Notes under the pieces: generated by a model
Seen by the model: only the letters and a program-made list of their open reading frames with translations
The model's database searches: none
What the model was told of the DNA's origin: nothing
Made by a program: the position numbers and the translations under genes
Virus record (IMG/VR): IMGVR_UViG_3300005973_000002
DNA: 64,000 nucleotides
DNA from: a virus
Taxonomy: Duplodnaviria; Caudoviricetes
Direction: 5' to 3' (one strand)
Shown here: one piece after another, positions 1-64,000 of the stretch
How positions within the stretch are numbered: position 1 is the first letter of the stretch
Layout: every line of letters starts with the position of its first letter

Positions 1-1412
1 AATAGTGTTGGAAATAGAACTACATCACGGAGAGTGGTTTGGTTAGTCATAATGGCAACAAATCTGTCCACTCCCATTCCCAAGCCTGAACAAGGTGGCA
101 TGCCATATTCCATGCACTCAAGAAAATCTTCCTCAAGCATCATGGCCTCGTCATCGCCGTCCTCACGGGCAGCCATCTGTTCCTCCAACAACTGTCGCTG
201 TAGAACAGCGTCAGTAAGCTCCGTGTAACACTTCACAAGCTCCCAGCCATTGACAATAAACTGCCACTGCTCGACCGTGCGGCCGTCTTCGCTTCGCTGT
301 GCGAGAGGACTCATGTGAGCCGGGTAATCCTTGAGGAAAATCGGCTGAACAAGGTTTGGCCGCACCTTCTCCTTAAACATTTCGTCGATTTCCTTTGCAG
401 AACTCAACGACCAGGGCGAAATTCCAGTATATTGCTCAAATACCGCAGCATAAGACCTTACCGGAGGATCGGTAAAATCAAGCTTGGTCCCCTGATATTC
501 GACAATCATCCTCTTAATAAGAGGAGAAGCGGGATCGTTTGAATATTCATGACCGGCCGCAAAGAAAAGGTAAGACAAAAGCATCTTAAACAACTCAAGG
601 TTGTCCATATAACTCATGTAAGCGCCATACCACTCAACCGAGGTAAACTCCTGCAAGTGGGAAGGATCGACCCCTTCATTGCGAAAGTTCTTTCCGATCT
701 CATACACTCGATCAAAAGAAGCTGCAACAGCACGCTTCAAGTAAGTCTCAGGTGCAATACGAAGATAAAGATCGGCATCCAGTGCATGATGATGCGTCTG
801 AAAAGGACGAGCCTGGGCTCCTGAAGCCCGAGTCTGTAAGATCGGGGTTTCCACTTCCATGAAACCGTAGCGCTCCAGAAACTTACGAAGCTCCGAAACA
901 ATCCGAGAACGGGTCACGAAAACCTGCTTCACATCAGGGTTCATGACAATATCAAGGTAACGCTTACGAAGACGTAGCTCCGGATCAACAATTCCATCAA
1001 CCTTATTTGGGAAGGGATGGATTGGATCACGGAGAACCTTGAAAGCACGGTTTACCAAAACCGTCTTCTCGCCAGTAGTGGAAGTCCACATTTCACCTTC
1101 AATGGTGATAATACTGCCCATCTTTACAGCCTTCATCCACCCCTTGAAGCTTTCGGGGGTTTCACGCTTGTTGAAACAAAACTGAATCTTTCCAGACTGA
1201 TCGACAAGCTTTCCGAAAGCAATGGAGCCAAGTCGTCGAAAATTAACAACCCGACCCGCAAGAGTAACAGCGTGGCCGTCCCTAAGCTCAAGAGCATTGC
1301 TGGCCATCCAAGTTTGGTAGACGCCCTTTTCCACAAACTCCGAAAACTTCGGCTTGCGGACGGTCTCGGCCAACTGTTCAAGAGTACCTTCTTCATTACT
1401 TAGAGTAGACAT
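1..1412 (-). CDS. lysS: Lysyl-tRNA synthetase (class II), running off the window edge near its C-terminus
   Basis: Missed by the ORF track because there is no stop in the window. Manual translation from ATG 1412: OB-fold (TLAGRVVNFRRLGSIAFGKL), RLRKRYLDIVMN, FMEVETPIL, ARPFQTHH, LYLRIAPETYLKR, YEIGKNFRNEG, QEFTSVEWY, MEYGMPPCSGLGMGVDR, RDVVLFP. Confidence 0.96.
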   Translation of the reverse strand, partial: MSTLSNEEGTLEQLAETVRKPKFSEFVEKGVYQTWMASNALELRDGHAVTLAGRVVNFRRLGSIAFGKLVDQSGKIQFCFNKRETPESFKGWMKAVKMGSIITIEGEMWTSTTGEKTVLVNRAFKVLRDPIHPFPNKVDGIVDPELRLRKRYLDIVMNPDVKQVFVTRSRIVSELRKFLERYGFMEVETPILQTRASGAQARPFQTHHHALDADLYLRIAPETYLKRAVAASFDRVYEIGKNFRNEGVDPSHLQEFTSVEWYGAYMSYMDNLELFKMLLSYLFFAAGHEYSNDPASPLIKRMIVEYQGTKLDFTDPPVRSYAAVFEQYTGISPWSLSSAKEIDEMFKEKVRPNLVQPIFLKDYPAHMSPLAQRSEDGRTVEQWQFIVNGWELVKCYTELTDAVLQRQLLEEQMAAREDGDDEAMMLEEDFLECMEYGMPPCSGLGMGVDRFVAIMTNQTTLRDVVLFPTL

Positions 1413-1931
1413 ATCTCTCCCTTTGCTTGGGTTACCTACTCAGCATACCATGGGGAAGTTCTAACCTAAACCGGTTATATAAAATTCAGTGGGGGATGAT
1501 TTTCATGCGATGATTTTCCATCATTGCATCTATTTTAGGCAACAAATCCATTGCTTTCCTGGTCATTTCTTCCAGCGAAAAGTTTTTAATCGGAGTATCC
1601 GTGCAATAAACAAGAAAACTTCTATATTGTTGCAATATTGGGATTGGATTGCCGTCATAAGTTGGTAGTTCAATTGGCTCAAGCTGAGCTTTAGTGGTCC
1701 ACCAATATTGGTTGTCTGGTGTTAAAATTTTAACATGGTTTCGCTTTTCATCTACTACCAAAACCGAGTCAGGAAGTTTGGATTCGTTTACAAAACTTTT
1801 CCTTCCTCTCACATCGTTTCCGTAGACTTGTTTGCCCATTATGGCGAATCTTGGATTGTTGCAAATGCGTTCAGTAAATTTAAAAAAATGCCCAACGTAG
1901 GGTTTAAATTTTAATTCTTTTGGCTTTGCCA

Positions 1932-2420
1932 CTATTTTCCTCCAATTAGGTCAAAAAACTGCTGTTCAGTAATGATATCAACTCCAAGTTTCATAGCCTT
2001 CTTTAACTTTGTTGATTTTTCAGAGTGGGTTGGGCTTCCTACAATCAAATAATCACAATATTTAGAAATGTGAGATTTAAATTTACCGCCCTTAAGCTTG
2101 ATTAGATTTTTGAAATAATCACGAGACACTGAAAGGTCTCCAGTGATTGCAAAAGATTTACCACCGAAATCATTATTAATTTTTATTAAACGGAGGGTGT
2201 CAGTAGTAACGAACGTTGTTTGCTCATCCCAAATTATTTTTACGAATTTATTATCCACCTGCTCTATTATTAGAGCAACAGTACCAGCAGGAATTGTTTC
2301 TCTTCCAGTCCAAAGATCGGGAGATTTGAGCGCATGGGTTTTTTGCGTGGTGATGGCTACCCTACCAACCAGATCAATTGAACCAACTAATCGTCTAAGG
2401 TTTTGATTTTCAATCGTCAT
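1932..2420 (-). CDS. BRCT-domain protein with an N-terminal beta-rich domain
   Basis: The C-terminal GKSFAITGDL...LIKLKGG...ISKYCDYLIVG...KLKKAMKLGVDIITEQQF resembles the BRCT domain of NAD-dependent DNA ligases. Confidence 0.85.
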   Translation of the reverse strand: MTIENQNLRRLVGSIDLVGRVAITTQKTHALKSPDLWTGRETIPAGTVALIIEQVDNKFVKIIWDEQTTFVTTDTLRLIKINNDFGGKSFAITGDLSVSRDYFKNLIKLKGGKFKSHISKYCDYLIVGSPTHSEKSTKLKKAMKLGVDIITEQQFFDLIGGK

Positions 2421-5400
2421 TATTTATTTTTCTTATTGGTAGGGCTTATTTCATCTGCATATTGCCTGAGCAAATAAGCGACTCGCTCTATTTCTTCAGC
2501 ATAATTTGAAAGAGCTTCAAAGTCTTCTTCTTTGCTTTTCATCTCTCCAGCAAGAAAAAGTAATTCCTGGATACACTCTGATATGTTATCCACTTCTTTA
2601 AAGAGGCCGTTCTTGACTTCTTTATGGAGGAAGAATTTTGGAATCCACACAAAGGAACCAGTTGCGAGTGTGACTTTTACTCTAGTGTTGCTTTCATCTG
2701 TAACAAGAACAGCTTCGCCAAAATCTGACAAATCAAGACAAATACGTGTTTTATTTTCATGGAAACAGGGAATATCTTTATGTTGCCGCAATGTAAAAAC
2801 ACGTCCTATGAATGGTTTAAGATAAGGTTCATCTCTCTTCTTAGCAGGCATCCTAAATCCCAAAAAAAGCAATCAACAACGTTTGTTGACCATTGCTTAA
2901 ATATCCTGTGTTTTTACTGACAAAGAGGAAAAATTCTAATGCATCCAAAACCAAAAACTTATTTTCGTCTTAAGTGACAACGATTTACACTTGTCAGCTT
3001 GAATATAGATTCTTCTACCTCCCCAATCCATAAGCCACAATTCAAAGTTGTGATAACAGTGTTTATCGAGCAATGTGAGATATCGACCAACCGGCACGAA
3101 TACGTGGTCATTTGACCCAGAATGCAAAAATCCCCAGGCCCAAGCACCATCATCTTTGACTTGGTGAGTTACAAGTCCCAACTTTACGTGGAACCATACC
3201 CAAATTTTAAATAACCACTGTCGCATTATATTAGTTTTCACGCATATCATATTCGGCATTGTCGCACATGGACACACGTGCCTCAACATCAAAATGTGGG
3301 CTATAAATACGACGTCCACGGTACGTGAATTTTTCACGGACTTCATGCTCCATTGCAACCTTGCAAGCCTTCCAAGCTGTTTCTACGATTTCTGTGATAG
3401 TTGAATATGGCGACAAATACCACTTGCGACAATGCTGTGGGATGGGACCAGCCTCAGGATTCTCAACATCGATGTCCATGAAAACCCATTGAAGAAGAAA
3501 CCCGTCCCCCTTTTCCATGAGACGAAGCTCCCAACCCATAAATTGGATATTCTTTAAGATTATCTGAACTTCGTCAATACTCTTTCGTCGTTGAACTATG
3601 CTTGCCTCAAAAAATTTCGCTATAATGGTTGATAATGCTAGCGCCACGCTTGGCAAAATATTGCCGAATTTTAATATAAACCTCAGCGAGGTTATCATTG
3701 GTTGAGTTTAGTCCACCTCTCGAATCCAACCCATCGCTGATTTCAACCCACTCAACCGTAGAATCGTCAGGGTTTGGGATGCATTCTTCAGTGGAATAAA
3801 ATCCAGAAACATAAAGCCTGTCTGAACAGCCCACAACATGAACAATAACCTCTGTCGTGTCATAATCACCACCGGGTTGGGTAGAAGCAACCTTTTTGAC
3901 CTTGCTGATCTTGCTAAGCTCGTCGATAACCTCACTTGTCTTCCAGTAATACACAGTATCTCCTAAGGTATTCTTTAGTTAAGATCCTATTCTTAACAAG
4001 AAAATGCTCAAAATTTAAAGCAGAAGTAAAATAAACACCGTCATTGTAAATGACTCGTACCCAATTTGTAGCACCTAATTCAGATGCGCCAAGGTACATT
4101 ACCCAAGGCTGTCCTTCTATGGTTATGACGTTCGTAAATTTGCTTCTGATCTCACCTAACTTGCCAGGCGATGGTTCTTTAACCAAGGTAAACAATCTAC
4201 CTTGACCCATGTCGCCGAAGTGGCCGGTCATCTGATACAACTTTCCAGGCTTTAGGACATTGGTAATTTCACCAATAACAAAATCATCAATTTTACCAGA
4301 TGAGTGACTCACAGTAATTTACTCACACCAACTTGATGTCATAGATAGACAACTTTCCACCAGCAATTGGGATATCAATCAATTCAGTCTTGTCGGTCTT
4401 AATTCCAAGTGGCAAACGTTCATCTTTATCGGTTGGGATGTGGATTTTATCCTCAAGTGGGTGTTTGGTAACAATCATGGTTTTGTCTCTAGAACCTTGC
4501 ATGTCGTATCCGGCAAACATGCCAAACACATAATAGAAAGGATTCGGCACTGTAACTTTGTATCGAGAATCGTTTTCCCGAGCTTCCTTCCATGAATCGG
4601 CCACGAGCGATTCAAAGAAGTATTTTGGCATATAACGATATAGTCTCTGCCCATTCCATCCGGGACCGACGGGACCACTTGTTACTGTGTGCGGAAACCC
4701 AGGATTGTAACTAGGATCCATTTTCTGGACTTCCTTGAGTTTACGAACCTGCAAAGGCCCCTCGTAGGACAGTTCAGGATCTTCATGTTCAAACTTTACC
4801 CAATACTTCTGACCATAACCATTACGACGCTTAATCATAGCAAGCGTTGCGGGTTCACTGTGATCTTCCTGAGCTTCCGCAGAAATTGAAGTATCGTTGA
4901 CCACAGTGAAGTTTGCATAGTTGAAATCAGCAAGCTTTACCCAGAAACGTCCATAATTGTTTCTGTTTCCTTTGGCTTTAACCAAAGCTTGATCTGTAGT
5001 TTCGATAATTTTGAGCGTTACACTCGAAAATTCCTTAAGGCCCTTTCGAACATAAATGCGATCGACTTCAAGTTTTGTTCCAGCTGGAAGTGTTCTCGAA
5101 TAGGAATCAAGCTCGTTTTGCCAGCTATAACTGGTATTTCGACCATCGGCAAGTGCGACATCACTGTTGCGATGTTCAAGATAAAGCTCGAACGTCCAGT
5201 CTTTTTCGACTTTAAGCTCAGAGCCAAGTTCGGGAATAAATGCCTTCATGTCAAGACTCCAGGTATTTCTCTAGTTCAACCAGAACCTTGTTGGCAATTT
5301 CTTCTGCTGAATCATCTTCAACTTCATCAGCCAACGTAAGCTCATAGAAAACATCATCCCCTCCATGATCAAGGGTGATGTTATACTTTTCCTCAAGAGA

Positions 5401-5588
5401 GGAAACCAGCTTGCCAAATTCTTCTGCGAAGAAGATGTTTTCAGGATGATATTGGTTGCTCACAAGCGACCTTTCCTCGATATCATTCTCATCTTCTTCA
5501 GCAAAAGGATTCCATTCGGTCCACAGGACTCGTAGTTTTAGGTTGTGGGTCTGCATCTTATTCTCCCAATACAATTTTGTCGAACGCT

Positions 5589-6326
5589 TTACTCTTTTTT
5601 GAGGTTGAAGTTGTAGACACAACAGTCAAGTCCAATGGCAACTTCGAGCACCAACAGATCTTTTTCTACAACTTTGTTTTTTGCCTGAAACTTTGCCCTG
5701 ATAGGAAAATCAGTTCGCAGAGAAATCGAACAGACCTCCATCCACTTGTCGCCATTATCAACCTCAACATCCATTGTTTTTTGGCTGTAAGATGGAAGAC
5801 GGTCAGAAACAACAATTCTAGTTGGCAAATGAACCATTTCTGCAATCATTTTTCGAACAGGTTCTAGCACTGCCGAATGATAGTCATTTAGTGTATCTGC
5901 TGTAAAAATGCACTGAAATTCCTGCTGATAAAACTCTTTCAGCCGCATGTTTTTGGTAACCTGGTCCTGTTCCCGTCGAAAACTTTTACCGGTCTGCCAA
6001 ACCACAAAAGGTGGGCGAGTTGGCTTTGAAAGTCCCCGGAGTAGATGGGCTGCGTATGCATACGAACCAGGCGTGGTTTCAGGTCGTAGAACGAGTCCAG
6101 GATTTTCCCCTTCTTGAAACCAAACATCCTCACGTGTATAGTTTGGGTTAATCAGAGTTTCAGGAGTAAGGATGGGAGTTTCAACCTGAAAAAAAGCCCA
6201 GGCCGGATTCATTTCGAGCAATGCCGTCTTTAGTTCAGCCAAAAAGTGTTGCTCAAACACTCTTCGTAGTCTGATTTCACGTTCAGACCAGAAAATAAGA
6301 CCGTTGCTGTTGTACAGGCTATCCAT
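5589..6326 (-). CDS. Stand-alone class II aaRS catalytic core, GlyRS(alpha2)-like, with no anticodon-binding domain
   Basis: Motif 1 region QVETPILTP, LRPETT, motif 2 GKSFRRE, RLKEFYQQEFQ, RLPSYS, WMEVCSISLRTDF. Motif 3 reads GLDC instead of GLDR. Only 245 aa. Confidence 0.8.
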   Translation of the reverse strand: MDSLYNSNGLIFWSEREIRLRRVFEQHFLAELKTALLEMNPAWAFFQVETPILTPETLINPNYTREDVWFQEGENPGLVLRPETTPGSYAYAAHLLRGLSKPTRPPFVVWQTGKSFRREQDQVTKNMRLKEFYQQEFQCIFTADTLNDYHSAVLEPVRKMIAEMVHLPTRIVVSDRLPSYSQKTMDVEVDNGDKWMEVCSISLRTDFPIRAKFQAKNKVVEKDLLVLEVAIGLDCCVYNFNLKKE

Positions 6327-6375
6327 TGACTAGAGAGTATCATCACTTCGTCGAAATGAGAACCACTTTACAATA

Positions 6376-6595
6376 TTAGAGGTTTCTTAAAGCTTCGGGC
6401 ACACACTGCATACCACGGGTGACCCATTGTTCGATTTCTGGACTTCCAAATTCAAAGCAGCCTTCCCAGCGGGTCTGAATCCAAGCTCTAAAAGAAGCAA
6501 TGCTTTCTTTAGCTGGGTCGCCTTTTCAGGTACCTTGCACACTCCGAACAGAACCCAAAACCAAACCATCGTCCGAACAATAGAAATTCGAACAT
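6376..6595 (-). CDS. Hypothetical 72-aa protein interrupted by a +1 homopolymer frameshift
   Basis: An SD (GAAGGA) precedes ATG 6595. Removing one base from the run at 6523-6526 gives a continuous ORF MFEFLLFGRW...YLKGDPAKES...EALRNL; the span is 220 nt = 3n+1. Confidence 0.5.
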
Positions 6596-6609
6596 TATTC
6601 CTTCTTCAC

Positions 6610-6637
6610 AAAAAAAGGACGCCGAAGCGTCCTTTTT
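6610..6637 (-). terminator. Rho-independent terminator after the RNA ligase
   Basis: GGACGC-TTCG-GCGTCC followed by a T-run on the minus strand, with an A/T run on both flanks. Confidence 0.9.
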
Positions 6638-7365
6638 CAGTTGTATTCTGTTCCGCCCTTACGGGTGAGGTAATCACCGCTAACAGACTTTAGCTGAACA
6701 CGGCCAATTTCTTCGCTCCAGCGTTCTACCGTAGGTCGAACAACAACACCCTCACGGATATGCATTTCCTTACCGGAAATAGTCTCGAAGCCGTCAGTGT
6801 ACTCGTACAAAACCTTCTTCGAGAAGGGCCCACGGTAAAGCACCGGAACACGCTGAAGACCAAGTCTCTTGCAAGCCGCATCAAGCTCAGAGTCGTTCAA
6901 ATAACTGCCAGACCCTGGACGTCCAACATAAATATCAAATACTCTAAAACCGATCTCGACGTCCTTGTCGGCAGAACTGCCATAAGAAAGGTCCTGAACA
7001 CCACGTCCAAAAATCTCTCCAAGAACGTAAACCGGCTGTGGATCGAAATCGTGTTTTAGCTGATGACCAAAAGCAAATGAAATACGGTTGTCCATGTTGT
7101 AGTGTCGAGCGACACGCACGTATAGATTCGTCTTGTTGGCTTCGGCATCATACTTCATCGCCAGTCCACGAGCCGAAAGACCCTTGGATGAGATAATGAG
7201 ACGGCCCTCCTCGGGATGGGCATCCCTCGGCGGCATAAGGCCAATCATACACCAGGTGTTATGAACAACAATGCCTTCAGCAATATAGTTGTTGTTGCCA
7301 CCATCAATCTCTAAATCATAGAGATCACTATCACTTTCAACATACTCAATCTTAACACAGCGCAT
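6637..7365 (-). CDS. RNA ligase C-terminal part preceded by a 36-aa C-intein
   Basis: MRCVKIEY...YDLEIDGGNNNYIAEGIVVHN, then T as extein +1 (intein part 7258-7365). Ligase motifs follow: VLGEIFG, FRVFDIY, REGVVVRP, QLKSVS. Confidence 0.88.
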   Translation of the reverse strand: MRCVKIEYVESDSDLYDLEIDGGNNNYIAEGIVVHNTWCMIGLMPPRDAHPEEGRLIISSKGLSARGLAMKYDAEANKTNLYVRVARHYNMDNRISFAFGHQLKHDFDPQPVYVLGEIFGRGVQDLSYGSSADKDVEIGFRVFDIYVGRPGSGSYLNDSELDAACKRLGLQRVPVLYRGPFSKKVLYEYTDGFETISGKEMHIREGVVVRPTVERWSEEIGRVQLKSVSGDYLTRKGGTEYN

Positions 7366-7651
7366 TTTTTACTCTTTCTATCGTTTTTTCTTTTTGATTG
7401 TTCCAATCACTTTCCCAAACAATTAGAACTTTGTACCCTCTTTTGAGCAAGGCGGCGGTGCGCCTTTTATCTCTTTTCCATTGTTGCCCAACAGTCCTGG
7501 AAATCCAAGAGCAATATTCGCTTGGGTCGTGAAATTTTGTTGGATTACAATGGAACATATCTCCATAGAATTCCAAGATAACTTTCTCACTTTTCAACAA
7601 GCCGTCTACGATAAACCCTGATATAATTTCTTCACGATTTGACGCCTGCAT
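7352..7651 (-). CDS. Vsr/DUF559-like (EDxHD-type) endonuclease ORF between the intein halves
   Basis: FIVDG...VILEFYGDMFH...RDKRRTAALLKRGYKVLIVWESDW. Confidence 0.8.
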   Translation of the reverse strand: MQASNREEIISGFIVDGLLKSEKVILEFYGDMFHCNPTKFHDPSEYCSWISRTVGQQWKRDKRRTAALLKRGYKVLIVWESDWNNQKEKTIERVKNALC

Positions 7652-7659
7652 GGGACTTG

Positions 7660-8454
7660 CTACATGATTGGACTTTCAATATCTTCATCAGGCAAAAGTT
7701 TGCCAGCTTCCACCCACATTTGTCGGTCACGTGAATAAACGGGGTGATCCTCGGTTAAGGTGAGAGTAGAACCGTTTTCTAAGGTAAGCTTTACCCATTT
7801 TTTATCTTCACTGTTTAGCCGACGCATGCGACCAGTAATAGGTCGCTCAATATATTCCTTGCTTTGTTCATTATAAGATAAAACCGACTGAATTGTTTTA
7901 TCAGCCACTACTTCTGCGATAGACCGCTCGCTTCCATCTACAAGTCGGACCATACTTGCTTCATGCAAGCATCCATGAAGTTTCTCAGTGAAAACAACCT
8001 CTTCACCTTCCTCAAGAATGTGAGGAAAACGCTTAAAATTTTCGATATCGTACTTCAAGGTACGGTCCTGACCAGCAGCGAACACCTCACCGGAAAGATG
8101 GGCCGGAATTGGAGGCTCCCACTTGGTAATTCCAAGAATATTAGCAACATCAGCACCCTCTTGCCACTCAGGACGTGCAGGATACACAAGTCCCTGTGAA
8201 AGGATGCCACGAAGACGAATGGCCTTTACACGATTCTTTGCCTTTCCGGCAAGCTTACCCTCAAGACCCATTTCACGGAGGAGAGCCTGAGGAACGACAG
8301 CCTGTTCTGGAATGTAGGCAACGAGATCACCGCTCTTAAACTGGTCCTTGCGGACAATTGCTTGGTAATCGCCCACCTGGGCGAGTTCTAAAGCATCAGC
8401 ATTGGGGTGTTCAAGAACAGTAATCCGTTCGACAGTTACAGAAAAAGTTGACAT
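7660..8454 (-). CDS. RNA ligase (DRB0094/Rnl5-like) N-terminal part fused to a 103-aa N-intein
   Basis: The N-terminal OB-like domain (HPNADALELAQVG, IRLRGILSQGL) and motif I TEKLHG are followed by intein blocks CLHEAS (C1 codon 7969-7971) and LTLTEDHPVY; it ends at TAG. Confidence 0.9.
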   Translation of the reverse strand: MSTFSVTVERITVLEHPNADALELAQVGDYQAIVRKDQFKSGDLVAYIPEQAVVPQALLREMGLEGKLAGKAKNRVKAIRLRGILSQGLVYPARPEWQEGADVANILGITKWEPPIPAHLSGEVFAAGQDRTLKYDIENFKRFPHILEEGEEVVFTEKLHGCLHEASMVRLVDGSERSIAEVVADKTIQSVLSYNEQSKEYIERPITGRMRRLNSEDKKWVKLTLENGSTLTLTEDHPVYSRDRQMWVEAGKLLPDEDIESPIM

Positions 8455-11400
8455 AAATTCCTCTAATGAGTTGGTTAAGAACCATTAATCACTAAGAAGT
8501 TATTGACTTAACTTTTCGATTACGAAAACGCCTAAAAATATGAACCCGATGTAACCCCCGACTGACAGAATTATCAGCGGGAACATCCGCAACACCAGGA
8601 GAAACAGAGCTATATAACATATAGCACATGCCACCAAGGATGTAAACACGAAAAGGGTACTTGGTGAATATTTCCTCACGTGTCCCGCCGGGACACATTT
8701 CTGCCCCTCATTTAATAACTAGTTTCTAAAAACTTTGCGTACAAAAAGTCTCTTTTGAATTTTCGGTCAAAAAATATTCATGCCAATAAGCTTCGCCATT
8801 TTCATTAACAAAAGGAGTTACATCAAGCAATTTACGACCAAGCGTGTCAACAAAATAAAGCTTCTCACCAAGCAGTATCAGCCATGGGTTGTGTAAATCA
8901 TAGTAATTTATTGCTCGAAAATCTTCACTAGAAGGCTTGAGGTTGATGACCATGAAAAGCGTGTTGGAAAGTACCTTTTTTCCAACTTCATCTCTGTTGC
9001 ACGCCACTGGATATACCGTAGCAGTATTGCAGAACCTGAACAATTTCCCAGGTTTCATGATTACCCCATCAAAACTTACAAAAGATCGTCGTCATCATCA
9101 TCTAATGACTCTTCCGATTCAACGTTGACAGTGAGCCCCATATCTTCCAAATCAGAAATGAGCTGCTCTAAGTTTTCTTCATACTCGCCATCATCCATTT
9201 CATCATAATTGATTTCAGTTTGAACCATAAGCGACACTAGCATCTTTTTCATGAGTTTCTCCAAAGTTAAACAAATCTAAGAAATTGGTTATCAAGACTT
9301 GATATTGTACATTTGTTCGTATTTTTGTTTTTGTTCTTTGGTCATATCCTGGTATCTACGAACTGTCTTACCCCTGATGAACTTTCCATGATTTTCATTC
9401 CATCGAATGGAAGGCTCGTCGAAGGACCCAACGTAATACAACTTCTCAGACTCATCAAACTTAAACATAGTCTGATCAGAATTAAAACGACCAAAAATTT
9501 TAACAATTTTTATTTTCTTGTTTCCTTTTTGATGCTTGGTCTTGAATTTGATGCCAGCTCGCTTGAGCATTTCAGTGAATTGTTTAAAATCAGTCATGCT
9601 TAAAAAACAAAGTTAAGTGCTATAAATTTGGCTTGATCACCGAACCAAATAACTGGATGTTTGCCGTCTTTGATTGGCCAAGGAGTATTGTTTAGGTGTG
9701 TTCTAATCAGATCAAGTTCGGAACCATTGGCAACAACCATAATCTGCTCTGCATTCAGAATAAATTGCCCAGGGCCCGGTTCTTCCTTTTGTTTTTCAGT
9801 CTTTTTTGATTTAAGGATGTCAGCTCTAAATGGATTTTCTTCTCCCGCTTCCCAGGAGAAGGTAACGGCCTGATTAATTTCGTCTGTGGACATCTTTCTA
9901 TGAAAGCGTTTAAGTCTAAGTGCCGAATTAGGCCAAATTTGAACGGTGATGGTCATTAGCCCTTACCTTTGTTAGATGGCGACAATGCCAACAAACGAAA
10001 TTTTCTCATGTCTTTTCTGATTTTTTTAATCAATTTTTGAGTTCTCTTAGAAGGAGACTTGGTAAGAAATCCTCTGCCCCGAAACTTATCATAGTCTGGC
10101 AATCTGGTAAACTGTGTTGCAGTAATGTCAACCACTTCACCAGTTTTACGATGTTTTAAAAGCCAATGTATATCACCCTCATGTCTAAGAGTTCCAGGCT
10201 TCCACTCTGAACTATTGTTACAAAGATGATAAAAAGCTTCAGAAGCAACATAGCAGTGACCTTTCAGTTGATTTGATTCGCCTCTGTATTTGGGCTTTCT
10301 CAAATCATCTGAAAGGTTCTTTTTAATAAGCCTGATTATTGTTTCGTTTTTCACTTCTTTTTTGGAAAGAATTTGCTAAGTCGTCGCATCGTGCTTGCAA
10401 GTTGGCGCATTCTTCGACGACTATCATCATACCATTCACGATCCAGTCGCTCACGTTGGCCCATCTGCTTTACAACCTCATTGAGGAAATCGATTGTGTT
10501 GTGTACGTCTGTAGAAATGTCAATCCACTCTTGAGTAAACTGAACCTCTTTAGCAGTTTTTCGTTCTTTACGTCTCCTTTTCTCTATATCTTTAACAGTG
10601 ACACCCAGCTCTTCGGCCAATTCTTTCTTGCACCTATTGGCCCGCCTTCGCTGAATTTTCAGCAAGTTTTTGCGGTACCATTCAAGACAAAGTTGAAATT
10701 CATTTATTTGTTCAATATTCTCAAAATTAGTATATATTTGCTCGACCCTCGGTATAGAACGGCCATAAACTTTGTTGAGAATGTCTTCAGGAATTTCAGG
10801 GGGAGAACGCAACTGACGAATTTTTCGATTTGCGGGAGTGTCTGCAAGGTCGTTGGTGATTTCCAAATCAGGAAAATCCTCTTTCATCACTGACAAAACA
10901 TGGCGCTTATTAAAACTCCAAAGATTCAACTTTTCGTCAAACCCCCATTTCTGGGAAAAAACCATCCATTCATCTGGCGGATCATCCACATGGCGAATTA
11001 ATCGCCACGGACGTTCTTTGAGCTTTTTTCCAAAGCCTTGCCTGTGAGTTTCAGTCGGATGAAGCTTTAAAACGAAATCACCAACCCGCCGTTCAATATG
11101 TTTTCGATCTGGCCAAGGCGACCAAGGAAGTTCACCAAATTCAGGTCTTGGATTGAGTCTGCAATCTAGGTCATCAAGATTATATGGAATGTGAAATGCA
11201 AAAGTTCTTCCCTCACGGAAGTGAGGCACTTCTACCAATTCTTCTTTGTAGTGTGACACATATCCCCCTAGAGGTTAGGGTTTATTGCTTAGGTTTCGGA
11301 CAAAGTATAGCATGAACCTGATCGCCTTCGAACCCATTGGGCAATTTATCAACATCGTTCTTATCTTCGAGATATATTTCCCAGCAAAATACACCATTTG

Positions 11401-13610
11401 ATGTTGTCCCGGAACCAACAGCCCATGCAGACTTTGCTCCGTTTTCTCTGCAATGTTCAAAAAGTCTCTGATGAGGTGCTTTTAGCATTTTCGGATTTAG
11501 TCTGCTCTTTTTCTTTAGCTTTTTCATACTTTAAAGCTCTCTCTGCCGCTCTTTTATGTTCAGAAATGGCATATGCCTCCTGACTAAGAACGGTGAACAC
11601 CAGGGGATATCCTGCCAATTTACCATTTGTCTCTTTCAAGACAACTTCTTTGAATTCACTATTTTCAAGGTAAATTCTCATACGCCTATTACGGCTACCA
11701 TCGCCTTCAATTGCAGCCCCCCAAGCATCATTACCAATTTTCTTATTGAGGGCGAAGAATGCCTTTTCCCAATCTTCTAAGTTTTCGAATTTGCGTCCAT
11801 CCATCAGCTGTCCATATTTTTTTCTTTTAAGCCAGCAAACACTGGATATCCGTCTACTTCCTTGGGAAGTGCTTCTACCAATTCACGGGAGTAGAGTTGC
11901 GCAGCAATCGCATATTTTCCGTTGGAAAGATTTATAGTGATATCAAAATCGGCTACTTTCTTCTTAAAGTGTGCCAAAAAAGCTTCTTCTAGTTTGCTCT
12001 TTGCCTCTTGTACGCCAACAATACTATTGTTCATAATCAGCTCAACTTGTCTGGGTCAAATGGCTCATACTCAATTTGAGCCCTTGCCACCTGGCATTTA
12101 CCTGCGCAATAATACTTTTTCCAAATATCTCCACTTTCTTCACCTTTACCGGACAAGGTAAAAAGAATCATTGGATACTTGGTTGAAAGTGCCCTCATAT
12201 CTTCATCGTGTCGATACCACTTTATGCTATCGCCGTAACCTTTCGCAACTTCCTTAATTATTTCCCACTTTTCATCCTTGGCAAGCTCCTCTTCAAAGAC
12301 CGATGAAAAACGATCCTCGTGAGCCAGAAAGCGGTATTCCAATTCGTAATTTGTATAATATCCCATTAATTCATATCTCCGTGGGCTGGGATTTCTCCAG
12401 TTGCCATTATATGTTCATAAATGGCGTTCTGTACGGCTTTTTGATAACGTTCAGTTATTTCTTTTTGGGCTGCTTCTTGTTTACGAGTTTCGGCCTCGAT
12501 GTTTGCCTTATACTCATCAAGAATTTTATTAAGTTTTTTTGTAAGGAATTTTGGCGAAGTATACACGCTAGTCAAATATCCCAAAATAAACGAGAAAAGT
12601 CCAACAACTACAGTTATTAGAATATAAATCATCAGTTGGCTTCCATGTGACCCTTTTCGATAAGTTGAAACCTTCTCATTTCTTCATGATGGCGATTGGA
12701 TTCTTTCATACAAGAATTCATTCCAAAAAACATCATTGAAACAAGTCCGATTAGAATTGTTCCTCTTGTCAGAGTTCCAATTATTTCTCCTGCGTCAATG
12801 TTCATTTTCCGACTCTTCCGTTTTATATTGTTTACTGCTCCAAACTGGTCTAAAACCTTCTTCCACAATCAAACACTCTGCCTTTAGCCATGCTTCCTCA
12901 AAGGAAAATCGGGTTCTCGAAAGAAAATCGTCAGTTCTTGATGAAGGCATGGGCTCATATTCAAACTGACCTTTTTTGTTCAGTACGTACATGTTATCCA
13001 TGACAATCACCCATTTATCCGGCCCACGCCATTCAATGCCAACTTGAGGCTGAATGCCCTTTTTAACCTGCTGTTCTCTTTCAGCAAGAACATTTGTTCT
13101 TGCGCATTCGAGCATCTTTTCTGACTGCGCTTTAGACATAAAATTCTCCTCGGTCATTGTTTCCACCGGTCGAAATAACCTCTAAACCACGCTTCTCACA
13201 ATAAGACTTTACTTGCGAGTCAAATTTCTTGGTAATCTTCATGACTCCATTTCGATCAATTCTTGAAGAAGCGTCAAAAACAAGTCGATCAGACCGAACG
13301 TCAATCGGTTCCATTTTTATCCCTCGCTTCAAAGTAAATGTCCATTAGGTACATCAGCTGTTCTCCATTGTCACCATCGCCACCTACCGCCCAACAAAAA
13401 TAGTCGTCATTGAAAATGAAATCTAAGGTGGCAATAGCTTCCATCAGAGCTATGGATTCTGGATGATGCTCTGCTCCAGTTTCCCAGCGTTTGTTAACAT
13501 CGGTTTCAATATTAACAAGGCTATATGGAACAGTTTCGGCAAGTTGCTTCTGCCAATATTCTTTTTTAAGAATATCTTCTGCTTTCATGACAAGTCTTCG
13601 TTGAGGTTAA

Positions 13611-13694
13611 TACCCAGGGTGGGACTCGAACCCACAAGGGCTTGCGCCCGGAAGATTTTGAATCTCCTACGTATGCCAATTCCGTCACCTGGGC
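13611..13694 (-). tRNA. tRNA-Leu(CAA)
   Basis: Acceptor GCCCAGG/CCTGGGT, loop TTCAAAA, long variable arm, T-loop GGTTCGAGTCC, A73; CCA not encoded. Confidence 0.93.
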
Positions 13695-15272
13695 ATGCTA
13701 CTTAGTTTTTTTTGTTGCCGAAGCCAGTACATCTTCGAAAATTTTCAGTAGAGTTTTTGAAGATAAACCTTCATCATTTTCCATATCATATGGTTCTTTT
13801 GAATCTGTTAAAGGAGACAACTTATCAGAAAGTTTTTTCTCGGCTGCTGCCCTTTCTTCAGCTCTGATTGCCATTTCACGGCAAGCTAATGCAAAAGCAT
13901 CTTCTATCTTGGTTTTGTCAAGAGACACGCCAGACAGAACAAAGCGTGTTGCCACATCCGGGTCCATTTTTTCCATGCATGCTTTGATAAAAGCAGCGTC
14001 AAGATCTTGAACATCATCTACAAACTTCATATTGATATGAATATACCCTCTCTTATATGTGTATTTATTACTCTGCCAAGATTTCGAACATATTCTCGAT
14101 CTCTTCTTTAATCTTGGCTTTTTGCTGAGACCTGATCATGTATCCCCATTTGCGCTGGGTGGTGCGCATAATATTGACCCATACAGCCTTTTCGTCAGTT
14201 AGGAGCTGCCCTCTAACGTAAACGTAACCATCATCCGCACGAAACTGTGCCGCTTCAACAAACATTACAGTCTTTTCCTTGTGAAGGAACTGATCTGACT
14301 GTGCAAAGGAATTACCCGCTCCAGCACCGCCCTGTAACATAAAGGCATTAAAATTATCTTCACCGCCAGTTTCTACGATATCCTCTTCAAGAGAGTAATA
14401 AAGATCCTGTTTCGTTTTTAGCAGGGTGCCCTTCTTGAAGGTCTTAATCTGCGGAATAATACGAAACATCTTTACTCGGGTTGGCTCGTACTCTTCTTCA
14501 TTCATATAGTACCCATCCTTACCTGTCGTTTTAGACTCCCGTTTATTCCTAGGAATGTCTATAACAATCAAGACTGAACACTTCTATACAGTGGTTTCGC
14601 TTTTATGCTCCTACAGCATAGCATAGCTTGGATTGGTTCTGAACCTGCTCAGGTTTCCTACCGACGTCCAGTAGTTCGAAGCCGTTTTGCCTCCTCAAGC
14701 ATTTCCTCCACAGTCCATCTTTTGGGCTTCGCAGGAGCCTCAGCCTTTTTATGTGTTACGTACGGCTTATTACTTGTAGCCATTTCTTCAAGCTTGCTTG
14801 CCATTTCACAACGATGGCACTGCTGCCCAAAGCCTTTGTGCCCACAAGAAAAACGTTTACGATTGCCACTTGCCATTTATTGTACCCCTACCTTATCTTA
14901 GAATATTAATCTAATTTTCTTTATCGAATTAAGCCCCTGAAATCATCTTTGCAAATGAAATAGCATAAATCCATCCTGTTTCGCTCGGTTCAAAACGAGC
15001 TACAGGCGAATTGCCAATCTTCAAAAAGTGAGGATCCAAACACTTAGACTTGACACCACGATCAAGAATTGATTTATCCTCGTACACAAGGATTTTGTTG
15101 CCACCATGATTGAAACAATCGGGATAGTTTGCTTCAACTACCGCAACCTTGCCAAAGTCAAGTCGTCTTTTTACTTTAAAACTGTATTTGTCAGGATACC
15201 CATCATTCACAGGTGTTCCACCCCAACTATAACTTGGTAAATCATCCGAAAACATTTTTTTGAATCCCACGA

Positions 15273-15605
15273 TTACTCCGCTTCGGCTTTGGGGTTATCA
15301 ACTGGTTCAGGATCGAGAGTCCATCTCATAAAAGATTGAATTCTAATCTCTTCTCCAAACTTTTTGTTCTGCTCATCCAAAACTTGGATAACCTGTTTTG
15401 AATCATCAAAAAGCCAGGATTGCTCTAGCAGAGCATCAACACTCTCAGGTGCATTACTAGCAATATGCATTAGCATATTATCAACAAAAGTTAAAAACTC
15501 ACTATTTCGTGCAACAAAATCAGTATTGCAAGAAACCTCAATAAGCACGGCAAGACGATTGTTATGGTATTGGTATGTTCGAATTACACCTTCACGCTTA
15601 GTCAT
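15273..15605 (-). CDS. Mini EF-Ts-like protein (core subdomain only, no N-terminal UBA-like domain)
   Basis: EGVIRTYQYHNNRLAVLIEVSCNTDFVARNSEF...MHIAS...LLEQSWLFDDSKQV...FGEEIRIQSFMRWTL matches the short bacterial EF-Ts (NCETDFVAR motif). Confidence 0.85.
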   Translation of the reverse strand: MTKREGVIRTYQYHNNRLAVLIEVSCNTDFVARNSEFLTFVDNMLMHIASNAPESVDALLEQSWLFDDSKQVIQVLDEQNKKFGEEIRIQSFMRWTLDPEPVDNPKAEAE

Positions 15606-15923
15606 TTAATACCTCCGATATGTACCACAAGCCGTTACTTTAGCCAAATTCATTTCTATTTTCCCACTCGATGTGTTTCATATGAAGCACCGGGGTTTTT
15701 TCGCTGACTACCAAGCAAATGGTCATTCTGTGCTTCAGCCAATAAAACAAAGACAACTCCTTGTTTTTGTGTCGGCCGTATGGCTGGAAACTCCTAAATA
15801 AGAGCTTTTCACCTTCTGGTACCGATACTTGATTGTATCTCTCATCAAAATTAGAGAAAGTATGTTCTTTTGTCGTAACATACATTTCACCATATTTGAG
15901 TTGGGTGTATTTTACATATTTTG

Positions 15924-16220
15924 TCATTTGACCACTGCCCAAATAGCATCTTGCGGAACTACAAGATAGTCTATGTCGTCAACCTTTACCTTTAAACCTG
16001 AATGTGGCCTGTACACAACGTTCATTCCAACACTTAGGCGGCCAAGAACATTCAGTTCTGTTGAAACCTTTGGACCGATGGCAACAATAGTTGCTATGTT
16101 CTCATCACGTTGAACAGTTTGAGGAACAATAATCTTATTTTCAATTTTGGATTTATCTTGCTCTTCTCTTTGCTCTATCCTAAGGACGATTTTATCGTCT
16201 GTTGGTCTGAGTTTTGTCAT
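15924..16220 (-). CDS. groES: Co-chaperonin GroES
   Basis: LRPTDDKIVL, IIVPQT mobile loop, ATIVAIGP, VGMNVVY, YLVVPQDAIWAVV. Confidence 0.92.
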   Translation of the reverse strand: MTKLRPTDDKIVLRIEQREEQDKSKIENKIIVPQTVQRDENIATIVAIGPKVSTELNVLGRLSVGMNVVYRPHSGLKVKVDDIDYLVVPQDAIWAVVK

Positions 16221-16525
16221 TTTTGCACCATTATTACTTCTTCGTGCACTTCAATGGGCGGGGCTGTCTTTTCCCATGGCCGACGCATTTCAAAACGAAG
16301 ACGCAACTCGCCTTCTCTCTTTGGCTTTAGAGTGTGTATTAGTTTTATACCACTTCCCACTGTCATGGTGTCTGGGTTGTATGGCTTTACTGCCCGAGCA
16401 TTAACATATTCGAAGTCACCAATCGACATGTGTTGCCAAACATATCCAGTTGAAGCATTTGACTCAAGTATTACCTCTACCATTTCTCCGGCAGAAACAA
16501 ATCTCACATTATCATTATTATTCAT
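16217..16525 (-). CDS. Chagasin-like (inhibitor I42) cysteine-protease inhibitor
   Basis: LESNASTGYVW (NPTTGYxW loop), VGSG, and MRRPWE (RPW loop); no signal peptide. Confidence 0.82.
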   Translation of the reverse strand: MNNNDNVRFVSAGEMVEVILESNASTGYVWQHMSIGDFEYVNARAVKPYNPDTMTVGSGIKLIHTLKPKREGELRLRFEMRRPWEKTAPPIEVHEEVIMVQK

Positions 16526-16724
16526 TCATTTCCTCATCTTGTTCTTTGGTAAAACCATAAGGACAATGTCGGCATAAGCTTTGACAGCAATATCCTCTTT
16601 CCCGGAGGAAGTATGCAGTTAACACTTTTTTACCAGTAAATGGGTCTCTATACCAAAAATTTTTGTTAGCTACTGCGGCTTCATGCAAATTAATTTGCTT
16701 TTGAGTAAGTTTCTTGTTTGCCAT
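16518..16724 (-). CDS. Small Cys/His protein (DUF5522-like)
   Basis: YRDPFTGKKVLTAYFLRERGYCCQSLCRHCPYG. Confidence 0.75.
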   Translation of the reverse strand: MANKKLTQKQINLHEAAVANKNFWYRDPFTGKKVLTAYFLRERGYCCQSLCRHCPYGFTKEQDEEMNE

Positions 16725-16753
16725 TTCAGAATTTACTCCATTGCAAACAAATT

Positions 16754-17434
16754 TTATTTATTGTTTTTGGCTCGTTTAATATAAGAAATAGAGATATCGC
16801 ATGTAACTTCTGCTTTTCCAGCATGGATTTCGATAGCATTGCTATTTTCTTCCAATGCGGCATTTGCTGTCATTGTACGAACAGCCCGACTACGATACTT
16901 TTCATCTTCGCTGTAACGAACAGTCCAACTCCCAACTGTATATGCCTTTGGATCTTTTCCTAAAACCTTGCACTCAGATTCAAAACGCTTTTGACATTTA
17001 TCGAATGCTTTCTTGAGTGCTTGTGTTGAAAGCTCAGATTTGTTTTTTACATCAAACGTTGGTTCGTCTACTGTTACACCTGTAATATTTGTCAACGAAT
17101 CATGAATTTTGCTAACTTTGTCCAACTCCGACGTGTGAAAAACCATCCCATAGTTAGCCGTGTATCCAACGAGCTTGTGCTCTCCTGAGCGGTGTTCCCA
17201 TTCTCGTTTTGGTGCGACGCTAACGTTGGTTCTAAGATTCTCAACAGCACCTTCTTCTTTGTAGGACTCATATAGTTCTGTCATTTTAGACACTACAGTC
17301 TTTGAAGCTTCCTTTGCTTCCTTACCAGTTTCGCCCGTGGCTGAGGCCGAAGCCACGAAGCGAGCCATGTCAAAATCAGCTACAGCTGCCCCTTGAGCAG
17401 AAACAGACGTAACAAACTTATCGTCATTTCTCAT
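16754..17434 (-). CDS. SIMPL (DUF541) domain protein
   Basis: VSAQGAAVADFDMA, VGYTANYGMVF, VDEPTFDV...ELSTQALKKAF, AEVTCDISISY. Confidence 0.75.
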   Translation of the reverse strand: MRNDDKFVTSVSAQGAAVADFDMARFVASASATGETGKEAKEASKTVVSKMTELYESYKEEGAVENLRTNVSVAPKREWEHRSGEHKLVGYTANYGMVFHTSELDKVSKIHDSLTNITGVTVDEPTFDVKNKSELSTQALKKAFDKCQKRFESECKVLGKDPKAYTVGSWTVRYSEDEKYRSRAVRTMTANAALEENSNAIEIHAGKAEVTCDISISYIKRAKNNK

Positions 17435-17481
17435 TTATAATCCTTTCGTATAGCTACACTATACCACTGATCAGTACGTGA

Positions 17482-18282
17482 CTAAACCACTGGGGCAATA
17501 ATCTTAATCGTCTTGTTAAGTCTTAAACGTTTCCATTTTTGTTGGCCAACTCCGTAAGGTTTTGTTGTCCAAGCCTTGTATCGGTGAAAACCATCAATTA
17601 CTCGAAATCCACCACCCTTTTTAGGAATTGCTACAATGGCAGGGTACCAACCTTTGGTGGAATTCCATAATCTATTTAGCAACTTATTGCTTCCAAGCCC
17701 ATGCCAAGGGCAAAACCAGACATATTCTTGATATATCGAATTTGAGCATCGCTTTAATATTTCTTTATCAGCATATACTTCTTCAACAGGTACTTCAATT
17801 AGCTTCCAGCTTTTATACTGTTCAACTTCGGGTAACAAGGAATCGTATTCCTGCTCAAGAACAAACCTAACTCGCTCGGAATTTGATCGTTTATTAAATT
17901 CCTCCACCCGTTCCAAAAGAACAACCTCGGCTCCTGGTTTAGCAAAGACACCTTCAATTTCGTCTCCGTAGTAACCACCACAAGTCTCAACTACGAACAA
18001 ATCATCAACGTTTTCAAAAAGTTTTTTCAAAAACCTCACAGCCAATGCAAAGCCCAATTTTCCTTCGTTACCTTGACCATCTTGAAAAAAAGTTTCGGCC
18101 AAGCCGACAGCGCCAAAGACTGTTATCGGCTTGATTCGAGTGCTTTCAATGGTGCCGCATCGACAAATCTCATCACAACCATATGCATTGCAATCGTGAT
18201 AATAATCAGCTTCAACATGGAGACGATCCCGCCAATCACCTGACAGATTGAGAACAATTTTTCCTTTGTTTTCCTTGTTCAT
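17482..18282 (-). CDS. Hypothetical protein with a C-terminal ParB/Srx-like motif
   Basis: PAIVAIPKKGGGFRVIDGFHRYKAW. The start is placed at ATG 18282 because the upstream ORF extension overlaps a terminator. Confidence 0.6.
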   Translation of the reverse strand: MNKENKGKIVLNLSGDWRDRLHVEADYYHDCNAYGCDEICRCGTIESTRIKPITVFGAVGLAETFFQDGQGNEGKLGFALAVRFLKKLFENVDDLFVVETCGGYYGDEIEGVFAKPGAEVVLLERVEEFNKRSNSERVRFVLEQEYDSLLPEVEQYKSWKLIEVPVEEVYADKEILKRCSNSIYQEYVWFCPWHGLGSNKLLNRLWNSTKGWYPAIVAIPKKGGGFRVIDGFHRYKAWTTKPYGVGQQKWKRLRLNKTIKIIAPVV

Positions 18283-18325
18283 TGATTCACCTATTTTAAA
18301 TAAAACTGGGGAATATGTACTAAAC

Positions 18326-18366
18326 AAAAGCACACCTGTGCAGGTGACACCTGTGCAGGTGTGCTT
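18326..18366 (-). terminator. Terminator containing an internal 15-bp tandem duplication
   Basis: AAGCACACCTG...CAGGTGTGCTT followed by T-rich sequence on the minus strand; ACACCTGTGCAGGTG occurs at 18332-18346 and 18347-18361. Confidence 0.75.
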
Positions 18367-18389
18367 GGGATTAATTCAATGCAAACTAA

Positions 18390-19367
18390 TCACTGACCCA
18401 TGTTCATGATTAGAGGAGTTTGCTGATCCCCGCCACCAAGAATCACAGTGCGAGTATTTTCATTGGTTGTAATATCTCTGGTAGCATCGATTGCACGAAG
18501 CCGTAGAAGTTCGGGCGTAATCGAGCGAGAAAGGATTTCATTGGCTTCGGCTTCTGCACGGGCACGAATCAAGCGTGATTCTGCGTCTCTGTTTGCTTGA
18601 ATGATAGCAACACGACGCTGTCCTTCTGCCTCGGCAGTTGCACGTTCTGCTTCCTGTTCGGCGGTACGAATTGCCTGCTCACGCTCGTTACCCTGTTGAC
18701 GCTGACGCTGAACCGAGGCGATAGACTCACGAATTTCAGGCGGGAGCGCAATATTACGTAGTTGCACGTCATCAATTTGAATAGAATATGATTCCAAATT
18801 CCGCTGTTCAAGTGCATTAGAAATGCGACGTCGAACAAGTCGCACCATTTCACGTCCAAGCTCATCACGACTCGTGGAAACCGCAGCTACGGCATCATAT
18901 TCTCGCACAGCTTCACGGACAGCAGTGCGAACTGAAGTTTCAACAACTGACTGTTGATAATTCGGCATATATCGTCGGACGCCCGGCGCCTGGCCTGAAT
19001 TAAGATGGTAAAGAACCGTAACATCGAGTGTCATTGACAACTGGTCAGAAGACATAGCGTGTAGCGCAGATACCCCAGCCATTGTTATATTTTGCGTCTG
19101 TATGGACATTTCATCAACTGTTGCGAAGGGATTTACAAAATGAAAACCCTCATCTAAAGTATAATTCTGCACAGAGCCAAAAACAATTGGTACACCTATA
19201 TGACCAGTCTGCACCTGAACTGCGGACGCTAATCCAAAAAACACTAACGATAGCACCAGACCACCAGCTGCACCAAGTCTGGTAAAATTAGCTGCATCCT
19301 CTAGAAAGAAACTGACAACAAATGCGCCAATAGCCAAGAAGGCTAATACAATTGCTACATAAATCAC
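18390..19367 (-). CDS. SPFH/Band 7/prohibitin family membrane protein
   Basis: Two N-terminal TM helices, then VQTGHIGV, EGFHFVNPF, SSDQLSMTLDVTVLY, IDDVQLRNIALP and an Ala/Glu coiled coil. Confidence 0.92.
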   Translation of the reverse strand: MIYVAIVLAFLAIGAFVVSFFLEDAANFTRLGAAGGLVLSLVFFGLASAVQVQTGHIGVPIVFGSVQNYTLDEGFHFVNPFATVDEMSIQTQNITMAGVSALHAMSSDQLSMTLDVTVLYHLNSGQAPGVRRYMPNYQQSVVETSVRTAVREAVREYDAVAAVSTSRDELGREMVRLVRRRISNALEQRNLESYSIQIDDVQLRNIALPPEIRESIASVQRQRQQGNEREQAIRTAEQEAERATAEAEGQRRVAIIQANRDAESRLIRARAEAEANEILSRSITPELLRLRAIDATRDITTNENTRTVILGGGDQQTPLIMNMGQ

Positions 19368-19600
19368 GATTATTATCCTCCGTCACCTATATGGTGATTC
19401 TTTGTTTGTTCCACGTTTTGCTAGTTCTTCATTCAGCATTTTAAGGTTATCCTTAAGAGAAGCAGTAGTTGACTGCTCCAAAATAGTCAGACGTTTTAGA
19501 CGTTCTGAACGCTTTTTTAACTCGGTCGAACAGACCCAGCCAAAAATAACTCCACAAACAAACGTGGCACTAATCAAAATTGTTACAAGCATATCAAGTC

Positions 19601-19844
19601 TCATTTATATCTTGAGATTATCTTCATGAATTCATTGCCAAGCTTGGTAGCAAGCACTAAGCCAACAGCAATCGCTATCAAAGCAACTGACCCAGCACCG
19701 ATTGTAATTCCAGTCCAAAATGTTAGTTCTGCTTCAAAAGCAGTTCCAAAAATCTTTGAGAAGACCAACTACTAGCCATATCGTTAAGCCAATAGTAACA
19801 ACTGCGCCAATCAAAACCCCAAATGCAAAAAAGTAACCGCTCAT
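19601..19844 (-). CDS. Two-TM membrane protein interrupted by a +1 frameshift
   Basis: MSGYFFAFGVL...VVGLL continues as KIFGTAFEAELTFWTG...SRYK if one base near 19748-19757 is removed; the span is 244 nt = 3n+1. Confidence 0.5.
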
Positions 19845-20224
19845 TATTCGTCCTCGTCTAAGTCATCGTAGAATGAAACTTCTCTCTTGACAAACCTGAT
19901 AATAGATTCGCCATATGACCCCCTGTTTCCAGCGAGGCCCAACTTAATTGTCTCCTCTTCGCTCTCTTCTACGAGAAGATTAATTTGAAATCCTTTACCT
20001 ATCACAATTTCTTCCCTTTGGTCGAAACACCATACGTTAGCCTTATAAGAGTACGCAATTGTCGGTTTATAACCCAACCAAAAATTCCGGCTACAACTGC
20101 GACAGTAGCCGCTCCAGATGCAAATCCAATCCAGAACATGTTCTACTTATCTTATCGGCCTGATAATATCTTTTAAAAGAATAACCTGAATTACCAAAAA
20201 GCTTTGAGTATGCATCTTTAAGAT

Positions 20225-20776
20225 TCATTGAATTTCTCCGAGTGCTAACTTGAGGATATAACGAGTAATCTCTCGGTCTTCTTCCCTGCGCTTTTGCTGT
20301 GCGTAATCCAATCCAAGTCTGTTGTAGTCCTCTTCATCCAATTTCGAAACCTTTTTGTGATATCTTTTTACCTTGTTTTCAAATGAAGTGTAATGTTCGG
20401 TTGGATTGACCAACGACAAAAATGCTTCATTTTCTCCTCGGCGCCAACGATTTGTTGTGGTGGATGCGGTACAAGATATAACCTTGCAATTAGGCCAGTT
20501 TCTAGCGCCCGCCATGCACAATAAATCTGCACCTCGGGCACTTACTGCCTTTTGCTTATATTCGCTTCCAAGCTCTTTACCTTTGGGAGACACATAAGCT
20601 CGATAAATAAAACTCTGGCTTTCCTCGTATGAATATGGCACATGAATAGCATGCAAGATCCTACTTGCACCAAGAGTCTGGGCGAGTTGATGAATACCAA
20701 TTCCACCACCAGTTACCACAAAAGCAAGTTTGGGACCTTGGTAACGATGTACGAAATCATCAAATACGTCTTGCAC
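20225..20776 (-). CDS. CinA/PncC-like domain protein
   Basis: LAFVVTGGG...LGASRIL...VPYS...AVSARGA...CTASTTTNRWRRGENEAF resembles the CinA-like domain that is usually fused to a cytidylyltransferase-fold domain. Confidence 0.6.
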   Translation of the reverse strand: MQDVFDDFVHRYQGPKLAFVVTGGGIGIHQLAQTLGASRILHAIHVPYSYEESQSFIYRAYVSPKGKELGSEYKQKAVSARGADLLCMAGARNWPNCKVISCTASTTTNRWRRGENEAFLSLVNPTEHYTSFENKVKRYHKKVSKLDEEDYNRLGLDYAQQKRREEDREITRYILKLALGEIQ

Positions 20777-21656
20777 ACTTTTCTCGCAATCTTTCCAGTT
20801 TTTCGTCTAGGCTTCGAAGGTAGTCTAATCCATACGGACCATTTTCTAAACCTTCATAAAGATGCTGTGGTAGGTCGTTTTCAATTTCTTTACAACAAGA
20901 ACCAATGCCCAGCGCCATGGCCGCAATTGAATCTACGTCGCCCGTATAATCAATACACTCTTTAAGGCATTCGCTCAAAGAATTATTTCTCAATACTGAT
21001 GAAATTGCTGCCTTGACACAGGGAATAGCATCACTAGTACAACGTTTTCCTACCGGCCAAAGATCTTTTTTATCGTTGAAAATTCTACTTGAACCACTAC
21101 CAAGTACAAGGAAATCAACCAAATTATTCTTTTTGCCATCATTGTAAAGAAAATAGTGTGTAGCCAAAGCAACTGCTTGCGAGGAAGCAATTGCATCAGG
21201 CGTATCGTGAGTCACTTGAGCTTGCATTCTAGAAAATGTTAAGACTTTATAAACGTTCGGTAGGTATCCGATCGAACACGATCTCATTGCTGCGCCGCAT
21301 TTATTTGACTTCTTCGACAGCTTGGCAAGCAACTCTTTACCAGACTCAACTTGATCTAAGATAGCTTGAAAACGACGTGAATATGCATTTCTTGCATCAC
21401 GTTTATACACCTCCACCCATTTGTTTGCGAGTTTGAGCGGAAGTGTATTTGGATCAAAATGGTCGTTTTCCAAAAGATACTCTGTTACACCAATTGACAT
21501 CTAGGTGTCATCTGTATATGAACCTGCTGGCAAATGTCCTGGAAGATTGTGCGGATAATATGTACTCAAATCATTTTTGATCTGGGTAAGTCGCTCAGGT
21601 TTTGCAAACTCAAAACCTCCTCCATAAGCATCCCCAATTCCGATTTTCACCAACAT
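20760..21656 (-). CDS. ADP-ribosylglycohydrolase (DraG/ARH family) with an in-frame TAG at 21501-21503
   Basis: An SD (AGGAG) precedes ATG 21656. Sequence reads MLVKIGIGDAYGGGFEF...GSYTDDT*MSIG..., then CGAAMR, VTHDTPDAI, GDVDSIAAM. The ORF track shows only the part after the stop. Confidence 0.9.
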
Positions 21657-22269
21657 GCCATTCTCCTACTTGTTACAAATGAGCAAAGTTCAACGAATCG
21701 GACTTTATCTATCTCAACTAGCATGCCTTACCCAATCTTTTTCAAATGCTGCCTTTAAATCTTCATAATCTTTTCGAGGCATAGAAGATTTTACCTTTTG
21801 AAGGATAGCTGCTGCGTGCCTTGATTTCCCAAGGACTTTCTCTTTTGCCGAGAAATAAAGATTTGTAGGAACGATAAATGGAAGCCAAAGTGGAAGCGTG
21901 GGCAATGAGAACAAAGCAACGCCTATGGCTCCCGAGCCCATATTTTCCTTATTAATAATAAGGCTCGAACAAGTGCTGTTTATCCCTTGGCTTTCAATGG
22001 CAATGACATATTGGTTGCCCTTTTTATCTGAAAGATAAAAAGAATCTAAACCAGTTGTCTTGTTTTTCTTGCGTTCAACAAATTTAAGTTTTGGAATCAT
22101 TGGAATGTCGGCCCATACAGCCCAGGCTCCAAAAAGTATAACACCTGATAGAATTGCCGCTTCTTCAAAATTCATACTAACCTACTTTCCTTCGTAGGAC
22201 GACGTCCTACAGCGCACTTTATATAATCTTTCAAGATTTCTTTGGCTTTCTCGGCCTCATAATTTTCTA

Positions 22270-22872
22270 CTATTTGGGAGCCACCTCACGGAAATTGGTT
22301 AGCATTGAATTTCGTACCGGTTTCCATTTTTCTTCGTAATGCTGCCAATCTTCACTCAAATCATCCATTATTTCTTTAAAAAGATGATTAACTTCGCTGT
22401 ATCTAAAAATAGATCGTGAAGTTGCAATCTGGATTCCGAAGCTAATGATTCTGATTGAGTGCCACAAAGACTTCTTGCCTCGCTCAAGTTCTTTTTCACG
22501 ATCATACGGCGAAACAAATTTTTTCTTAGCTTTGACCCAGGAATGACTAGACTTCTCTGAAAGAGAGTGCCTTAGTCTAGCTTTATCCAGTTTAAACTTC
22601 CAAGGAACATCAGGTTGAATAAGAACCTTGTCACTTGGAAGATGATAGCACTCCAAGGCCATAATGTGATGTTCATCTAACAAACGTTGGAAATGATTTG
22701 GAGTGAGATACCTGATATTAATCAAACCCTTGTTCATTTCGCCTAGACGAACCTGATCCTTTATTGCGACATAGTCCCAATCTGAATCAGAACGAGCAGT
22801 GCCATACACTCTGCTCCCAAAAGGATAAAGTGCATAGTAACTGTCCTTAGGCAATTGAGGTTGATGTTGCAC
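22270..22872 (-). CDS. Pol-beta superfamily nucleotidyltransferase (RlaP-like)
   Basis: YPFGSRVYGTARSDSDWDY (GS...DxD motif) plus a C-terminal helical domain (KKSLWHSIRIISFGIQI). Confidence 0.78.
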   Translation of the reverse strand: MQHQPQLPKDSYYALYPFGSRVYGTARSDSDWDYVAIKDQVRLGEMNKGLINIRYLTPNHFQRLLDEHHIMALECYHLPSDKVLIQPDVPWKFKLDKARLRHSLSEKSSHSWVKAKKKFVSPYDREKELERGKKSLWHSIRIISFGIQIATSRSIFRYSEVNHLFKEIMDDLSEDWQHYEEKWKPVRNSMLTNFREVAPK

Positions 22873-22873
22873 A

Positions 22874-24460
22874 CTAACCTCGATATCGATTAATCAGGGA
22901 CTCCACCTCAGTCTGGAGTAAATCACTTCTTCGACCCGCAGAAAATGGCATTTCATCGAATTCACGGATTACACGAGCCTCACAGGTCATGAAATCATCA
23001 GTGAAGCCAGGGCCGAAAGGTTCATCAGAAGTGCCATCGTAATAGGTAACCAATGCATCATCACCAAGTTCGCCAGGTGCCGCAAGAGTGACCCCAGAGG
23101 TAAGGGCAATATCATCACGGAGAACCATGCATTCTGGGAGAGTCTGCTTACCAGGAGAATTGCTCAACTTGATAACTGGACGATCGTCGTTGCCGACAGC
23201 ACAGAGAGCAAATTTGGTGCTCATGTGGTCCCTGTTGATATTGTTACGAAGATGCCCGCCAATACTGAAAATACCACATCGCCATGGAACAAAACCGGCC
23301 GCAAGAGCTGCGTCGGTAATTTGAAGAACACTATCAAACGATTCACCGTTACCAACAATAAATCGAAGCGTGGTAGAAACATGACGTGTGACACCATCAG
23401 CACACAAGTGCTCAGCCATAAGCCCAGCCTGATGTGCCTTTTGTAGAGTACCAATCACCATATCTGTCGAATCGCCTGAATCAGGACGGGCAACAACGGT
23501 TCTTCCAGAGCCATCCGCCTGAGCCCTAAGGGCAAGGGGGATAAGGTGTTTCTCAAGCGCAGCCCAATAATCATAACAATCACCAACCATGCTGAGTAAT
23601 TCGTGATTGTCAGCAGTATCGTACATGTTCTCATAACAGTCGCCTTCGACTGCATAACCCTGCACGATGCGATGCGCAAGAGCTTTCACCGAAGAGCCAA
23701 AAGCAGCTGGTGCGCCATTTTTCCAGTTCTGGAAAGCAGCACGGAACGTGTCCGTACCAAACCAGACATAGTTGTGAACCCGACCCACCAATTCCGATTC
23801 CATTGGAGATGCTGCTGCCCTGTCGCCGAAATCATGAATCATGAGTCGGGCAAAAAACATGCACTCCTCGTCGCTAACCGAGTCAGGCTCAAATTTCCTG
23901 ATGAGATTGTAGGCATACTTCAAAAAGTGTCGAGCGGCGGTCAAACGCTCCGTGGCAGCCCAAACATGCAGCAGGGTGGACTCGAACCAAGGAACCAGCG
24001 GTCCAAACCCAGGCTCTGTAGCCTCCACCCTGAGGAATGGCTCGTGCGGATAAATTACAGAGCCTTCGGGCATTCCAACGACCTTGAGTGGAAGGTAGCC
24101 TCCGTATTCCTTGACGACTCGTCGCCACATTTCCTCAGGAAATTCGAAATCGTCAAAAGATCCGTCGTACTTTGCCTTTCGGCCCTTCAAAAATTCGATA
24201 GTCTCATCGATTTCGGAATTGGTGATCGGATCGTAAAAAAGCAAGTCGCAAAGCTGTTGCAAACCAGCAAAGACAATACGCTGGTCTTCAGGCGAATAAA
24301 ACGGCTCATGTGCATGAGGAAACTTCCTGAAAGTACCGTAATACTTGGAATTTTCCGTAGCCTCTTGGCTCTCGAAGGTAAATCCGTTAATGGTGTAAGC
24401 GTCACTCCAGAGCATTCTGGGTGTTCTATGATATCTTCTTGCGGGTAGTTTCTTTGCCAT
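22874..24460 (-). CDS. nadV: Nicotinamide phosphoribosyltransferase (NAMPT/NadV family)
   Basis: SDAYT, VFAGLQ, GYLPLKVVGMPEGS, FESTLL, HDFGDR, GTDT, DCYD, VARPDSGD, IGGHL, RDHMSTKFA, PGKQTL. Confidence 0.88.
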   Translation of the reverse strand: MAKKLPARRYHRTPRMLWSDAYTINGFTFESQEATENSKYYGTFRKFPHAHEPFYSPEDQRIVFAGLQQLCDLLFYDPITNSEIDETIEFLKGRKAKYDGSFDDFEFPEEMWRRVVKEYGGYLPLKVVGMPEGSVIYPHEPFLRVEATEPGFGPLVPWFESTLLHVWAATERLTAARHFLKYAYNLIRKFEPDSVSDEECMFFARLMIHDFGDRAAASPMESELVGRVHNYVWFGTDTFRAAFQNWKNGAPAAFGSSVKALAHRIVQGYAVEGDCYENMYDTADNHELLSMVGDCYDYWAALEKHLIPLALRAQADGSGRTVVARPDSGDSTDMVIGTLQKAHQAGLMAEHLCADGVTRHVSTTLRFIVGNGESFDSVLQITDAALAAGFVPWRCGIFSIGGHLRNNINRDHMSTKFALCAVGNDDRPVIKLSNSPGKQTLPECMVLRDDIALTSGVTLAAPGELGDDALVTYYDGTSDEPFGPGFTDDFMTCEARVIREFDEMPFSAGRRSDLLQTEVESLINRYRG

Positions 24461-24571
24461 GCGGCCTCCTATGGAGCCAGACTAACACTAAGTGGTGGGC
24501 GTGTAAAGCCCAAAAGCTCTTAGCTTTATCACCACTTGAGTTAGTTTACCATAAGTTGGCTAGGATTTGAA
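24461..24571 (-). promoter_or_regulatory. Structured 5' leader occluding the NAMPT ribosome-binding site
   Basis: Nested helices TCCTA/TAGGA, AGCCA/TGGCT, ACTAAC/GTTAGT and AAGTGG/CCACTT close the hairpins AAAGC/GCTTT and TGGGC/GCCCA. Confidence 0.6.
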
Positions 24572-24898
24572 CTAGACTTTAAAGCTCGACCCGCAGCCGC
24601 AAGTCGACTTTGCTTTAGGGTTGATAAATTTGAAACCAGCACCCATTAGGCCATCTACATAATCAATGATTGAACCTTCTATGTAAGTCATCGACATCAT
24701 ATCAACAACAACTTTTATTTCGCCAAATTCAAAGACATGGTCAGTGTCATTAACATTTTCCTCTTCTTCAAAAAAGAGATCATGGGTATATCCAGAACAT
24801 CCACCACCCTTAATTCCTGTACGAATTATTGGCGTCAAATCTTCCTTTTGGGCGATTTCTTTAACCTTATCTACTGCTTTATCAGTTAGTTCTAACAT
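24572..24898 (-). CDS. iscA: A-type Fe-S cluster carrier (IscA/ErpA/HesB)
   Basis: GIKGGGCSGY, IEGSIIDYVDGLMGAGFKFINP, STCGCGSSF. Confidence 0.96.
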   Translation of the reverse strand: MLELTDKAVDKVKEIAQKEDLTPIIRTGIKGGGCSGYTHDLFFEEEENVNDTDHVFEFGEIKVVVDMMSMTYIEGSIIDYVDGLMGAGFKFINPKAKSTCGCGSSFKV

Positions 24899-25610
24899 GT
24901 GTCTTTTACTCGCTTTCTTGATTTAGACGGAGGCTTCATAATCGAAAGTGAAGACAAAAAATCGCTAATATCAATCCAAACATTACCACCACCAATAATG
25001 CAAAACTGATAATATTCTGGAAACTTATCGTGCCTTTCCAAAAACATCATCTTAGAGTTTTTTGGAACCGTGGTCAAGATCTGCTTAAAATAATGCCAGG
25101 TTTTATATGATCCACGCTTGCCAGGTTTTGTTGTCCGTGCAGCATTAATTTCGTCCAACGTTTTAACGAGCGTTCCTTGCTTCATGAGCATAAAACTATC
25201 TAGTTTTGGAAGTCGACCACCATTTTGGATGTACCGTAATGTGAAATCTTTGTTTTTATTAGCAAGTTTACGGCTATAGCCGGATTTTGAAAGGTTTATT
25301 GCCCTCGTGGTAATAGCTTTATTAAGCATTGTTTTTCTTTTTTTGTTAAACATATCAGCAAAGCGAGCAGTCACTCAAATGTTCTCTAAACATGTTTATA
25401 GCTTCGTCTACAGCTTTGTAAAGCTTATCATGAACACTTGTCTTAAATGAACAAGCAGGTTCATTACCAAGTTTTGACTTGGTCCAAATGGTAATAGAAA
25501 ACTTATCATTCGGCAATTTGTTCAATTGCCATCCAAAAGCCGAGTCTAATTCACCAAATTTATCAGAGAGATTCATTGAATTAATTATTCTTCCTATTTT
25601 ATCTTGATGT

Positions 25611-26186
25611 TTAATCAACATCAACAATCTTGCCTTGAATGAGTGCTTTATCCTGAAACACGTCATCGAAGAATGGAATAACAAACTTTCTTCCCTTGTA
25701 AAGGGTATAGAAATCTTCTACATCCTGTGCTAATGGCAAAATCACACGAGATTTTACAGTCATGTTGTCCCCATGTGTTTCTATCAATTCGGCCATACTC
25801 CCTTCGGGAGTCTTTTCTACAAAAATAACTGAATCCTGTTCAAAAGCCGAACCCAATCTCATTATGTCATCCTTGGTAATATTTGGAACGACAAATGGTC
25901 TTTCGACATTTCCATATCTACCACTAACCTGATAGAAACCATACCCAAGTTCTCTAAGCTCTTCTGCCAATTCACGATTTCTTTCTCGGTTTTGCTTTGG
26001 AGTTAGCTTTTGTGCCATTGGATTTTCAGCTGTAATGATTCCAATGGTGTCAATACTTGGCTCCATTCCAGCCAAACTACGCACTAGTCGAGCATAACCG
26101 CCTTCCTCAAGGTGTTCTTCATTGAGCATGCCGACAATTCGTCGGACTTCTTTTCGTATGATTTCTTTTAAAATTTTATCAATCAT
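25611..26186 (-). CDS. DUF3293-like protein
   Basis: GIITAENP...QNRERNRELAEEL...GRYGNVERPFVV...LGSAFEQDSVIF. Confidence 0.6.
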   Translation of the reverse strand: MIDKILKEIIRKEVRRIVGMLNEEHLEEGGYARLVRSLAGMEPSIDTIGIITAENPMAQKLTPKQNRERNRELAEELRELGYGFYQVSGRYGNVERPFVVPNITKDDIMRLGSAFEQDSVIFVEKTPEGSMAELIETHGDNMTVKSRVILPLAQDVEDFYTLYKGRKFVIPFFDDVFQDKALIQGKIVDVD

Positions 26187-26560
26187 GGTAATGCTAAATA
26201 TTACTTGGACTAGGCAGCTTAACTAAAATTTTACCATTTACCATTGCTTGCGAATTGAAGTCTGCGCCCATAAGCCAGCCCCTAACGATTCCGTTGGAAG
26301 AATGATGAACTTGCCTTAGGTATTCTTCCTTTATAGAAACAAGCACAAGATTCCAATCTTTCTTCCGGAAGCCGTTTGGAAAAAATATAGAATCAATCAT
26401 GTCTCTAAAAAGTAGGTTTATTTCATCCATTGACTGAAGTTGATCATTTTCACTGGCAAATGTCGGCTTTTCATCAGTTGCCCAAACAAAAATAATAGGA
26501 TCAGAATTACCAAGGGCACTAATGCAAAACTTTTCTAGTTCTTGTTGACCTACTACGAGT

Positions 26561-27139
26561 TCAGACCTCAGCCTGGTCTCCCCACACGTCCCAGCCTGTG
26601 ACTTTTCCTCTTGCGAAAACTTCGATTCTGGGTCTTTTGCCATAAGCTTGTTCGATAAGCTTACGAAATATAGCAGGTTTTGAACTGTGTGATTTTTTAC
26701 CACTAACCCTTGGAGCCAAAACAACATGTGGAAGTTTTTCGTCCAAAAGTTTAAAGGGCCGACCTTGCTTACTCGTAGTTGCTAACAATAAGTATTCAGT
26801 TGTTGGCTTACTGTAAGTAGCACGAATACCCTGGCCATTAATGATACCATTGTCGCTCTTGCGAGTTTTTACCCAGACATGAGCAACGCCCCTAAATTGC
26901 AAACCCCATGCTTCAATGGCTTCGATTGCAAAATGCAAACGTGGACTTGTTGCCCAGCAAAAAACAGCACCTGGTTTATTCAGGATATTGCGAATAGGAA
27001 GCTTTTTGATATCATCCACAGACATCAAATTGTAGTGCTTGCCGGCAGCAGCATTTTTATTTGGATCACCGTAGTATGGCCACGGTGGATCAATATAGAC
27101 TATGTCGTATTTCTTATTTGGCCACACAAGACTGGACAT
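26561..27139 (-). CDS. MT-A70 family N6-adenine methyltransferase
   Basis: YDIVYIDPPWPY, HYNLMSVDDIKKLPI, WGLQFRG...WVK, TEYLLLA, HSSKP, RIEVFAR...GWDVWGDQ. Confidence 0.93.
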   Translation of the reverse strand: MSSLVWPNKKYDIVYIDPPWPYYGDPNKNAAAGKHYNLMSVDDIKKLPIRNILNKPGAVFCWATSPRLHFAIEAIEAWGLQFRGVAHVWVKTRKSDNGIINGQGIRATYSKPTTEYLLLATTSKQGRPFKLLDEKLPHVVLAPRVSGKKSHSSKPAIFRKLIEQAYGKRPRIEVFARGKVTGWDVWGDQAEV

Positions 27140-27159
27140 TGTTACCTTACTTGTTTATT

Positions 27160-28407
27160 TCAGCCGGTCCTTTTAGTTAAATCAAAATGCGTTTCAATGA
27201 AGTTGATAACCATTTCAGGATCAGCCGTTGAGCGGAAAAGAACGTTAGGACCATGTTTGTCTAACATGACAGCCCCAATCTTATCCGACTCAAATAGTTT
27301 AATACCACTAGCAGTGTTTTGTCCACACTGATGCGAACCACACTCAAAGAACTTTTGAGAAACCTTAGGAATAACATTTTTAGTTTTCATTTCGCAATGA
27401 AAATGAACAACGCAATCAAATTGATCATATTGTCGAAGCAATTCAAATTGACTTCGTACACCCGCACTAGGCTTTCCACCAATCGATTCGACAATTTCAT
27501 TGTCAGAAAATGACACCATGGCAAGATCAAGCCCACCAGGTTCATTATAATTCTGTTTTCTTCTCGAAGAGAAGATACACTTTTCATTAACCAAGAATCC
27601 AAAATGACCAACGGTTTTGCCATCGAAAGCTTGGTAAGCCCCTCGTTTTACACAATGTTCAACTACGGTCTTCAGCGTAGAAGGAGCTGTATGCCATGCA
27701 ATGGGTACATCGGCCACAACTCTTGTTCTTGTAAATTCATTTGTTGAGCGAGCTAATGTAATATCGATTAATTCATTCAATGCTTCAAAACGATCAGTGG
27801 TTTTTCCGTAGGCAGCCATTTCTGGCGTAAGAATCATATTCATGCGAGTATGAACATCATTAGCGAGGACAAGATTGCAACTGTTTTGCTTTAACAGTTT
27901 CATACCTGCTTCAAACTGCTCCTCTTCGGTTGCGCCAGCTGTTGTTTTAAAGCCTACCAAAAAAATGTCCTTCCTCGTTTTGCGAATACGACCAATGATC
28001 TTATCCGCTGGTTTCATTGAAAGCATGTGTAAACCATTTGATGTCTTCAGCCTTGGTTGTTCTTTTCCAGACTCGGTTACTCCAACATTATATTCATTTC
28101 CAGCGAGCACATTACCCTCAAAATCACAGAGTGCAGCACTCATGAAGAGGATTTTTGGTGCTGGATCATCCAGCAAATTGTCAATAAGCTTGGAAATGTC
28201 ATCGTTTGTTTCAAGCGAATCCCCACCAGCCATTCTTGTTAGGTGGAGTTGAATTTTTCGATTTGAATCCTTAGATAGGATTAAATTCCTGAGGATTTTC
28301 GCTGTTTTGCCGTAGGCTGGAGCGCTTAGCGCTAAATGTGGCCTGATATGGAAAACAGTTCCTCCACCGATAATATGAATTTCTTTGGTAGCTTCTTTTG
28401 GCGACAT
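27160..28407 (-). CDS. CoaB (phosphopantothenate-cysteine ligase)-like domain fused to a class II aldolase/adducin-like domain
   Basis: IIGGGT..., MSAALCDF, FLVGFKT, NSCNLVLAND (CoaB-like). The C-terminal PSAG...VVHFHC...ECGS...HGP resembles the aldolase II metal site. Confidence 0.7.
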   Translation of the reverse strand: MSPKEATKEIHIIGGGTVFHIRPHLALSAPAYGKTAKILRNLILSKDSNRKIQLHLTRMAGGDSLETNDDISKLIDNLLDDPAPKILFMSAALCDFEGNVLAGNEYNVGVTESGKEQPRLKTSNGLHMLSMKPADKIIGRIRKTRKDIFLVGFKTTAGATEEEQFEAGMKLLKQNSCNLVLANDVHTRMNMILTPEMAAYGKTTDRFEALNELIDITLARSTNEFTRTRVVADVPIAWHTAPSTLKTVVEHCVKRGAYQAFDGKTVGHFGFLVNEKCIFSSRRKQNYNEPGGLDLAMVSFSDNEIVESIGGKPSAGVRSQFELLRQYDQFDCVVHFHCEMKTKNVIPKVSQKFFECGSHQCGQNTASGIKLFESDKIGAVMLDKHGPNVLFRSTADPEMVINFIETHFDLTKRTG

Positions 28408-28475
28408 GTTCCACCCCTCTAAGGGTTAGAGTGTTTACCACAAACCTACCAAGCCAGTGAAACTTTTTGAAGTGA

Positions 28476-29030
28476 TTATCTTGACCGGCGTCGTATTACT
28501 ACTTGTTGGTCAACAATTGTTGATAACAAATGGGGAGTTGGATCTAACAGCTGTGGAGGTTTTGGGAATTGATAACTCCAAGTAACTCGCTTTCGTGTTC
28601 CAATGGAATATAGTTCTAGATGTAGCATGCAGGTATCTTTTCGTCGCTTTTTCTTATTAATTCGGATTACGTTGCCTACAATCTCCCCAGCTTTTACCTC
28701 TTGGCCAATTTTTAGACCATTTCTCTCCTTCACGTTACAATAAGCAACAACACCAGTTTTGCCTTCAATTAAAATAACCCTGGTTCTATTGAGCCAGGGT
28801 TTGTTTTCTTTATGTTTGCTAAAATCTCTTATGCTTACAACAATTCCATCTTCTACTGCGGCGAGTGGTTGATTATGATCACAAAATAAATCAACGCCAG
28901 TATGACGATTATATGGACGCTTCGCTCCGAAACCTGCTGGATGATATTTGCCGTTGGGCAATGCCCAAGTGCATCCGGGGAGCGGTGATTTCCAATTTGA
29001 TTGGGTATCAGTATTAATTGTTTTATTCAT
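28476..29030 (-). CDS. M23 family metallopeptidase
   Basis: HTGVDL (HxxxD), AVEDGIVV, GQEVKAGEIVG, HLELY. Confidence 0.85.
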   Translation of the reverse strand: MNKTINTDTQSNWKSPLPGCTWALPNGKYHPAGFGAKRPYNRHTGVDLFCDHNQPLAAVEDGIVVSIRDFSKHKENKPWLNRTRVILIEGKTGVVAYCNVKERNGLKIGQEVKAGEIVGNVIRINKKKRRKDTCMLHLELYSIGTRKRVTWSYQFPKPPQLLDPTPHLLSTIVDQQVVIRRRSR

Positions 29031-29329
29031 GTCTAATCTCTTCTAAGTCCTGCTCAAAGAATATTAGTTTTCTTTTTCCTATTAGTAATTCAACAGCTGG
29101 TTCATGTTCTCTTGATAGAAATGCAACTTGAACCTTTCTTAACTCCAGACCTATTAAGTCGGTAAAAATGTACTCAACCGGCAAAAACTCTGTGTTGACC
29201 AAATATATTGTTTCATCTTCATCGAGTCCAAAAATGGACAATGTTTCAACTGGTTCTTTTCGCTGAGCGGCTAATATCGGATTGACAAAATCAGTTTTAC
29301 TTATAGCCTCAAAAACTATAAGCAATGGA

Positions 29330-30097
29330 TCACGGATGGAAAGTTTGCATCTGTAAAGTGCCATAGCCATCTAAACGCTTTTTCATAATTGCTACAGCAT
29401 CTGGGTTTTCATCAACCAATGTTACGTTTCGTCCATGCATAGCCCCCGCCTCGCCAAGAGTGCCTGAACCCGCAAAGAAATCCAAAAGGTGTTCTCCAGG
29501 ATTTGAGTGTACTTTTACTATGCGTTCGATTATAGCCATTGGTTTTTGAGTTGGGTAGCCTAGTCTTTCTTTACCGTTTGTTGGAACGATAGTGTTCCAC
29601 CAAACATCTGTCGGTGTTTTGCCTCGCTTAGCCTTCTCGGCACCAACAAGACCCGGAGCCATATATGGGATGCGATCTATCGCATCGTAGTTATAAGTAT
29701 ATTTTTTCAAGTCTTTTACATACCAAAGAATGTTATCATGTTTACAGGGCCACTTGGTTTTAGGTCTTCCGCCATAATCATACGCCCAAATTATTTCATT
29801 TTTGAACTTTTCTCTACCAAAAATTTTATCACAAAGCACTTTTACATAGTGAATTTCACGGTAATCCATATGAATAAAAAATGAACCATCATCTGTAAGC
29901 AATCTTTTTGCTTCTTCAATTCTTGGCTTTATCCAATCTATAAAATCATCGAATTTATCTTTGTATGAACCATGATGACTTGATTGAACCTTTTTTGTAT
30001 TAAACGGAGGATCTATTACAATTAGATTAAATTTTTTATCAGGCAACGATCGCAATATTGGCAAATTGTCCCCTTGATAAATTTTAATTGTTGGCAT
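29330..30097 (-). CDS. DNA methyltransferase (N6A/N4C, beta class)
   Basis: QGDNL, VIDPPFN, KNEIIWAY, HDNILWY, YPTQKP, LDFFAGSGT. The start at ATG 30097 overlaps the endonuclease stop. Confidence 0.93.
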   Translation of the reverse strand: MPTIKIYQGDNLPILRSLPDKKFNLIVIDPPFNTKKVQSSHHGSYKDKFDDFIDWIKPRIEEAKRLLTDDGSFFIHMDYREIHYVKVLCDKIFGREKFKNEIIWAYDYGGRPKTKWPCKHDNILWYVKDLKKYTYNYDAIDRIPYMAPGLVGAEKAKRGKTPTDVWWNTIVPTNGKERLGYPTQKPMAIIERIVKVHSNPGEHLLDFFAGSGTLGEAGAMHGRNVTLVDENPDAVAIMKKRLDGYGTLQMQTFHP

Positions 30098-30860
30098 ACA
30101 AAAAGTTTCCTTCTTTACTGTTTCTTTTGCCATTGATGATAGCTGAAATTACTGGCTGTGGAATTCCTAATACTTTTGCTGCTTCATATTGGCTTTCAAA
30201 AAATTCGGATGAACCATCGGAACGAATGTAAACTATTCGTCTTTTATTTCGTTTGGGGCTTTGTGCACGAGACATAGCTTTTTCAACATCTTCCATTTTA
30301 TGAACAAAGGTCCAACCTTTAGCATATGTGGCACGACCTTTTAGAACATTTCTAATTGCTTTTTCGTTACAACCAAGAGCTTTTGCTGCTTTTTTTTGTG
30401 CGGCAAATTTTTTTATTTCTTTTGTTTTAACATTTATAGCTATCACTGCTTTACTGCCTGGTCTATTTGCAGCGATTTTTTTACAAGTTTCTAGGGGTAA
30501 CTTCTTACCCAATTTCCTTTTACGCTGCTTTTCCTTTGTTTTTTTAGAAGTCTTTACTCCCTTTCGTCCACCTCGACCACCCTTATCAGAATTAATCATA
30601 TTTAAGTTCGGCCAGAATTGTTGAATGTATTCAAATTCAGCTATGTAAGCCTCGTCTTCAGTTGAGAACTCTTTTATTAATTCTATTGATATACTATCTT
30701 TATATTTTTTAAGCCAATTCAACTTTCTTTTACGTTTTTTATCATAAAAATGTTGTTTTAACCGTTTTTCTAAAGTTTGGCCTGTAACTCCGATATAAAA
30801 TTTAGGACTTTTCGATGAAATGATTTTATAAAGCTTGTGCATATTAATATGTACGCACAT
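30084..30860 (-). mobile_element. Free-standing GIY-YIG homing endonuclease with NUMOD3/NUMOD1-type DNA-binding repeats
   Basis: KLYKI...FYIGVT...RLKQH...EFEYI...MIN, followed by KTSKKTKEKQRKRKLG and two HTH repeats (AAKALG, AAKVLGI). Confidence 0.85.
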
Positions 30861-30868
30861 AACCTAAA

Positions 30869-30970
30869 GTTATAAGGAGGATCAATATAAATAAGAGAAA
30901 AAGTCTCTTTGGGTAACGTTTTAAGAAACAGGAGATTGTCTCCCTGAATAATGTTTATTTTTGTACTCAT
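30869..30970 (-). pseudogene. Orphaned 5' stub of the methyltransferase (34 codons, ending DPPYN)
   Basis: IQGDNLLFLKTLPKETFSLIYIDPPYN aligns with YQGDNLPILRSLPDKKFNLIVIDPPFN of the downstream gene (16/27 identical by hand count). Confidence 0.85.
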
Positions 30971-30971
30971 A

Positions 30972-31433
30972 TCACAACAATGCAAGTAATACAATAATCC
31001 AAAGAAAAGTTAGGTGTAAAATTTGATCTACAGCAATAAACAAAATTGCATGTACAGGCGACTCTTTGAACAACTTACCAAACATCTTTTTAGAAGACAA
31101 ATACCGGTCTTCTCCTGGGCCTGAGTTCTTTGATAGTTCTGGAACTTTTCTTACGAACTTTGCCCACAAAAAAACCGGTATATAGGTATCAATGATGAAA
31201 TGAGAGAGAAAGAGGGTTAACAACGAAATGGGTAAGCCCCATCCACCAATACCTAACAAGAGTATAAATGGAACAAATGCAGCTGTGTAAATTATACAGT
31301 GTCTTCCACGGACAGAGAAGTCATGGTGTTTGTTGGTTGCTTCATCATGCGTTTGGAACAACCAATCAGCAAAAAAGTGAACAAAAGCAAGTAATGAAAA
31401 AACACCACCAGCTAATGCAAAAGTCTCTAACAT
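30972..31433 (-). CDS. DUF3307-like membrane protein
   Basis: HFFADWLFQT, H..IY, SHFIIDT, DQILH. Confidence 0.78.
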   Translation of the reverse strand: MLETFALAGGVFSLLAFVHFFADWLFQTHDEATNKHHDFSVRGRHCIIYTAAFVPFILLLGIGGWGLPISLLTLFLSHFIIDTYIPVFLWAKFVRKVPELSKNSGPGEDRYLSSKKMFGKLFKESPVHAILFIAVDQILHLTFLWIIVLLALL

Positions 31434-31512
31434 ATTTTTATTCCTTTATTGGGAAAGCCACAAACTCATTTATACTTAAGAGGGAACTACCTTAGAGAGA
31501 GGGTTTAATAAA

Positions 31513-31917
31513 ATGGCTATTAAGACTACAATCGGACCAAAAGGCGTTGTTTCCGAAAGAATTGCAGGTACCAGCGACGTACTCGTTGTTGATGTTGAGT
31601 CTCCACGTGAAAATGTAAGAACCATTACATCAGGCTCAGGTGTTATATCCGTAACTGGTGGAACTAACTTATTCATTGCTCCAGTTACCCCTACCGCTTC
31701 TCTTCCTGGCGTTGGAAGTGAAGAGGTTGGAACTCGTGTTCTTCTTATGAAGGATGATAACACTGCTACAGTTCTTGTTTCAGGAACCAACCCAATGAAC
31801 GCTGCCGACACTTTAGTATTGAATGATGCATTTGCACACCTTGAACTACTTGCTGTTAAAGGTGACGACGATGGCTCATTTGTTTGGCATGTTCTTCACA
31901 CCTCAGGCGTACTCTGA
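31513..31917 (+). CDS. Beta-rich hypothetical protein, possibly virion-associated; one of two plus-strand genes
   Basis: 134 aa, G/T/V/S-rich, with a purine-rich SD upstream and its own terminator downstream. Confidence 0.7.
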   Translation: MAIKTTIGPKGVVSERIAGTSDVLVVDVESPRENVRTITSGSGVISVTGGTNLFIAPVTPTASLPGVGSEEVGTRVLLMKDDNTATVLVSGTNPMNAADTLVLNDAFAHLELLAVKGDDDGSFVWHVLHTSGVL

Positions 31918-31937
31918 TTTAATCATATACCTCTCTT

Positions 31938-31962
31938 AGCCGCTCTTTCGAGAGCGGCTTTT
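31938..31962 (+). terminator. Rho-independent terminator between convergent genes
   Basis: AGCCGCTCT-TTCG-AGAGCGGCT followed by T residues. Confidence 0.88.
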
Positions 31963-31967
31963 GGTGC

Positions 31968-32568
31968 TTAAGCTTTTTTGTTTTGATAATTCGCTTGAAA
32001 CTTATCTTTTGTCTCTATTGGGCAATTTGGTTTAATGCCAAGTGGGTTTGGGGTGGAATGTTTTGCAAACCACACACCAACACCATCTGAAACCAAACGA
32101 AAAAAATTGCCTAGGCCCTGTCGTTTCTGCGGGTAACAATTCATGAGGCGTTCTATCTGTCATCCAATAGAGATAATTCGGTTTCATTACTTCGTTTTTG
32201 GCATTGGGCTGGGAACAACTGCCCATATGATCTACATCATAGGTAATACAATCCCAAACACGGCAGCGACCGTCAGTTGACGCCATATAAATTCCCTCGC
32301 TCGTGCCCCAACCACCACCCCAACCAGCTCGATTGGTTCCGTCTGTGTGAATTCCTGGCCTGCGAAGAGTTTTGTCTTTTCTTACCATACCTTCATGAAC
32401 TGTTAGGTAAACAATCGAACCCTCTTTTAGAGGGCATTTATCAATCATTGATTGATAATGACTAAGGAAAGATGGAACGGAGTTGGGATCGCCAAAAATA
32501 ATTGGCATCATGTTTACATGAATGTTATTACTTTTAGGAAAAGTTACACTTTCAATTTCTCTATACAT
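31968..32568 (-). CDS. 2OG-Fe(II) dioxygenase-like protein with a +1 frameshift in a T7 run
   Basis: RRPGIHTDG (HxD), YWMTDRTPHE, RQFF. Removing one base of 32100-32106 restores RQFFRLVSDGVGVWFAKHSTPNPLG; the span is 601 nt = 3n+1. Confidence 0.7.
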
Positions 32569-32581
32569 GCTTACCCAAAAT

Positions 32582-32751
32582 TTTGGCGGTTAATGGGATT
32601 GATACCCACTTTGTGCCGGTCATCCTCCCCCGAGCGTATGTGGCACCATTCATCGGGATCTTAGGGACCTCCACGTCTGGAAAAAATCAGCCGTACAATG
32701 AGCTACTAAAGCACTCTGATATTTTTCACGAACCGTAGTGTAACCGCCAAA
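32582..32751 (-). ncRNA. Unidentified structured RNA closed by an 11-bp helix
   Basis: TTTGGCGGTTA/TAACCGCCAAA perfect inverted repeat, with internal GTGCC/GGCAC and GTGGG-TATCAAT-CCCAT. It fills a 200-nt intergenic gap. Confidence 0.5.
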
Positions 32752-32770
32752 GACTACTATATGCTAACAG

Positions 32771-33196
32771 CTAAGCAACATATACTAAACCATAATATTT
32801 GCCGACAGTTCTCTTGAACTTCCATTCGCCAAGCAAAACTCCATAAGTGCAGGCAGACTTTTGAAGAGCATGGAGAAAATCGGAATCACGAATATAAAAC
32901 AACTGTTTCGTTTCTGTATGTTCCAGAATTAACTGAGTGGTGGAATTGCAACTAATAAATCGTTCAACTTTGAAAGCGGCTTTGAATGGAGAATTATCTT
33001 TCCAGGTGACATTTAGATTATTATATCTTTTTCTGTTGACATAGTCAAAGTAACTAACGACGGAAACGTTCTTACCGCACGTCCACGGGACTCCCTTTTG
33101 GGTCCATGGGATTTGATAATCTTCACTTTTTTTATTCATTTGTTTCGAGCTGCCCCCTAACCATCCTATCTTTTCGACCTTTATATTTTCGGTCAT
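32771..33196 (-). CDS. Hypothetical protein, W-K-x-N-x-PFKA family (copy 1 of 3)
   Basis: WKDNSPFKAAF...GEWKF is shared with 36627-37019 and 37012-37422. Confidence 0.7.
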   Translation of the reverse strand: MTENIKVEKIGWLGGSSKQMNKKSEDYQIPWTQKGVPWTCGKNVSVVSYFDYVNRKRYNNLNVTWKDNSPFKAAFKVERFISCNSTTQLILEHTETKQLFYIRDSDFLHALQKSACTYGVLLGEWKFKRTVGKYYGLVYVA

Positions 33197-34022
33197 AGGA
33201 TTCTAACTGACGCAAATCCAAATTTGCATCCTTGCTTTTCATTGTTCCACCGCTCAGAAACAATTCAATCATTCTATCCTTTGTAAGAATTTTGGTTGTT
33301 TTGTCATCTTTCGAGGGACCCCATCCAAGCCTTGCCAAGAAATTAAGCATTGCATCAGGATCATATCCACTGTCAATATACAATTGAAATGTTGAAGCTT
33401 GTTCTCTTTTTGAGAGTTTTTTTCCCTGATGACGCAAAAGTCCAACGTGACTATATTTTGGCAAAACGCCGCCAAGGAGGTCATACAACAAAACCTGCTT
33501 TGCTGTATTTGTAATGTGGTCCACGCCTCGAATTATATGATTGATGTCCATTTCAATATCATCAACTACAGAAGCAAAATGATAAGTGGGACTACCGTCA
33601 GATTTGATCAATGTTAGATTATCAAACCCCCGAACATTGTCCGCCCGAATGGGAATGTTGCCAGCAATATCATCAACCCAATAACTTCTGGAAAGAAAAT
33701 CACCAACAAGATTTAAATGAACTCGCTTACCATCTCGAACGGCTTTGCCACTGTCTACCAGAAACGACACGGCAGCATCATAATGCTCCATTCTTTTACT
33801 CTGGTAGTCTAAACCATCCCAATCAAGCCCAAGCCACTCAAGGCTTTTCAAAAATTGGTCAGCCCATCTCTGCTCTGACCTTTCAAGATCGGTGTCATCA
33901 ATCCTAACAAAAAACTTACCACCAGAAGCTCTGGCGGCAAGCCAATTGAAATAAGCAGTTCTCATTGTACCCAAATGAGTAGGGCCTGTAGGTGAAGGTG
34001 CGATTCTAGTAAAAAACTTCAT
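33132..34022 (-). CDS. GluRS/GluQ-RS-like class I catalytic domain lacking the anticodon-binding domain
   Basis: TRIAPSPTGPTHLG (HIGH), RIDDTDLERS, PTYHFASVVDD, HIIRGVDH, KKLSKR (KMSKS), LNFLARLGW. It ends at about 296 aa, where the anticodon domain would begin. Confidence 0.9.
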   Translation of the reverse strand: MKFFTRIAPSPTGPTHLGTMRTAYFNWLAARASGGKFFVRIDDTDLERSEQRWADQFLKSLEWLGLDWDGLDYQSKRMEHYDAAVSFLVDSGKAVRDGKRVHLNLVGDFLSRSYWVDDIAGNIPIRADNVRGFDNLTLIKSDGSPTYHFASVVDDIEMDINHIIRGVDHITNTAKQVLLYDLLGGVLPKYSHVGLLRHQGKKLSKREQASTFQLYIDSGYDPDAMLNFLARLGWGPSKDDKTTKILTKDRMIELFLSGGTMKSKDANLDLRQLESYDRKYKGRKDRMVRGQLETNE

Positions 34023-35308
34023 ATTGCGCCACTTTGTCCAAAAAATGTCCAAGCTACATTTTCCCCGGAGAGTTTTGGTTCGCCTTCGTCGAAGGTATTT
34101 CTAATAGGCAACTCATGAACCTCTGCTACAACAGAGCAATGAATGGCTTGTGCATGATCAATAGCTACATCTAGACTATCACAAGGCCCTTGAAAATTTA
34201 AACCTTCGTAAGTATGCTCAAATACAAGGCAAAATAACATTATACCATCTTCAGATGGCAGAAATCTTCTTCTGTCATCCAGCATTCTCTGTCCTTAAAA
34301 AGGACCGTTGCTCCCAAATAATCATTTGGAAAATATATTTTTCCCCACTTGCCATACTTTTGGCCAACATACTTTGGAGAGTTGCAACTGTTTTTGATGG
34401 CCAAAACATACCATATCATTTTGAAAGATCAACAGGAATGCGAACCTTACGGAGATAGTCAGCAATTTGCTGAATGGCGTGTTCAACAACGCCTTCGGAC
34501 GGATTTGTGATCATATCCATCCTGAAGTGTTCTCCTGGGCCCTGAACACCCCAACTGCAAAGCATGAAAACATCATCGTCTTCCATAACGAATGAAATTC
34601 TACCGTGATTGGACTGCGGAAAATCAAATCCTTGATAGTAGACGATCATCTCTCCCTCGCCAATTTCAACATCACTATATTGCCTTGTTTCAGCAACACA
34701 TGAATATGTCCAAGAAAGACCTTGGCGGGCAAGATGTTTACATGCGATACCAATATATTCACATGTTTTATTATGATTCACGTTTTTCTCCAAACAACTG
34801 ATCATAATAAACAAACCCAATGAGTTCTTGTTTATCCTTTTCAAATTTGCCGCAATCCTGTTCCCATTTTTCCTTTAGCTCAATGTAATCTTCGTAAGCT
34901 TTATCTGATCGACCAGTAGGACCATAATGCAAATTTGGGACTTTTCCTTCATTATTATCTTTAAGTTTTTTATTTATAATACCTCTGCCGTTGAAGGGGA
35001 AATAATCTGTATGCAGCCCCATGTGCCCTTGCCATAAAGCATGTGTAGTAATTAAGCGAATTTTATCATCGTCTGTCAGTTTATAGACGTTGTATTTACG
35101 ATACCAGCCAAAATCATATTCTGTATCAATATCATCAGGGTCTTCGGCTACTGATACAAATTCTTCAAGCAAATCAAAATAGCATATTTCATTTTCATGT
35201 AACAAAACTCCACTAAGTGGTCCATCCCAATAATCCAAATGCCAGAGAATTTGCACGTTTTCAAGTTGTTTCATTTTTTTTGCTTTCCAATTTGTTTCAT
35301 CTTTTTAG

Positions 35309-35383
35309 CGAGACCTGTGGGATTTGAACCCACATCACTCCGGGTTAAAGCCGGCCGCATTACCAATTTTCTGCCAAGGTCCC
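35309..35383 (-). tRNA. tRNA with anticodon TTA (ochre-suppressor type; Gln/Glu-like loop)
   Basis: GGGACCT/AGGTCTC acceptor, G73, anticodon stem CCGG/CCGG, loop CT-TTA-AC (anticodon 35346-35348), T arm GTGGG-TTCAAAT-CCCAC. Confidence 0.85.
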
Positions 35384-35387
35384 ATTT

Positions 35388-35637
35388 GTGGCCGCCCCAG
35401 GAGTCGAACCTGGCTGTCCCACGACTGACGACCAAACTGTCCTATCTGCTTTGACGGGTCCTTCCCCCGTTTCTATGGCCACTTGAACTAACAACATTTC
35501 ATAATCTCATGGAAGCCACACACTTCCAGCAGGAATTGAACCTGCGCCGGGAACACTTGCCACTGTCGCCGAGCCAACTACTAGTTGTTATGTACGTCAT
35601 ATCGCCGTGCGGCAAAAACAGATAGGAACAGAACTTG
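35388..35637 (-). ncRNA. Unidentified structured RNA with two T-loop hairpins (YrlA/tRNA-like modules)
   Basis: A long-range helix of about 20 bp (35613-35637 with 35433-35453); GCAGG-TTCAATT-CCTGC stacked on TGGAAGT/GCTTCCA; CCAGG-TTCGACT-CCTGG; GTGGCC/GGCCAC. Confidence 0.6.
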
Positions 35638-35641
35638 TATG

Positions 35642-35998
35642 CTAACTTGTTATTTTTTTGTAACCCCTTCCTGCTACTTTCAAGTTTGCGCAAAGTTTAG
35701 CAGTTGCTTCACTTGGCTCGATTGTCAAGGCTGTGTACTGATTGATATCAGGCTCATAGAAAAGTGAATGCCTTAGTCCCTGGCTTTCGGTCAAGCAAAC
35801 AAATGCCTTCAATGCCGCTTCGTTTTTAACTCCCAAAACTACAATGGTGTTTGAATTAGTATACCACTTTCGCTCCTCTTCGGGGAAGTCGTGTGTAAAC
35901 TGATCCTTGGCATGAATGCTTTGTGCGATTTGATAGCCAGGCGAAATGTCCTGGCGAACCAATACATACATTTTCATTGTTGGTTGACTTTGCATCAT
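35642..35998 (-). CDS. Peptidyl-tRNA hydrolase 2 (PTH2)-like protein
   Basis: KMYVLVRQDISPGYQIAQSIHA, TIVVLGV, FYEPD, TALTIEP, LCANL. Confidence 0.75.
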   Translation of the reverse strand: MMQSQPTMKMYVLVRQDISPGYQIAQSIHAKDQFTHDFPEEERKWYTNSNTIVVLGVKNEAALKAFVCLTESQGLRHSLFYEPDINQYTALTIEPSEATAKLCANLKVAGRGYKKITS

Positions 35999-36456
35999 GC
36001 CACCTCACCGCTTTTATTGAGGATTTTAGTTACACGGCAAGAGACTTTAAATTTCTTAGGATTTTTCTCCCAACGAAAGATAACATTGTCGCCAGTCTTT
36101 AACCAATGAAGGATGTTGTCTTCATTGAACTCATTTTCAGACCAATAAACACGATAGCCGCCATAGATTATACAAATAGAAGCAATATTCCTAACAGCTT
36201 CATTGAGCTGCCAGTCATTAAAATAAAGTGACCTATTTGATTCAACGTCATCATACCGCTTACCCAACATTAGGGCATATGCTAGCTGGTGTAATCTCGA
36301 ATGCCAACCAAGAGATCGCTTTCTGTTCCACCCATAAGTTTTTCCTTCAAGGTGCTTAGAATTAATTTCTTTCTTTAGAATTCTACGAGACTCGTCGGTA
36401 AATCCATTAATAGCAGCTTTTAGCTTGTAAAGGTCTTTTTTCGTAAATGCCTTCAT
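35995..36456 (-). CDS. Conserved phage hypothetical protein heading the PTH2-like operon
   Basis: Strong SD (TTTAGGAGG) and the segment RSLGWHSRLHQLAYALMLGKRY; the stop overlaps the PTH2-like start. Confidence 0.7.
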   Translation of the reverse strand: MKAFTKKDLYKLKAAINGFTDESRRILKKEINSKHLEGKTYGWNRKRSLGWHSRLHQLAYALMLGKRYDDVESNRSLYFNDWQLNEAVRNIASICIIYGGYRVYWSENEFNEDNILHWLKTGDNVIFRWEKNPKKFKVSCRVTKILNKSGEVA

Positions 36457-36464
36457 TTTATCAT

Positions 36465-36564
36465 CCTCCTAAATTTGTTATAAAGTAACACACCAACTTT
36501 TTGGTAAAACAAAGTCGGTTTTAGGAGGTGGGCCTCGGTTATATATTTACCAGAAATGCAACAT
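36465..36564 (-). promoter_or_regulatory. Leader peptide / translational attenuator: MLHFW*IYNRGPPPK... overlapping an anti-SD three-way junction
   Basis: SD AGGA lies 7 nt before ATG 36564, with TAA at 36547-36549. Codons CCT CCT AAA (36520-36528) pair perfectly with TTTAGGAGG (36465-36473). P2 is ACCGACTTT/AAAGTTGGT and P3 is TGTTA/TAACA. Confidence 0.68.
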
Positions 36565-36626
36565 GATTATATCCTGTGCTTGTGAAAGGAAAATGTTTAA
36601 ATAAACACTTTCCAGCCAAGGTAGCG

Positions 36627-37019
36627 TTAGGCTAAGCAAACACTTAGGTATCGTCCTGATTTACGGAAAACCCATTCACCCACAAACACACCAGCAATAG
36701 CCGGCAGCGTTTTAAGTAGTTGAACAAAGTCTTCTTCCTTCATGACATATTCATAACCGTTTTCGGTATCATGAAGAACTGCTTGACAACTCGTACTCTG
36801 GTTTGAACTGTAAAGATGCGAAAGACTGAGCCCTGCCTTAAACGGCTTGTTTTCTTTCCATTCAATTGGTTCGGATTTGCGAATGTAGCCATACCCTCCA
36901 ATATTTGGATGCGCCATGTCGCAAGTTTCAGAATCTTTTTTGGGGCATTGACGTGGAACACATCCATGCTTTCCTACCACGTGAGGAACCAAAAAATTTT
37001 TATCGTCTTTTTCAGTCAT
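36627..37019 (-). CDS. Hypothetical protein, W-K-x-N-x-PFKA family (copy 2)
   Basis: EPIEWKENKPFKAGL...GEWVF; the start ATG overlaps the upstream TGA (ATGACTGA). Confidence 0.75.
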   Translation of the reverse strand: MTEKDDKNFLVPHVVGKHGCVPRQCPKKDSETCDMAHPNIGGYGYIRKSEPIEWKENKPFKAGLSLSHLYSSNQSTSCQAVLHDTENGYEYVMKEEDFVQLLKTLPAIAGVFVGEWVFRKSGRYLSVCLA

Positions 37020-37422
37020 TGTTAAATTCATTAGCCTTTTCGGCAGGAACTATTGAAAGAAAGCCACCATAACTATGAAAAACCCATTCGCCAAGACAAA
37101 CACCCATAATCCACGTTGTTTTATCCATCATTTCATTGAAAAGATCTTCGCCAACATAATAAGTGGCCTCTGTTTCCGTATTTCTCATCAAGAACTGAAC
37201 TGACGAACGTTTGTTTACAACCCTATCAAATCTCAGAGCGGCTTTGAACGGCTTATTTTTCCTCCACTCAATTGGCTCGCCATCGGCTCGTTTGTTGATG
37301 GTCCAATCGTATCTTCCAGGCCAATGTGTTTATTTTCGCTTGGGGCGTCGCCAAGGAACAGAACCATCTGGGTAAAATGGAATTTCATCCTCATAAGGAT
37401 TTTTGAGCTTTCTATTTGTCAT
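37012..37422 (-). CDS. Hypothetical protein, W-K-x-N-x-PFKA family (copy 3), with an in-frame TAA at 37330-37332
   Basis: MTNRK...RRPKRK*THWPG...EPIEWRKNKPFKAALRF...GEWVFH; 137 codons, matching the length of its paralogs. Not in the ORF track. Confidence 0.85.
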
Positions 37423-37810
37423 CACTATTCTTTTTCAGTATTAAGTTTAGCGATAAGTGGATCATTAGGGCCAAGATATTCAACCAATTTATCTGGCCTT
37501 GCAAGCAGCCATTGATCACTCGTGATTGGCTTTCCTTCACATTCTGGTGGAAAAATTTCTATTTGTGGACAGTTGCCCCAATCTACATCAGCTTCGGAAA
37601 TATATCCCCATCCATATTCCGTGCCCTCCCAACCAGGATCAAAAAATATTTTTGTGGAATCTTCTACGTTAACAACACCCCATTCATGTTGGCCAAAGTA
37701 TACTTGGACATGCAATTCATCTTCATGCTTGTGAATTGGACCATGTTCATGCCAGTTTGCTTTGGGGTGTGCCCTAAGCAAATCTTCTTATGATTTATAA
37801 ACCTTTACTT

Positions 37811-38383
37811 TCATTTTTTTCGCTTGTTGTTTTCTTTCAGCATGTTGATAAAGGTTAGCCCTTGTTCCCTCGCATCATCAATTGCCACATGAGTATGAGG
37901 CATATTTTTAGGAAACCACCGTTTTGGCCAAAAGCGTTTGCTTGTTTTCTTGTAACCTGTTTGTCTCATTGCCATCACATAAGTTCGTACGTCTACACAA
38001 GAATGACTAAAAAGAGAATGACCAGTAAAATGCTTCATATACCAGTACATAAAAAGAAAATCAAAGCCGGATGGCATACAAACCATCACAGGTTTATATG
38101 TGCTTCCACATAATCTTTTTACCCATTTATCAAATGCCTTAAAGGCATCTTTAGGTTTCTGAAGATTTCTCCTGTGAGCATTCCACGCATCTGGAAATTG
38201 CTTCCACCATTCCATGGTGGAAGCATCTGGCTGGGCACCGGGAAGCAACTCTAGGTTTGCTTCAAAAAAATCTAATTCTTCCCCATCTTCGGTAAAAGCA
38301 ACAACACCAAAGCTGAGCAATGAATTGATTGCAGGCAATGGACCATCGGTTTCAATGTCCGTGCTAAAATATAATTCTTTCAT
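37811..38383 (-). CDS. DEDDh 3'-5' exo(ribo)nuclease (Rv2179c-like)
   Basis: STDIETDG, SGFDFLF, VDVRTY, HTHVAIDDAREQ. Confidence 0.85.
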   Translation of the reverse strand: MKELYFSTDIETDGPLPAINSLLSFGVVAFTEDGEELDFFEANLELLPGAQPDASTMEWWKQFPDAWNAHRRNLQKPKDAFKAFDKWVKRLCGSTYKPVMVCMPSGFDFLFMYWYMKHFTGHSLFSHSCVDVRTYVMAMRQTGYKKTSKRFWPKRWFPKNMPHTHVAIDDAREQGLTFINMLKENNKRKK

Positions 38384-38671
38384 TTGATTATCTGTAACAG
38401 GATCTTTGTACGATAACGCAAACATCCGAACCTGGCACATTTACAAAACCAGTTCCTTCTGCGTCGACTACTGTAAAAAATCCATTTGCTTCTTGTGAAA
38501 CAGAATCAACCAGCCAAGAACCATAGTCAGCCACCACGACATCGCCCTTTCGAAGGGCGCTTATTGTGATATATTGCTTTCCAAGCTTTGCAACTAGTTG
38601 TTCTAATGTAAGTCCACTCATTTATTTCTCCTACAGTAGCAGAATAGCAATGCTAGATAAACCTGTTTAGG

Positions 38672-39701
38672 CTATTCTTGTAAAATCCAAGCTGCATCAT
38701 GACTTACTTTAGTGTCGTAAATCGACAATTCAACAATCTCTTTTTCGATTTGAAAATCAAACTGGTGAAGTTCAGCTTTGATTTCTTCAAGTTTCTTTTT
38801 AAAATCCTCGTAGTACATCTCGTAGTTACGATAAGTCACCATAATAGTGAAAGTCCCGTCATCATATCGCTTGAAAACATTTGAACTTCTACGAGCCCCA
38901 TGTTTACCAGCAATGGTTTTTAAGAATCTCTAATTTTTCTTCTGTGCAAAGACAGTTGAGATGACTCTCAAAGTAACAGTTGGGCGGCATTACCGGATTT
39001 TCATGCTTTTGCGAAGGCGCAGCCGGATGCCAGGGAATAGTTTCGATCTTTTCACGGACAACTTCCCAGCCGCCTTGTCGCAAAGAATGTGTGATGCGCT
39101 TCATTTCTTCATAAGCCTCACGGTTGTTACCCATGAAAGTGGAAGACGTCATTAAATCTTTCATAACCTTGCCACCGCTAAGGTGAAGATCAAGCAAAAT
39201 TGGTTTTACACCAGCATCCTTGCAATCTCTTTTAAATTCTTCAACTGTATGTTTTTGCAGTGTTTCGAGATTGTTTTTTTGTAGTTTGGAAATTTCTTCA
39301 TTTGAAATAAAAGCATTGCCATCAGAAGTGAAAACGGGCTTACTTTTTTCAATATCAACAGTGACATGAATTTCGTATGGAATTGGATATTTGAGTCTAT
39401 GTTCCCTTGCCTGTAGGTCTGCCCATATTTTCATTTTGTGGCTAACCATCGTTTCGAACTCTTCGTCCGAAAAATCAAGGTCATACACAATCGACTGCAA
39501 GCAAAGATACCCATCTGCACACTCTTCAAGAATTCGAGCCTTACTTACAAAACGATGATTGGTCGCAAATGCGTTATCGTATGGAAGAACTACCTTTGCA
39601 AGCTCGCCAACTTCTTCACAGGTCTTCAAAGCCTTTTGTGAAAGGTTCTTCTCATCAGATTTGGTAAGCGTCTTAATATAGTCAAGTATTTTCTTATCCA
39701 T
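38672..39701 (-). CDS. MazG-like NTP pyrophosphatase fused to a C-terminal duplicated alpha/beta domain; +1 frameshift at 38917-38921
   Basis: LKTCEEVGELAK...ILEECADGY, then YEIHVTV...VVREKIE...YFESH. Removing one base continues as KTIAGKHGARRSSNVFK...EKEIVELSIYDTKVSHDAAW; the span is 1030 nt = 3n+1. Confidence 0.75.
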
Positions 39702-39712
39702 AATTCCTCAAA

Positions 39713-40492
39713 TCAATCGTTTGGACCGACCCGAATAATACGATCAGATGCCTCGTAAATCAGCGCATTACGCTCTCTTGCACGCTCTGTAAAGCCTTCT
39801 ACAGTTTCAAAGCTGCGACGCACTACAACATAAACCTTGGGCGTCCCAGGCTCTTCTACACGACGCTGACCTGGGTCAAGGTTGTGGTCGTTCTCTTCAA
39901 CTGTATTGTATGACTCAAGAACTCGACGAAATACTCGTACAGTTACTTCTGGCACTGCCCTTGGAGCAGTGAAAACAACTCTTACAAATTCTTCAGCCTC
40001 CCGAGTTCCTTCGTGGGTGGATACCGTCATCGTAACAGGAAATGGATAGGGATTTTCAATTACCAAATCTTTCGAACCCCAATCAACTGTCGCATCCAAG
40101 CCAGGTCGAATATAGGTGCTAATTCTAGAATGGGGATGTTGTTCTATGATAGTCAAACCAGCATACATAGCAGCTGCGTAAATCGTACTAGCAGTTTGAC
40201 AGATTCCACCGCCATAATCACGTTCCATTCTACCGGAAATGATCACAGGTGCTTGACGAAAGCCTCTTGAACGTGTTCGTTCACCAACAATATTATTAAA
40301 TGAAAATTGTTCGCCAGGTTCAAGCCTGATTGTCGAGATAATTTCTGCCGTTCGCCTAATGTTGTGTGCTCGACCTCGGTAACGACCATAGTCCCCATAC
40401 CTAGTCTCGATGGACGAGAGTTCAACAGTTTGTGCCTGTACGTTCACAGGTAGTGAAAATACGACACCCAAGACAAAAATTAGCCTCTTCAT
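39713..40492 (-). CDS. VanW-domain secreted protein with a G5-like C-terminal segment
   Basis: Signal peptide, then RAHNIR, PGEQFSFNNIVGER, GGGICQTASTIYAAA, HPHS, GLDATV, DLVIEN. Confidence 0.9.
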   Translation of the reverse strand: MKRLIFVLGVVFSLPVNVQAQTVELSSIETRYGDYGRYRGRAHNIRRTAEIISTIRLEPGEQFSFNNIVGERTRSRGFRQAPVIISGRMERDYGGGICQTASTIYAAAMYAGLTIIEQHPHSRISTYIRPGLDATVDWGSKDLVIENPYPFPVTMTVSTHEGTREAEEFVRVVFTAPRAVPEVTVRVFRRVLESYNTVEENDHNLDPGQRRVEEPGTPKVYVVVRRSFETVEGFTERARERNALIYEASDRIIRVGPND

Positions 40493-40791
40493 TTATTTTC
40501 CTCTGGAAAAGCTGACAGCAATGCTCTGCTAATCAGACGCCAAACACTATACGACTTCCTTGGAAAGTTTTTTACTTCCCCAAGACGAGCAGCTTTTATC
40601 GCAGCCTTTCCATTGACCGGCATAGGGCATTTTGTTGAACCTTTACGGCAAACTGCTACCTTGTAATCGCCTTTTTTATCAGTTTTCAATCCACCGGTAT
40701 TTGCGATATATATTCTGCCAAGTTCTTTGGCTCTATTGGCATCGCCCTTGGGCCACAATTCAATTTTGACTACAATCATGCTTTATTCCAT

Positions 40792-40818
40792 AAAAAAGCC
40801 ACACCATATAGGTGTGGC
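40792..40818 (-). terminator. Terminator downstream of the tmRNA
   Basis: GCCACACC-TATAT-GGTGTGGC followed by six T residues on the minus strand. Confidence 0.88.
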
Positions 40819-40829
40819 CTATTATTTAT

Positions 40830-41181
40830 TGGACCCGATCGGAATTGAACCGATGTCCTCAAGATCGCCTAAAAAAACTTCTACGTTACCTAGTTTGATT
40901 TTCAGATTACCGGTCCGAGGTATCAGACAACCAACCGGGTTCTTTCATTTGAAATCTTGATCAGACAGCCAATAGAAATCTAACTCTAGTCTAATCCAGT
41001 CCTAATAACGACGCCTTATAGAATGCAAGGACACTCAAGCTATAAGACGGCTCTCATCAAGCAGCGAGAGCAAGAGGTGCATTGTCTGCATTTATAATCG
41101 TTTATTGGATTTAAGTGGTTCTAAACACCCACCGTAACGCCATTTTTTCTTCTTACCCCAAGTCGAAACCAGTACGGGCCC
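40830..41181 (-). ncRNA. ssrA: tmRNA (352 nt), tag peptide ADNAPLALAA
   Basis: 5' GGGCCCGTACTGGTTTCGAC; acceptor with G3.U70; ATAAAT then GCA GAC AAT GCA CCT CTT GCT CTC GCT GCT TGA (41057-41089); 3' GGAC-ATCGG-TTCAATT-CCGAT-CGGGTCC-A. Confidence 0.95.
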
Positions 41182-41204
41182 ATGTCAAAGAACAATACCT
41201 TGAG

Positions 41205-41233
41205 AGTATACCTAGTAAGTATTAGGTTGTAAA
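41205..41233 (-). promoter_or_regulatory. Sigma70-type promoter for the tmRNA
   Basis: TTTACA-17 nt-TATACT. Confidence 0.75.
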
Positions 41234-41286
41234 CTGCTTGACTTCTTTCTTTTTGGTGTCATTTACTTCAAAATCTTGCTAAAAAT

Positions 41287-42105
41287 TCATTTTAGCATCT
41301 TTGCCATATTAGAATAAAGCACGTGTGAATCATTGTCAGACAACCCTGATTGCTGACCATCATTGAGTTCGATAACGATCCACTCGCCGTTTTCAGTTTT
41401 TGCAATGTCGACCACAAAGAAACGAACCCTCGGGGCAATGATAGAAATAACTTTGTTTAAGAAGTCCCTTGGAACAAGATTTGCGTCTGGTTTATATCCC
41501 ACTTCTTCTTCAATGTATTCGGTGTGCGAAGACCAATAAAAAGCTCCTGAAATCACCTGCCCATCAAGCACAAAAAAGCGGTACTCTTCAGAAATAGGCA
41601 ATCCCTGAAGACCATCAGCAAGTTTCCTAAGTGGAACATACTGCCTTATATAAATTTGTTGTGCTCCCACGTGTCCATCAGCAGCAAGGCGGCCGTAGAC
41701 TTCTCCAGCCTCAAATTTGTCTTTAGCAAACATGTGTGTGCGCCAATTGAATTTCATTGAATTTGTTTGCCCTTTTAAGACAAACGGACCCTCGGTCGGA
41801 ATTTGGTCTAGATAAAACCAAGTACGTGGAGTGTATTCACCAAGGTCATAATACCAATTTCTCAAATCAGCAACATAACAATGTTGCCTATAAGTGTTGA
41901 GAAGCTTTCCACCCATACACTCAACGTCAGCTTCGAGTTCTTTATACCATGGAAGTGCCGAAAATCTTGGAATAACAAGGTTATCGTTTTTAACATGAGT
42001 TCGCTGGGTAATCACGGGAAAATACTCCTCGCAAACTTTCATTTCATGTTCTTCAGCTAAGGAAGCTCTGAATAGGACTACAGGTTTCAATTGAAATTTT
42101 CCCAA
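41287..42105 (-). CDS. ATP-grasp domain protein (R2K-like clade)
   Basis: PFVLKG...SMK, EEYRFFVLDGQVI, FFVVDIA, WIVIELNDGQQSGL. Confidence 0.78.
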   Translation of the reverse strand: MGKFQLKPVVLFRASLAEEHEMKVCEEYFPVITQRTHVKNDNLVIPRFSALPWYKELEADVECMGGKLLNTYRQHCYVADLRNWYYDLGEYTPRTWFYLDQIPTEGPFVLKGQTNSMKFNWRTHMFAKDKFEAGEVYGRLAADGHVGAQQIYIRQYVPLRKLADGLQGLPISEEYRFFVLDGQVISGAFYWSSHTEYIEEEVGYKPDANLVPRDFLNKVISIIAPRVRFFVVDIAKTENGEWIVIELNDGQQSGLSDNDSHVLYSNMAKMLK

Positions 42106-45100
42106 ACTCTAAAAAAATCTTGTTCGCACTTGAATGACTGCCAATACACTCTATCTGCAATAAGCAACATGTAATGCATGACATTGGCAAATGTATAATT
42201 CTGTTTTATAAAGTCACTTTCCACAAAATCAAATGTAATGCCTGGCTCCATGTAAACAACCATGCCGATAACTGGCTCTAGATCCCGTTCATACCATATT
42301 GACTTTGTTAAAGTCCAAGCCAAATCTATATCAGCTTTATTAGCTTGACACCCTGTAAGGATTTCTCGAAAATCATCTGGATGTGTTGTCCACACGGACA
42401 TCACATTGCGTGCTCGAAACACCTGTCCTATTTTTATTGAAGTCATTTGTCAATAATGCTGGAGAGGGGCTTCCAACAATAAAGAAACTCTATTTCGTCC
42501 AGGTATTCAAGCCAAACTACATGATGATTTAATAACGCTTGCACGCAAATATTAGCAGAATAATGAGGCAATTGACAATAATCTAAAACCAACATATTAG
42601 TTTTAGCAGGAAAATTGATAACAAACTTCCTATCGTCTGCTTCCATTACAACAAATTCATATGTTTTTTGTTTGTATTCATCGGGTCGGAAAACAATACC
42701 AGAGCCAGCTTTTACCGACTGATAAACTCCTCCTTGTTTTAACGAATCATTTTCCAACATTTATTGAAATCTTTCTTACTGAGAATTTGCCAAACTACTT
42801 TAGCACCTAGGAGCCAAATATAAACCCCTGCTCCACCAATATCAAGCAATTCTATCAACAGAACAATGGTTTCTGGTTCTATAAGAGCATGATCAACGTG
42901 TGTGATAGTTCTTTCATATCTTCCCCAGGGATCTGTCTTCATGGCTAAAGAACGACCTATTGCCTTGAAAAGCATCCCTGGTTTTAAACTTGTCACTCAT
43001 ATAAAGAGTAACAAAATATAAAATGTTCTATTTGTTGTCGTTGTCAATGCTTTGCCCTTAGTGTGTCACATTGCAAAATATACATAAAACATTGTTGCTT
43101 TATAACATATGTGAATATCAACCTTTCCACATAGTAGACCATGTAACCAATTTCATACAAATTTATTAGTTTATATTTTATACAGACTAAACTATACATA
43201 AAGCATGGCGAACTCACCTTTAAAAAAGTACGGCTACATCTGGCACAACGAAAATGGGTTTTGGACTACAAAAGTAGACGAAAAATATGAAGCTACAGCA
43301 TGGGAGTTTGGTGACAGATTTCAGTGCGTGGTTCAGGTAACCAATTTAAATGATCCAAAAAAAGAAAAAGTGAGCCTTGGATTGGAAATGAACGACAGCC
43401 TAGATAAGGCAATGAAACACTGTCTTGACTTCATTGAAACCCATCGAAACACTACACCGCCCAACGCCGAAGAAATGATTTTGAAAACACACAAAGACTG
43501 GCCTCACTTATACAAGTATAGACATCAATTATTAAATCAAATCTTTTTTGTTGGTGGAAATGATTATGATTGGTTGGATGGTAGAATTGTTAGCAATTCC
43601 CCTGAGGAAGACCATAAAACCTGGACTATGAAGCAGGAACCCATCTTTGAAGAAGAAACTAGTAAGGAACTTATTTCTTTAGTTGAAGATTTACTGAACT
43701 CCAATCCAGAAAATGAAGAAATAAAGGACTTGGCTAATAACATTTTATGTGCTGCGAAATCACAACAAGAACACATAAAAGAACAACAAACTCTAAAAAA
43801 GAAAGTTCCCTTTAAAGAAGGAAATTCATCAAGTCCAATTAATTTTTCTAACATCTCTGAATATTCGAAAATTTGGACTGTTCCAACTGATATAACAGAT
43901 GATTGGCTTGCAATTTGCGCCGAGGCTATCCTATTATTAAAGCAACGAAATTCAAACGAAAACAATGAAGGTCAAGCAGATTTACTGATCAAGCATTATG
44001 TCGCCCTGTTCGGTGAACGATTCATTCACCTTCTTAAATAATTTAAGTTTTGTGGGCAAGTAGTTTTCATAACTTTCCCATATTTCTTGTGCTATACTAG
44101 CAGACACATACCAATCTGCGCTGTCACATCGTGGAATGACATATTTTTGATGCTCCGGCATGTCTACGACTATACTACCTTTTATAAGGCGCTCTTCCCA
44201 TAAAAATTTAAACGTAATCTCAAAATACCATTGTTCGCCATGTAATGGTCTTGACAAAAATGAGTTTATGTTAGGAATTCTTCTCGAAAGTGTAGACATT
44301 CTAAAAGGCGAAACTTCCCAGTTTAAAAACAAGAGCACCGCATCCATTGAAGGAATGGTAAACAAATTCCATCTGACATGGTGCTCACTAACGGGATCGT
44401 AATTAATCCTGTATAACTTTCCAATCTCAAGCATTCATCAAACCTGTATTGACACCATCAGGATCAAGTTCAAATTCAAATCCAGTGTCAACCTTTTGGG
44501 CATAATAAACTTGCTCTCTCCAGAGAAAGGATATATTTTCTTCGTACGAAATGTTCATCTCGTAGTACAAAAGAAGAATAAATTCGCCACGTGGAATTTT
44601 TACTTTTGATGACAACCCATCAACATGAGCTTCAATTCTGGTTCTGGTTTTCCAGAGAGCCCCTCGTCTATAACATGGATTATCATCCGCCATCGCCTTC
44701 GTCCGAGAAATCATTTAATAATCTTGACTTCAACTTTTTAATAGTCTCGCCCTTTTTGAAAACAATGGCTACCATTTCTTCTTTGTGAAGGAACCGAAGA
44801 AGATGACTTCTCATATATGGATCATAAACAACATCTACAAATAGAGTAGGCTCACCCGCAGGAACGGTATAATGTTGAAAATAATGACCACGTGGCACAG
44901 CTACCACAACACCACGTTCATCCACACCAACATTATATTTGGCAAAATACATTGGCTCTTTAAACACGAACAAGGTGCCCGAACCAATGTTGTGGTCTTT
45001 TTCCATACACTGCATGATCATTTGGCAACGCTTGATATGTTTGTGCTTAATAGCCATCTATTCCTTCTCTTTAACTACACGAACATTACGCATAAAATCT

Positions 45101-46983
45101 CTAAGGAAAGAAGATTGGGTGACTGGAAAGAGCAACACTAACTCTCCATAAAGGAACTTGTGAACGAAGTGAAGGCCAGGTTGAAAAAGAATTCCCTCGT
45201 CGTCATTCATTTCCTCCATACCAAGATACAACAGAAGCTCTCCTAATTTAACTTCAATTTTTGTTACGCTTATTGAATTCAAATTATCTTCTCTGGTCCA
45301 AAAGGAATTTTTTATCGTATCTCCCATACTGTAAGGGAGGCGCTCAACTAGGACACCGGGCTCAGCATCAACTGAGCACATTCGTGCTCTTAATTCAGAA
45401 AGTAGGGATTTCTTGTTCTCCGACAACTTCAAAAATTTCCTCTAGTTTGGAGTTTGCCTCCCCATCCAAGCCATCTAATGACCAAAATAGAATTTTGTTA
45501 TGGAATAGCCACTTTAGAACTTGGTACTCCTGCTGAAGGAATTTGTGTTCAGCATCTTCAGCTGAAACTTCAACTTCGCTTGGCCCAAGAAACAATAGAA
45601 CTTCGCCAGGATTCACAGCTTCCCAACCATTTCTGCCAGAAACATATTCTTTAGTAACTGATTCATTTTCATCAGTTAGGTATTGAACAATGGCTGGCGA
45701 TGGTCCATCAACCCAGAAAATCTTCTTATTATTCGATTTCAGCTTGTGTAGCTGACCTTGCTTGAAGCCCAAGCTCTCAAGTTTTGAGTTTATTTTTTCT
45801 CTATTCATTTTACCTCGAACTCATTTTTGATTTTCCAATCACCAAAACGTGATGATGGTACAAAAAATATTTGCTCTTCTATTAGAAATTCATACCAAAA
45901 ATCCCAAAATTGGTCAACCTTTCGACGAATACCATGAGCATTTATGAACATTAAGATGGTTCCTTCAGCCAAAGGACCGTTCAACATTTCCATTGCCAAA
46001 GGCGTTGATATTTCCTCTATTTTCTCTTGAAGTTGTTCAATAGTAATACGAACATAGGGTAAAGTTGCACCATTTTTAGCAATTAAAAGACGACCTGGTG
46101 CTATACCCCTGTTGGCCAAACAATCAAGAAGGCTTTGCCTTATTTCTTCCTTAGACACCATCACAACAAGACTTTAAACCTGTCACGAAAATCCGTACTA
46201 AAGCCGTTGAAATTTGCGTTTTTATAAATGTAAAAAATTTTTTGGTCCCACAAAACCTTCAAAGTAATTGCATCATAATTTTGGTCATGCTCAACACCCA
46301 AAAACATCACAATAGAATTTTCAGGAATCTTGTGCCAATCTGGACGATATTCTTTCATGGAAATTTCAGTTCGAGCATTCATCTCAATTTCGGTTCGCAA
46401 TAACGAGCCCTCTTTGACTTTATAATGCTTTAACATTAGGGCACGGGCCCTTTTAAGTTCACGAGTAATTCGTTCTTGGTTCAGCAATTTATAACTCATA
46501 CCAATTGCTTTATTAAGCAAAATATTTTGAGGGTTGTTAGATAAAACAAAACCTTCAACAAAGTTGAAGGTTTTGCAGTATATAAAATTTATCGTTTCAC
46601 GAACAGTTTTTAGTCCTATCACTACCATAGTCCTTAGTCAAGCGGCGAGGAACTGCCTTGACAAGCTCATGGTTGTATTGTCTGTTTGTCAGGTACATAA
46701 AATAGAGCTTTTCCTCCAGGAGGAAGGACACCTTCCACATTTCTTTATCAGGGTAACGTTGAAGGTGCCGAGGAAGATTGCCAATCTTCTTCTTATCAAG
46801 AAACTCTGGATCTGCCGTCAGTAGAATCGGAACACCACGTTCTAGCTGACTTACGAAGTTACCGTATGACTTACGTTTATCATCATTAGCAGGATCGTAG
46901 AAGGGAATAGCGCCAGACCTGACGTTCTTCCGTGATAGCATAACCAGCTTTCCCTTCGTAAAGCGAGGCTTTGTATTAGACAT
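42087..46983 (-). repeat. Tandem array of about 11 divergent paralogous small beta-barrel (SH3/KOW-like) genes
   Basis: Three shared motifs: xxG-hydrophobic (KPGMLF, IGKLY, PGRLL), hP/xG-x-hhhh (IPRGEFILL, VPAGEPTLF, IPENSIVMF) and FLxxE/D-K/Q-hh (FLWEERL, FLHKEEM, FLIEEQI, FLLEEKL). One plus-strand gene interrupts the array. Confidence 0.6.
43205..44041 (+). CDS. Hypothetical protein (278 aa), plus-strand insertion
   Basis: A long open frame opposite to its neighbours, preceded by an AT-rich 200-nt intergenic region and converging on the array gene at 43982. Confidence 0.75.
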   Translation: MANSPLKKYGYIWHNENGFWTTKVDEKYEATAWEFGDRFQCVVQVTNLNDPKKEKVSLGLEMNDSLDKAMKHCLDFIETHRNTTPPNAEEMILKTHKDWPHLYKYRHQLLNQIFFVGGNDYDWLDGRIVSNSPEEDHKTWTMKQEPIFEEETSKELISLVEDLLNSNPENEEIKDLANNILCAAKSQQEHIKEQQTLKKKVPFKEGNSSSPINFSNISEYSKIWTVPTDITDDWLAICAEAILLLKQRNSNENNEGQADLLIKHYVALFGERFIHLLK

Positions 46984-47476
46984 TGCTATTCCTTGGTGGT
47001 TAGAAGATGAATCTAAACAAGCTTAGCACAGAGGCACTACGTTTTAAACCAAATAGGATTTTTCTACATTGAGAATTTACATCTATTTGTCAAAGTTGTC
47101 CCCTTTAGAATCTTTTTCAAGAAGGTTAACTTTGGACTTTTTTGCTGAACGTTTTGAGCGTTTTTTGGGTTTTGACACAGACTCCTCGTCGAGCTTGTCA
47201 GCGGTTTCAGACTTTTCTTTTGTTGACCCCTCCAGAGAATTTATCTCTTCAAGTTCCGGCTTTTTGTCAACTTTTTTTTGCTTTGTTTCCAACTCAACTT
47301 TAGCAAGATATTTCTCCGCTTCTTTGCGAAAAACATCTGTAACCAAGTGCTCTTTTTCAAGGAATTGAATAAGCTCATTGAGCTTTTTTCTTGTATTAAT
47401 ATCATGCTGTGCTAGGAAATCCGAAACTGTTCTACGTCTCTTTTTCAAAACAACATAATAATCAGGTTTTCCTACT

Positions 47477-47755
47477 TCAATTGCCATTTGGGTGATCTTT
47501 CTGGGCTAAATAAAGCACATCGGCAAGTGCTGTATGCACAGATTGGTCCTTGGCCAATGCCTTCATCTCCGCTTCAGGAATTTTTACTCCTACACGTTCA
47601 GCAGAGTAATTAAGTAGCTTTTTAATTGCAGAAATCAAAACATTACGAGCAGTAGCATGATTCATCTTATAACCATTATTGGTCATAATCTTGGCAATCG
47701 TTCGAAAATCGGTTCCTTCTTCAACGGTCACATACTTCTTTTGTTTATTTGCCAT
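47477..47755 (-). CDS. Small HTH protein resembling sigma region 4.2
   Basis: DFRTIAKIMTNNGYKMNHATARNVLISAIKKL parallels TLEEIG...SRERVRQIE..ALRKL. Confidence 0.55.
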   Translation of the reverse strand: MANKQKKYVTVEEGTDFRTIAKIMTNNGYKMNHATARNVLISAIKKLLNYSAERVGVKIPEAEMKALAKDQSVHTALADVLYLAQKDHPNGN

Positions 47756-48095
47756 ATTCCCTCAGTTTGTTTGCTTCTGTCTTTCTTTAGCTTTGGTAAG
47801 AATGCTTTCAATATTTGCTTTATAAAGCGCTGTAAACATTTTTACAGGCTTAGAAATATTAAGCTCAGGGACTGTTGACGCCCTATCATTTTCAAGTCCC
47901 CTAATTTGAAAAAGCTCAGGATAACTGCCTATTTTATGTTCACTTGTTAGGTGAAAATGTTCAGGAGCTATTGTTTCTAAATAATCTTCTATTGGAACGA
48001 TTAAACTTCCTGTTTTTATTGTTTCAGCCTTTGAATCCAATGAAGTAACATCTTTATCATTTTGGATGGTAGATAGTATTAAGTTAACGTAATTT

Positions 48096-48893
48096 TTATC
48101 CTGCTTTTTGCTCATATTTTTCACTCTCTACTAGAGAATCAACCTCTTCTTCGCCAACAACATCAAAACGTAGAAGTAAAATAAGCCTCTCTCTCTCCGA
48201 TAGAAGCTTAAGACCCTCAGAAACTATGTCAACAAGCTTTGCTTGATCGAAAAGCCTGTCAAGACTTGGCTTATTTTCTGGCAAAATATCCTTAAGCGTT
48301 CCCGAGTCTTGTTCATTCCCATTGGAAATGGGTTGTTCAATGGATGATATGTATTTTGAACGTATTGCACTTTGCACTGAGCGCATCATTTTTTCAGATA
48401 CGCTTTCGCCATTAACTTCAATGTTGTCATACCCACTCTCAATTAAACTTTGAAAGGTCTGGTTTTCTTCTTTGAGTTTTCGAATTATTTTATTATGTTG
48501 AGTTCTTACATGGCTTGGTACATGAATCATTGGCTCAATATTAATAAGATAGTTATTGACAGCTTGTCGAATCCACCAGGTCGCATAAGTTGAAAACTTG
48601 TAACCAAGCTCCACATTGAAACCATCAATAGCCGAAAGCAGTCCTATTGTTCCTTCTTGTAAGAGATCTTCACGATACTTCTTATGTTCTTTCTTTGAAG
48701 AATAATATTTGTTTACTATGTAAGTAACTAAAGCTTGATTATTGCGTGCAAGACTGTTTCTGACTTTGATAACCTTTGAATCTTTTTGATCCAAAATCTT
48801 CTTCTCTACGAGTCCTTTGAGCTTTGCGTACTCTACAAATAAATCTTTATCATTAATATGTGCTTTACTTTTACCGCTCATGGTTTCCTTCAT
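48096..48893 (-). CDS. Sigma70-family RNA polymerase sigma factor lacking the region 4.2 HTH
   Basis: [69 protein letters not shown], then an acidic tail and stop. Confidence 0.93.
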
Positions 48894-49318
48894 TGTTTAT
48901 TTTTAATCCAAGCTAAATAAGTGCCTATGCATTTTGTTTTTGTTATCTCAAACTTGCGTCTATCAACATTTATGCCAAGTCGATTAGCCAATTTAAGACC
49001 TTCACGCCATGCGTCAAGTTCTTCCTGAAGAATTGCTAATTTATATGTTGCACTAGATCTGCTAAATCCATCAAAAATCTCGTTGTATTCAACGTCATAT
49101 CTTTTCTTTTTTAAAGTGATATAGTGACCGATCTCGTGCAATAAACAGTAAAGTGAAACTTCATCAGAATGATGATCGCCAATAACAATTCTTTTTTCAA
49201 TGAAATTGATGGAATCATGTGGCACAGGCTGGTATAAAACTGCGTACCCTTTTTGGTTGCAATACCGTTCAAGTTTTCTTAATTCAAGGAGCCAATCAAT
49301 AGATTTAAATTCGCTCAT
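48890..49318 (-). CDS. HEXXH metallopeptidase-like protein (ImmA/IrrE-like)
   Basis: LLHEIGH...ELDAWREG. Confidence 0.65.
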
Positions 49319-49388
49319 GAATTCACTCTATCTTTTACTTTTTCTTCTATAAACTACATTGTTTATCGATTAATTAAACTAAGAATCT

Positions 49389-49763
49389 TTAATTGCACTC
49401 GGCATCATATTGTCTAATAAATTGTTCCATATAACGGCGTCGCCTCTCTTCCGCAGATGGAGTTGTATTCCAATCAAAATCTGGCTCAAGAAAGCGTCGA
49501 TATATCTCAACACTCTCTCGATTATCTTCACAAAAATTCTCCAAATCTCTTTGAATAACTTGCTGCGGTTCAACCTGTCGTGGTTGTTCGCTTCCAGCTG
49601 AAGACCAGCTTGGCCCAGCATTCCAGGGAAGGTATGGTTTATCACAACCAACGCAACCCAAAGCAATCAAGAATGCAGCAAGAATTATTCCAACTTCAAC
49701 CAATAAGACTAAAGGCATTGTTAAGATTTTTTTTCTAGCTCTTTTTCTGTCAAACAATATCAT
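49389..49763 (-). CDS. Predicted lipoprotein or membrane protein
   Basis: A hydrophobic stretch ending ALGCVGC. Confidence 0.55.
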   Translation of the reverse strand: MILFDRKRARKKILTMPLVLLVEVGIILAAFLIALGCVGCDKPYLPWNAGPSWSSAGSEQPRQVEPQQVIQRDLENFCEDNRESVEIYRRFLEPDFDWNTTPSAEERRRRYMEQFIRQYDAECN

Positions 49764-49821
49764 AAATTATCCACTCTTCCAAAGAAGATAAACCAAAACA
49801 TTAACCAAATAAACCAGACAT

Positions 49822-49851
49822 AAAAAAACTGTGCTCAATGCACAGTTTTTT
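49822..49851. terminator. Bidirectional terminator-like hairpin
   Basis: ACTGTGC-5 nt-GCACAGT flanked by A and T runs. Confidence 0.8.
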
Positions 49852-49869
49852 ATAAACATGTCGTCGACA

Positions 49870-50250
49870 TTATTCAGTTTGCTCTGCTGGTTGTTCTTGA
49901 GTTTGTTGCTGTCTCATGGCAGCATTGAACTCTTCAGCAGCTTGCCTGACAGCTTCACCAACACCAACAATTGGCGGCAAGAGTTCCACGCCATCTCCTT
50001 CACGTAGACAATGGTTTTCGTAAACAGAAACTACGTTACAATACGCACCCATGGTCCTGCAAAGCGCATTTGCTTGTTGGTAAACACCAAGATTCAAGCT
50101 GCAATCTAAGGAGGCGGTGTCTCCATCAGCCATTTCTTGTCTTAGTTCATCTTGACTTGCTCTCAACTCTCTTCGCATTTCATCTTGAGATACGTGACCA
50201 CACCCGAAAGCAAAAAGAGCAAAAAATAATGTTATTAACGCATTTTTCAT
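49870..50250 (-). CDS. Predicted lipoprotein
   Basis: MKNALITLFFALFAFGC lipobox-type signal. Confidence 0.65.
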   Translation of the reverse strand: MKNALITLFFALFAFGCGHVSQDEMRRELRASQDELRQEMADGDTASLDCSLNLGVYQQANALCRTMGAYCNVVSVYENHCLREGDGVELLPPIVGVGEAVRQAAEEFNAAMRQQQTQEQPAEQTE

Positions 50251-51325
50251 TTCATTTATCCTTTGATACTAAACAACTAATAGAGTTTACTCTATCAATC
50301 TTGGTTTTGGACAATGAAATATTTGGATAGGTCGGCCTCTGTAGGTTTGAGGAAGTCTCTTAAATTGTTTTTTGCTTGAACAATACAAATACCAAATTGG
50401 ATTATTTTTATTATTGTAACCTTGACCAACTGCCCATGTGGTTCCACTGGATGCCTTTTGAGCAATGTTTAAAAGTTCTTGACAAGGAGTTGGGGGTGGA
50501 GTTGTGACTACAATCATAACATTTCCTCTATAAAGAGGCTACCACTCATCCTTTCAATCTAAACAGATTTTCTATCGACATCGTACATTGGCCCATCCTT
50601 GGATAAACGAGTTGGTTGAATCAGTTTCGACTCGCAATTGCACACTTCGACCCGATAAAATTGTTGTTTGTCCCCAATTTTCTAATAAAATTCCAGTCTG
50701 GGTTCTTCCATAAACACGGCCTTCACAGAATATACTTCTATTTCTACTATTCGTTATGATTGCTGTAACTACTGTTTCACTAATTTCCACCTCTGCTTCC
50801 GCTTGCCACCAAGCTAAAGCAATAGAAGAACTCATAAATATGATAATTGCAAACAGTACAGAAGCACCGGTCTTTAAAAGATTATTGTTCATTTCTACTA
50901 TTTACTCTTTGTCGATTCCATTTTTTCTGTATGGAACAAAATTCTTCAAAAGTTACTGGATTTGAGGCGAAAATTTTGTCATGCGGCGTCCAATCTTCCT
51001 CAGAGATTTCAAGATCGGTCCCGTCACAAAACGGATATGCATCCGAAGCAAGCAAGGTGTTGCACTTAGGACAATACCAGGGTTTTGTATCGCCCCAACA
51101 TTCCCAATCAAACTTAAGATCTTCTTCGGTTGGTTCCATTATTTTTTACTTTTCAGATAAGACCAAAAAGGTTTTCTCTTGATAATAAGGTTGTACCATC
51201 TTTGAGGAGCTTCCCAACCAGCTCTAATGGTGTTCGAAACAGCAATGGCCGGCAGTCTTGTTAAAAACAAGACGTAACCGGCCATGCTTCCCTTTCTGCG
51301 CTTTCTTCGCCTCATATGAGGCAAT

Positions 51326-51757
51326 TTAGTCGTAGGTGCGCCCAATGGTTAAATGAGACTTCCAATTGCTTGGAATACCAAACTCATCACGGATTTTCCT
51401 TACCATCGGGCAATCAACTTCAACAATCCAAAAGTAAGGCTTTTTAGCCTGACGCACTTCATGACTATAGCTGAATTCTACCTTTTGTCCGTCATACTTC
51501 TTCCACAGGTGGACCAAGTGCTTTCTAGGCTTTTCACCACGAATAATAGAAATATGCGCATCCCATGCAGGTTGCTTGAGATCAATCATATAACGACGCC
51601 AAACCCACCAGCGGTAATACCTGGTAATTTCACGATCAACTATGATGATTGCCCACCAATCCGTACGCCTCTTCATCCCTGGTCGAGGCGGGTCATACTT
51701 AATAATTCCAGTGCTGGTGTGCCACATGATACCCTCCTCACTAAATGACATTGACAC
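51326..51757 (-). CDS. 2H phosphoesterase family protein
   Basis: Two HxS/T motifs: DAHISII and SHLTIG. Confidence 0.75.
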   Translation of the reverse strand: MSMSFSEEGIMWHTSTGIIKYDPPRPGMKRRTDWWAIIIVDREITRYYRWWVWRRYMIDLKQPAWDAHISIIRGEKPRKHLVHLWKKYDGQKVEFSYSHEVRQAKKPYFWIVEVDCPMVRKIRDEFGIPSNWKSHLTIGRTYD

Positions 51758-51760
51758 TTC

Positions 51761-51789
51761 ATCTTATCATCTAAGTAAGGAAAAGTCAA
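51761..51789 (-). promoter_or_regulatory. Sigma70-type promoter upstream of the 2H gene
   Basis: TTGACT-17 nt-TAAGAT, with an extended -10 TG. Confidence 0.72.
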
Positions 51790-52102
51790 GTGCATTATGA
51801 GAAATTGCATTAATCGTTGAAAAGTGGCAGCGGAATGCCATAAGGCTGTGTCACATCTTCATCATCGGCCCAATCAAAATTATCTTCTACGTCAGCTGCT
51901 GATGGAAATTTCTTTTTCAAGAACTCTTGAACTTCTGCGGCCTGTTTTTCAGTATAATTTTCACAAGTTTCAACGTATCCACATTCAATGGATGTTGCAC
52001 CAAGGTAAATGTTTGGGTAACCACATTTTGGACATCGTTGGATTTTATCAGTCATTATTAACTCCTTTGATTAGGAGTATTACACATCCGAGCAAATGTA
52101 TT

Positions 52103-52147
52103 TGGACCTTGTTGTCGGATTCGAACCTGTGACCCCCTGATCCCAAA
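52103..52147 (-). pseudogene. 3'-half remnant of a tRNA-Pro(TGG)-like gene
   Basis: TTTGGGA-TCAGG-GGGTC-ACAGG-TTCGAAT-CCGAC...; there is no 5' half and the T-stem strands do not match. Confidence 0.65.
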
Positions 52148-52152
52148 TTTAG

Positions 52153-52224
52153 TCGGAGTGGAGGGATTCGAACCCCCGACCGCCGGTTCCCAAAACCGGA
52201 GCGCTACCACTGCGCTACACTCCG
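52153..52224 (-). tRNA. tRNA-Pro(TGG)
   Basis: CGGAGTG/CACTCCG, GCGC D-stem, CCGGT-TTTGGGA-ACCGG, T-loop TTCGAAT, A73. Confidence 0.95.
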
Positions 52225-52288
52225 AATATCGGTCTAACTCACCACAATGATAAACTGTATGACAATTTTACCTGTAAGTATTACTACT

Positions 52289-54196
52289 CTACACCGGATA
52301 CTCTCGTATTTGAATAGATTTTGGCCACTCGACAGGATCATCACCTTTTTTACTGTTCAACTTCGACATGGTCAAGCCTGTCAATATCGGCTTAGAACCG
52401 AGCTGTTTTACAAATACTTTAGTTGATGTACCATTGACGCATTTCACCACGTTGTCTGCCCAAATCCAATCAAAAGCTCGGGCTCCTGAACCGCTTTCCC
52501 CGCCCACAACAATCCAATCAAGGTCATTGACCCAAGGAGAAAAGTCAACGGGTGCTAAGGCTGGTTCGTAACTTGCCCAGCGTACTTTTGAAGTAGTTCT
52601 CAACAGAATTGGGATTCTTTTATCTGCTGTTGACTGGTCTTCACAAGACACTCCGAGCCAAACATTGTTCAGCGGCCACGTTTTGTCAACTTTATCAGTT
52701 TCTTTTCGACCGGTAAGCTTTCTAGCCTCATTGGCACAATATTCAGCTGGTGATGGGACTTGCAAGGCAACCCAATCAAACCAATCCTTTGCTCTTTCTG
52801 GTCTTTTTGTTAATACCTGAAAGGTATGCTTTTGTGCAGCTGCCATTACGCCAAAGACAGCAGCAATGTATTCATTAGCGACGCCATGATGAAAGAGATC
52901 ACTCATTGAATTAACGAACACCATTCTTGGCTTAGTCCAACGAATGGGGTCTGCAAGCTTGTCTGGTACAAGCATAATATTGCCATTCCACCTTGGACCC
53001 TTTTTGCCGACGGCAATTAACCCATGGTAAGGCTCTCCAGGCCCAGAAAACCTATGTGCGACCGTTTCCGCATAGCAATTATGCACAGCCATTCCTAATG
53101 CTATGAATGTACCAGAGGTGGTTTGTATATCTACCAAATTGCGTTTACCAATTCGTCTAATCCCATCAAATTTTATTGATTGTTTTGATGGAAATCTTCG
53201 TCCATGAAAGTCAACCGTCTTTCTTTGTAATGCAGGTTGAATTGTAGATAAAAATTGAATTTTATCAGAAATGGTTCCCAGGAGTATTTCACTTTTGTTT
53301 ACTTGCGTAGAATATTGTTCATATTTGGATTTAAATCCCAAATCAGCAATTGCACGATGAGCAATGTTCAATAAATTGTTTTCTTTGGTCTGATTAAATC
53401 TTAGATTTTTGCCACTATAACATCCATCCATATCCAAAAAACCAGCAAGAAACCCAGCTTTCCAATTAAAGTCACTTTCTTCCCGTATTATAATATTCCT
53501 AATTTTTAGGAGATTGTCCATAATCCGAGTTTCAATTTTCAACATGGGAAGGTTGGCTTCCCTGTAAAGAAATGCATCACCTCCATTAAAGGAGCGAATA
53601 TTAATATTTTTACAGCCAAATTCGATCAATGCTTTTTTTAAGCGTTCAAGAATTGGTTTATCTGTTGCCAAAACTGCCACACGACAATAAGATTGAAGAG
53701 TGCCATTTTTCCCAGAACCTTCAATTCTAATTGTGTCGTCGCCACCAACAACTCCAGCAATATATCCTGCCAAATAGGGTTTAGAATTTATATCTGGCAA
53801 CCACTTTGGAAACCCAATACTAGATATTTTTGTGTTTAAATTAATCTTTTCAGCTTTTCTCCAATATGGTCTATGTGGAGATAAAAACAAATGGTCAACA
53901 CTTGATACTATCGTATTAGAACCAAAATATAATTCTACCGCTTCTTTCCTGGTTTTCCAAGTTTTAACAACCGTAGCCTCTTCAAAAACTCTATTTTGTC
54001 CAACTTTAGGATTGTCAGTAAAAGCAATAACTTTATCACCCTCTTTAATCTCGCCAATAGGCACCCAACTCATATCGGACATTAAAACAGGCGTATCTGG
54101 GCCCAGGCAATTTTCGCAACCCTTGGAAACTCTAGAACAGCCTCTCAAAGGATTCCATGTGGCATCAGTCCACTGTATTCCGGTCTTGTTTCCCAT
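52289..54196 (-). CDS. Gp37/Gp68 (DUF5131, radical-SAM-like) protein containing an intein
   Basis: Exteins IQWTDATWNPLRGCSRVSKGCEN and CYAE..., FVNSMSDLFH, HTFQVLTKRPER, NVWLGVS, SYEPAL, WIVVGGESG, FVKQLG; the mature protein is 291 aa. Confidence 0.92.
   Translation of the reverse strand: MGNKTGIQWTDATWNPLRGCSRVSKGCENCLGPDTPVLMSDMSWVPIGEIKEGDKVIAFTDNPKVGQNRVFEEATVVKTWKTRKEAVELYFGSNTIVSSVDHLFLSPHRPYWRKAEKINLNTKISSIGFPKWLPDINSKPYLAGYIAGVVGGDDTIRIEGSGKNGTLQSYCRVAVLATDKPILERLKKALIEFGCKNINIRSFNGGDAFLYREANLPMLKIETRIMDNLLKIRNIIIREESDFNWKAGFLAGFLDMDGCYSGKNLRFNQTKENNLLNIAHRAIADLGFKSKYEQYSTQVNKSEILLGTISDKIQFLSTIQPALQRKTVDFHGRRFPSKQSIKFDGIRRIGKRNLVDIQTTSGTFIALGMAVHNCYAETVAHRFSGPGEPYHGLIAVGKKGPRWNGNIMLVPDKLADPIRWTKPRMVFVNSMSDLFHHGVANEYIAAVFGVMAAAQKHTFQVLTKRPERAKDWFDWVALQVPSPAEYCANEARKLTGRKETDKVDKTWPLNNVWLGVSCEDQSTADKRIPILLRTTSKVRWASYEPALAPVDFSPWVNDLDWIVVGGESGSGARAFDWIWADNVVKCVNGTSTKVFVKQLGSKPILTGLTMSKLNSKKGDDPVEWPKSIQIREYPV
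53078..54109 (-). mobile_element. Intein (344 aa) with a LAGLIDADG homing endonuclease domain
   Basis: Starts CLGPDTPVLM, has VSSVDHLFL and ends LVDIQTTSGTFIALGMAVHN, with Cys at +1. Endonuclease motifs are YIAGVVGGDD and FLAGFLDMDG. Confidence 0.92.
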
Positions 54197-54980
54197 TTAC
54201 TAATTCGTTCGACCAATTTGTCTATTGACCATAGACATCAACTGATTGTACACGCCTGGATCTGGCGGAAGAACCCAGTTTCCTTCTTCATCTACTCTCA
54301 TACAGTTTTCTTCAAAAACTGACCAAACGTCACAGTAATAAACGTCGCCCATTTCGGTGCACATGTCTTCAGCAGTTTGAGCAAAATCATTCACCAAAAA
54401 AACAAGCATGTGTTGCTTGAACATAGCGCATTAAATGTGATGTTTGATGGTCTAATAAACTTAATCTGAAACCACGTTCAAGTTCTGTTGAATGCATTTG
54501 TTCCAGTCTCAACTGCTGAACGTCATTGAACTCTTCAGTTATTCTAATAATTTCTCTATTGTTTTCTTGAATCAATCTCACGGTCTCAATTTGACCTTCA
54601 GCCATTCTAAGTCGCATCGACAATTGATCAACTTGTTCAATGACATATAAACAAAAAAGACATAAAACCATCACTGCTGCTGCTACTAACGCAGTTCGCA
54701 ACCCATCTTTACTGTTATTATAAAGCGATTTTAGGAAACTCATTATGCAAGTGTCTCAACTCTCTCATTAATGCTCAAAACTGCAACTTCACAAGTTCCT
54801 TCACCAAAAACCTTTTCCCAGGATTTTTTTAGATCACGGGCTCTCTTTTTCACTTCCTTGCTGTCAGGGTCATCTGAATATAATACAAAGACACGCTTGG
54901 GGTCAAATACATATTCTACAGCAGGCGAGTAATTGTCAACAGATTCTCCGTTAACAGTAATCATTGATTCTGTGGTCATG

Positions 54981-55733
54981 CTAGGCACTTGTGCTGAATT
55001 GTTTGAGTTCATTTCTTCTCTCCATTTTGTTTAAAATATAAGGTGTCCAACCTCTATATGTGTTACGTTTATTATTTGCCACTTGATTCATCTTTGAAAG
55101 ATGTAAGTTATTTTCTCTGCAAAATTTCGATAAATTTGTAATTGAAACTATTTCTCCATCAGGAGAAACAATCTTATAAGATTTTTGATTTGATTTGATT
55201 GCTGCCAAGTTGGTAACTTTAGATGGTCTTTTGCCCCTATTTGCATTTTTTATTTTTTTTACATGTTCTTTTGATAGACTTCTTCCGGATAGTGCTTTAG
55301 ATATATTGTTTTTATGTTGTTCTGATAGTAATCGACCTTTGAGTGAAGAAGAAATTTTTCTTTTAGTTTCCTCTGATACAACAGTTTTTCTTGAATTAAA
55401 ACTTCCTTCACGTGAAATGGCTTTTTGTCGTAAATTATAGCATTTTTTTCCGGAATCAAAAAATTTATCTAAATATCGCTGTTCTATTTCCAATCTCTTG
55501 TTCAAATCATTCACTTCTTGAAGAACTTCGAAAATAAAAAATTCTGATCCACATTTAGAAAAATCAGATTGAAGAAATCGATTGCCATGCTTCCCCAAAA
55601 GAAGAGCATGTTTATGTTTATAGGCTCTTGTTTTAAAAGATTTACAAGAACCATAATAAACTCTATGGTTCTTACGGTTAAAAATTCTATAAACCCCACC
55701 TTTATTGGAACAACCGTTATATATTAACTTCAT
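54981..55733 (-). mobile_element. Free-standing GIY-YIG homing endonuclease with NUMOD3 repeats
   Basis: GVYRI...VYYGS...R...H...EQRYLD...YN, followed by SEETKRKIS, SEQHKNNIS and SKEHVKKI. Confidence 0.87.
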
Positions 55734-55769
55734 ATAAAAATTGTGGGTACTGCTGGTTATTTTGTCTAA

Positions 55770-56210
55770 CTATTCAATATTTATCCGCTTTAATTCAGCT
55801 CTGCGCTCCATGAGTAAAATTCCTAACCAATTCTTACCCTGACCTGTCTTATTGTCTACTCCCCAAAATTGATCATGCCACGTATTTCCCTCAATCAAAA
55901 TGGCTGGTTCGGTAGCAATTAGCATTTCGGCAAAAATCGATCCTTCGGCAAACTTAAGTCTAAGTCCCTCTCTCATCACATGTATTTTTACAGATTCCCA
56001 ATCCTTGCGCAAATCTAGAGATTTTCCAGCTCGCTTTGCAGCTCCTGGGGATTTAAGAGAGGCAATGCGCTTTCTTTCGCTGTGTGAGTTTGTCTTCATT
56101 GCTTGATAAAAGTGCTCATTTGTTGCATAGACAATTCCATCATGAATGAAGGGGCTTTCATAGAAATTTGAAAGAAAGCTAAAGTCATCAGTAAAACTGT
56201 CGATTTTCAT
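55770..56210 (-). CDS. NADAR (YbiA-like) family hydrolase
   Basis: FLSNFY, EHFYQAMK, AKRAG, DWESVK, IEGNTWHDQFWG, GKNWLGILLM. Confidence 0.93.
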   Translation of the reverse strand: MKIDSFTDDFSFLSNFYESPFIHDGIVYATNEHFYQAMKTNSHSERKRIASLKSPGAAKRAGKSLDLRKDWESVKIHVMREGLRLKFAEGSIFAEMLIATEPAILIEGNTWHDQFWGVDNKTGQGKNWLGILLMERRAELKRINIE

Positions 56211-56530
56211 CTGACATTTGCCCTTCGTGTCTTATTCCGACGCCTTTTTTGTTTTGAAACCCAGGTTGTAAAGTTTACAACTTTTGGATGTGTCATTAAA
56301 AGCTCTAGCGTATTGTATTCTTTGCCAAGATCCTTTTCGGTAATAAAGTCGTGAAGTGCTTCGTGGCAATCTTCACATATGTCTACACCACGATTCAACT
56401 CTTCCTTTGAGTACCTTTTCTGATACCATTTCTTAGAATGAAGAGTTCGTGGAATCAGGTGATGAAAAGTAAGACATGTCTCTTCACGAGAACACATCGG
56501 ACAAGTTCCAATTTTATTGATTGTTACCAT
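56207..56530 (-). CDS. HNH-family nuclease-like protein
   Basis: CPMC...TFHHLIP...ICEDCHEALH. Confidence 0.75.
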   Translation of the reverse strand: MVTINKIGTCPMCSREETCLTFHHLIPRTLHSKKWYQKRYSKEELNRGVDICEDCHEALHDFITEKDLGKEYNTLELLMTHPKVVNFTTWVSKQKRRRNKTRRANVR

Positions 56531-56806
56531 TGTTTTGATATAGAGATTCTATTCTATAAGAGGCAATTTTCATCCCAGAATGTTCAACCAACCTCATAAA
56601 GATATGCAATGCATGGTTTTCATTTTCAGCATCGATTACAGCTTCGTGTGATTCTTCAGCACCTTTTGTATGTTGATCCTGTTTTACTGCCCACCGATTT
56701 GAAATGTCAGTAAGTGGCCTAAAAATAATTTTATACTTCATCTTATCCCAAAGCGCCAAACGGCATTTTTAATAACTACATTCGAACCTGTCTTTAGCTA
56801 TTTTAG

Positions 56807-56926
56807 CTCCAGAGGAGGGATTCGAACCCCCGACTAATCAGCTATCTTTGAAACCATCGGATTCGCATTGCAACAAGCTTTATCCGATTCCCACAACCGA
56901 TCGCTCTACCATTGAGCTACTCTAGA
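56807..56926 (-). tRNA. tRNA-Asn-type body with a 48-nt insertion in the anticodon loop
   Basis: TCTAGAG/CTCTGGA, G73, GCTC/GAGC D arm, ATCGG/CTGAT stem, GGGGG-TTCGAAT-CCCTC. The loop is 55 nt instead of 7. Confidence 0.82.
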
Positions 56927-57045
56927 ACGACCAGAATCAGCAGACCTGTGGAGTCTCCAATGACCTGGCCTAGTCGCATTCCTCAGTCCACAATAAAGGT
57001 CTGCGAGTAGATTTTTACTTTAGAAAGAACAGACGCAAATGTTTG

Positions 57046-58452
57046 CTATAAACATGGATTAACAATAATATCTTCAAGTCTTTCAACCATAACCGCTGGG
57101 TCTGTAGAAATTAGATGAAAGGTAGCACAATCATCAAAATCTGTGTTGTTAACTGATGCCCCAAAGACTGTCAATGATTCTCCGTGCGTAAACGAATTAC
57201 ACATTTCCATTTCACGTACTTCTGACAAACCTCTTGTAGAACTTCTATATGTTTGCCCTCTTTCATCAGTAAACATTATCATAATGCGAATTGAACCTTC
57301 CCGCCAAGATAAACCTCTTCTGGTGGGTGAGAGCATATCAGCTATACCATCACCATTTGAATCAATACCGTGTTCAATTTCACCAGTTGCGCTTTCATAA
57401 ACTGCATCCCAAGTTGGCTCCTGTGCACCACCATCAGCATCCAAACTAGATAGCCTACTATTAAAGCTAGTGAAATCAGAAAAATCAAGTTCTACAAATG
57501 CTCTTCTGTCTAATGCGCCTCGGCCAGAAATAAGAACCAATGCAAACCTAAATTCGGGATTTCCTGCATACAGTGCTGAAAAAGTTGTTGTTGCTTCACG
57601 AACAGCTGCAATTGTAGAAGACATTGAACCAGAAATATCGATCAAATAAAGAATGTCAAAACCATTTGGTTCTATTGTTATACACACCCCATCTTCATAA
57701 GCACCATCAATGCATCCATCACAATCATCGTCGACCCTATTACAGGCAAGCAAACCAACTTCTGGCACCGGCGGAATTTCACCATCGCATTCAGACCAAG
57801 TTCCTCCGGTTTCACAAACTTGACGTCCTTTTCGACAAGGTGAGATAATCGAATCTATATTAGGCCCAGAATAGCACCATTGTGATAAAGGCCCTGTGGA
57901 ATCACTATTTTCATCTACCTCACCATCACAATCATTGTCAATGTCATCACAATCTTCTGGAACGCAATTTAAAAAAGTACAAGAGCCTTCAATGCATGCA
58001 AATCCTCTTGGACACATATCATCAAATTCACAAATATCTACACAATAGCCATTGCCTGTAATGGAATCAGTGATACATTCTTGCTCACCAGAACTTTCTT
58101 CATTGTTGCAGTCTTGAGTATTTTCGCATTCAGTAAAACGATCTGATCTGACGCAAGAACCCATACGGCAGTCTGCACCTTCACCACATGGTGGCCCGTT
58201 ACCACATCTGCAAGAGCCATCTATGCATTGGTCAGAATCCATAATCGGACAAAAATTTCCACAACCCCCGCAATTTCTGAAATCAGTTCTTAGTCTAGCA
58301 AGATCATCACTTTCACACGGGGGTCCAGCATCCGTGTCTGTTATAGACATCAATCCAGAATCAGAGAGTGGCGGTATTAGTGGTATTCCTTCTTGGTTGG
58401 AACACGCAAACAAACCAATGCAAAACACACTTAAAACCGCTACTTTTTTCAT
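57046..58452 (-). CDS. Lipoprotein with myxobacterial-type Cys-rich repeats and a C-terminal vWA domain
   Basis: Lipobox GLFAC; NCGGCGNFC; EDCDDIDNDCDGEVDE and CNRVDDDCDGCID repeats; MIDAS LIDISGSMS; FTDERG. Confidence 0.85.
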   Translation of the reverse strand: MKKVAVLSVFCIGLFACSNQEGIPLIPPLSDSGLMSITDTDAGPPCESDDLARLRTDFRNCGGCGNFCPIMDSDQCIDGSCRCGNGPPCGEGADCRMGSCVRSDRFTECENTQDCNNEESSGEQECITDSITGNGYCVDICEFDDMCPRGFACIEGSCTFLNCVPEDCDDIDNDCDGEVDENSDSTGPLSQWCYSGPNIDSIISPCRKGRQVCETGGTWSECDGEIPPVPEVGLLACNRVDDDCDGCIDGAYEDGVCITIEPNGFDILYLIDISGSMSSTIAAVREATTTFSALYAGNPEFRFALVLISGRGALDRRAFVELDFSDFTSFNSRLSSLDADGGAQEPTWDAVYESATGEIEHGIDSNGDGIADMLSPTRRGLSWREGSIRIMIMFTDERGQTYRSSTRGLSEVREMEMCNSFTHGESLTVFGASVNNTDFDDCATFHLISTDPAVMVERLEDIIVNPCL

Positions 58453-58523
58453 GTAAGCTCCTGTTTATTACACCTTACCAGATAATCAATTCTAATTCAA
58501 CAGAAAAAATTATTAAATAATCC

Positions 58524-59321
58524 TTACTCAAGATCCTCTGAGTTTCTCAGAGTTTGATTACGTTGTGTTAACACCTCACAACCTTCATCTGTAACAAGAA
58601 TGGTATGCTCAAATTGAGCTGAAAGACTGCCATCTAAAGTTAAAACCGTCCATCCATCTGATGCAATGAAGCATCCATCATTGCCCATGTTTACAATGGG
58701 TTCAATTGTGAAAATCATGCCCGGCTTAAGAACTTCTCCGAGGCCAGGTGTCCCAAAATGAAAAATAGACGGTTTACTGTGAAATTCTCGACCCACTCCG
58801 TGCCCAACAAATTCTTTTACAACTTTAAAACCTTTAGAAGTAACATGCGTTTCAATCGCATGACCAATATGCCCAACAGTAATTCCAGGTTTTACAATCT
58901 CGATAGCCTTCTTGAGGCTTTCACGGGTCGTTTCAACAAGTAGCCTTGCCTCTTGAGAAGGCGTGCCAACATAAAACATAGCACTGCTATCACCATGAAA
59001 TCCTCCATTTTTTGGAAAAAAAACGGAGACATCTACATTAATAATGTCACCATTTTCTAGTTTTTCTTTAGTGCTTGGTATTCCATGACAAGCAACTTCG
59101 TTACGACTGGTACATACGCTCTTAGGGAAGCCCTTATAATTCAAGGGAGATGGATAAGCGCCATTACTTGTAATAAACTCATGCACCAAAACATTTATAT
59201 CTTCTGTAGTGATCCCTGGTTGGATGTGTTCGCCAACCAAAACGAGAGTTTCTGCTGTTAATCGGCAAGACTCTCTCATTAATACCATTTCTTCTTTGTT
59301 TAAAGGTAGCACATTACCCAC
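58524..59321 (-). CDS. map: Methionine aminopeptidase (type I)
   Basis: YKGFPKSVCTS, CHGIP, GDIINVD, HGDSS, GHGVG, FH, FTIEP, AQFEHT. Confidence 0.97.
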   Translation of the reverse strand: MGNVLPLNKEEMVLMRESCRLTAETLVLVGEHIQPGITTEDINVLVHEFITSNGAYPSPLNYKGFPKSVCTSRNEVACHGIPSTKEKLENGDIINVDVSVFFPKNGGFHGDSSAMFYVGTPSQEARLLVETTRESLKKAIEIVKPGITVGHIGHAIETHVTSKGFKVVKEFVGHGVGREFHSKPSIFHFGTPGLGEVLKPGMIFTIEPIVNMGNDGCFIASDGWTVLTLDGSLSAQFEHTILVTDEGCEVLTQRNQTLRNSEDLE

Positions 59322-59471
59322 CGTGTGTTATTAACAATTTTAGACCAACTTTTCAGTGTCAAGGAAACACCTATAAGGTTACTTTACTTTTAAGGTGTTG
59401 GTCAATATCACTCAAGTATCAACACTAGAGCAAATTATGTAAAGCCACCTAGGTGGCTTCATTGTTGCTTC

Positions 59472-59552
59472 ACAAAGAACTCGGATTCGAACCGAGAATA
59501 CCTTTACAGGCGGCGCAAGTTGCGAAGTGTATACCATTTCCACCATTCTTTG
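59472..59552 (-). tRNA. Type II tRNA-like RNA with a collapsed anticodon arm
   Basis: Perfect CAAAGAA/TTCTTTG acceptor, GGTGGAAATGGTATACAC D region, GCCT-GTAA-AGGT variable arm, CTCGG-TTCGAAT-CCGAG. The anticodon arm is only CGCA-ACT-TGCG. Confidence 0.7.
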
Positions 59553-60609
59553 GAGAGGCAAACAAAGTCTAGGTCCAGACCAACTTACCTTTCTTTCCAT
59601 TGTGAAAAAGAGTCAAGCCTCCTTGGTCTCTAAAGCACCCATAGGACTGTCCACGAGAAGTCATAACAGCTTCGAAATGGATAAGGTACAATCCATCTAG
59701 TACAAAAACCTCCCGCCCTTCTAGGGCGGCATCAAGCAATTGTTCAGCGAGACTTATGTCATACATTGCTTTTGTCGTTACCATATTCATTTTTTCGAGC
59801 TTTCATCATTGTTTCGGTTTTAATTTGGGCAATAACCGTATCCAACTCATCTGCAAGTTTGCGTAGCTTTTCTGGTGTTATTTCCACTCCACCCAGGTGG
59901 AACTTGGCTGCGTTGTGGTATGAATTCAATTCCAACTGCTGGGTGGTATTTAATCCCCTAAAAACACCATCGCCATTATCCCAAAAGTCAGTAACCAACG
60001 AAAAAGCTTCGCCGCCATTGTCTTTTTCATTAAAGGTAAATACATGACGAGCAAGATGTTTTTTATCAGAACTCATTTATTCATCCTTATCCTTGTAAAT
60101 TCGATTTTTTATTGCAAATTGCGGGGTTAGCCAAAATCTTGAGTCTGGCTTTGTTGCTATTTTACTTTCATTTGGATGGTAAGCTCGGCCATGCAATGGT
60201 TGAAAGCAGGGTTTTTCACAATACACACAAGTTGTATTTCCGAAACTTTTTCCAATAGCCTTAGAACATAACTTTGTCACAAATTTTCCTTTGCATGGGT
60301 TTCAAAGTATTCAATTACATGCCCGGTAACAACATTTCCATTTTCAGGGTTGATAGCCAAAGAAACGAGGTCTTCCATGTATTGCTCCGGAATGTAAAAT
60401 TGAAAAATCGTATATGATTTCTTATTTTCTAGTTGATATGACCGAATTTCTTCTAGAAGATCATTGATATTTTTTCTAGGAACAGCAAACCAAATTTTGG
60501 TTTGATCAAATTCAACTATCAATTGGTCAGATGGATCAATCGCATAAGGAAATTCAAAATCTTCACTAAATGTTGCAGACCAAAACTTTTGCATAATATT
60601 TCTCCCGAG

Positions 60610-60681
60610 TGGGTTGCCTGGGATTCAAACCCAGAACCAACATTTTAAGAGACTGTTGCACTACCATTGTAGTGACCACCC
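60610..60681 (-). pseudogene. Degenerate tRNA-Lys(CTT)
   Basis: Loop CT-CTT-AA; T-loop TTTGAAT (C56 lost); C at position 8; mismatches in the acceptor and anticodon stems. Confidence 0.65.
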
Positions 60682-60712
60682 AAAAAGCAACGGTCCTATT
60701 ATAGGACCGTTG
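60682..60712 (-). terminator. Terminator-like hairpin
   Basis: CAACGGTCCTA-3 nt-TAGGACCGTTG (11 bp) followed by a T-run on the minus strand. Confidence 0.75.
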
Positions 60713-60920
60713 GGTTAAAATAATAACTTTAAAAATAAACTAAGTGCGGATTCAATAATATAATAATAAACTTGGGATTTCTCGTCTTGCCGGCCATAAC
60801 GCCCCGCACGGCGAATTTTCGGGTTAGCAACGATACTATCCTGCGTCTACAAAACAAAGTTTGCAGATATTTCTACGTTACCATATGTGTTCGGGTTTAT
60901 AAACTCGGTTTGGTTTTGGT

Positions 60921-60991
60921 TTGACCCTGGGATTCGAACCCTCAGTCTCCCGATGTTATGTCGGGCGTTCTACCGTTGAACTAAACGGGTC
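60921..60991 (-). pseudogene. Degenerate tRNA with a non-canonical anticodon loop and a deletion in the T/acceptor 3' strand
   Basis: GTTC/GAAC D arm, CCCGA-CATAACA-TCGGG, GAGGG-TTCGAAT-CCC then AGGGTC (about 5 nt missing). Confidence 0.65.
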
Positions 60992-61008
60992 AAAACTTGA
61001 GCTAAGTT

Positions 61009-61083
61009 TGGAGCGGGTAGGGGGAATCGAACCCCTCGTCATCTGGTTGGAAGCCAGAAGCTCTACCATTGAGCTATACCCGC
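61009..61083 (-). tRNA. tRNA-Gly(TCC) with encoded CCA
   Basis: GCGGGTA/TACCCGC, U73, TCTGG-CTTCCAA-CCAGA. Confidence 0.95.
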
Positions 61084-61084
61084 A

Positions 61085-61425
61085 TTAAATCAGTATCGTT
61101 AAATACTTTGCGTTGTCTTTGTCTATTTGACTTTTGTGAAAAAGTATTAGCTTTTCTTCATACAGAAAAGAATATGACTCAATAACTTTTTTAAGTGATT
61201 TTGACACTACTGTCTCATAGTAATGAATTCCAACATACACTAACAATGACTCATCTGGAATGGAAATCATCCCGAATCATAACCTTCACTGCTGACTTCA
61301 TCATTATTATTTCTGGGGATTTGAACGGAAGTATCACGAGCCAGAAATGGCGACAAACTGTCATTAGATTTTCTAGAGGTTTTTCGTTCTAGATGATATA
61401 CCTTGCCGGGAATTAGTTTTACCAC
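61085..61425 (-). CDS. Small beta-barrel family member interrupted by a -1 frameshift
   Basis: GTG start KLIPGKVYHL joins MISIPDESLLVYVG...FLYEEKL if one base is added near the run at 61271-61273; the span is 341 nt = 3n-1. Confidence 0.5.
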
Positions 61426-62328
61426 GTATTCCATCCGCAAGTTCCCATCTCTTTTTCAAAATCATCCCAGCGATTTTGTTTTAACAAGTCTCTTTCTTTT
61501 GCACGCCGACGGCGACGGTCAAACTTTTTCCAAGATTTACTTTCTTTTGAATACTGAGATTTACGAAATTTTTTTACGTAACGTTTTTCTACTGCAACCT
61601 TGGTATTACTAAACATTTCCATTTTCCACCGTTCAAAAATGGAAGGTTTGATAATAGTAAAACCCCAATAAGGATTGAAAACCACAGGACGTCGATAAAC
61701 TATATCAATATGCGTGCGAGTATCAAAGTAATATTGTCTTCCTTCAGAATCGAATGCGGCCCAACCAATACCATCACGAACTTTTAAACCTTTTGGAACA
61801 GCGTGACGATTTCTCCATGTTTTAGACATATATTCTCCTCAAAACCTAACGGTTATAAGAAGAGATAAAAATTGTGTTTGCTTCATTTTCTGTTTTATAG
61901 AAACAAATATTGCTAAGCTGAAACCTAGAAATGTAAACAATCTTTTCTTTATGGGAAAATCTTAAATAAATTCCATTGCCTGCTCTATTCGTATATCCCG
62001 CAGCATCGCCGCAATACAATACAATGTCCTTGTTTGGGATGCTCACGATATTACTTTTGAGTTGATCAACTGCTTCTTGTAAAGAACCTTTATGCACATT
62101 CCATAGAGGTGCAAATGAATCGCTATTCCAAGCTAAGACACAATCATTCAGTAAGGATTCTACCCTGTAAAGGGTACCCAATGTAAGTTTATTTTGATAA
62201 CTTTTACTATTTACTGTAAACTTGTTCAACAATCTATCATGCTCCAAACCATCATTGTCTTATAAGATTAGAGTGGTAGCACCAAGGCATTAAATCAAGC
62301 CCTGAAAGCTCAATGAGCGAGTTAAAAC

Positions 62329-62634
62329 TCATTGACCTCGGTTTGAAACAAGTTTACCAAATATAGCATTTTTTGAAATCCAACCATTAATGAACCCACG
62401 ATTATTGGATATTTGAAACCTTTCGCCTTGGATTGCACTTATAAGATGCAGATACTGCTTTCCTTTAACTTTGCAAAGAACGATATCGCCCTTGTCGAAT
62501 TCAGTTTTTTCTGAAATAGGTTCAACGACTACAAGGTCACCAGACTCAATCAACGGCTTCATCGAGCTGCCCCTAGGTCGGAATTCTACTGTTTCACCGC
62601 TTTTGAGCTTCTTTATGTATTCTGTGGCCCACAT
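62329..62634 (-). CDS. S24/S26 peptidase-like small protein
   Basis: RGSSMKPLIESGDLVVVEP...GDIVLC...YLHLI. Confidence 0.7.
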   Translation of the reverse strand: MWATEYIKKLKSGETVEFRPRGSSMKPLIESGDLVVVEPISEKTEFDKGDIVLCKVKGKQYLHLISAIQGERFQISNNRGFINGWISKNAIFGKLVSNRGQ

Positions 62635-63884
62635 TGTTCTTCAACCTTATTAACAAACTCTTCCCATTCTTCATCGGTAAATTTATCACCAATTGACTCA
62701 AGTGTTTTTCTAAGCCGTGCTTTGACTTCTTTCTCCCAAAGCTCTTCAAATGGTTCACGTTCGCCTAACAAAAAATCATCAACCTCATAAAGTTTAACCT
62801 TGTATACAGATGAAGCATTGTCATAATATTCTTGTGCTTCTTCTAGAGAAGAAAAGGTACGCTGTCGATAACATTCTTCATAACTTGTTCCATCATCCCC
62901 ATAATGGCTTAGCCATTTTTCTACTCGATAATATGTTCTATTTTTGCTCATATTGTTTTCTCGGGTCGGCTTCTGTAAATGACCCTCGCCATGTTCTTGG
63001 CCACTCTAATTTTAGAGTTACCATGTAAGTCTCAACAAGTACCTTATAATACCAAGTCTTGTTTTGTTTATCTATCCAATGTTGAACCAAGAAAACAGGC
63101 TTGCCGAAAGCAATATGATCTAGAAAATTTCTGGACGCCTTTAACCCAGGTGGTTCGATCTTGTTAGTTGACACTACAGGAGCTTGACCACAAGTTTTAT
63201 CTTGGTGCCTGTAAACATACAACTTACCAACGACTGCGGTTTCATCTCTTTCAAATTCGGAATCGTTTCCAAGAATCTTTTCTTCAATGTATTTCCTTAC
63301 GTTCCCTGGAAGGATAATTTGTCTAGAATCAGGAATATCATGCCAATCAAATGGAGCTTTATCCCAACCTAAAATCCTATATTTTGGCACAGAGTATTTT
63401 TGTCGTTCTGGAGACCAGATCAATACCTCCGAACCGTATAATCCACCAACCAACCAATGCCAAGTCTGGTCATTGAAAGTCAGCTTTCTGGCTTTAGATG
63501 GAATTCGTGCTTTATTCACCTGTTTCCCCAACTTCTAATGGTTCAAGAACACCAACCGCCAATTTGACTTCACCAATTCTCTCAACAATGGCCACTTCAT
63601 AATAACAAGACCTACCCCCTGGGTAATTCGGGTCAACCATTTCATCTATGCTGTGACCAAGAAAAATGCAAAAATCTTCAGGGTAAAGGTGGGCAAACTT
63701 TCTTGTTTTACAAGAAACGGCTGTGTATTTCAGTCTGTTGCCAATGTTGCATGACTGACCAATCACAACCATACTTCCAGCTTGATCATAAAACTTGTAT
63801 TCCATTTATACCTCTGACAGAGGGTACTTCCAAGAAGTATTTTCTCAAAAGTTTTCCCGTTTTACATTTTGCGTGGTTTCGAAA

Positions 63885-64000
63885 TTAGAAATGGACAGGA
63901 AACGGAATAGCATCGTGCACTTTTTCAAGCTTTGCCGCAAACATTACAAGTCGTTCAATGCCAAGTCCAAATCCAGCATGGGGCACAGTACCCCATCGAC
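63885..64000 (-). CDS. asnS: Asparaginyl-tRNA synthetase, C-terminal 37 residues (gene starts beyond the window)
   Basis: [37 protein letters not shown] is the AsnRS-type motif 3. Confidence 0.85.

Follow-up and report, generated by a model that had tools for sequence, protein, structure and literature searches.

In the window, meaning the whole 64,000-nt stretch of Caudoviricetes DNA that was analysed (IMG/VR record IMGVR_UViG_3300005973_000002), three adjacent ORFs at 7660-8454, 7352-7651 and 6637-7365 encode the N-half of a predicted RNA ligase, a nuclease and the C-half of the ligase. These are the three ORFs in different frames that the preliminary description of this DNA had pointed out, and all of them lie on the minus strand. 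The locus comprises the following features.

7972-8454, minus strand: N-extein of the RNA ligase, residues 1-161, with the OB-fold domain and motif I (TEK158LHG161); matched by PF21189 and TIGR02306.
7663-7971, minus strand: IntN, 103 codons, with Cys1 (CLHEASMV, block A), block B (LTEDH) and the end ...DEDIESPIM; matched by Hint and intein_Nterm.
7652-7662, minus strand: TAG stop of the N-half (7660-7662) and 8-nt spacer to the nuclease ATG; remnant of the nuclease 5' leader, homologous to TAGCACGTTCCGTGCAAACG in the related locus L018.
7352-7651, minus strand: 99-aa Vsr-like endonuclease ORF, catalytic core only (D16, E27, H34, D61); DUF559 and Vsr matches.
7352-7365, minus strand: 14-nt out-of-frame overlap between the nuclease 3' end and the IntC start codon, with an AAAGAG Shine-Dalgarno-like element 6 nt upstream.
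7258-7365, minus strand: IntC, 36 codons (MRCVKIEYVESDSDLYDLEIDGGNNNYIAEGIVVHN), with blocks F and G and the terminal His-Asn; matched by TIGR01443, with conserved homologues.
6637-7257, minus strand: C-extein, 206 codons and the TGA stop, starting with Thr+1 (TWCMIG) and containing the rest of the nucleotidyltransferase domain; matched by PF09414.
6612-6637, no strand assigned (listed on the plus strand): GC-rich palindromic hairpin bordered by A and T runs, located immediately past the stop codon of the C-half.

The N-half (7660-8454) has 264 aa, in which ...VVFTEKLHG is followed by CLHEASMV...DEDIESPIM and the TAG codon, and the C-half (7365-6637) has 242 aa, starting with MRCVKIEY and passing from ...GIVVHN into TWCMIG. 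At the first junction, the TAG and 8 nt are followed by an ATG in a different frame. At the second, the IntC start is overlapped by 14 nt by the nuclease stop within AAAAAATGCGCTGTGTTAA. The three ORFs are followed by a single terminator-like hairpin, which is probably the terminator of the three-gene unit. Its palindromic stem, with a T run behind it on the minus strand as well, would make it bidirectional.

A 714-nt cassette (7258-7971) splits the ligase gene precisely at the Gly161/Thr162 boundary within motif I (EK158LHG/T). It is made up of IntN, IntC and, between them in a different frame, a free-standing gene for a Vsr-like endonuclease. Removal of the cassette yields a DRB0094-type RNA ligase of 161 + 206 = 367 aa, the spliced length given in the preliminary description. 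The joined product aligns without gaps with uninterrupted ligases of 367-368 aa at 80-88% identity, reaching 88% overall with P0007. The OB-fold profile PF21189 matches the N-half (5.7e-13) and the RNA_ligase profile PF09414 the C-half (1.7e-18). TIGR02306 is covered as a whole by the two halves together (profile positions 3-170 and 179-341), while the separate scores of 148.7 and 96.9 bits each stay below the cut-off of 151.15, compared with 263.5 bits for the uninterrupted P0009, which is 86% identical. TEKLHG contains the motif I lysine, K158, and beyond it the sequence stays conserved relative to intact homologues. Based on these profile matches and alignments, the host gene is predicted to be a DRB0094/Rnl5-type ATP-dependent RNA ligase. 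Two adjacent ORFs on the same strand thus jointly cover the whole enzyme; the upstream one ends in IntN and a stop, and the downstream one starts with Met and IntC.

A search for uninterrupted and cis-intein alleles, as suggested in the preliminary description, found both. Contiguous inteins occur at the same site, and the uninterrupted alleles include the syntenic empty site L015, in which window positions 8737-7973 and 7258-6610 abut at 958/959. P0010 was rejected as an empty site because synteny with the window is lacking at its locus (L013/L014). Alignments from Brevundimonas, Microbacterium and Arthrobacter phages that seemed to reach IntN in tblastn were also discarded, as they belong to ordinary uninterrupted ligases of 322-397 aa. 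A megablast search of the region against 50,697 phage records gave no match.

Both intein halves are recognised by established profiles. IntN matches Hint with 31.6 bits (cut-off 29.7) and TIGR01445 intein_Nterm with 30.1 bits (cut-off 24.5), and IntC matches TIGR01443 intein_Cterm with 24.9 bits (cut-off 15.6). All residues of a class 1 intein are present, namely C162 (Cys1), T-E-D-H of block B, the terminal ...VVHN and Thr at +1, and Cys1 and the block-B T, D and H are invariant across 21 aligned homologues. By sequence, the nearest solved relative of IntN is the NrdJ-1 split intein (8ubs, E = 7e-4). The halves had been described as acidic, and their net charges are indeed -5 for IntN and -6 for IntC, whereas in DnaE split inteins the halves carry complementary charges overall. 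The model of the IntN/IntC complex scored 0.87, while the best of three controls scored 0.02. On calibration, 51 of 78 solved complexes came up to this mark, as did 2 of 108 mismatched pairs; the high value may simply reflect likeness to solved split-intein complexes. The ligase probably has to be joined as a protein, by predicted trans-splicing. In the proposed mechanism, the N-half (161-aa extein and 103-aa IntN) and the C-half (36-aa IntC and 206-aa extein) would be translated separately, and the intein halves would associate through an acidic IntC strand lying against the basic GRMRRLNSEDKKWVK patch of IntN. Class 1 trans-splicing with Cys1, the block-B Thr and His, the terminal His-Asn and Thr+1 would then yield the 367-aa ligase with motif I intact.

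The fractured gene belongs to a larger family with at least 31 distinct N-halves, all of which carry K(L/I)HG followed by Cys at the break. Their IntN is 100-104 aa long in the 28 N-halves that reach the break (one, with an insert, has 120 aa). The order of N-half, nuclease of 259-270 aa and C-half was found in L005/L011, L006, L009/L010 and L018-L020. At 50-70% identity, these loci keep the three-ORF layout, the IntN end (...EDI(E/K)SP..) and an IntC start M(K/R)C that overlaps the nuclease, with TAA, TGA or TAG as the IntN stop and an overlap of 14-32 nt in L005, L006, L009 and L018. In L008 and L036, the nuclease is wholly lost, and both halves are kept with their own Shine-Dalgarno sequence. 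The IntC of L036 is 81% identical to that of the window and resides in an OB-less KIDG-type ligase; the same intein lineage is present in a different ligase family as well.

Several observations point to a cassette that moves. In marine sediment, four short contigs of low depth (3-4x), here called X6, are about 98-99% identical to the window over IntN, nuclease core and IntC, and this identity ends within 10-17 nt of both intein-extein junctions. The C-extein of X6 resembles P0010, which indicates that a near-identical cassette sits in a diverged ligase allele there. Intein and extein identities disagree across relatives, and the split state requires at least eight changes on the N-extein tree. 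Contigs carrying the locus reach 461 kb, and the carrier is a giant phage of hypersaline lakes. The proximity of the X6 boundaries to the junctions and the 81% identical IntC in L036 led to the further proposal that motif I of phage RNA ligases is a landing site common to ligase families, at which the split-intein-plus-nuclease cassette homes as a whole and can switch families. This proposal is tentative, and we consider it rather improbable.

The mobility of the cassette would be driven by the full form of the nuclease, with about 260 aa comprising a Zn-ribbon, a helical region and the Vsr core, through copying into intein-free ligase alleles of co-infecting phages. In the window, this full-length architecture with a region N-terminal to the Vsr core is absent, and only 99 aa are left. 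The 99-aa ORF matches DUF559 with 29.4 bits (cut-off 20.6) and E. coli Vsr (1vsr) with E = 2e-3. The equivalents of Vsr D51, H69 and D97 are D16, H34 and D61, and E27, a Glu invariant in the family, stands where Vsr has F62; part of this mapping was made by eye from the alignment. In the 259-270-aa nucleases of relatives, the counterpart of residues 5-99 is formed by the last ~95 residues, and none of the 34 invariant columns has been lost. Between window positions 7647 and 7637, about 513 nt of L018 are missing. The loss comprises about 168 codons conserved in six relatives, which encode a CxxC...CxxC Zn-ribbon and a helical region and are likely the DNA-recognition part. The hairpin that sequesters the ribosome-binding site (RBS) upstream of the nuclease in relatives (RNA folding z = -4.35 in L009, -3.99 in L006 and -2.30 in L018) is absent from the window (z = +0.44) because it was lost along with the nuclease deletion. 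For the imperfect repeat that had been taken to mark the first break, the same folding value indicates no structural element; the repeat is a leftover of the nuclease 5' region after the deletion. No recognisable Shine-Dalgarno sequence was found ahead of the truncated ORF. Because a ~98-99% identical cassette with a full-length 5' end exists in X6, the deletion must be recent, and the intact 99-aa ORF is therefore weak evidence of function.

Whether this remnant could still act as a minimal homing endonuclease, with the cassette still mobile in the phage of the window, has to be weighed against these losses. The intact ORF retains the catalytic residues D16, H34 and D61 as well as E27, which is invariant in the family, and Met-initiated Vsr-like ORFs of 97-105 aa consisting of the core only occur elsewhere, for example P0216 on a 229-kb contig. 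The 97-aa P0216 itself does not lie in a fractured gene and says little on whether such cores work. However, the likely DNA-recognition part, the regulatory hairpin and any Shine-Dalgarno sequence are missing, and the recent date of the deletion devalues the intact ORF. The dN/dS of the nuclease core against L018 is 0.10, a value that, with dS saturated, does not speak to selection acting on the truncated copy as such, and all six listed differences from X6, which has the full-length gene, are synonymous. An active mini-nuclease is considered unlikely, and the 99-aa remnant has most likely lost its effectiveness in homing. The proposed history of the window copy would be a recent deletion that took about 168 nuclease codons together with the RBS-sequestering hairpin. 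The 3' end of the nuclease may have been preserved because the IntC half has its ribosome-binding site and start codon there. If it is kept for these translation signals, ligase activity would depend on a splicing step that could be conditional.

Decay could also have affected the ligase as a whole, which would then have been inactivated by the insertion, with unspliced halves and a locus decaying along with its nuclease. The nuclease is clearly in an early phase of decay, RNA ligases belong to the accessory genes of phages and can be lost, and the run search found no RNA run that contains the stretch. Against this stand both exteins, which are free of stops and frameshifts and 80-88% identical to intact alleles, as well as the intact splicing residues that are invariant in 21 diverged homologues. 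In addition, dN/dS against L018 is about 0.06 for both N-extein and IntN, to be read only as an upper-bound style estimate since dS is saturated against all relatives. The split layout is moreover found in at least 31 lineages, two of which (L008 and L036) lack the nuclease and yet have both halves. We therefore regard a dead gene as very unlikely.

The sequence of the locus appears reliable. Across the 2.1-kb region, four independent short-read assemblies (ENA and JGI) show 100% identity. A run search found the stretch in five hypersaline-lake runs, and assembled contigs from two of the five were compared and showed no differences and no indels, one of them at a depth of 58.8. The preliminary description had raised the concern that the nuclease and IntC would become a single frame if the A6 run near 7355 were one A shorter, but this proved unfounded, as the same out-of-frame overlap is found in relatives with a quite different sequence at this position. 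A 607-aa read-through query, made of the three pieces with X at both breaks, gave no contiguous allele of the same intein lineage among its best 120 matches, all of which were uninterrupted ligases. Stop-codon recoding was considered because a tRNA with anticodon UUA is present, and was not adopted: a crude ORF count gave no clear signal, and the stops at the locus are TAG, TAA and TGA, all three of which also end IntN in relatives. The idea that the real gene is one contiguous intein with a nested endonuclease, its TAG and frame changes being sequencing or assembly errors, can draw on the A6 run and on the contiguous inteins at this site in other phages, but is extremely improbable given the identical assemblies and matching lake contigs, the two separate changes needed to fuse the three ORFs (the first involving both a stop and the frame, the second the frame again), the recurrence of the overlap and the IntN stop position in 50-70% identical relatives with other sequences and stop codons, the outcome of the read-through query, and the fact that the contiguous inteins are other lineages at 22-30% identity.

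Taken together, the locus is very likely a genuine fractured gene, encoding a split-intein RNA ligase that would be trans-spliced, with a truncated nuclease gene between its halves, in a giant hypersaline-lake phage. Part by part, the earlier reading of a fractured gene, a split intein, a free-standing Vsr-like nuclease and an RNA ligase motif I was upheld. ATP-dependent RNA ligase would thereby join the short list of enzymes made by natural trans-splicing, here as a prediction from sequence. Of the split inteins that protein engineers use, NrdJ-1 and the others from fractured genes rank with the fastest. The at least 31 natural Cys1/Thr+1 split inteins found here, with a 36-aa IntC and a distant sequence relationship to NrdJ-1, provide a resource for this field. 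Furthermore, a single site shows nearly every stage of the gene-breaking model: empty, contiguous mini-intein, contiguous LAGLIDADG intein, fractured with full nuclease, fractured with truncated nuclease as in the window, and split intein without nuclease. This makes the gene-breaking model and the homing cycle testable on real sequences.

The fractured-gene layout has been known since 2009 from the work of Dassa, London, Stoddard, Schueler-Furman and Pietrokovski, with gp41-1, NrdJ-1, IMPDH-1 and the Lake Gatun DNA-ligase locus among the published examples (PMC2677866). Such genes carry a free-standing homing-endonuclease gene, GIY-YIG or Vsr-like, between the intein parts, with overlaps of 6-69 bp between endonuclease and downstream ORF in 15 loci and an RBS-sequestering RNA hairpin upstream of the endonuclease start in 15 of 16 (PMC2677866). 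The locus described here shares the layout, the endonuclease 3' end lying over the IntC start, the phage and metagenomic context and NrdJ-1 as the nearest solved intein by sequence; its nuclease, although truncated, is likewise placed between the two intein parts and runs 14 nt into the downstream ORF. The relatives of the window additionally share the RBS-sequestering hairpin with an ATAAATA element. Unlike the published fractured genes, the window has an RNA ligase host, Thr at +1, a nuclease cut to its catalytic core and no hairpin. DRB0094-type ATP-dependent RNA ligase is not among the eight host enzyme types, and a naturally split intein in an RNA ligase is named neither in that paper (PMC2677866) nor in the results of a full-text literature search on both terms. 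What is new comprises the nuclease as a deletion derivative, the near-identical cassette in a diverged allele, the contiguous inteins at the site and the occurrence of the intein lineage in a second ligase family.

Contiguous mini-inteins and LAGLIDADG inteins occupy the same motif-I site in L026, L029, L027, L032 and L028, likewise directly after K-x-H-G in proteins with OB-fold and RNA_ligase domains. They differ in being single-chain, with an endonuclease that is either absent or an in-frame LAGLIDADG, and in being only 22-30% identical to the window IntN. The PF09414-type domain presumably corresponds to IPR021122. An actinobacteriophage intein host has been listed as 'RtcB-like RNA ligase, IPR021122' (bioRxiv 10.1101/2025.01.02.630785). 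With contiguous inteins in phage RNA ligases, these enzymes are not unprecedented as intein hosts. The catalytic core of the 99-aa ORF matches that of E. coli Vsr (1vsr, 1cw0), the very-short-patch repair endonuclease. In contrast to E. coli Vsr, the ORF is not a repair enzyme and lies inside a mobile cassette. Phe62 of Vsr is replaced by Glu, a feature shared with the homing family, and the N-terminal DNA-intercalating helix and most Zn ligands are missing. In the terms of Dassa et al. 2009, the locus is a fractured gene whose host enzyme was not listed there.

The locus is a genuine fractured RNA ligase gene, and the support for it is good. As the preliminary description had stated, three minus-strand ORFs span 6637-8454, and they are followed by a hairpin:

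7660-8454, minus strand: ORF 1, N-half (N-extein plus IntN), 264 aa; OB-fold PF21189, extein ending in TEKLHG, then a Hint module and TAG
7352-7651, minus strand: ORF 2, Vsr-like nuclease, 99 aa; matches DUF559 and E. coli Vsr
6637-7365, minus strand: ORF 3, C-half (IntC plus C-extein), 242 aa; MRCVKIEY...GIVVHN / TWCMIG, then RNA-ligase domain PF09414
6612-6637: palindromic terminator-like hairpin directly after ORF 3

The Hint module reads CLHEASMV...LTEDH...DEDIESPIM up to the TAG. ORF 2 starts 8 nt past this stop in a different frame, and the ATG of ORF 3 sits within the final 14 nt of ORF 2.

Four independent assemblies of ENA and JGI samples carry the stretch 6500-8600 at 100% identity, and three of them cover the full 2,100 nt compared. 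Contigs from two hypersaline-lake runs, out of five containing the stretch, show zero differences or indels, one of them at depth 58.8. Diverged relatives are more telling than these identical assemblies, since their anatomy is unchanged.

Product lengths in related fractured loci
L005 and L011: N-half 262-263 aa, nuclease 269-270 aa, C-half 238 aa
L006: N-half 285 aa, nuclease 268 aa, C-half 234 aa
L009 and L010: N-half 293 aa, nuclease 259 aa, C-half 244 aa
L018-L020: N-half 264 aa, nuclease 263 aa, C-half 242 aa

K(L/I)HG / C is common to 31 distinct N-halves (clustered at 90% identity) among the retrieved proteins, and distinct C-halves number at least 15. The IntN is 100-104 aa long in 27 of the 28 N-halves reaching the break and 120 aa, with an insert, in the remaining one. 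In the relatives it always ends in ...EDI(E/K)SP plus 0-3 residues before TAA, TGA or TAG, and the IntC always starts with M(K/R)C in an out-of-frame overlap with the nuclease 3' end. The homologous nuclease/IntC junction of L009 (...ANALRSC, stop / MRCVAVE) differs from that of the window in nucleotide sequence. Since this overlap is kept in diverged relatives, the earlier caveat that a frameshift in an A6 run might underlie the nuclease/IntC break falls away.

Joining ORF 1 residues 1-161 to ORF 3 residues 37-242 (161 + 206 residues) yields the 367-aa spliced ligase that had been predicted. This product aligns without gaps over KLHG / TWCMIG to uninterrupted 367-368-aa ligases at 80-88% identity. 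Such uninterrupted alleles, which had been proposed as a search target, include P0009 at the syntenic empty site L015, where the flanks are ~80% identical and a 245-aa tRNA-synt_2b-like gene lies downstream as in the window. Window positions 8737-7973 and 7258-6610 meet at L015 958/959; the inserted cassette is therefore 7258-7971, 714 nt. At 263.5 bits, P0009 clears the threshold of the NCBIfam equivalog TIGR02306 (RNA ligase (ATP), DRB0094 family), and the window halves cover profile positions 3-170 (N-half) and 179-341 (C-half). We infer that the halves trans-splice and that the product is an active ligase.

The splicing residues are all in place (Cys1, block B T-E-D-H, terminal His-Asn and Thr+1), and 21 homologues, themselves just 44-79% identical, have Cys1 and the T..DH block without exception. 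The closest solved structure by sequence is the NrdJ-1 split intein (8ubs, E = 7e-4), which belongs to a fractured gene published in 2009 (Dassa et al. 2009, PMC2677866). Modelled as a complex, N-half residues 150-264 and C-half residues 1-48 gave a score of 0.87 (best of three controls, 0.02). When the tool was calibrated, 51 of 78 solved complexes came up to that mark, as did 2 of 108 mismatched pairs, and by the tool's own warning such a score may arise from likeness to solved complexes. The net charge of both intein halves is negative (-5 and -6), as previously noted. A local basic patch in the IntN (GRMRRLNSEDKKWVK) nevertheless faces the acidic IntC and would pack against it; the patch is kept in relatives. 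The comparison with L018, in which dS is saturated, gives a dN/dS of ~0.06 for N-extein and IntN and ~0.10 for the nuclease core.

The 99-aa nuclease is a remnant of a longer enzyme. It aligns with the C-terminal 95 residues of its relatives, keeping 34 of 34 invariant columns; among these are D16, E27, H34 and D61, which correspond in Vsr to D51, the position of Phe62, H69 and D97. The relatives carry ~165 extra residues N-terminal to this core, comprising CxxC...CxxC and a helical region, and the window DNA is collinear with L018 except for 9 nt in place of L018 2716-3228. In relatives, a significant hairpin with an ATAAATA element covers the RBS and start of the nuclease gene (z = -4.35, -3.99 and -2.30); the window has no hairpin there (folding z = +0.44). 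The deletion is recent: contigs of X6, a marine-sediment run, are ~98-99% identical to the window on either side of 7640 yet carry other sequence at 7640, which on the minus strand starts ATGAGTAAAACAACT (MSKTT) and resembles the beginning of the L018 nuclease (MSKST). The six X6 differences listed for IntC and nuclease are synonymous without exception. Separately, a free-standing, Met-initiated 97-aa ORF consisting of the Vsr-like core alone (L037:2501-2794) lies among small uncharacterised genes in a 229-kb contig, outside any fractured gene.

In X6, whose contigs are short and of low depth, high identity to the window breaks off no more than 10 nt from the boundary between N-extein and IntN: one difference is listed for 170 nt of IntN, against at least 11 for the adjoining 64 nt of extein. 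At the IntC end the high identity reaches 17 nt into the C-extein, which from there on (GLVPERMQHPE) is like P0010 and unlike the window. This pattern would be expected if the whole cassette had recently been copied into a diverged allele. Intein and extein identities are also, independently, at odds with each other: in P0038, P0051 and P0100 the IntN is 62-65% but the extein 47-50% identical to the window, and in P0012 and P0013 the disagreement is reversed. On an N-extein tree, a biased sample whose rows were chosen by similarity to the query, the split state requires at least 8 changes (shuffled mean 28.9), only 2 of them forced by well-supported branches.

The motif-I site also occurs in other states, including the contiguous cis-intein alleles that had been suggested for comparison (L026, L029, L027 and L032).

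Other states of the motif-I site
L026 (519 aa) and L029 (501 aa), IMG/VR contigs: contiguous mini-inteins
L027 (689 aa) and L032 (764 aa): contiguous LAGLIDADG inteins
L028:451-2457: contiguous LAGLIDADG intein at TEKIHG / C in an Rnl2-like ligase (RNA_ligase + T4_Rnl2_C)
L023, L024, L025 and L035: fractured, with other nucleases
L008 and L036: split inteins without nuclease, the halves separated by just a short spacer that bears a Shine-Dalgarno sequence

L036:37-1354 encodes a small OB-less RNA ligase (MEKIDG / C...HN / TS) with a 31-aa N-extein and an IntN ending in CEEIESPMI; the 16-nt spacer contains GAGAGGA. The L036 IntC shares 81% identity with that of the window, so the intein lineage has crossed between ligase families, which looks like extein switching. 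The P0036 N-half (261 aa) has the same K-I-H-G / C site with an unrelated IntN (24% identity, start CADKDTEI), and thus a second split-intein lineage shares the insertion point. In P0146, a DRB0094-type RNA ligase (516 aa, JGI metagenome), an HNH domain (residues 101-136) is fused or mis-called N-terminally, before the OB-fold.

Further features were observed elsewhere in the window:

5589-6326, minus strand: the 245-aa gene just downstream of the ligase, class II aminoacyl-tRNA-synthetase core (PF00587, precomputed annotation), also syntenic in intein-free L015; no PHROG match
35308-35383, minus strand: suppressor-type tRNA, anticodon UUA (reads UAA; ARAGORN)
40830-41181, minus strand: tmRNA, tag ADNAPLALAA (ARAGORN)
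13610-13695, 52152-52224, 59472-59552, 61009-61083: tRNAs Leu, Pro, Ser(act) and Gly (ARAGORN)
52289-54196, minus strand: 635-aa ORF, phrog_2045 match in two separated stretches
22874-24460, minus strand: 528-aa ORF, phage nicotinamide phosphoribosyltransferase family phrog_448 (1.8e-42)

A crude ORF count showed no clear signal of stop-codon recoding in the window.

The arrangement is of the fractured-gene type described by Dassa et al. 2009 (PMC2677866), whose hosts were gp41 helicase, IMPDH, DnaE, NrdA, NrdJ, DNA ligase, terminase and one unknown protein; an RNA ligase host is absent from that list. Overlaps of 6-69 bp and 5' hairpins were reported there, and the relatives share the 5' hairpin with its ATAAATA element, whereas the window copy lacks it. 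No paper combining naturally split inteins with an RNA ligase was found in the literature searched, and a 2025 preprint (bioRxiv 10.1101/2025.01.02.630785) lists an 'RtcB-like RNA ligase (IPR021122)' of an actinobacteriophage as a host of contiguous inteins. Three features are particular to the window: its nuclease was recently truncated, it has a syntenic empty site, and a nearly identical cassette sits in a diverged allele.

Follow-up and report, generated by a model that had tools for sequence, protein, structure and literature searches.

An ADP-ribosylglycohydrolase (ARH) gene in a very large phage is interrupted at codon 52 by an in-frame TAG that is real, fixed in this phage and absent from its relatives. 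The reading that we favor, with modest confidence, is that this is a decaying and at most leaky gene, reflecting a recent lineage-specific knock-down within an NAD+/ADP-ribose module that is itself being dismantled. The DNA analyzed here (the window, a stretch of 64,000 nucleotides) is part of a phage genome of about 461 kb known from hypersaline-lake metagenome assemblies. Its genes lie nearly all on the minus strand, and genetic code table 11 gives dense coding.

The interrupted ARH frame

The frame runs from 21656 to 20760 on the minus strand and, with the TAG read through, comprises 298 codons. Its match to the Pfam family PF03747 (ADP_ribosyl_GH) spans the break, covering residues 7-251 and profile positions 8-274 of 287 with the TAG entered as X (E=1.3e-35; 123.9 bits against a gathering cutoff of 26.2 bits), and a single ARH domain extending across the stop is far beyond chance. 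The TAG (21503..21501, minus strand) takes the place of a conserved CAG (Gln). It immediately follows GSYTDDT and adjoins ATG-TCA-ATT (M-S-I; ATG at 21500) on its other side, and the residue encoded right after it, Met53, is invariant in the ARH family. The frame, the Pfam domain and the motifs on both sides thus confirmed the original prediction of an ARH gene split by an amber codon straight after its TDDT motif.

The domain is the one found in human ARH3, Rhodospirillum DraG, Serratia Tri1 and Methanocaldococcus MJ1187 (PF03747), and with these proteins the phage frame shares the catalytic Glu in GxxFE and the binuclear metal motifs, TDDT in the N-terminal part and GDxD(S/T) in the C-terminal part. 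Identity to the solved ARH structures is 20-30%. Alignment of the active site to ARH3 (6g1p) and MJ1187 (1t5j) places the catalytic E16, T48-D49-D50-T51 and D240-V-D242-S243 in the phage protein; E16, TDDT and GDVDS line up with EFE, YTDDT and GDTDT of the two structures. Because the TAG falls between both metal motifs, the active site is cut in two, a break between the halves of the metal site that sets this frame apart from the family members of known structure.

The ARH family is characterized by a single polypeptide, whereas table 11 gives products of 51 and 246 amino acids here. The 51-codon N-terminal piece, which together with its AGGAG Shine-Dalgarno sequence occupies 21504..21667 (minus strand), carries Glu16 and T48/D49/D50/T51; the AGGAG lies at 21667..21663, 6 nt ahead of the ATG at 21656. 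The C-terminal piece is a 246-codon ORF from the ATG at 21500 to a TGA at 20760 (20760..21500, minus strand) without a Shine-Dalgarno sequence of its own. It contains D240/D242/S243 without the N-terminal half of the active site, and it was called as a separate gene in all assemblies. Judging from the residues that it lacks (E16, D49 and D50), this ORF should be inactive alone, in agreement with the original prediction, and it is not to be labeled in annotations as an active ADP-ribosylglycohydrolase. The accompanying statement that the residue after TDDT is commonly Gln or Glu was loosely right: the position holds Q in this clade and E in MJ1187, but A in ARH3, and it is not a ligand.

The TAG is the sole lesion of the frame, which is of full length and shows no frameshift, no second stop and no indel relative to a 298-aa sister sequence. 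All catalytic and metal residues are retained. This clean frame, together with the preserved catalytic residues, counts against decay.

A protein look-up placed the split gene on 17 contigs, with the same 897-nt sequence and the TAG. Six of these loci, taken from ENA, JGI and Logan assemblies, have the TAG and match the window at 100% identity along as much as 6.7 kb. In the contigs of three hypersaline-lake runs from 2017, no other letter occurs at word depths of 19, 61 and about 5-6. The data sets listed as containing the phage include none from RNA. A sequencing or assembly mistake, with C as the true base, could be argued from the consensus nature of the contigs and from the possibility that the runs, and with them several data sets, come from one sampling campaign. 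However, the TAG recurs in assemblies of several runs by different assemblers, and its 17 contigs, at depths of 19-61x, show no competing letter, which makes such a mistake extremely improbable. Support of this kind excludes assembly error and is still compatible with a minor CAG subpopulation.

Codon 52 in relatives and selection on the module

The best 120 full-length homologs listed are 275-316 aa long and share 87-41% identity with the phage protein. The comparison of orthologs that had been suggested with the original prediction showed CAG at codon 52 in all seven relative contigs (L007-L013; 87, 75 and 70% protein identity), in each case between flanking codons that are the same or nearly the same, and Q in column 52 in 117 of the 118 other aligned homologs, the remaining one having E. 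Since all relatives have CAG and the column is almost uniformly Q, the TAG is a lineage-specific nonsense allele. It is a single C>T transition (CAG>TAG) and not a conserved recoding site, which bears out the proposed nonsense change at a conserved Gln. Programmed read-through would be accompanied by conservation of the stop among orthologs, and here the stop is not conserved.

Searches for a near-identical CAG allele returned none: there was no full-length protein above 87% identity among the matches listed, none in a search of shorter proteins and none in a pattern search of viral_contigs that allowed Y at the first base. When a gene from the middle of the window was used to scan metagenomes, a single distant 7-kb locus was found. 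A strain from a 2022 microbial mat (about 98.7% identity), whose contigs end short of codon 52, differs in the C-terminal part of ARH by four synonymous changes and one conservative change (V162I). This pattern looks like purifying selection and would count against decay.

Substitutions along the branch leading to the window were compared with those of its sister. In ARH, derived non-synonymous changes were distributed 14:2 (window:sister) versus 10:16 for synonymous changes (Fisher p=0.003), and other choices of outgroups preserved the non-synonymous bias (13:4 and 11:2). With three closer relatives as outgroups, the window branch had 13 derived amino acid changes and the sister branch 4. Among the 13, six affect columns that are 81-100% conserved (G91A, P128S, E4K, A13G, P88A and A220S); G91 is G in 118 of 118 homologs, and the P128 column is 99% P. 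Maximum-likelihood branch lengths for the window and the sister were 0.128 and 0.028 for amino acids, 0.061 and 0.026 for codon positions 1+2, and 0.14 and 0.51 for codon position 3. The ratio of non-synonymous to synonymous change is consequently about 8-10 times higher on the window branch than on the sister branch; pairwise dN/dS in ARH is 0.03-0.10. The same bias was found in the conserved 183-aa neighbor that overlaps the terminal TGA of ARH (20225..20776, minus strand), with non-synonymous counts of 19:2 or 23:1 versus synonymous counts of 10:7 or 12:9.

The synonymous counts are balanced, which speaks against a simple long branch. It is important to consider that the sister contigs are about 2 kb long, so that the rate comparison covers module genes only and is compatible with a genome-wide acceleration of protein change, and that the TAG-bearing contigs are all identical, so that there is no divergence after the TAG to measure. 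Within that scope, the substitution patterns point to relaxed selection on ARH and its module in this lineage. The original prediction had named other signs of decay in relatives as evidence against it; signs of decay do exist, but in this genome and not in the relatives. A pseudogene is expected to combine a disabling lesion with independent signs of relaxed selection, and both are present here. The multiple lesions that would also be expected are not found, as the frame has a single stop only. As a rough estimate, neutrality over about 40% of the window branch would predict about two more stops (P about 0.1).

The genes around ARH have changed as well. In the relatives, NAMPT, ARH, a 180-aa gene and an NMNAT-like gene stand in one run. 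Its head is intact in the window, where a NAMPT-family nicotinamide phosphoribosyltransferase (22874..24460, minus strand) is syntenic with those of two relatives (L032 and L034). The gene that follows the 180-aa gene in the relatives (L008/L009, L010, L012, L032 and L034) encodes a cytidylyltransferase-like protein of 207-223 aa with weak matches to NMN/NaMN adenylyltransferases, and the copy of the closest relative, ended by the contig edge, has the motif GSFNPLHQTH. Here the NMNAT-like gene is a stub, a 45-codon ORF (20091..20228, minus strand) of which only the first 18 codons or so are homologous, and tblastn found no match to the gene in the 64-kb window beyond this stub. About 1.7 kb, corresponding to the NMNAT-like gene and a 355-aa gene of L012 and L034, appears to have been deleted in this phage.

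NARP2 is an NAD+ reconstitution pathway of Vibrio phage KVP40 that consists of Nampt and Nmnat (bioRxiv 10.1101/2024.02.11.579819). Like it, the relatives' run encodes NAMPT and an NMNAT-like protein. In this phage, with the NMNAT-like gene reduced to a stub and ARH stopped, the pathway looks incomplete within the window: of the two enzymes that define NARP2, the 64 kb encode NAMPT only. ARH is not a described component of NARP2.

Elsewhere in the window, the product of a second ADP-ribose-related gene (55770-56210, minus strand) has a NADAR domain (PF08719, 7e-27), and this family has been linked to the reversal of ADP-ribosylation. A GIY-YIG/NUMOD3 homing endonuclease gene (54981-55733, minus strand) comes next, in the same frame.

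The split itself could be functional if termination and restart gave 51-aa and 246-aa polypeptides that form an active hydrolase non-covalently. The stop and the ATG are adjacent (TAGATG), a geometry that permits termination-reinitiation in bacteria, and both pieces are intact and conserved. However, a point mutation within the metal-binding loop made the cut, neither piece has gained a docking tail, and the arrangement exists in no relative. There is no split ARH among the best 120 homologs listed, a search for shorter forms found nothing, and the signal of relaxed constraint also speaks against such an enzyme. We consider a two-piece hydrolase highly doubtful.

A tRNA with anticodon UUA and other gained stops

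The claim that the phage has a tRNA with anticodon UUA was borne out. This ochre-type suppressor (35308..35383, minus strand) was recognized by both ARAGORN and Rfam (54.4 bits), and it has a 5-nt variable loop and G at the discriminator position. Orthologs in three related phages, located via the neighboring truncated glutamyl-tRNA synthetase (GluRS) gene, have an invariant anticodon and compensatory stem changes; each relative has one or two such genes in the same Pth2-GluRS neighborhood. The well-formed and conserved suppressor tRNA that a read-through system requires is thus present. One relative contig, SRR32696344_24036, contains two tRNA(UUA) genes (L036) together with an intact ARH gene with CAG (L034), from which it follows that the tRNA is older than the ARH stop. 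Nor is ARH a conserved client of tRNA(UUA).

The clade has two tRNA(UUA) sequence types, and the window has only the first of them. The first type has the unusual D-arm of the window's copy, also seen in L038a, and the second has a standard AGCTCAGT-GGCAGAGC D-arm (L036b, L037 and L038b). Two relatives have two tRNA(UUA) genes each, and in L038 there is one of each type.

The amino acid identity of tRNA(UUA) was addressed by similarity. A comparison with E. coli tRNAs gave no match, BLAST against phage records gave weak and mixed matches (Val, Arg, Lys and Asp), five huge-phage records contained no close homolog, and similarity to 48 phage tRNAs was uninformative, with no isotype standing out. 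A class II origin (Leu, Ser or Tyr) is excluded by the 5-nt variable loop. The truncated GluRS (33132-34052, minus strand; TIGR00464, 263 bits) is a 306-aa catalytic domain without the anticodon-binding domain, its match ending at profile position 315 of 470, and it may be the enzyme that charges the suppressor tRNA. It lies 1.3 kb from tRNA(UUA), and more than 4300 similar proteins of about 290 aa exist in metagenomes.

Several other small RNA features were observed in the window. Two tRNA-like mini-helices (35388-35640, minus strand), each a T-arm/acceptor structure that lacks the anticodon arm, are located between the suppressor tRNA and Pth2 and have a weak mascRNA-like match (E=0.019). 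A tmRNA is encoded at 40827-41181 (minus strand; Rfam 127 bits, tag ADNAPLALAA), and a distant huge phage (L030) also has one. ARAGORN reported a tRNA-Ser (anticodon ACT) at 59472-59552 (minus strand) that is not in Rfam at the gathering score, and Rfam matched tRNAs at 56807-56926 (120 nt) and 60610-60681 that were missed by ARAGORN.

Stop codons in the window are used in an ordinary manner. Its 133 genes end in TGA (56), TAA (50) and TAG (27), in proportions that follow the background frequencies of off-frame trinucleotides even though a UAA-reading tRNA is present. Back-up stops were no more frequent after genes ending in TAA or TAG than after those ending in TGA. Since the TAA and TAG stops are ordinary and back-up stops are not in excess, efficient suppression during infection appears unlikely.

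Genome-wide recoding was rejected, as coding under table 11 is dense, all three stops are used, and treating TAG as a sense codon lengthens few ORFs. Eight other pairs of ORFs in the same frame, separated by TAG at 45060, 55772, 5273 and 3385 or by TAA at 60079, 11277, 3710 and 49769, were also rejected as split genes because no Pfam or PHROGs domain spans any of these stops. The stop at 55772 separates the NADAR gene from the GIY-YIG endonuclease gene, and that at 45060 separates two tandem 124-aa genes.

Comparison with relatives, feasible over about 27 kb, revealed at least three genes with gained in-frame stops, ARH included. One (37012..37422, minus strand), a paralog of 36627..37031, has TAA at codon 31 (37332..37330), where the L038 ortholog has GAA (Glu) and L036 also encodes Glu. 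Another (37425..37814, minus strand) has TAA at codon 9 (37790..37788). Its ATG at 37814 is ATGA-coupled to an upstream Rv2179c-like exonuclease gene, as in L038, whose ortholog has sense codons throughout; ORF finders start this gene at a TTG two codons past the TAA. Three gained stops exceed the expectation for a normal phage and fit either nonsense alleles buffered by a suppressor or newly gated genes. Both TAA genes have the cognate codon of tRNA(UUA), adjoin it and lie 16 kb from ARH, while the ARH stop is a UAG at a distance of 14 kb from the tRNA. The two other lineage-specific TAA genes indicate that the lineage tolerates or acquires stops, which counts against plain decay of ARH.

The codon-anticodon pairing matters for any role of the tRNA at ARH. 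The cognate codon of tRNA(UUA) is UAA, which the UAG of ARH does not match, and reading of UAG would require U:G wobble, possible in principle with a modified U34. Classical E. coli ochre suppressors (supB, supC and supG; anticodon UUA) read UAA and also UAG, and the A that follows the TAG is said to be a favorable context for suppression.

A functional conditional gene would result if tRNA(UUA) read UAG by wobble at a useful rate, with ARH as a new read-through client. Consistent with this are the conservation, sound fold and compensatory changes of the tRNA across relatives, the truncated GluRS and Pth2 beside it, and the two further genes with lineage-specific in-frame TAA. The ARH frame, its Shine-Dalgarno sequence and its active-site residues are also intact, and as the residue after TDDT is variable and not a ligand, Gln, Glu or Lys should be tolerated there. 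On the contrary, the stop is missing from all relatives, including those that carry tRNA(UUA), and its codon is UAG, in contrast to the cognate UAA of the other gained stops. Furthermore, the non-synonymous rate is raised at invariant positions, the NMNAT-like partner is lost, and the TAA and TAG stops of the phage show no adaptation to strong suppression. In E. coli, amber suppression by an engineered tRNAPyl(UUA) did not rise above background (PMC3592851), which likewise speaks against reading of UAG. Altogether, we judge a functional conditional gene to be rather unlikely.

The original prediction had offered a conditional de-ADP-ribosylase and a read-through target of the UUA tRNA. As a designed switch, neither is supported: the stop is in no relative, even one with two tRNA(UUA) genes and an intact ARH, UAG is not the cognate codon, and the module is under apparently relaxed selection. 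A broader proposal is that the ARH TAG is one of several new stop "gates", together with the TAA codons at 37790 and 37332, and is read by wobble, so that the counter-defense enzyme would be made only when read-through is on. We hold this to be unlikely. If true, it would mean that new genes can come under the control of a suppressor tRNA in nature with no recoding of the genome as a whole.

Proposed course of translation and known systems

The decaying, at most leaky gene that we favor starts from a CAG>TAG nonsense allele that is fixed in an otherwise intact ARH gene of an NAD+/ADP-ribose counter-defense module, and from it we infer the following course. Ribosomes starting at the ATG at 21656, led by the Shine-Dalgarno sequence, would terminate at the UAG after 51 codons, and termination would separate Glu16 and Asp49/Asp50 from Asp240/Asp242, with probable loss of function. 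Some ribosomes would probably restart at the adjacent AUG and produce the 246-aa fragment, which should not be catalytic alone. The 298-aa enzyme would arise only via read-through, by a minority of ribosomes. The older tRNA(UUA) of the phage may supply a little full-length enzyme through U:G wobble, and the residue inserted at position 52 would presumably be one tolerated in the wider family, given A and E in distant members.

Megaphage G encodes a tRNA Sup:UUA (PMC12484599). Like megaphage G and the E. coli supB, supC and supG strains, this phage combines a UUA tRNA with the standard code and still uses TAA and TAG to end genes. In contrast to the E. coli ochre suppressors, its tRNA(UUA) is a conserved natural gene and not a laboratory mutant. 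Stop-recoded phages have suppressor tRNAs and reassign TAG to Gln or TGA to Trp (bioRxiv 10.1101/2021.08.26.457843), and the phage studied here shares with them a phage-encoded suppressor tRNA and in-frame stops within genes. Unlike in those phages, the stops here are isolated and lineage specific, TAG still terminates 27 of 133 genes, and the ARH stop is non-cognate. As the stop is not conserved and codon and anticodon do not match, we do not class the ARH gene as a case of programmed recoding. We see it as a further instance of a situation already known, a nonsense allele in a suppressor-bearing genome.

Considered by itself, this nonsense allele of an accessory phage gene would be unremarkable, and its value comes from its context: a conserved ochre-type tRNA with an unexplained role, as in megaphage G, and three gained stops in the same lineage. 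This combination gives a concrete test of whether suppressor tRNAs buffer nonsense mutations, which then drift to fixation, or gate expression. In addition, an NAD+/ADP-ribose counter-defense module (NAMPT, ARH and the NMNAT-like gene) appears to have been caught while being dismantled, which bears on the speed at which phages lose anti-defense functions.

What the first reader, a model, noticed from the sequence alone, without database searches (positions are those of the whole stretch)
33132..37422. Candidate phage-encoded stop-codon read-through circuit
Seen within 4.3 kb on one strand, in transcription order: a gene with an in-frame TAA (37330); a leader peptide with TAA before an RGPP motif that overlaps an anti-SD helix (36465-36564); a conserved ORF; a PTH2-like protein; an unidentified structured RNA; a tRNA with anticodon UUA; and a GluRS without an anticodon-binding domain. 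Established: U34 ochre suppressors read UAA and UAG, and anticodon-domain-less synthetases cannot check the anticodon. Inference: an orthogonal synthetase/suppressor pair plus a read-through-gated attenuator could form a positive-feedback switch that turns on ribosome-rescue genes and restores stop-interrupted genes. I know of no description of this combination.
Basis: partly seen in the sequence, partly recalled or inferred. Interest (0 to 1): 0.92.

Follow-up and report, generated by a model that had tools for sequence, protein, structure and literature searches.

The report
Phage stop-codon read-through sensor module
A clade of very large phages from hypersaline lakes carries conserved tRNAs that read the stop codon UAA, next to a conserved leader that looks built to sense UAA read-through and then switch on a peptidyl-tRNA-hydrolase operon; this would be a new kind of natural translational sensor, not yet tested experimentally.

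Summary
All seven listed elements are real. The DNA is identical in at least 6 independent assemblies. The new result is comparative. Five related phage genomes keep one or two tRNAs with anticodon UUA, of three body types, with compensatory stem changes and an invariant anticodon loop.

Six diverged copies of the leader keep ATG-x-H/P-F-W-TAA followed in frame by R-G-P-P-P. The RGPPP codons change only synonymously. The Pro codons form an anti-SD that covaries with the SD of ORF153/PTH2. In 4 of 6 copies the read-through frame stays open up to the ORF153 ATG. RGPP is the strongest published arrest motif.

Best reading (about 0.5): tRNA-UUA reads the leader UAA, the ribosome stalls on RGPP, the SD is freed, and ORF153-PTH2 is translated.

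Weaker parts:
- The GluRS core belongs to a large huge-phage family that normally sits beside tRNA-Glu arrays. The UUA tRNAs are not Glu-like, so charging by it is unproven.
- Only one gene has an in-frame TAA, where three orthologues have Glu.
- The genome uses standard stops.
- The architecture does not show positive feedback.

The scan has noted UUA tRNAs in about 57 other genomes, but not this leader.

The parts
37012..37422 (-). Paralogue gene of 136 codons interrupted by an in-frame TAA at 37332-37330. There is no start codon for the conserved C-terminal 105 codons until 37191.
   Evidence: Orthologues in L011, L012 and L016 have Glu at the TAA position (GAA read in L011); L014 has Ser.
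36627..37031 (-). Intact adjacent paralogue (134 aa) of unknown function.
36547..36564 (-). Leader mini-ORF ATG-TTG-CAT-TTC-TGG-TAA (MLHFW-stop) with its own SD (AGGA) upstream. The TAA is invariant in 6 homologues.
36523..36546 (-). In-frame continuation I-Y-N-R-G-P-P-P. The RGPPP codons lie at 36537-36523. They vary only synonymously among homologues.
   Evidence: RGPP arrest motif: PMC12992588.
36520..36528 (-). Anti-SD CCTCCTAAA (second and third Pro codons plus the Lys codon).
   Evidence: 8-9 bp helix in all six leaders, with four compensatory variants.
36465..36473 (-). SD side of the helix, TTTAGGAGG, 8 nt upstream of the ORF153 ATG (36456).
35995..36456 (-). ORF153, a conserved basic helical protein of unknown function. 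Its stop overlaps the start of the PTH2-like gene.
35642..35998 (-). PTH2-like peptidyl-tRNA hydrolase homologue (118 aa), a divergent member.
35384..35634 (-). Clade-specific structured RNA. It has a long covarying closing helix, an internal T-arm-like hairpin and a 3' tRNA-like minihelix (about 35388-35432) that abuts the tRNA.
35308..35383 (-). tRNA with anticodon UUA (type A), anticodon loop CUUUAAC, G73, no encoded CCA.
34019..35274 (-). Three small ORFs of unknown function (167, 129-142 and 88 aa) between the tRNA and the synthetase gene. Relatives carry a second tRNA-UUA (type B) in this interval; the window does not.
33132..34022 (-). GluRS catalytic core (296 aa) with THLG (HIGH) and KLSKR (KMSKS) motifs and no anticodon-binding domain.
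40827..41181 (-). Context: phage tmRNA, 4.3 kb upstream on the same strand. Tag ADNAPLALAA ends TGA TGA.

Best explanation
This is a conserved translation-control module of a small clade of about 460-kb phages from hypersaline lakes.

The phages keep dedicated ochre-suppressor tRNAs (anticodon UUA). Upstream in the same gene string lies a leader that reports whether UAA is being read through. The leader starts with a 5-codon mini-ORF (MLHFW) ending in an invariant UAA.

Proposed mechanism (inferred):
1. If release factors win at the UAA, the ribosome leaves. The downstream CCUCCU anti-SD stays paired with the SD of ORF153, and ORF153 and PTH2 stay off.
2. If tRNA-UUA decodes the UAA, the ribosome continues in frame into I-Y-N-R-G-P-P-P.
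3. It arrests on RGPP, with the first Pro codon in the P site and the second in the A site.
4. The arrested ribosome covers the anti-SD, which consists of those Pro codons, so the SD is free.
5. ORF153 and the translationally coupled PTH2-like hydrolase are made. In most relatives a ribosome that escapes arrest would terminate on an ATGA overlap with the ORF153 start, which gives the same result by coupling.

Shown: the elements, their conservation, the helix covariation and the coding signature across the UAA. Inferred: read-through by tRNA-UUA, arrest, the regulatory output, and a role for PTH2 in clearing peptidyl-tRNA produced by read-through or arrest.

The GluRS core lies in a position where sister phages have tRNA-Glu arrays. 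It may charge the UUA tRNAs because it cannot read anticodons, but this is the least supported step (about 0.3). The TAA-interrupted paralogue is a plausible but single client of suppression.
For: tRNA-UUA:
- It is found in all five clade genomes with enough sequence: window, L010, L011/L012, L013, L014.
- There are three body types. Stems change in a compensatory way and the loop CUUUAA(A/C) is invariant.

Leader, six diverged copies:
- The TAA is invariant.
- Codons before and after it change mainly at third positions: TTG/TTA, TTC/TTT, CGA/AGA, GGC/GGT, CCA/CCC/CCG, CCT/CCA.
- The L020 insertion is 3 nt, and L014 and L017 differ from L011 and L016 in length by 3 nt.
- The anti-SD:SD helix is 8-9 bp with four compensatory variants.
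- The read-through frame is open up to an ATGA overlap in 4 of 6 copies. The chance of this is about 0.1 each under shuffling, and the other frames usually have 2-5 stops.
- RGPP/RAPP/RAGP occurs nowhere else in six-frame translations of the window or of seven related loci.

Published work: RGPP gives the most robust arrest, is EF-P-resistant, and works with short and varied N-terminal contexts (PMC12992588).

Synteny leader-ORF153-PTH2-RNA is kept in every relative.

GluRS core:
- The four UUA-linked cores form one clade (100/97 support), placed beside cores that sit directly downstream of tRNA-Glu arrays; that grouping itself has weak support (81/48).
- The interrupted gene has Glu in three orthologues where the window has TAA.
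Against: - There are no expression, aminoacylation or suppression data. No RNA run holds this DNA.
- Part of the RGPPP conservation could be RNA-level. CCNCCUCC is the anti-SD, and GAGG could be an anti-anti-SD. With only six related sequences the coding signature is suggestive, not decisive.
- The genome ends about 40% of its genes in TAA. There is no excess of back-up stops or same-frame fusions after TAA, so strong global suppression is not accommodated.
- Only one in-frame TAA was found in about 75 kb of clade DNA. It may be a simple nonsense mutation.
- The UUA tRNAs do not resemble the phage's own tRNA-Glu, Gln, Lys or Tyr. Type B is closest to tRNA-Arg(UCU/CCU) of sister phages.
- L014 and L017 lack a tRNA directly after the structured RNA.
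- The PTH2-like protein is divergent: NCBIfam equivalog scores are far below cut-off.
Confidence: 0.5

Rival explanations
1. The leader is an ordinary SD-sequestering attenuator with a 5-codon mini-ORF that always terminates at UAA. The apparent RGPPP peptide is a by-product of RNA constraints: the anti-SD CCNCCUCC plus a GAGG anti-anti-SD. The switch senses something else, such as termination speed, peptidyl-tRNA drop-off from a minigene, or tRNA-Trp supply. The UUA tRNAs act independently of it.
For: The anti-SD:SD helix is the best-supported feature. GAGG-YCCN-CCUC can form a small local hairpin whose variable bases lie in its loop. A mini-ORF ending in UAA-A upstream of a peptidyl-tRNA hydrolase gene recalls the drop-off-prone lambda bar minigenes (my own knowledge, not checked here).
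Against: This model does not explain several features:
- Spacing from the TAA to RGPPP changes only in multiples of 3.
- The two conserved C bases in the putative loop are codon positions 1-2.
- CGA changes to AGA, not to another base.
- The read-through frame is open in 4 of 6 leaders.
- The leader co-occurs with UAA-reading tRNAs.
Confidence: 0.25
2. The loop is a negative-feedback homeostat, not a positive switch. Read-through of the leader induces ORF153-PTH2, which hydrolyses the aminoacyl- or peptidyl-ester of the suppressor tRNA, or releases read-through and arrested products. This would hold suppression at a low set-point that the standard-code genome can tolerate.
For: The sensor output is a tRNA-ester hydrolase homologue, not the tRNA or the synthetase. 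The genome shows no adaptation to strong TAA suppression. ORF153 and PTH2 are always coupled, and the structured tRNA-like RNA always follows them.
Against: The substrate of the PTH2-like protein is unknown. The complex prediction for ORF153 and PTH2 gave no verdict. This model shares all the untested steps of the main model.
Confidence: 0.15
3. The UUA tRNAs are not translational suppressors. They could be decoys or substitutes that counter host anticodon nucleases, or leftovers of a fast-evolving tRNA cassette. The in-frame TAA would then be a plain nonsense mutation in a dispensable paralogue.
For: Standard-code jumbo phages with suppressor tRNAs and no identifiable targets are on record (PMC5852040, PMC6102473). 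Only one interrupted gene was found. tRNA bodies turn over between relatives: types A, B and C differ, and type A is absent after the RNA in L014 and L017.
Against: Three different tRNA bodies all keep the exact loop CUUUAA(A/C) while their stems covary. This points to selection on the anticodon itself. The conserved UAA-RGPPP leader in the same gene string provides a specific client.
Confidence: 0.1

Closest known systems
RAPP/RGPP-type regulatory arrest peptides (ApdA, ApdP, ApcA; SecM with RAGP) that control a downstream gene by exposing its SD
   Same: An R-G-P-P core lies in a small upstream ORF. The stall site sits on or next to a sequence that sequesters the SD of the downstream gene. 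RGPP is reported as the strongest, EF-P-resistant variant and works with short N-terminal contexts (PMC12992588, PMC10951233).
   Different: The motif lies behind an invariant in-frame UAA, so it can only be reached by stop-codon read-through. The nascent chain would be about 13 residues with no signal or membrane segment, so there is no force-release by a translocon. The regulated genes are ORF153 and a PTH2-like hydrolase in a phage, not Sec/YidC components.
Suppressor tRNAs of standard-code jumbo phages (XacN1 CUA, Atu_ph07 UCA) and of stop-recoded phages (code 15 or 4: Lak, crAss-like)
   Same: A phage-encoded tRNA reads a stop codon, in a large genome rich in translation genes.
   Different: The anticodon is UUA. 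A survey of 10,754 jumbo phage genomes found no TAA recoding (PMC13037316). This genome is not recoded. A candidate dedicated client, the leader, is conserved beside the tRNAs.
Classical E. coli ochre suppressors (supB Gln, supC Tyr, supG/L Lys) and allo-tRNA or Ser/Leu-bodied UUA tRNAs (PMC5389517)
   Same: Anticodon UUA on an otherwise normal cloverleaf.
   Different: The bodies are class I (5-nt variable loop) and unlike the phage's Gln, Lys, Tyr or Glu tRNAs. Their charging cannot rely on the anticodon-blind SerRS or LeuRS routes used by most natural UUA tRNAs.
GluQRS (YadB), the known GluRS paralogue without an anticodon-binding domain
   Same: About 300 aa, GluRS catalytic core only.
   Different: It scores much higher against bacterial GluRS (263 bits) than against GluQRS models (171 bits; cut-off 277). 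PDB comparison gives 190 bits for GluRS against 95 bits for YadB. Relatives sit beside tRNA-Glu arrays, not tRNA-Asp.
AMD1 read-through stalling in mammals (read-through ribosomes arrest downstream of the stop; my own knowledge, not checked here)
   Same: Ribosomes that read through a stop codon are arrested by a downstream in-frame element, which gives a regulatory effect.
   Different: That system is eukaryotic, has no dedicated suppressor tRNA, and represses the same mRNA. This one would open an SD for a downstream cistron.

Membership tests
RAPP/RGPP arrest-peptide leaders | R-(A/G)-P-P core encoded in a small ORF upstream of, and on the same strand as, the regulated gene | tested here: met
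   RGPPP is in frame with the mini-ORF in all six leaders, but only if the UAA is read through.
RAPP/RGPP arrest-peptide leaders | The stall site overlaps or abuts an RNA structure that occludes the downstream SD | tested here: met
   The Pro codons form the anti-SD. The helix is 8-9 bp with four compensatory variants.
RAPP/RGPP arrest-peptide leaders | Demonstrated ribosome arrest | not testable with these tools
   This needs toeprinting or a PURE-system assay.
RAPP/RGPP arrest-peptide leaders | N-terminal signal or membrane segment that releases the arrest (monitoring substrates) | tested here: not met
   The nascent chain would be about 13 residues with no hydrophobic segment.
Ochre suppressor tRNA | Canonical cloverleaf with a 7-nt anticodon loop and anticodon UUA | tested here: met
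   Shown by ARAGORN and Rfam. The loop CUUUAA(A/C) is kept in 3 body types with covarying stems.
Ochre suppressor tRNA | Aminoacylated and able to decode UAA in vivo | not testable with these tools
   No RNA runs hold this DNA.
Stop-codon-recoded phage (alternative code) | Many genes with in-frame copies of the recoded stop, and low coding density under code 11 | tested here: not met
   Coding is dense under code 11. TAA ends about 40% of genes. One in-frame TAA was found in about 75 kb.
Canonical bacterial GluRS (TIGR00464) | Catalytic Rossmann core with HIGH and KMSKS motifs | tested here: met
   THLG and KLSKR motifs are present. Pfam PF00749 E=6.5e-61.
Canonical bacterial GluRS (TIGR00464) | C-terminal anticodon-binding domain; score above the equivalog cut-off | tested here: not met
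   The match ends at model position 315 of 470. The score is 263, below the cut-off of 290.
GluQRS (YadB, TIGR03838) | Score above the equivalog cut-off | tested here: not met
   171 bits against a cut-off of 277. PDB YadB scores 95 bits against 190 for GluRS.
PTH2 peptidyl-tRNA hydrolase | Pfam PF01981 above the gathering score | tested here: met
   35.5 bits against a cut-off of 23.
PTH2 peptidyl-tRNA hydrolase | Equivalog-level similarity and catalytic residues | tested here: inconclusive
   NCBIfam gives 21-24 bits against cut-offs of 82-126. The PDB match is weak, E=0.46.
tmRNA or Y-RNA-like (YrlA) for the structured RNA | Match to the Rfam covariance model | tested here: not met
   Only a 12-bit tmRNA fragment hit was found, and no Y RNA family (YrlA) hit at E up to 10.

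The most novel reading that the evidence does not exclude
This would be a natural, phage-encoded genetic-code-expansion kit. An anticodon-blind GluRS core charges dedicated UUA tRNAs with glutamate. A UAA-gated RGPP arrest leader measures the resulting read-through and sets the level of a tRNA-ester hydrolase, and through polarity perhaps of the tRNA and the synthetase. The phage would thus run a controlled, partial reassignment of UAA in a standard-code host.
Probability: 0.15. Interest if true: 0.95.

Novelty: new variant of a known kind. Interest (0 to 1): 0.78.

Why it matters
Stop-codon suppression by phage tRNAs is widely seen, but in standard-code phages it has no known targets or control. 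A conserved leader that can only be completed by reading UAA, and that then stalls on the strongest known arrest motif to open a ribosome-binding site, would be two things. It would be the first natural sensor of suppressor activity. It would also give these tRNAs a concrete client. That makes an open question directly testable with simple reporters: what are suppressor tRNAs for in standard-code jumbo phages? It would also offer a compact part for synthetic biology, a read-through-responsive switch. The large family of anticodon-domain-less GluRS genes beside tRNA-Glu arrays in huge phages is a second, broader lead.

Tried and rejected
- Near-identity DNA search in the phage collection found no match.
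- Global recoding is rejected. All three stops are used, and there is no TAA-specific excess of back-up stops or same-frame gene fusions.
- The search for more interrupted genes found only 37332. The other tblastn stop hits were off-frame or upstream of starts.
- Origin of the UUA tRNAs: no convincing parent exists among 50 tRNAs of the same genome. Type B is closest to tRNA-Arg of sister phages. A tRNA-Glu origin is not supported.
- ORF153 function: there are no Pfam, NCBIfam or PHROG hits. The AlphaFold model is weak (pLDDT 64), and Foldseek and the Atlas gave nothing.
- The complex prediction for ORF153 and the PTH2-like protein gave no verdict. It is not evidence either way.
- Leader pattern scans of viral and metagenome collections found only the known relative (L013 = L153) plus chance matches.
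- The covariance model of the structured RNA matched only clade members, and there is no Rfam family.
- Public runs are DNA contigs only and show no variants.
- The tmRNA tag ends TGA TGA in the window and L012 but TAA in L014, so this is not a consistent adaptation.

Full report
**What is in the window.**
The window is dense with minus-strand genes under code 11. All three stop codons are used; in the greedy ORF set, minus-strand genes end in TGA 43 times, TAA 41 times and TAG 21 times. It carries several tRNAs and a tmRNA.

The same protein and DNA occur on contigs of up to 461 kb. A 10-kb stretch around the finding is 99.99-100% identical in six assemblies from different samples, and it is identical in contigs of four further runs labelled hypersaline lake metagenome. 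Walking upstream showed more than 40 further tRNA genes and other translation genes in the same genome. This is a huge phage with a standard code. The anticodon and the stop codons are not assembly errors.

**The seven elements.** All are present as described.
- The tRNA at 35308-35383(-) has loop CUUUAAC, anticodon UUA.
- The synthetase gene (33132-34022, 296 aa from its ATG) matches the class I Glu/Gln catalytic domain. It aligns to residues 1-~310 of 468-490-aa bacterial GluRS, carries THLG and KLSKR motifs, and lacks the anticodon-binding domain. It is closer to GluRS than to GluQRS/YadB.
- The 118-aa protein passes the Pfam PTH2 threshold but is divergent.
- ORF153 is conserved but has no family or fold match.
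- The 136-codon frame 37012-37422 has a TAA at 37332-37330, and no usable start follows for the conserved C-terminal part.

**Relatives.**
Exact-protein look-ups and protein searches gave five further phage genomes of the same clade, with GluRS-core identity of 60-83% (L010, L011/L012, L013, L014), plus short contigs (L016, L017, L019, L020). Synteny is kept: exonuclease, paralogue pair, leader, ORF153, PTH2, structured RNA, then the tRNA(s) and the GluRS core.

**The UUA tRNAs are under selection.**
Every clade genome with enough sequence has one or two tRNAs with anticodon UUA. They fall into three body types:
- type A lies directly after the structured RNA;
- types B and C lie near the GluRS core.

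Within types A and B the acceptor, anticodon and T stems show compensatory changes, while the loop CUUUAA(A/C) never changes. Three different bodies holding the same stop-reading anticodon is hard to explain except by selection on that anticodon.

**The leader.**
Six diverged copies were aligned. All read SD-ATG-x-(H/P)-F-W-TAA-(I/K)-(Y/F)-(N/S)-[I]-R-G-P-P-P.
- The TAA is invariant.
- In the five RGPPP codons every difference is synonymous: CGA/AGA, GGC/GGT, CCA/CCC/CCG, CCT/CCA.
- TTG/TTA, TTC/TTT, ATA/ATT and AAC/AAT are also synonymous.
- The one insertion between the TAA and the Arg codon is 3 nt.
- CCUCC plus the next 3-4 bases pairs with the SD of ORF153 over 8-9 bp. The extension covaries in four versions: TAAA/TTTA, TGTT/AATA, ATC/GAT and TCAT/ATGA.
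- In four of the six copies the read-through frame stays open for about 31 codons and ends in a TGA that overlaps the ORF153 ATG. Shuffled sequence does this about 10% of the time, and the other two frames usually hold 2-5 stops.
- RGPP, RAPP and RAGP occur nowhere else in six-frame translations of the window or of seven related loci.

Published work shows three relevant properties of RGPP (PMC12992588). It gives the most robust ribosome arrest among RAPP-like motifs. It resists EF-P. It tolerates short and varied N-terminal contexts.

**Mechanism proposed.**
A ribosome arrested on R-G-P with Pro in the A site would hold the anti-SD inside its mRNA channel, and that would free the SD. So read-through of the leader UAA, most simply by the co-encoded tRNA-UUA, would turn on ORF153 and the coupled PTH2-like hydrolase. 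Termination at UAA would leave them off. This reading is inferred, not shown.

The main rival is that RGPPP is a by-product of RNA constraints (anti-SD plus a GAGG anti-anti-SD) and that the mini-ORF always terminates. That rival does not explain the in-frame spacing, the conserved CC of the first Pro codon, the CGA/AGA change or the open frame.

**The GluRS core.**
It belongs to a very large family of about 285-300-aa proteins, many on 100-500-kb contigs. Among 80 IMG/VR loci, the closest relatives (L001, L021, L024, L029, L030) have arrays of 2-4 tRNA-Glu (UUC/CUC) immediately upstream, and none has a UUA tRNA.

In a maximum-likelihood tree the four UUA-linked cores form one clade (100/97). 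They sit next to the tRNA-Glu-linked cores, but that grouping has weak support. The UUA tRNAs therefore occupy the place of a tRNA-Glu partner. Because they are class I tRNAs, an anticodon-blind enzyme would solve their charging problem.

Several points count against this idea:
- The UUA tRNAs are not Glu-like.
- They resemble none of the phage's own Glu, Gln, Lys or Tyr tRNAs.
- Type B is closest to tRNA-Arg(UCU/CCU) of sister phages.
- The phage has a canonical tRNA-Glu that is the obvious substrate.

I put charging by the GluRS core at about 0.3.

**The interrupted gene.**
Orthologues in L011, L012 and L016 have Glu at the TAA position (GAA read in L011), and L014 has Ser. That fits Glu insertion. 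But GAA to TAA is also an ordinary nonsense change, the region is variable, and this is the only such case in about 75 kb of clade DNA. TAA-terminated genes show no excess of back-up stops or same-frame neighbours. Suppression, if real, must be partial. 'Restoring interrupted genes' is at most a minor role.

**The structured RNA.**
It follows PTH2 in every relative. It has a long closing helix with compensatory changes, a hairpin with a T-loop sequence, and, except in L014, a 3' tRNA-like minihelix whose stem also covaries. A covariance model finds it only in this clade, and Rfam has no family for it. Its role is unknown. The minihelix may serve as a processing signal between the RNA and the tRNA.

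**Sign of the loop.**
The leader gates translation of ORF153-PTH2 only. Positive feedback on the tRNA or synthetase would need transcriptional polarity, for which there is no evidence. A negative-feedback homeostat, in which the hydrolase limits charged suppressor, fits the standard-code genome at least as well.

**Novelty.**
Surveys report no TAA recoding in jumbo phages (PMC13037316). Standard-code jumbo phages with CUA or UCA suppressors have no identified targets. Searches of the literature found no description of a read-through-gated arrest leader, or of this gene combination. The scan itself has noted UUA tRNAs in about 57 other genomes, mostly Ser/Leu-bodied and mobile, but not this leader.

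Noticed in passing
L001:5515-5768, L021:5413-5752, L024:5759-5994, L029:5226-5481, L030:5572-5978: In sister huge phages the anticodon-domain-less GluRS gene sits directly downstream of arrays of 2-4 tRNA-Glu genes (UUC and CUC). Some of these have non-canonical bodies. This suggests a widespread phage tRNA-Glu/GluRS-core cassette.
   Followed up: partly
window 40827-41181 (-): The phage tmRNA has tag ADNAPLALAA ending in tandem TGA TGA here and in L012, but in a single TAA in L014.
   Followed up: partly
L010:397-470, L011:6135-6209, L014:14339-14412: The type B tRNA-UUA is most similar (0.72-0.76 identity) to tRNA-Arg(UCU/CCU) genes that lie near the GluRS core in sister phages. This hints that a tRNA-Arg body was converted to a stop reader.
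   Followed up: partly
window 35300-35310 (-) and the tRNA array in L103:1-10000: The tRNA-UUA is followed by CTAAAA instead of CCA.
   Followed up: no
window 56807-56926 (-), 60610-60681 (-), 59472-59552 (-): Rfam finds a 120-nt tRNA match (probably intron-bearing) and a marginal tRNA that ARAGORN misses. ARAGORN calls an odd tRNA-Ser with anticodon ACU.
   Followed up: no
L012:6866-7726: A GIY-YIG homing-endonuclease gene is inserted between the paralogue pair and the leader in L012, but not in the near-identical L011 or L013.
   Followed up: no
L101:812-2395 and 8671-9921; L103:1-10000: The same phage genome encodes an asparagine synthase, a class II AsnRS/AspRS-like synthetase, NAD kinase, methionine aminopeptidase and more than 40 tRNA genes just beyond the window's end.
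   Followed up: no
L014:8855-9062; L017:1440-1928: In L014 the structured RNA lacks the 3' minihelix, and no tRNA follows it. In L017 the minihelix is present, but no tRNA follows within the contig.
   Followed up: partly

Follow-up and report, generated by a model that had tools for sequence, protein, structure and literature searches.

A glutamyl-tRNA synthetase (GluRS) without an anticodon domain is encoded in the genome of a jumbo phage (Caudoviricetes; IMG/VR record IMGVR_UViG_3300005973_000002), 64,000 nucleotides of which were analysed here as 'the window', and this gene may be the partner that allows the phage to read through UAA codons. The synthetase shares its neighbourhood with tRNAs, a tmRNA and a PTH2-like gene, and belongs to a real, conserved variant of GluRS found in jumbo phages. 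The best explanation, to which we give a probability of roughly one half, is that an anticodon-blind GluRS charges a neighbouring tRNA with a UUA anticodon, leading to partial read-through with glutamate. Charging of this tRNA was one of three roles proposed in a first-pass annotation of the sequence, and it is the best supported of the three through its clade-wide linkage; it is the linkage that is observed, and the charging that it suggests. The features discussed are collected in Table 1.

Table 1. Features of the window considered in this study (positions are those of the 64,000-nucleotide stretch).
Feature	Position	Strand	Basis or remark
ADP-ribosylglycohydrolase with in-frame TAG (21501-21503)	20760..21656	-	TAG opposite Gln in 86% identical ortholog
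Minimal GltX-derived glutamyl-tRNA synthetase, 296 aa	33132..34022	-	Rossmann fold, shortened acceptor-binding insertion, stem-contact fold, basic terminal helix
Basic terminal helix, residues 269-284	33171..33218	-	Where anticodon domain would start
GWGPxxDDK loop of stem-contact fold, residues 233-241	33300..33326	-	Conserved, family-specific insertion, not in GltX or GluQ
KMSKS equivalent KLSKR, residues 202-206	33405..33419	-	Arg as in GltX; GluQ usually Gln
Junction of ~40-aa zinc-binding insertion deletion, residues 95-101	33720..33740	-	Alignment with GltX and GluQ
HIGH equivalent HLGT, residues 16-19	33966..33977	-	H16 and G18 invariant in 55 family members
tRNA with UUA anticodon, candidate substrate	35308..35383	-	54 bits; G1-C72, G2.U71, C5-G68/C6-G67/U7-A66, G73
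PTH2-like peptidyl-tRNA hydrolase	35642..35998	-	Syntenic with synthetase clade-wide
153-aa unknown protein, first gene past leader	35995..36456	-	Similar-sized gene at same place in relatives
Leader ORF with invariant in-frame TAA (36547-36549)	36478..36564	-	TAA followed by RGPP codons predicted to pair with Shine-Dalgarno of next gene
Gene with in-frame TAA at codon 31 (37330-37332)	37012..37422	-	TAA opposite Glu in 4/6 homologs; TAA in four other assemblies
Adjacent gene with in-frame TAA at codon 9 (37788-37790)	37425..37814	-	TAA opposite Arg; N-terminus poorly aligned

The synthetase gene runs from ATG to TAA, and its ATG overlaps the stop codon of an 88-aa gene upstream, which makes a TTG at 34052 an improbable start. 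The sequence is that of a class Ib synthetase in which the ATP- and glutamate-binding motifs are intact, and which has neither a zinc insertion nor an anticodon domain. The HIGH and KMSKS equivalents had been recognised at first pass, as had the absence of the anticodon domain, and both observations stand: a Pfam search returned tRNA-synt_1c (E=5.6e-61) and matched no anticodon domain, whilst the alignment to the gltX model stops at model position 315 of 470. When compared with bacterial GluRS structures, the protein gives two aligned blocks, which leave out the zinc insertion and stop short of the anticodon domain; its AlphaFold model is confident (pLDDT 93). The zinc/acceptor insertion had been described as shortened. 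It is reduced, but given that the segment between R77 and D117 has a median length of 39 aa in the family (versus 81 aa in GltX and 65 aa in GluQ) and is devoid of cysteine in the window protein, the insertion is essentially deleted. The stem-contact fold that follows KMSKS is complete, in contrast to GluQ, and had been overlooked. Seven residues (R6, S10, H16, Y147, R165, H169 and K205) are invariant across 55 family members; we take these to be the glutamate and ATP contacts known from Thermus thermophilus GluRS, where R165 presumably corresponds to the arginine that selects Glu over Gln. The family is further marked by an invariant Asp42 replacing the usual Glu, alongside the loss of ~40 aa of the zinc insertion, the DDK loop and the basic terminal helix.

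With ~300 aa, a catalytic part only and a Glu site, the phage enzyme recalls GluQ/YadB (TIGR03838; PDB 4A91, 1NZJ), the architecture to which it had first been likened. The resemblance appears to be superficial and the GluQ reading weak: size and catalytic-only layout do match, whereas the protein is of the GltX type in its profile scores and overall fold, in its diagnostic residues and in its stem-contact fold. The protein scores 263.4 bits on gltX (TIGR00464), below the curated cut-off of 289.95, and 171 bits on YadB against a cut-off of 276.7; it falls under the cut-off of all five GluQ models. In a fold comparison GltX structures were closest (TM up to 0.86), with the E. coli GluQ structures at 0.72 and 0.62. 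Where GltX and GluQ differ, the residues are those of GltX (T44, P145, H169, N172, R206), the GltX-type stem-contact residues N227, W234, F255, D269, L273 and Y280 are kept, and the diagnostic motifs of the family are DDTD, GxDH..N and KxSKR as opposed to the RIED[IL]D, GAD[LI] and KLSKQ of GluQ. The tail after KMSKS has a median length of 83 aa in the family versus 63 aa in GluQ and conserves GltX-like stem-contact residues, and the CxC..YxxxC zinc site of GluQ is lacking. GltX (PDB 7K86, 8I9I) thus shares the catalytic fold, the Glu/ATP site, the Glu-specific Arg and Tyr and the stem-contact fold, and is the best match by profile, structure and tree placement; the phage enzyme differs from it in the missing anticodon domain, the deleted zinc insertion, the new DDK loop and the basic terminal helix.

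The protein is present in identical form on 19 contigs examined, which come from several samples and reach 461 kb. The best 120 matches are all 273-365 aa in length, and comparison with the nearest relative gives a dN/dS of 0.149/1.478 (about 0.1), which together with the identical copies excludes an assembly artefact or a pseudogene. Several members lie on phage contigs of 300-600 kb, and one of 288 aa is found in the unannotated phage record LR745206; the best matches in cellular genomes are at most 40% identical, and those that were extracted are full-length GltX. Longer members (P0130, P0141, P0143, P0148 and P0160; 358-499 aa) were considered as carriers of an anticodon domain and rejected, their C-terminal tails being unrelated. 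A phylogeny against GltX and GluQ, as proposed in the first-pass annotation, recovered the 55 members as one clade (SH-aLRT 100), nested in the best tree within GltX and separate from 13 GluQ sequences. An AU test did not reject a grouping of the family with GluQ (p=0.46), so that the tree is compatible with either origin. The window protein falls within a 17-row subclade (support 99), and subclade-specific residues in the acceptor-binding and stem-contact segments (N129, G132, F133, K264, D265) may reflect co-adaptation or plain ancestry.

Outside the window clade, the gene is often preceded by clusters of tRNA-Glu genes, which make up 22 of the 46 tRNAs within 1 kb of it and 6 of the 126 tRNAs at 1-10 kb; the linkage extends over nine loci in several branches, with a nominal p of 3e-10 for loci that are not independent. 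Among the tRNA-Glu genes beside family members (L020, L026, L027, L195, L197), 10/28 are without at least one canonical D-core determinant, similar to a bacterial set (12/28). Two carriers (L014:3507-19411 and L013:6291-19706) have the gene amid several synthetases, EF-Tu, RRF, an L12-like gene and QueF. [quoted passage not shown] For the family as a whole, such anticodon-blind 3'-end glutamylation is very probable. The GltX-derived enzyme would activate glutamate with ATP and transfer it to the 3' end of tRNAs recognized through the acceptor stem and D-stem only, and in the wider family it would serve the phage's own tRNA-Glu set.

In the window clade, UUA tRNAs are the sole tRNAs within 2 kb of the gene in six of the seven lineages (window, L005, L010/L011/L412, L012, L272 and L273); in the seventh, L275, no tRNA was found within the 13.5 kb examined, and no tRNA-Glu lies near the gene in any sampled clade locus. 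The anticodons UUC, UUG and UUA differ at position 36 alone. This position is read by the anticodon domain, the one lost here (PMC2777447). All nine clade UUA tRNAs, which apparently represent three body types, carry G1-C72 together with C5-G68/C6-G67/U7-A66, a combination present in 22 of 743 other tRNAs and in 0 of 14 UUA tRNAs of other phages; since this signature was picked after the alignment had been viewed, and the clade UUA tRNAs may be kin, it is to be regarded as a lead. Two of them have exactly the acceptor stem of proteobacterial tRNA-Glu, and the window UUA tRNA, whose CCA end is not encoded, belongs to the type whose acceptor stem is least like that of tRNA-Glu. None has U11-A24, U13-G22 or a short variable loop, the features of tRNA-Glu that E. 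coli GluRS requires (PMC9976931), and classification by the whole tRNA body assigns them to Arg, Lys, Ser or Ile and in no case to Glu. Derivation of the UUA tRNAs from tRNA-Glu through a single anticodon change accordingly draws no support from whole-body similarity. A pattern search of 30 records, mostly of other carriers, found no UUA tRNA in them.

A general dependence of UUA tRNAs on truncated GluRS was rejected, as 0 of 18 UUA-tRNA phage records outside the clade encode any GluRS; large phages with UUA tRNAs and no GluRS include L125 (a 529-kb record), L084, L095, L104, L134, L165 and L179. The window also encodes a class II synthetase catalytic core of 245 aa, in which no further domain was matched (5589-6326, minus strand), an alternative partner for the UUA tRNA, and the C-terminus of a class IIb (Asp/Asn/Lys) synthetase crosses the window end (63885-64000, minus strand).

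The synthetase belongs to a cluster in which a short leader is followed by the gene for the unknown protein, the PTH2-like gene, the UUA tRNA and the synthetase itself. The leader has the form MLHFW-stop-Ixx-RGPP, and its TAA is invariant in all six clade lineages that cover the region (window, L005, L010/L011/L412, L012, L273 and L275); the L272 sequence does not span it. It was not seen at family loci outside the clade, and a search of viral contigs with the leader pattern gave no further clade member, the remaining matches looking like chance. In the predicted fold the proline codons of the leader pair with the next Shine-Dalgarno sequence (z -1.7, a modest value). No clear promoter or terminator delimiting the cluster as a single transcript was found. 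In L275, the synthetase still stands behind the UAA-gated leader even though its locus yielded no tRNA. Conservation of an open frame past a fixed UAA suggests, as far as sequence can, that read-through matters to the phages of this clade, and the leader is stronger evidence of read-through than are the in-frame stops in window genes. Other elements lie in and around the cluster (all on the minus strand): a structured non-coding stretch (35388-35637) that separates the PTH2-like gene from the UUA tRNA and has two T-loop-like motifs and no Rfam match, and paralogous unknown proteins of 120-150 aa, of which every clade member has copies around the cluster (in the window, 32771-33139, 36627-37031 and 37012-37422). 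Elsewhere on this strand are the tmRNA (40827-41181; tag ADNAPLALAA), an RNA ligase split over two genes with intein halves (6637-8454), and tRNA-like genes whose anticodon loop carries an insertion or is lost, or whose scores are weak (56807-56926, 59472-59552, 60610-60681 and 60923-60990).

Three window genes carry in-frame stops where their relatives stay open (Table 1), and the UUA anticodon could read all three, that is two TAA and one TAG; GAA to TAA is a single substitution. TAA terminates 31 of the 95 window ORFs, about a third, and UAA is therefore not reassigned. Genome-wide recoding of TAA, TAG or TGA is likewise unsupported in the region examined, which holds one well-supported internal TAA, and the initial matches in read-through alignments turned out to be mostly off-frame. 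Tandem back-up stops are not enriched after TAA. Two frameshift-like breaks are present among the ~36 orthologs in the window (near 38916 and near 32101; assemblies differ in the length given to the gene at 32032-32568), so that ordinary decay also accounts for the in-frame stops.

From the architecture, conservation, linkage and shared acceptor signature observed here, we infer the activity and substrate of the enzyme and, with them, read-through and its regulation. The synthetase of the window clade would most likely charge the co-encoded UUA tRNA as a private pair, which would compete with release factors to insert glutamate at some UAA codons and, by wobble, at UAG. As amidotransferase relies on U1-A72 (PMC9976931), G1-C72 would spare the Glu-tRNA from amidation, and it would hence be glutamate that enters at part of the UAA and UAG codons. 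Read-through of the leader UAA would then open the Shine-Dalgarno sequence of the first gene of the cluster. The complete scheme, a natural orthogonal ochre suppression in which a GluRS has been re-aimed at UUA tRNAs by an acceptor-stem signature, inserts Glu at UAA whilst UAA is still a stop, and has its own cluster gated by read-through, is put forward tentatively.

Several other roles for the enzyme were weighed. In one of them, the enzyme would be GluQ-like, or repurposed in another way, and would adenylate Glu in order to modify a protein or a base in tRNA or DNA. Such a role would fit the gross size, would be compatible with the AU test (p=0.46), and could be signalled by the invariant Asp42 and the new conserved loop, which might point to a changed acceptor. 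It is nonetheless unlikely: Asp42 occurs in 24% of the GltX set as well, the GltX-type residues and stem-contact fold are kept, the family falls inside GltX in the best tree, no TGT gene was found in 10 carrier genomes, tRNA-Asp lies within 1 kb of the gene at one locus as against nine for tRNA-Glu, and no DNA-hypermodification genes were recognized among the called neighbours. The modification of tRNA wobble bases or DNA bases, as initially proposed, is thus unsupported, and the linkage to queuosine or tRNA-Asp that would be expected of GluQ is missing. Highly improbable is an inactive relic, a tRNA-binding decoy, or one half of a split GluRS that is completed in trans. The last of these would have a parallel in E. 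coli, where, going by the title of Dubois 2009, a free distal domain reportedly stimulates C-truncated GluRS (cited in PMC3927822). The catalytic residues are, however, invariant at a dN/dS of about 0.1, and the separate anticodon-domain gene that the first-pass annotation had envisaged as completing a conventional GluRS was not found in any of 10 carrier genomes, of which 7 are at least 90% complete (positive controls worked), nor was one (PF19269) in the window or in 12 family loci.

The two remaining alternatives concern other tRNA substrates. Production of Glu-tRNA-Gln for host GatCAB by a non-discriminating, GluRS2-like enzyme would agree with the missing anticodon domain, the reader of position 36 (PMC2777447), with the tRNA-Gln genes that adjoin a few family members (L194, L024 and L070), and with the nearest full-length rows of the tree, which include, with weak support, the long-branch L403 and L404 (443-450 aa). 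This is quite unlikely given that the zinc insertion, a proposed contact of GatB (PMC4381286), is deleted, that the window clade has no tRNA-Gln near the gene, and that its UUA tRNAs carry G1-C72 and not the U1-A72 on which the amidotransferase relies (PMC9976931). The enzyme may otherwise be an anticodon-blind GluRS for tRNA-Glu only, whether of phage or host, to which the UUA tRNAs are mere neighbours, charged otherwise or uncharged. The strong tRNA-Glu linkage across the remaining family speaks for this, as do the bodies of the UUA tRNAs, which are not Glu-like, the occurrence of UUA tRNAs in phages without a GluRS (the 18 records, and phage G; PMC12484599) and the second synthetase core of the window; but the clade loci have a UUA tRNA where tRNA-Glu would be expected nearby, their UUA tRNAs have a rare acceptor signature in common, and L275 keeps the gene behind a UAA-gated leader with no tRNA in the 13.5 kb examined. 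We consider a tRNA-Glu-only enzyme possible but rather doubtful.

Charging of the UUA tRNA, as preferred here, has partial precedents. Desulfobacterales have a natural synthetase without an anticodon domain and a private stop-reading tRNA (CysRS*/SelC*; PMC9437257), although that system is cellular, inserts Cys at UGA via SelB* and involves another synthetase family. In phage AP1, a TrpRS is co-located with a suppressor tRNA-UCA, and the pair is orthogonal in E. coli (PMC12636597); co-location of synthetase and stop-reading tRNA is likewise conserved here, in 6/7 clade lineages. The AP1 pair works on UGA with Trp and lies in a putative code-change operon, whereas here UAA is a common stop and the anticodon cannot be read by the enzyme. 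The same source reports background signal for 20/20 phage UUA tRNAs tested in E. coli extract, with no partner named in its accessible part, and the UUA tRNA of phage G is entered without an amino acid (PMC12484599); no cognate synthetase for phage UUA tRNAs was found in the literature as far as these two sources are accessible. Phage GluRSs are already on record among huge phages, where they were proposed to act on phage tRNAs (PMC7162821, Extended Data Fig. 7), with no truncation mentioned in the accessible text; the truncated family without an anticodon domain is a new variant, and its link to ochre suppression is testable. No paper describing a phage GluRS without an anticodon domain was found in a literature search whose reach mostly excluded subscription titles.

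The truncated GluRS is a concrete candidate partner for phage UUA tRNAs and one that can be tested directly; if the pairing is true, it would be a natural UAA-suppressing pair, useful in genetic-code engineering. Whatever the outcome for the UUA tRNAs, the family is a widespread natural GluRS without an anticodon domain that is under strong selection, and it offers a living test of the hypothesis that early synthetases selected their tRNAs by the acceptor and D-stem alone.

What the first reader, a model, noticed from the sequence alone, without database searches (positions are those of the whole stretch)
33132..37422. Candidate phage-encoded stop-codon read-through circuit
Seen within 4.3 kb on one strand, in transcription order: a gene with an in-frame TAA (37330); a leader peptide with TAA before an RGPP motif that overlaps an anti-SD helix (36465-36564); a conserved ORF; a PTH2-like protein; an unidentified structured RNA; a tRNA with anticodon UUA; and a GluRS without an anticodon-binding domain. 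Established: U34 ochre suppressors read UAA and UAG, and anticodon-domain-less synthetases cannot check the anticodon. Inference: an orthogonal synthetase/suppressor pair plus a read-through-gated attenuator could form a positive-feedback switch that turns on ribosome-rescue genes and restores stop-interrupted genes. I know of no description of this combination.
Basis: partly seen in the sequence, partly recalled or inferred. Interest (0 to 1): 0.92.

Follow-up and report, generated by a model that had tools for sequence, protein, structure and literature searches.

The report
Stop-codon read-through sensor in jumbo phage
A clade of giant phages that carry tRNAs reading the stop codon TAA also carry a conserved mRNA leader that probably turns on a small two-gene operon encoding a peptidyl-tRNA-hydrolase-like protein only when a ribosome reads through a TAA, a control logic I did not find described.

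Summary
All seven listed elements exist on the minus strand of a ~461 kb jumbo-phage genome that uses the standard code. Eight independent assemblies are 99.9-100% identical here, so the TAA codons and the UUA anticodon are not read errors.

**Strongest result: the leader.** In 11 related loci a 5-10 codon mini-ORF always ends in TAA. After 3 or 4 codons, always in frame, comes R-G-P-P (9 loci) or R-A-P-P (2 loci), the two most robust known ribosome-arrest cores. Arg, Gly/Ala and first-Pro codons vary almost only synonymously. The CCUCC in or just after the Pro codons pairs with the Shine-Dalgarno of the next gene, with covarying flanks. Read-through would therefore stall a ribosome on the anti-SD and free the start of ORF153 and the PTH2-like gene.

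**Other elements.**
- tRNA(UUA) genes of at least three scaffolds are conserved across the clade.
- The RNA after PTH2 is a real, unclassified structured RNA.

**Not supported.**
- The GluRS core as dedicated charger: it belongs to a very large jumbo-phage family, mostly without nearby suppressors.
- Positive feedback.
- Wide gene restoration: one interrupted gene in 64 kb.

**Verdict:** partly supported. Everything is computational.

The parts
36547..36564 (-). Leader mini-ORF: ATG TTG CAT TTC TGG TAA (M-L-H-F-W-stop). The TAA is at 36549-36547. A conserved AGGA(T) lies 6-8 nt before the ATG.
   Evidence: The mini-ORF ends in TAA in 11 of 11 loci. HFW precedes the stop in 10 of 11, encoded with synonymous TTG/TTA and TTC/TTT.
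36523..36546 (-). Read-through segment: 3 codons (I-Y-N), then R-G-P-P-P (36537-36523), in frame with the mini-ORF. No ATG, GTG or TTG lies between the TAA and the Arg codon.
   Evidence: The spacing is always 9 or 12 nt. Arg is CGA, CGT or AGA; Gly is GGC, GGT or GGA; two loci have Ala, giving RAPP. RGPP occurs only once in the six-frame translation of the window.
36520..36530 (-). Anti-SD strand (CACCUCCUAAA) of the long-range helix.
   Evidence: The MFE fold pairs it with the SD in 11 of 11 loci, and the flanking pairs covary.
36462..36473 (-). SD strand (UUUAGGAGGAUG) of the helix. The GGAG at 36469-36466 is the ribosome-binding site of ORF153.
35995..36456 (-). ORF153, the first regulated gene. 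All-alpha protein with a long helical hairpin; function unknown.
   Evidence: AF2 pLDDT is 90.8. No Pfam, PHROG or PADLOC match and no fold match above noise.
35642..35998 (-). PTH2-like protein. Its start overlaps the ORF153 stop (ATGA), which suggests translational coupling.
35437..35631 (-). Conserved structured RNA of unknown class. It has a closing helix, a T-arm-like hairpin (GCAGGUUCAAUUCCUGC) and conserved cores.
   Evidence: No Rfam family matches.
35391..35432 (-). tRNA-like minihelix (acceptor-like stem plus T arm) between the RNA and the tRNA. Present in the window, L005 and L011 only.
   Evidence: mascRNA-like, 23.5 bits, below threshold.
35308..35383 (-). Type A tRNA with anticodon UUA (35348-35346), an ochre suppressor.
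33132..34022 (-). GluRS catalytic core (296 aa). HIGH-like HLGT and KLSKR motifs are present, the anticodon-binding domains are absent, and the acceptor-binding insertion is shortened.
37012..37422 (-). Gene with an in-frame TAA at 37332-37330. Family of unknown function, with several paralogs per locus.
36627..37031 (-). Intact paralog of the interrupted gene.
37811..38440 (-). Rv2179c-like 3'-5' exoribonuclease, syntenic upstream of the module in all relatives.
40827..41181 (-). Phage tmRNA (tag ADNAPLALAA). Also present a few kb upstream of the leader in L013 and L027.

Best explanation
The leader at 36564..36454 is a translational attenuator whose input is read-through of a UAA codon.

**Default state (OFF).** A ribosome starts at the mini-ORF (M-L-H-F-W) and normally terminates at UAA. 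A terminating ribosome does not reach the anti-SD, which lies 17-19 nt further on. The helix between CCUCC and the Shine-Dalgarno of ORF153 therefore stays closed, and ORF153 and the translationally coupled PTH2-like gene stay off.

**Induced state (ON).** If a tRNA decodes the UAA, most plausibly one of the phage's own tRNA(UUA) species, the ribosome goes on for 3-4 codons. It then arrests at R-G-P-P with the Pro codons in its P and A sites. The arrested ribosome covers the whole anti-SD strand, the SD is freed, and other ribosomes start on ORF153/PTH2.

**Meaning.** Expression of these genes is coupled to the level of ochre suppression in the infected cell. This makes sense if suppression raises the load of stalled ribosomes and peptidyl-tRNA. 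A phage tmRNA lies nearby.

**Shown here**
- The conservation, frame, codon pattern, helix and covariation of the leader.
- The reality and conservation of the suppressor tRNAs.
- The synteny of the module.

**Taken from the literature**
- RGPP and RAPP arrest ribosomes robustly and resist EF-P.

**Inferred**
- That read-through happens.
- That the phage tRNA causes it.
- That the arrest occurs with so short a nascent chain.
- What ORF153 and PTH2 then do.

**The interrupted gene.** Gene 37422..37012 is most simply a nonsense allele tolerated because suppression exists.

**The GluRS core.** It is probably a general jumbo-phage translation gene, not the suppressor's dedicated charger.
For: **Leader architecture**
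- It is conserved in 11 loci: the window, L005, L007, L008, L011, L013, L014, L015, L024, L027 and L029.
- The stop is always TAA. The spacer is always 9 or 12 nt.
- The arrest core is RGPP in 9 loci and RAPP in 2.
- Arg is encoded by CGA, CGT and AGA; Gly by GGC, GGT and GGA; the first Pro by CCA, CCC and CCT.
- No start codon lies between the TAA and the Arg codon.

**Helix**
- In all 11 loci the MFE fold pairs the SD with CCUCC in or just after the Pro codons, over 8-12 bp.
- The flanks covary: CCUCCUAAA/UUUAGGAGG, CCUCCAUCA/UGAUGGAGG, CCUCCUGUU/AAUAGGAGG, CUCCUUUUGA/UUAAAAGGAG and AUUAUCUCC/GGAGAUAAU.

**Arrest motif**
- RGPP occurs once in the six-frame translation of the 64 kb window.
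- RAPP and RGPP are the most robust arrest cores, are refractory to EF-P and are excluded from proteomes (PMC12992588).

**Suppressor tRNAs**
- tRNA(UUA) is present in nine of the eleven leader loci. The other two, L007 (1.1 kb) and L029, end soon after PTH2.
- Type A has 8 of 19 pairs with compensatory change and an invariant UUA.

**Parallel in amber lineages**
- L009 and L033 carry tRNA(CUA).
- Their PTH2 genes begin M-T-H-TAG-V-Q and M-K-M-T-TAG-V-Q.

**Sequencing error is excluded**.
Against: **No experiment**
- Read-through, arrest and induction are all untested.
- At arrest the nascent chain would be only 12-17 residues. Published RAPP/RGPP arrests were measured in longer peptides whose N-terminal parts contribute (PMC12992588), so arrest strength here is unknown.

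**Confounded signals**
- The Pro codons are also constrained by the anti-SD function, so part of the 'coding' signal is confounded. The Arg and Gly/Ala codons are not.

**Gaps in coverage**
- The amino acid carried by the tRNA is unknown.
- The window phage shows only one tRNA(UUA) in 64 kb, and only 14% of the genome was seen.
- TAA ends about a third of the window's own ORFs, so strong suppression would also hit phage genes. How that is tolerated is unexplained.

**Weak links**
- L024 has the leader and ORF153 but no detectable PTH2. The link is therefore to ORF153 first, whose function is unknown.
Confidence: 0.6

Rival explanations
1. The anticodon-domain-less GluRS specifically charges the UUA tRNA as an orthogonal pair. 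Read-through of the leader raises expression of the whole operon including the tRNA, giving positive feedback. Suppression restores stop-interrupted genes.
For: - The GluRS core lies within 0.4-1.7 kb of a tRNA(UUA) in the window, L005, L011, L012, L013, L014 and L015, even where other genes were inserted between PTH2 and the tRNA.
- It lacks the anticodon-binding domain.
- At the TAA of the interrupted gene, orthologs have GAA, GAG or GAT (Glu/Asp), one base away from TAA.
Against: **The GluRS core is a general phage gene**
- Its family is very large: more than 7,600 hits at E<1e-20, 280-310 aa long, some on contigs of 100-460 kb.
- Relatives L002-L004, L034 and L035 have no suppressor tRNA within 8-10 kb.
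- In L001 it directly follows three ordinary tRNA-Glu genes.

**The suppressor tRNAs do not look like tRNA-Glu**
- They fall into three unrelated scaffolds. One is most like tRNA-Lys genes.
- None resembles the phage tRNA-Glu genes more than other tRNAs.
- The type A discriminator base varies between G, U and A.

**Other points**
- The window also encodes a LysRS.
- Only one interrupted gene was found in 64 kb, and none in 52 kb of a relative.
- Translation control of an upstream ORF does not by itself raise a downstream tRNA.
Confidence: 0.1
2. The leader senses termination capacity in general, such as release-factor activity, near-cognate read-through or stress, rather than the phage suppressor tRNA. 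Its linkage to tRNA(UUA) is only shared synteny within one clade.
For: - The mechanism needs only that UAA is sometimes read through.
- A known E. coli leader, PepNL, is tuned by near-cognate read-through of its stop codon (PMC11890864).
- All loci belong to one clade, so co-occurrence is not statistically independent.
Against: - The stop is TAA in 11 of 11 loci, never TGA or TAG. TAA is the stop least prone to spontaneous read-through and is recognised by both release factors (established knowledge).
- A cognate UUA tRNA is encoded in nine of the eleven leader loci, and the other two end soon after PTH2.
- Lineages with CUA tRNAs instead have TAG at the start of PTH2, so the stop matches the suppressor.
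Confidence: 0.15
3. The suppressor tRNAs exist mainly to decode TAA as a sense codon in genes elsewhere in the 461 kb genome, such as late or structural genes. This would parallel TAG/TGA-recoded phages. The leader would then be a timing device tied to that switch.
For: - TAG- and TGA-recoded phages pair suppressor tRNAs with recoded late genes (bioRxiv 10.1101/2021.08.26.457843).
- The window holds no recognisable structural genes, so late genes were not examined.
- One gene in the window does carry an in-frame TAA.
Against: - The standard code gives dense coding on the minus strand, and TAA ends 41 of 121 ORFs.
- The window has one in-frame TAA candidate in 64 kb. The 52 kb contig of relative L024 has none on its coding strand.
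- Surveys found no TAA-recoded phages (PMC13037316).
Confidence: 0.12
4. The region is only an RNA element: an SD-sequestering hairpin opened by temperature, a protein or a small RNA. The mini-ORF simply ends at TAA, and the RGPP reading is a by-product of the CCUCC anti-SD.
For: - CCNCCU necessarily reads Pro-Pro in one frame.
- The helix alone could regulate.
Against: - The Arg and Gly/Ala codons lie outside the anti-SD core. They vary only synonymously, or to the other known arrest residue: CGA/CGT/AGA and GGN/GCN.
- Two or more independent indels in the spacer keep the frame (9 to 12 nt).
- The mini-ORF has its own conserved SD and conserved residues encoded with synonymous changes.
Confidence: 0.06

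Closest known systems
RAPP-type arrest-peptide leaders (SecM, ApdA, ApdP, ApcA and the Streptomyces RAPP/RGPP peptides; PMC7897499, PMC10951233, PMC12992588)
   Same: - A small upstream ORF carries an R-[A/G]-P-P core.
- A stalled ribosome would open a helix that hides the Shine-Dalgarno of the next gene.
- The motif is otherwise avoided.
   Different: - Here the arrest core lies behind an in-frame UAA, so it is reached only after read-through.
- The peptide is 12-17 residues at arrest and has no signal or membrane segment.
- The regulated genes are ORF153 and a PTH2-like protein of a phage, not Sec/YidC components.
PepNL leader of E. coli (PMC11890864)
   Same: In both, stop-codon read-through inside a leader ORF sets the regulatory outcome.
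   Different: - PepNL arrests at the stop codon, and read-through by a near-cognate Trp-tRNA relieves the arrest.
- Here termination is the default off state and read-through creates the arrest. A cognate suppressor tRNA is encoded alongside.
Stop-codon-recoded phages with suppressor tRNAs (Lak, crAss-like and others; bioRxiv 10.1101/2021.08.26.457843; PMC13037316)
   Same: - Phage-encoded suppressor tRNAs.
- The proposed use of suppression to time gene expression.
- Large genomes with many translation genes.
   Different: - Those phages recode TAG or TGA genome-wide in late genes. No TAA recoding has been reported.
- This phage reads as standard code in the 64 kb seen, and uses a dedicated sensor leader rather than many in-frame stops.
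ermC-type and other leader-peptide translational attenuators
   Same: A ribosome stalled in a short leader remodels the mRNA so that the downstream ribosome-binding site opens.
   Different: The inducer there is a ribosome-bound drug or metabolite. Here it would be decoding of a stop codon.
Glutamyl-Q tRNA(Asp) synthetase (YadB/GluQRS)
   Same: Both are GluRS catalytic domains of about 300 aa without an anticodon-binding domain.
   Different: - The phage protein scores higher with true GluRS: 263 versus 171 bits in NCBIfam, and 190 versus 95 bits against PDB chains.
- It fails the GluQRS cut-off.
- It has its own deletion in the acceptor-binding insertion.

Membership tests
RAPP/RGPP-type arrest-peptide leader | C-terminal core R-A-P-P, R-G-P-P or a close variant | tested here: met
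   RGPP in 9 loci and RAPP in 2. The motif set is taken from PMC12992588.
RAPP/RGPP-type arrest-peptide leader | The stall site is placed so that the arrested ribosome disrupts a helix hiding the downstream SD | tested here: met
   The MFE folds of 11 loci pair the SD with CCUCC in or just after the Pro codons, with covarying flanks. In silico only.
RAPP/RGPP-type arrest-peptide leader | Demonstrated elongation arrest (toeprint or peptidyl-tRNA accumulation) | not testable with these tools
   Needs in vitro translation.
RAPP/RGPP-type arrest-peptide leader | An N-terminal secretion or membrane segment that lets the export machinery release the arrest (the monitoring-substrate subclass) | tested here: not met
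   Only 5-10 residues precede the stop and 3-4 follow it. There is no room for a signal or membrane segment.
Suppressor tRNA (ochre) | Cloverleaf with a 7-nt anticodon loop, U33, anticodon UUA and a purine at position 37 | tested here: met
   ARAGORN and Rfam at 54.4 bits. The loop reads CU-UUA-AC. 8 of 19 pairs are compensatory.
Suppressor tRNA (ochre) | Aminoacylated and active in decoding UAA | not testable with these tools
   The amino-acid identity is unresolved.
PTH2 peptidyl-tRNA hydrolase (PF01981) | Match to the family profile above the curated cut-off | tested here: met
   35.5 bits against a cut-off of 23. A profile of the phage family hits the solved Pth2 structure 2zv3 at E=2e-6 over residues 8-97.
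PTH2 peptidyl-tRNA hydrolase (PF01981) | Conserved catalytic residues of archaeal/eukaryotic Pth2 | tested here: inconclusive
   In the alignment the GKGK loop is replaced by PGY and the loop after the conserved Asp is shorter. The NCBIfam equivalogs fall far below their cut-offs.
Glutamate-tRNA ligase (bacterial GluRS) | Class I catalytic domain with HIGH and KMSKS-type motifs | tested here: met
   PF00749 at E=5.6e-61. The HLGT and KLSKR motifs are read from the sequence.
Glutamate-tRNA ligase (bacterial GluRS) | C-terminal anticodon-binding domains | tested here: not met
   The protein ends at profile position 315 of 470. It scores 263 bits against a cut-off of 290. PDB alignments stop near residue 300-335 of GluRS.
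GluQRS (YadB) | Match to the GluQRS equivalog models | tested here: not met
   171 bits against a cut-off of 276.7, lower than its GluRS score. YadB structure 1nzj scores 95 bits against 190 bits for GluRS.
Stop-codon-recoded phage (TAA as sense) | Many conserved genes interrupted by in-frame TAA, and coding density rescued by recoding | tested here: not met
   The standard code fits the window and TAA ends 41 of 121 ORFs. One candidate was found in 64 kb, and none on the coding strand of a 52 kb relative. The rest of the 461 kb genome was not seen.

The most novel reading that the evidence does not exclude
The phage deliberately imposes ochre suppression on the infected cell, either as host takeover or as a timed decoding switch. 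The leader then acts as a model substrate: each read-through event produces one arrested ribosome. The output, ORF153 plus the PTH2-like protein alongside the phage tmRNA, would match rescue capacity to the read-through load.

Amber-suppressor lineages would reach the same coupling by placing a TAG at the start of PTH2. If so, this would be a natural, homeostatic 'suppression sensor', and the first functional rationale for suppressor tRNAs in standard-code phages.
Probability: 0.3. Interest if true: 0.9.

Novelty: new variant of a known kind. Interest (0 to 1): 0.8.

Why it matters
- **Open question.** Suppressor tRNAs are often predicted in phages that use the standard code, and their purpose is unknown. 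Ochre suppression is usually thought too costly, because TAA is the commonest stop.
- **A testable answer.** A conserved leader that can be read only by suppressing TAA, and that then uses the strongest known arrest motif to open a ribosome-binding site, suggests the phage measures suppression and responds to it.
- **New input for a known device.** It would add stop-codon decoding to the inputs of arrest-peptide attenuators.
- **Function for unknown genes.** It would link phage suppressor tRNAs to ribosome-rescue genes (PTH2-like, tmRNA) and give ORF153 a functional context.
- **Practical use.** It would supply a compact natural part, about 110 nt, that reports suppressor tRNA activity, useful in genetic-code engineering.

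Tried and rejected
- **DNA search against 50,697 phage records.** No match for the 4.7 kb region.
- **Rfam at permissive thresholds.** No family for the structured RNA. Only weak tRNA-like and tmRNA-like fragments appeared.
- **ORF153 function.**
  - No Pfam, NCBIfam, PHROG or PADLOC family.
  - No Atlas lead.
  - The confident AF2 model gave no Foldseek hit below E=0.75. The best VIA Z was 6.2, within the noise expected for helical models.
- **Amino-acid identity of the tRNAs by similarity.**
  - Type B leans toward tRNA-Lys: 84% to phage tRNA-Lys genes.
  - Types A and C are no closer to any one isoacceptor than to others.
- **Promoter and terminator scan.** Counts were at chance level.
- **All-against-all tblastn for in-frame stops in conserved genes.** The output was swamped by out-of-frame ORFs. 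Only WIN 37332 (TAA) and L033 3540 (TAG) stood out, each supported by several different queries.
- **Loose ORF-pair scans of short loci.** Too noisy to use.
- **Same-frame neighbouring ORFs in the window.** All other cases are a stop followed directly by ATG, meaning ordinary adjacent genes.
- **Scan of 185,579 prokaryote genomes for the leader pattern.** Two hits, both chance: inside other reading frames, without an ATG and without a nearby tRNA.
- **Look-up of P0017.** It returned no DNA.
- **** was a wasted call because I gave an empty structure.

Full report
**What the window is.** All long ORFs lie on the minus strand. The standard code gives dense coding, with 52.9 kb of 64 kb in stop-to-stop ORFs of at least 100 codons. 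TAA ends 41 of 121 ORFs. The window carries a tmRNA, several tRNAs, a LysRS, a NAPRTase-like protein and other auxiliary genes, but no recognisable structural genes. The PTH2-like and GluRS-core proteins of the window occur on contigs of up to 461 kb, so this is a jumbo phage known only from metagenomes. No record in the GenBank phage collection matches its DNA.

**Checking the observation.** Every listed element is there.
- The gene 37422..37012 has a single in-frame TAA at 37332-37330. The next possible start codon is 46 codons further on.
- The leader, ORF153, the PTH2-like gene (Pfam 35.5 bits, cut-off 23), the tRNA with anticodon UUA (ARAGORN; Rfam 54.4 bits) and the 296-aa GluRS catalytic core were all confirmed.
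- Eight independent assemblies from different JGI, ENA and Logan samples match the window over 38440..33132 wherever they overlap it. Seven are 100% identical and one is 99.9% identical. The stops and the anticodon are therefore not sequencing errors.

**The leader is the key finding.** I collected relatives through the PTH2-like protein, the GluRS core and DNA patterns. Eleven loci share one design.
- A mini-ORF of 5-10 codons has its own AGGA ribosome-binding site. It reads M-x-H-F-W in 8 loci, MTKSFTEHFW in L024 and MSKEFL in L008.
- The mini-ORF always ends in TAA.
- A spacer of exactly 3 or 4 codons follows.
- Then comes R-G-P-P (9 loci) or R-A-P-P (L027, L029).

The codon pattern points to translation rather than to an RNA-only element.
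- Arg is encoded by CGA, CGT and AGA.
- Gly is encoded by GGC, GGT and GGA, and Ala by GCT and GCA.
- The first Pro is encoded by CCA, CCC and CCT.
- Variation in these codons is synonymous, apart from a change to the other residue known to support arrest.
- No ATG, GTG or TTG lies between the TAA and the Arg codon, so this frame can be reached only by reading through the TAA.
- RGPP occurs nowhere else in the six-frame translation of the window.

**The helix.** In each of the 11 loci the minimum-energy fold pairs the Shine-Dalgarno of ORF153 with the CCUCC inside or just after the Pro codons. The helix is 8-12 bp long and its flanking pairs covary between lineages.

The geometry fits the model.
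- In the window the UAA is at leader positions 16-18 and the anti-SD strand is at positions 35-45.
- A ribosome terminating at UAA should not reach the helix.
- A ribosome arrested with the first Pro codon (34-36) in its P site would cover all of it.

**What the literature adds.**
- RAPP and RGPP are the two most versatile and robust arrest cores. [quoted passage not shown] 2025, PMC12992588).
- Arrest-peptide leaders that open an SD-hiding helix are a known kind: SecM, ApdA and ApdP (PMC7897499, PMC10951233).
- I found no paper in which the arrest core sits behind a stop codon.
- The nearest case is PepNL, where near-cognate read-through relieves an arrest at the stop codon (PMC11890864).
- TAA recoding has not been reported in phages.

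**The suppressor tRNAs.** tRNA(UUA) genes occur in nine of the eleven leader loci. The other two, L007 and L029, end soon after PTH2. They fall into at least three scaffolds.
- Type A: the window, L005, L008, L011, L012 and L013.
- Type B, most like tRNA-Lys genes: L005, L011, L012, L014, L015, L024 and L027.
- Type C: L015 and L027.

Type A has compensatory changes in 8 of 19 pairs while UUA never changes. Its discriminator base varies between G, U and A. Which amino acid any of them carries could not be decided.

More distant relatives carry tRNA(CUA) instead.
- In L010 it lies 40 nt after PTH2.
- In L009 and L033 the PTH2 gene itself begins M-T-H-TAG-V-Q and M-K-M-T-TAG-V-Q.
- L033 has a second TAG inside the gene.

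So the stop codon that gates PTH2 matches the suppressor that each lineage encodes. This supports a functional coupling between suppression and PTH2 expression. The cultured jumbo phage XacN1 also has two tRNA(CUA) genes next to a tmRNA.

**The interrupted gene.** Its ortholog in L011 is intact at 76% identity. At the TAA site orthologs have GAT (L011), GAG (L029) and GAA (L005), while other homologs have Asp, Glu or Ser.

Downstream of the TAA the non-synonymous difference to L011 is 0.144. This is the same as for the intact neighbours (0.146 and 0.142), while synonymous sites are saturated. The gene has therefore not drifted as a long-dead pseudogene would. Either the stop is recent or the gene is still read. 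In L005 the gene is cut down to 42 codons, so it is dispensable. I read it as a nonsense allele tolerated under suppression, not as evidence of a designed restoration system. No other convincing case exists in the window or in a 52 kb relative.

**The GluRS core.**
- It is closer to true bacterial GluRS than to YadB/GluQRS, and it fails both curated cut-offs.
- It lacks the anticodon-binding domains and part of the acceptor-binding insertion.
- Its family is very large and sits on many contigs of 100-460 kb.
- In L001 it follows three ordinary tRNA-Glu genes. In L002-L004, L034 and L035 no suppressor lies within 8-10 kb.
- Within the leader clade it stays within 0.4-1.7 kb of a tRNA(UUA), but that is one clade's synteny.
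- The three tRNA scaffolds do not look like tRNA-Glu.

The orthogonal-pair idea is therefore unsupported, though not excluded.

**ORF153 and PTH2.** ORF153 is the gene directly behind the leader. L024 keeps the leader and ORF153 but has no detectable PTH2. ORF153 belongs to a family of 354 representatives whose conserved part is the N-terminal 75 residues. It folds confidently (pLDDT 90.8) as a long helical hairpin plus a small helical bundle. It has no family or fold match above noise.

The PTH2-like protein is a remote member of PF01981. A profile of its family reaches the solved Pth2 structure 2zv3 at E=2e-6, but the lysine-rich loop of archaeal Pth2 is replaced. Its activity is uncertain.

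**The structured RNA.** Directly after PTH2 in eight loci lies an RNA of about 200 nt with seven helices.
- 89.8% of cells are paired, against 36-44% when the partners are slid.
- 28 of 43 pairs change on both sides, and 0 of 500 shuffles reach this.
- It contains a T-arm-like hairpin.
- In three loci, including the window, a tRNA-like minihelix follows it.
- No Rfam family fits, and its role is unknown.

**Judgement.** The synthetase pairing, the positive feedback and broad gene restoration are not supported.

The limits are these.
- All evidence is computational.
- The host is unknown.
- The 11 loci are related, so they are not independent samples.
- Only 14% of the genome was seen.

Noticed in passing
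window 56807-56926 (-): A tRNA (Rfam 50.5 bits) with a 51-nt insertion in the anticodon loop, missed by ARAGORN. The anticodon is unclear; GUG and UCA readings are both possible.
   Followed up: partly
window 60610-60681 (-): A weak tRNA-like sequence (30 bits, just above the gathering score) with several non-canonical pairs. Its anticodon region reads CUCUUAAAA.
   Followed up: no
window 3-1412 (-): A phage-encoded class II lysyl-tRNA synthetase with an OB anticodon-binding domain (NCBIfam 450 bits). It runs off the end of the window. This is relevant because one suppressor scaffold resembles tRNA-Lys.
   Followed up: partly
window 52289-54196 (-): A DUF5131 protein whose profile match is split in two by a LAGLIDADG-like insert, possibly an intein or homing endonuclease.
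   Followed up: no
L009 5983-6369; L033 3340-3672 (-): In lineages with tRNA(CUA), the PTH2 gene starts with 3-4 codons, then an in-frame TAG, then GTA CAA. L033 has a second TAG inside the gene. This looks like direct amber gating of PTH2.
   Followed up: partly
L010 3281-3676: In a GC-rich distant relative, a tRNA(CUA) lies 40 nt after the PTH2 gene. The PTH2-suppressor adjacency is therefore older than the TAA clade.
   Followed up: no
L027 6194-6981: The GluRS core of this relative is split by a frameshift. This is either an assembly error or a decaying gene.
   Followed up: no
L028 4940-5010: A mini-ORF ATG ATG TAG lies 60 nt before PTH2. If read through, it would run across the PTH2 ribosome-binding site. 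No tRNA was found in the 8 kb held.
   Followed up: no
window 35391-35432 (-): A tRNA-like minihelix (acceptor-like stem plus T arm, no anticodon arm) lies 7 nt before the tRNA(UUA). In L005 it is followed by ACCA.
   Followed up: partly
L030-L032 (contig of L024): A 52 kb fragment of a relative carries 42 tRNA genes covering nearly all amino acids, plus one tRNA(UUA). One ARAGORN call has a four-base anticodon (gtca).
   Followed up: no
L034 6291-14549: A distant GluRS-core phage has a translation island with ribosome recycling factor, an L7/L12-like protein, ClpS, a Ro60-type vWA protein and a second synthetase.
   Followed up: no
window 54199-54204 and 9289-9294 (-): Some genes end in tandem stops (TAG TAA, TGA TAA). 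Whether TAA-terminated genes carry back-up stops against suppression was not tested.
   Followed up: no
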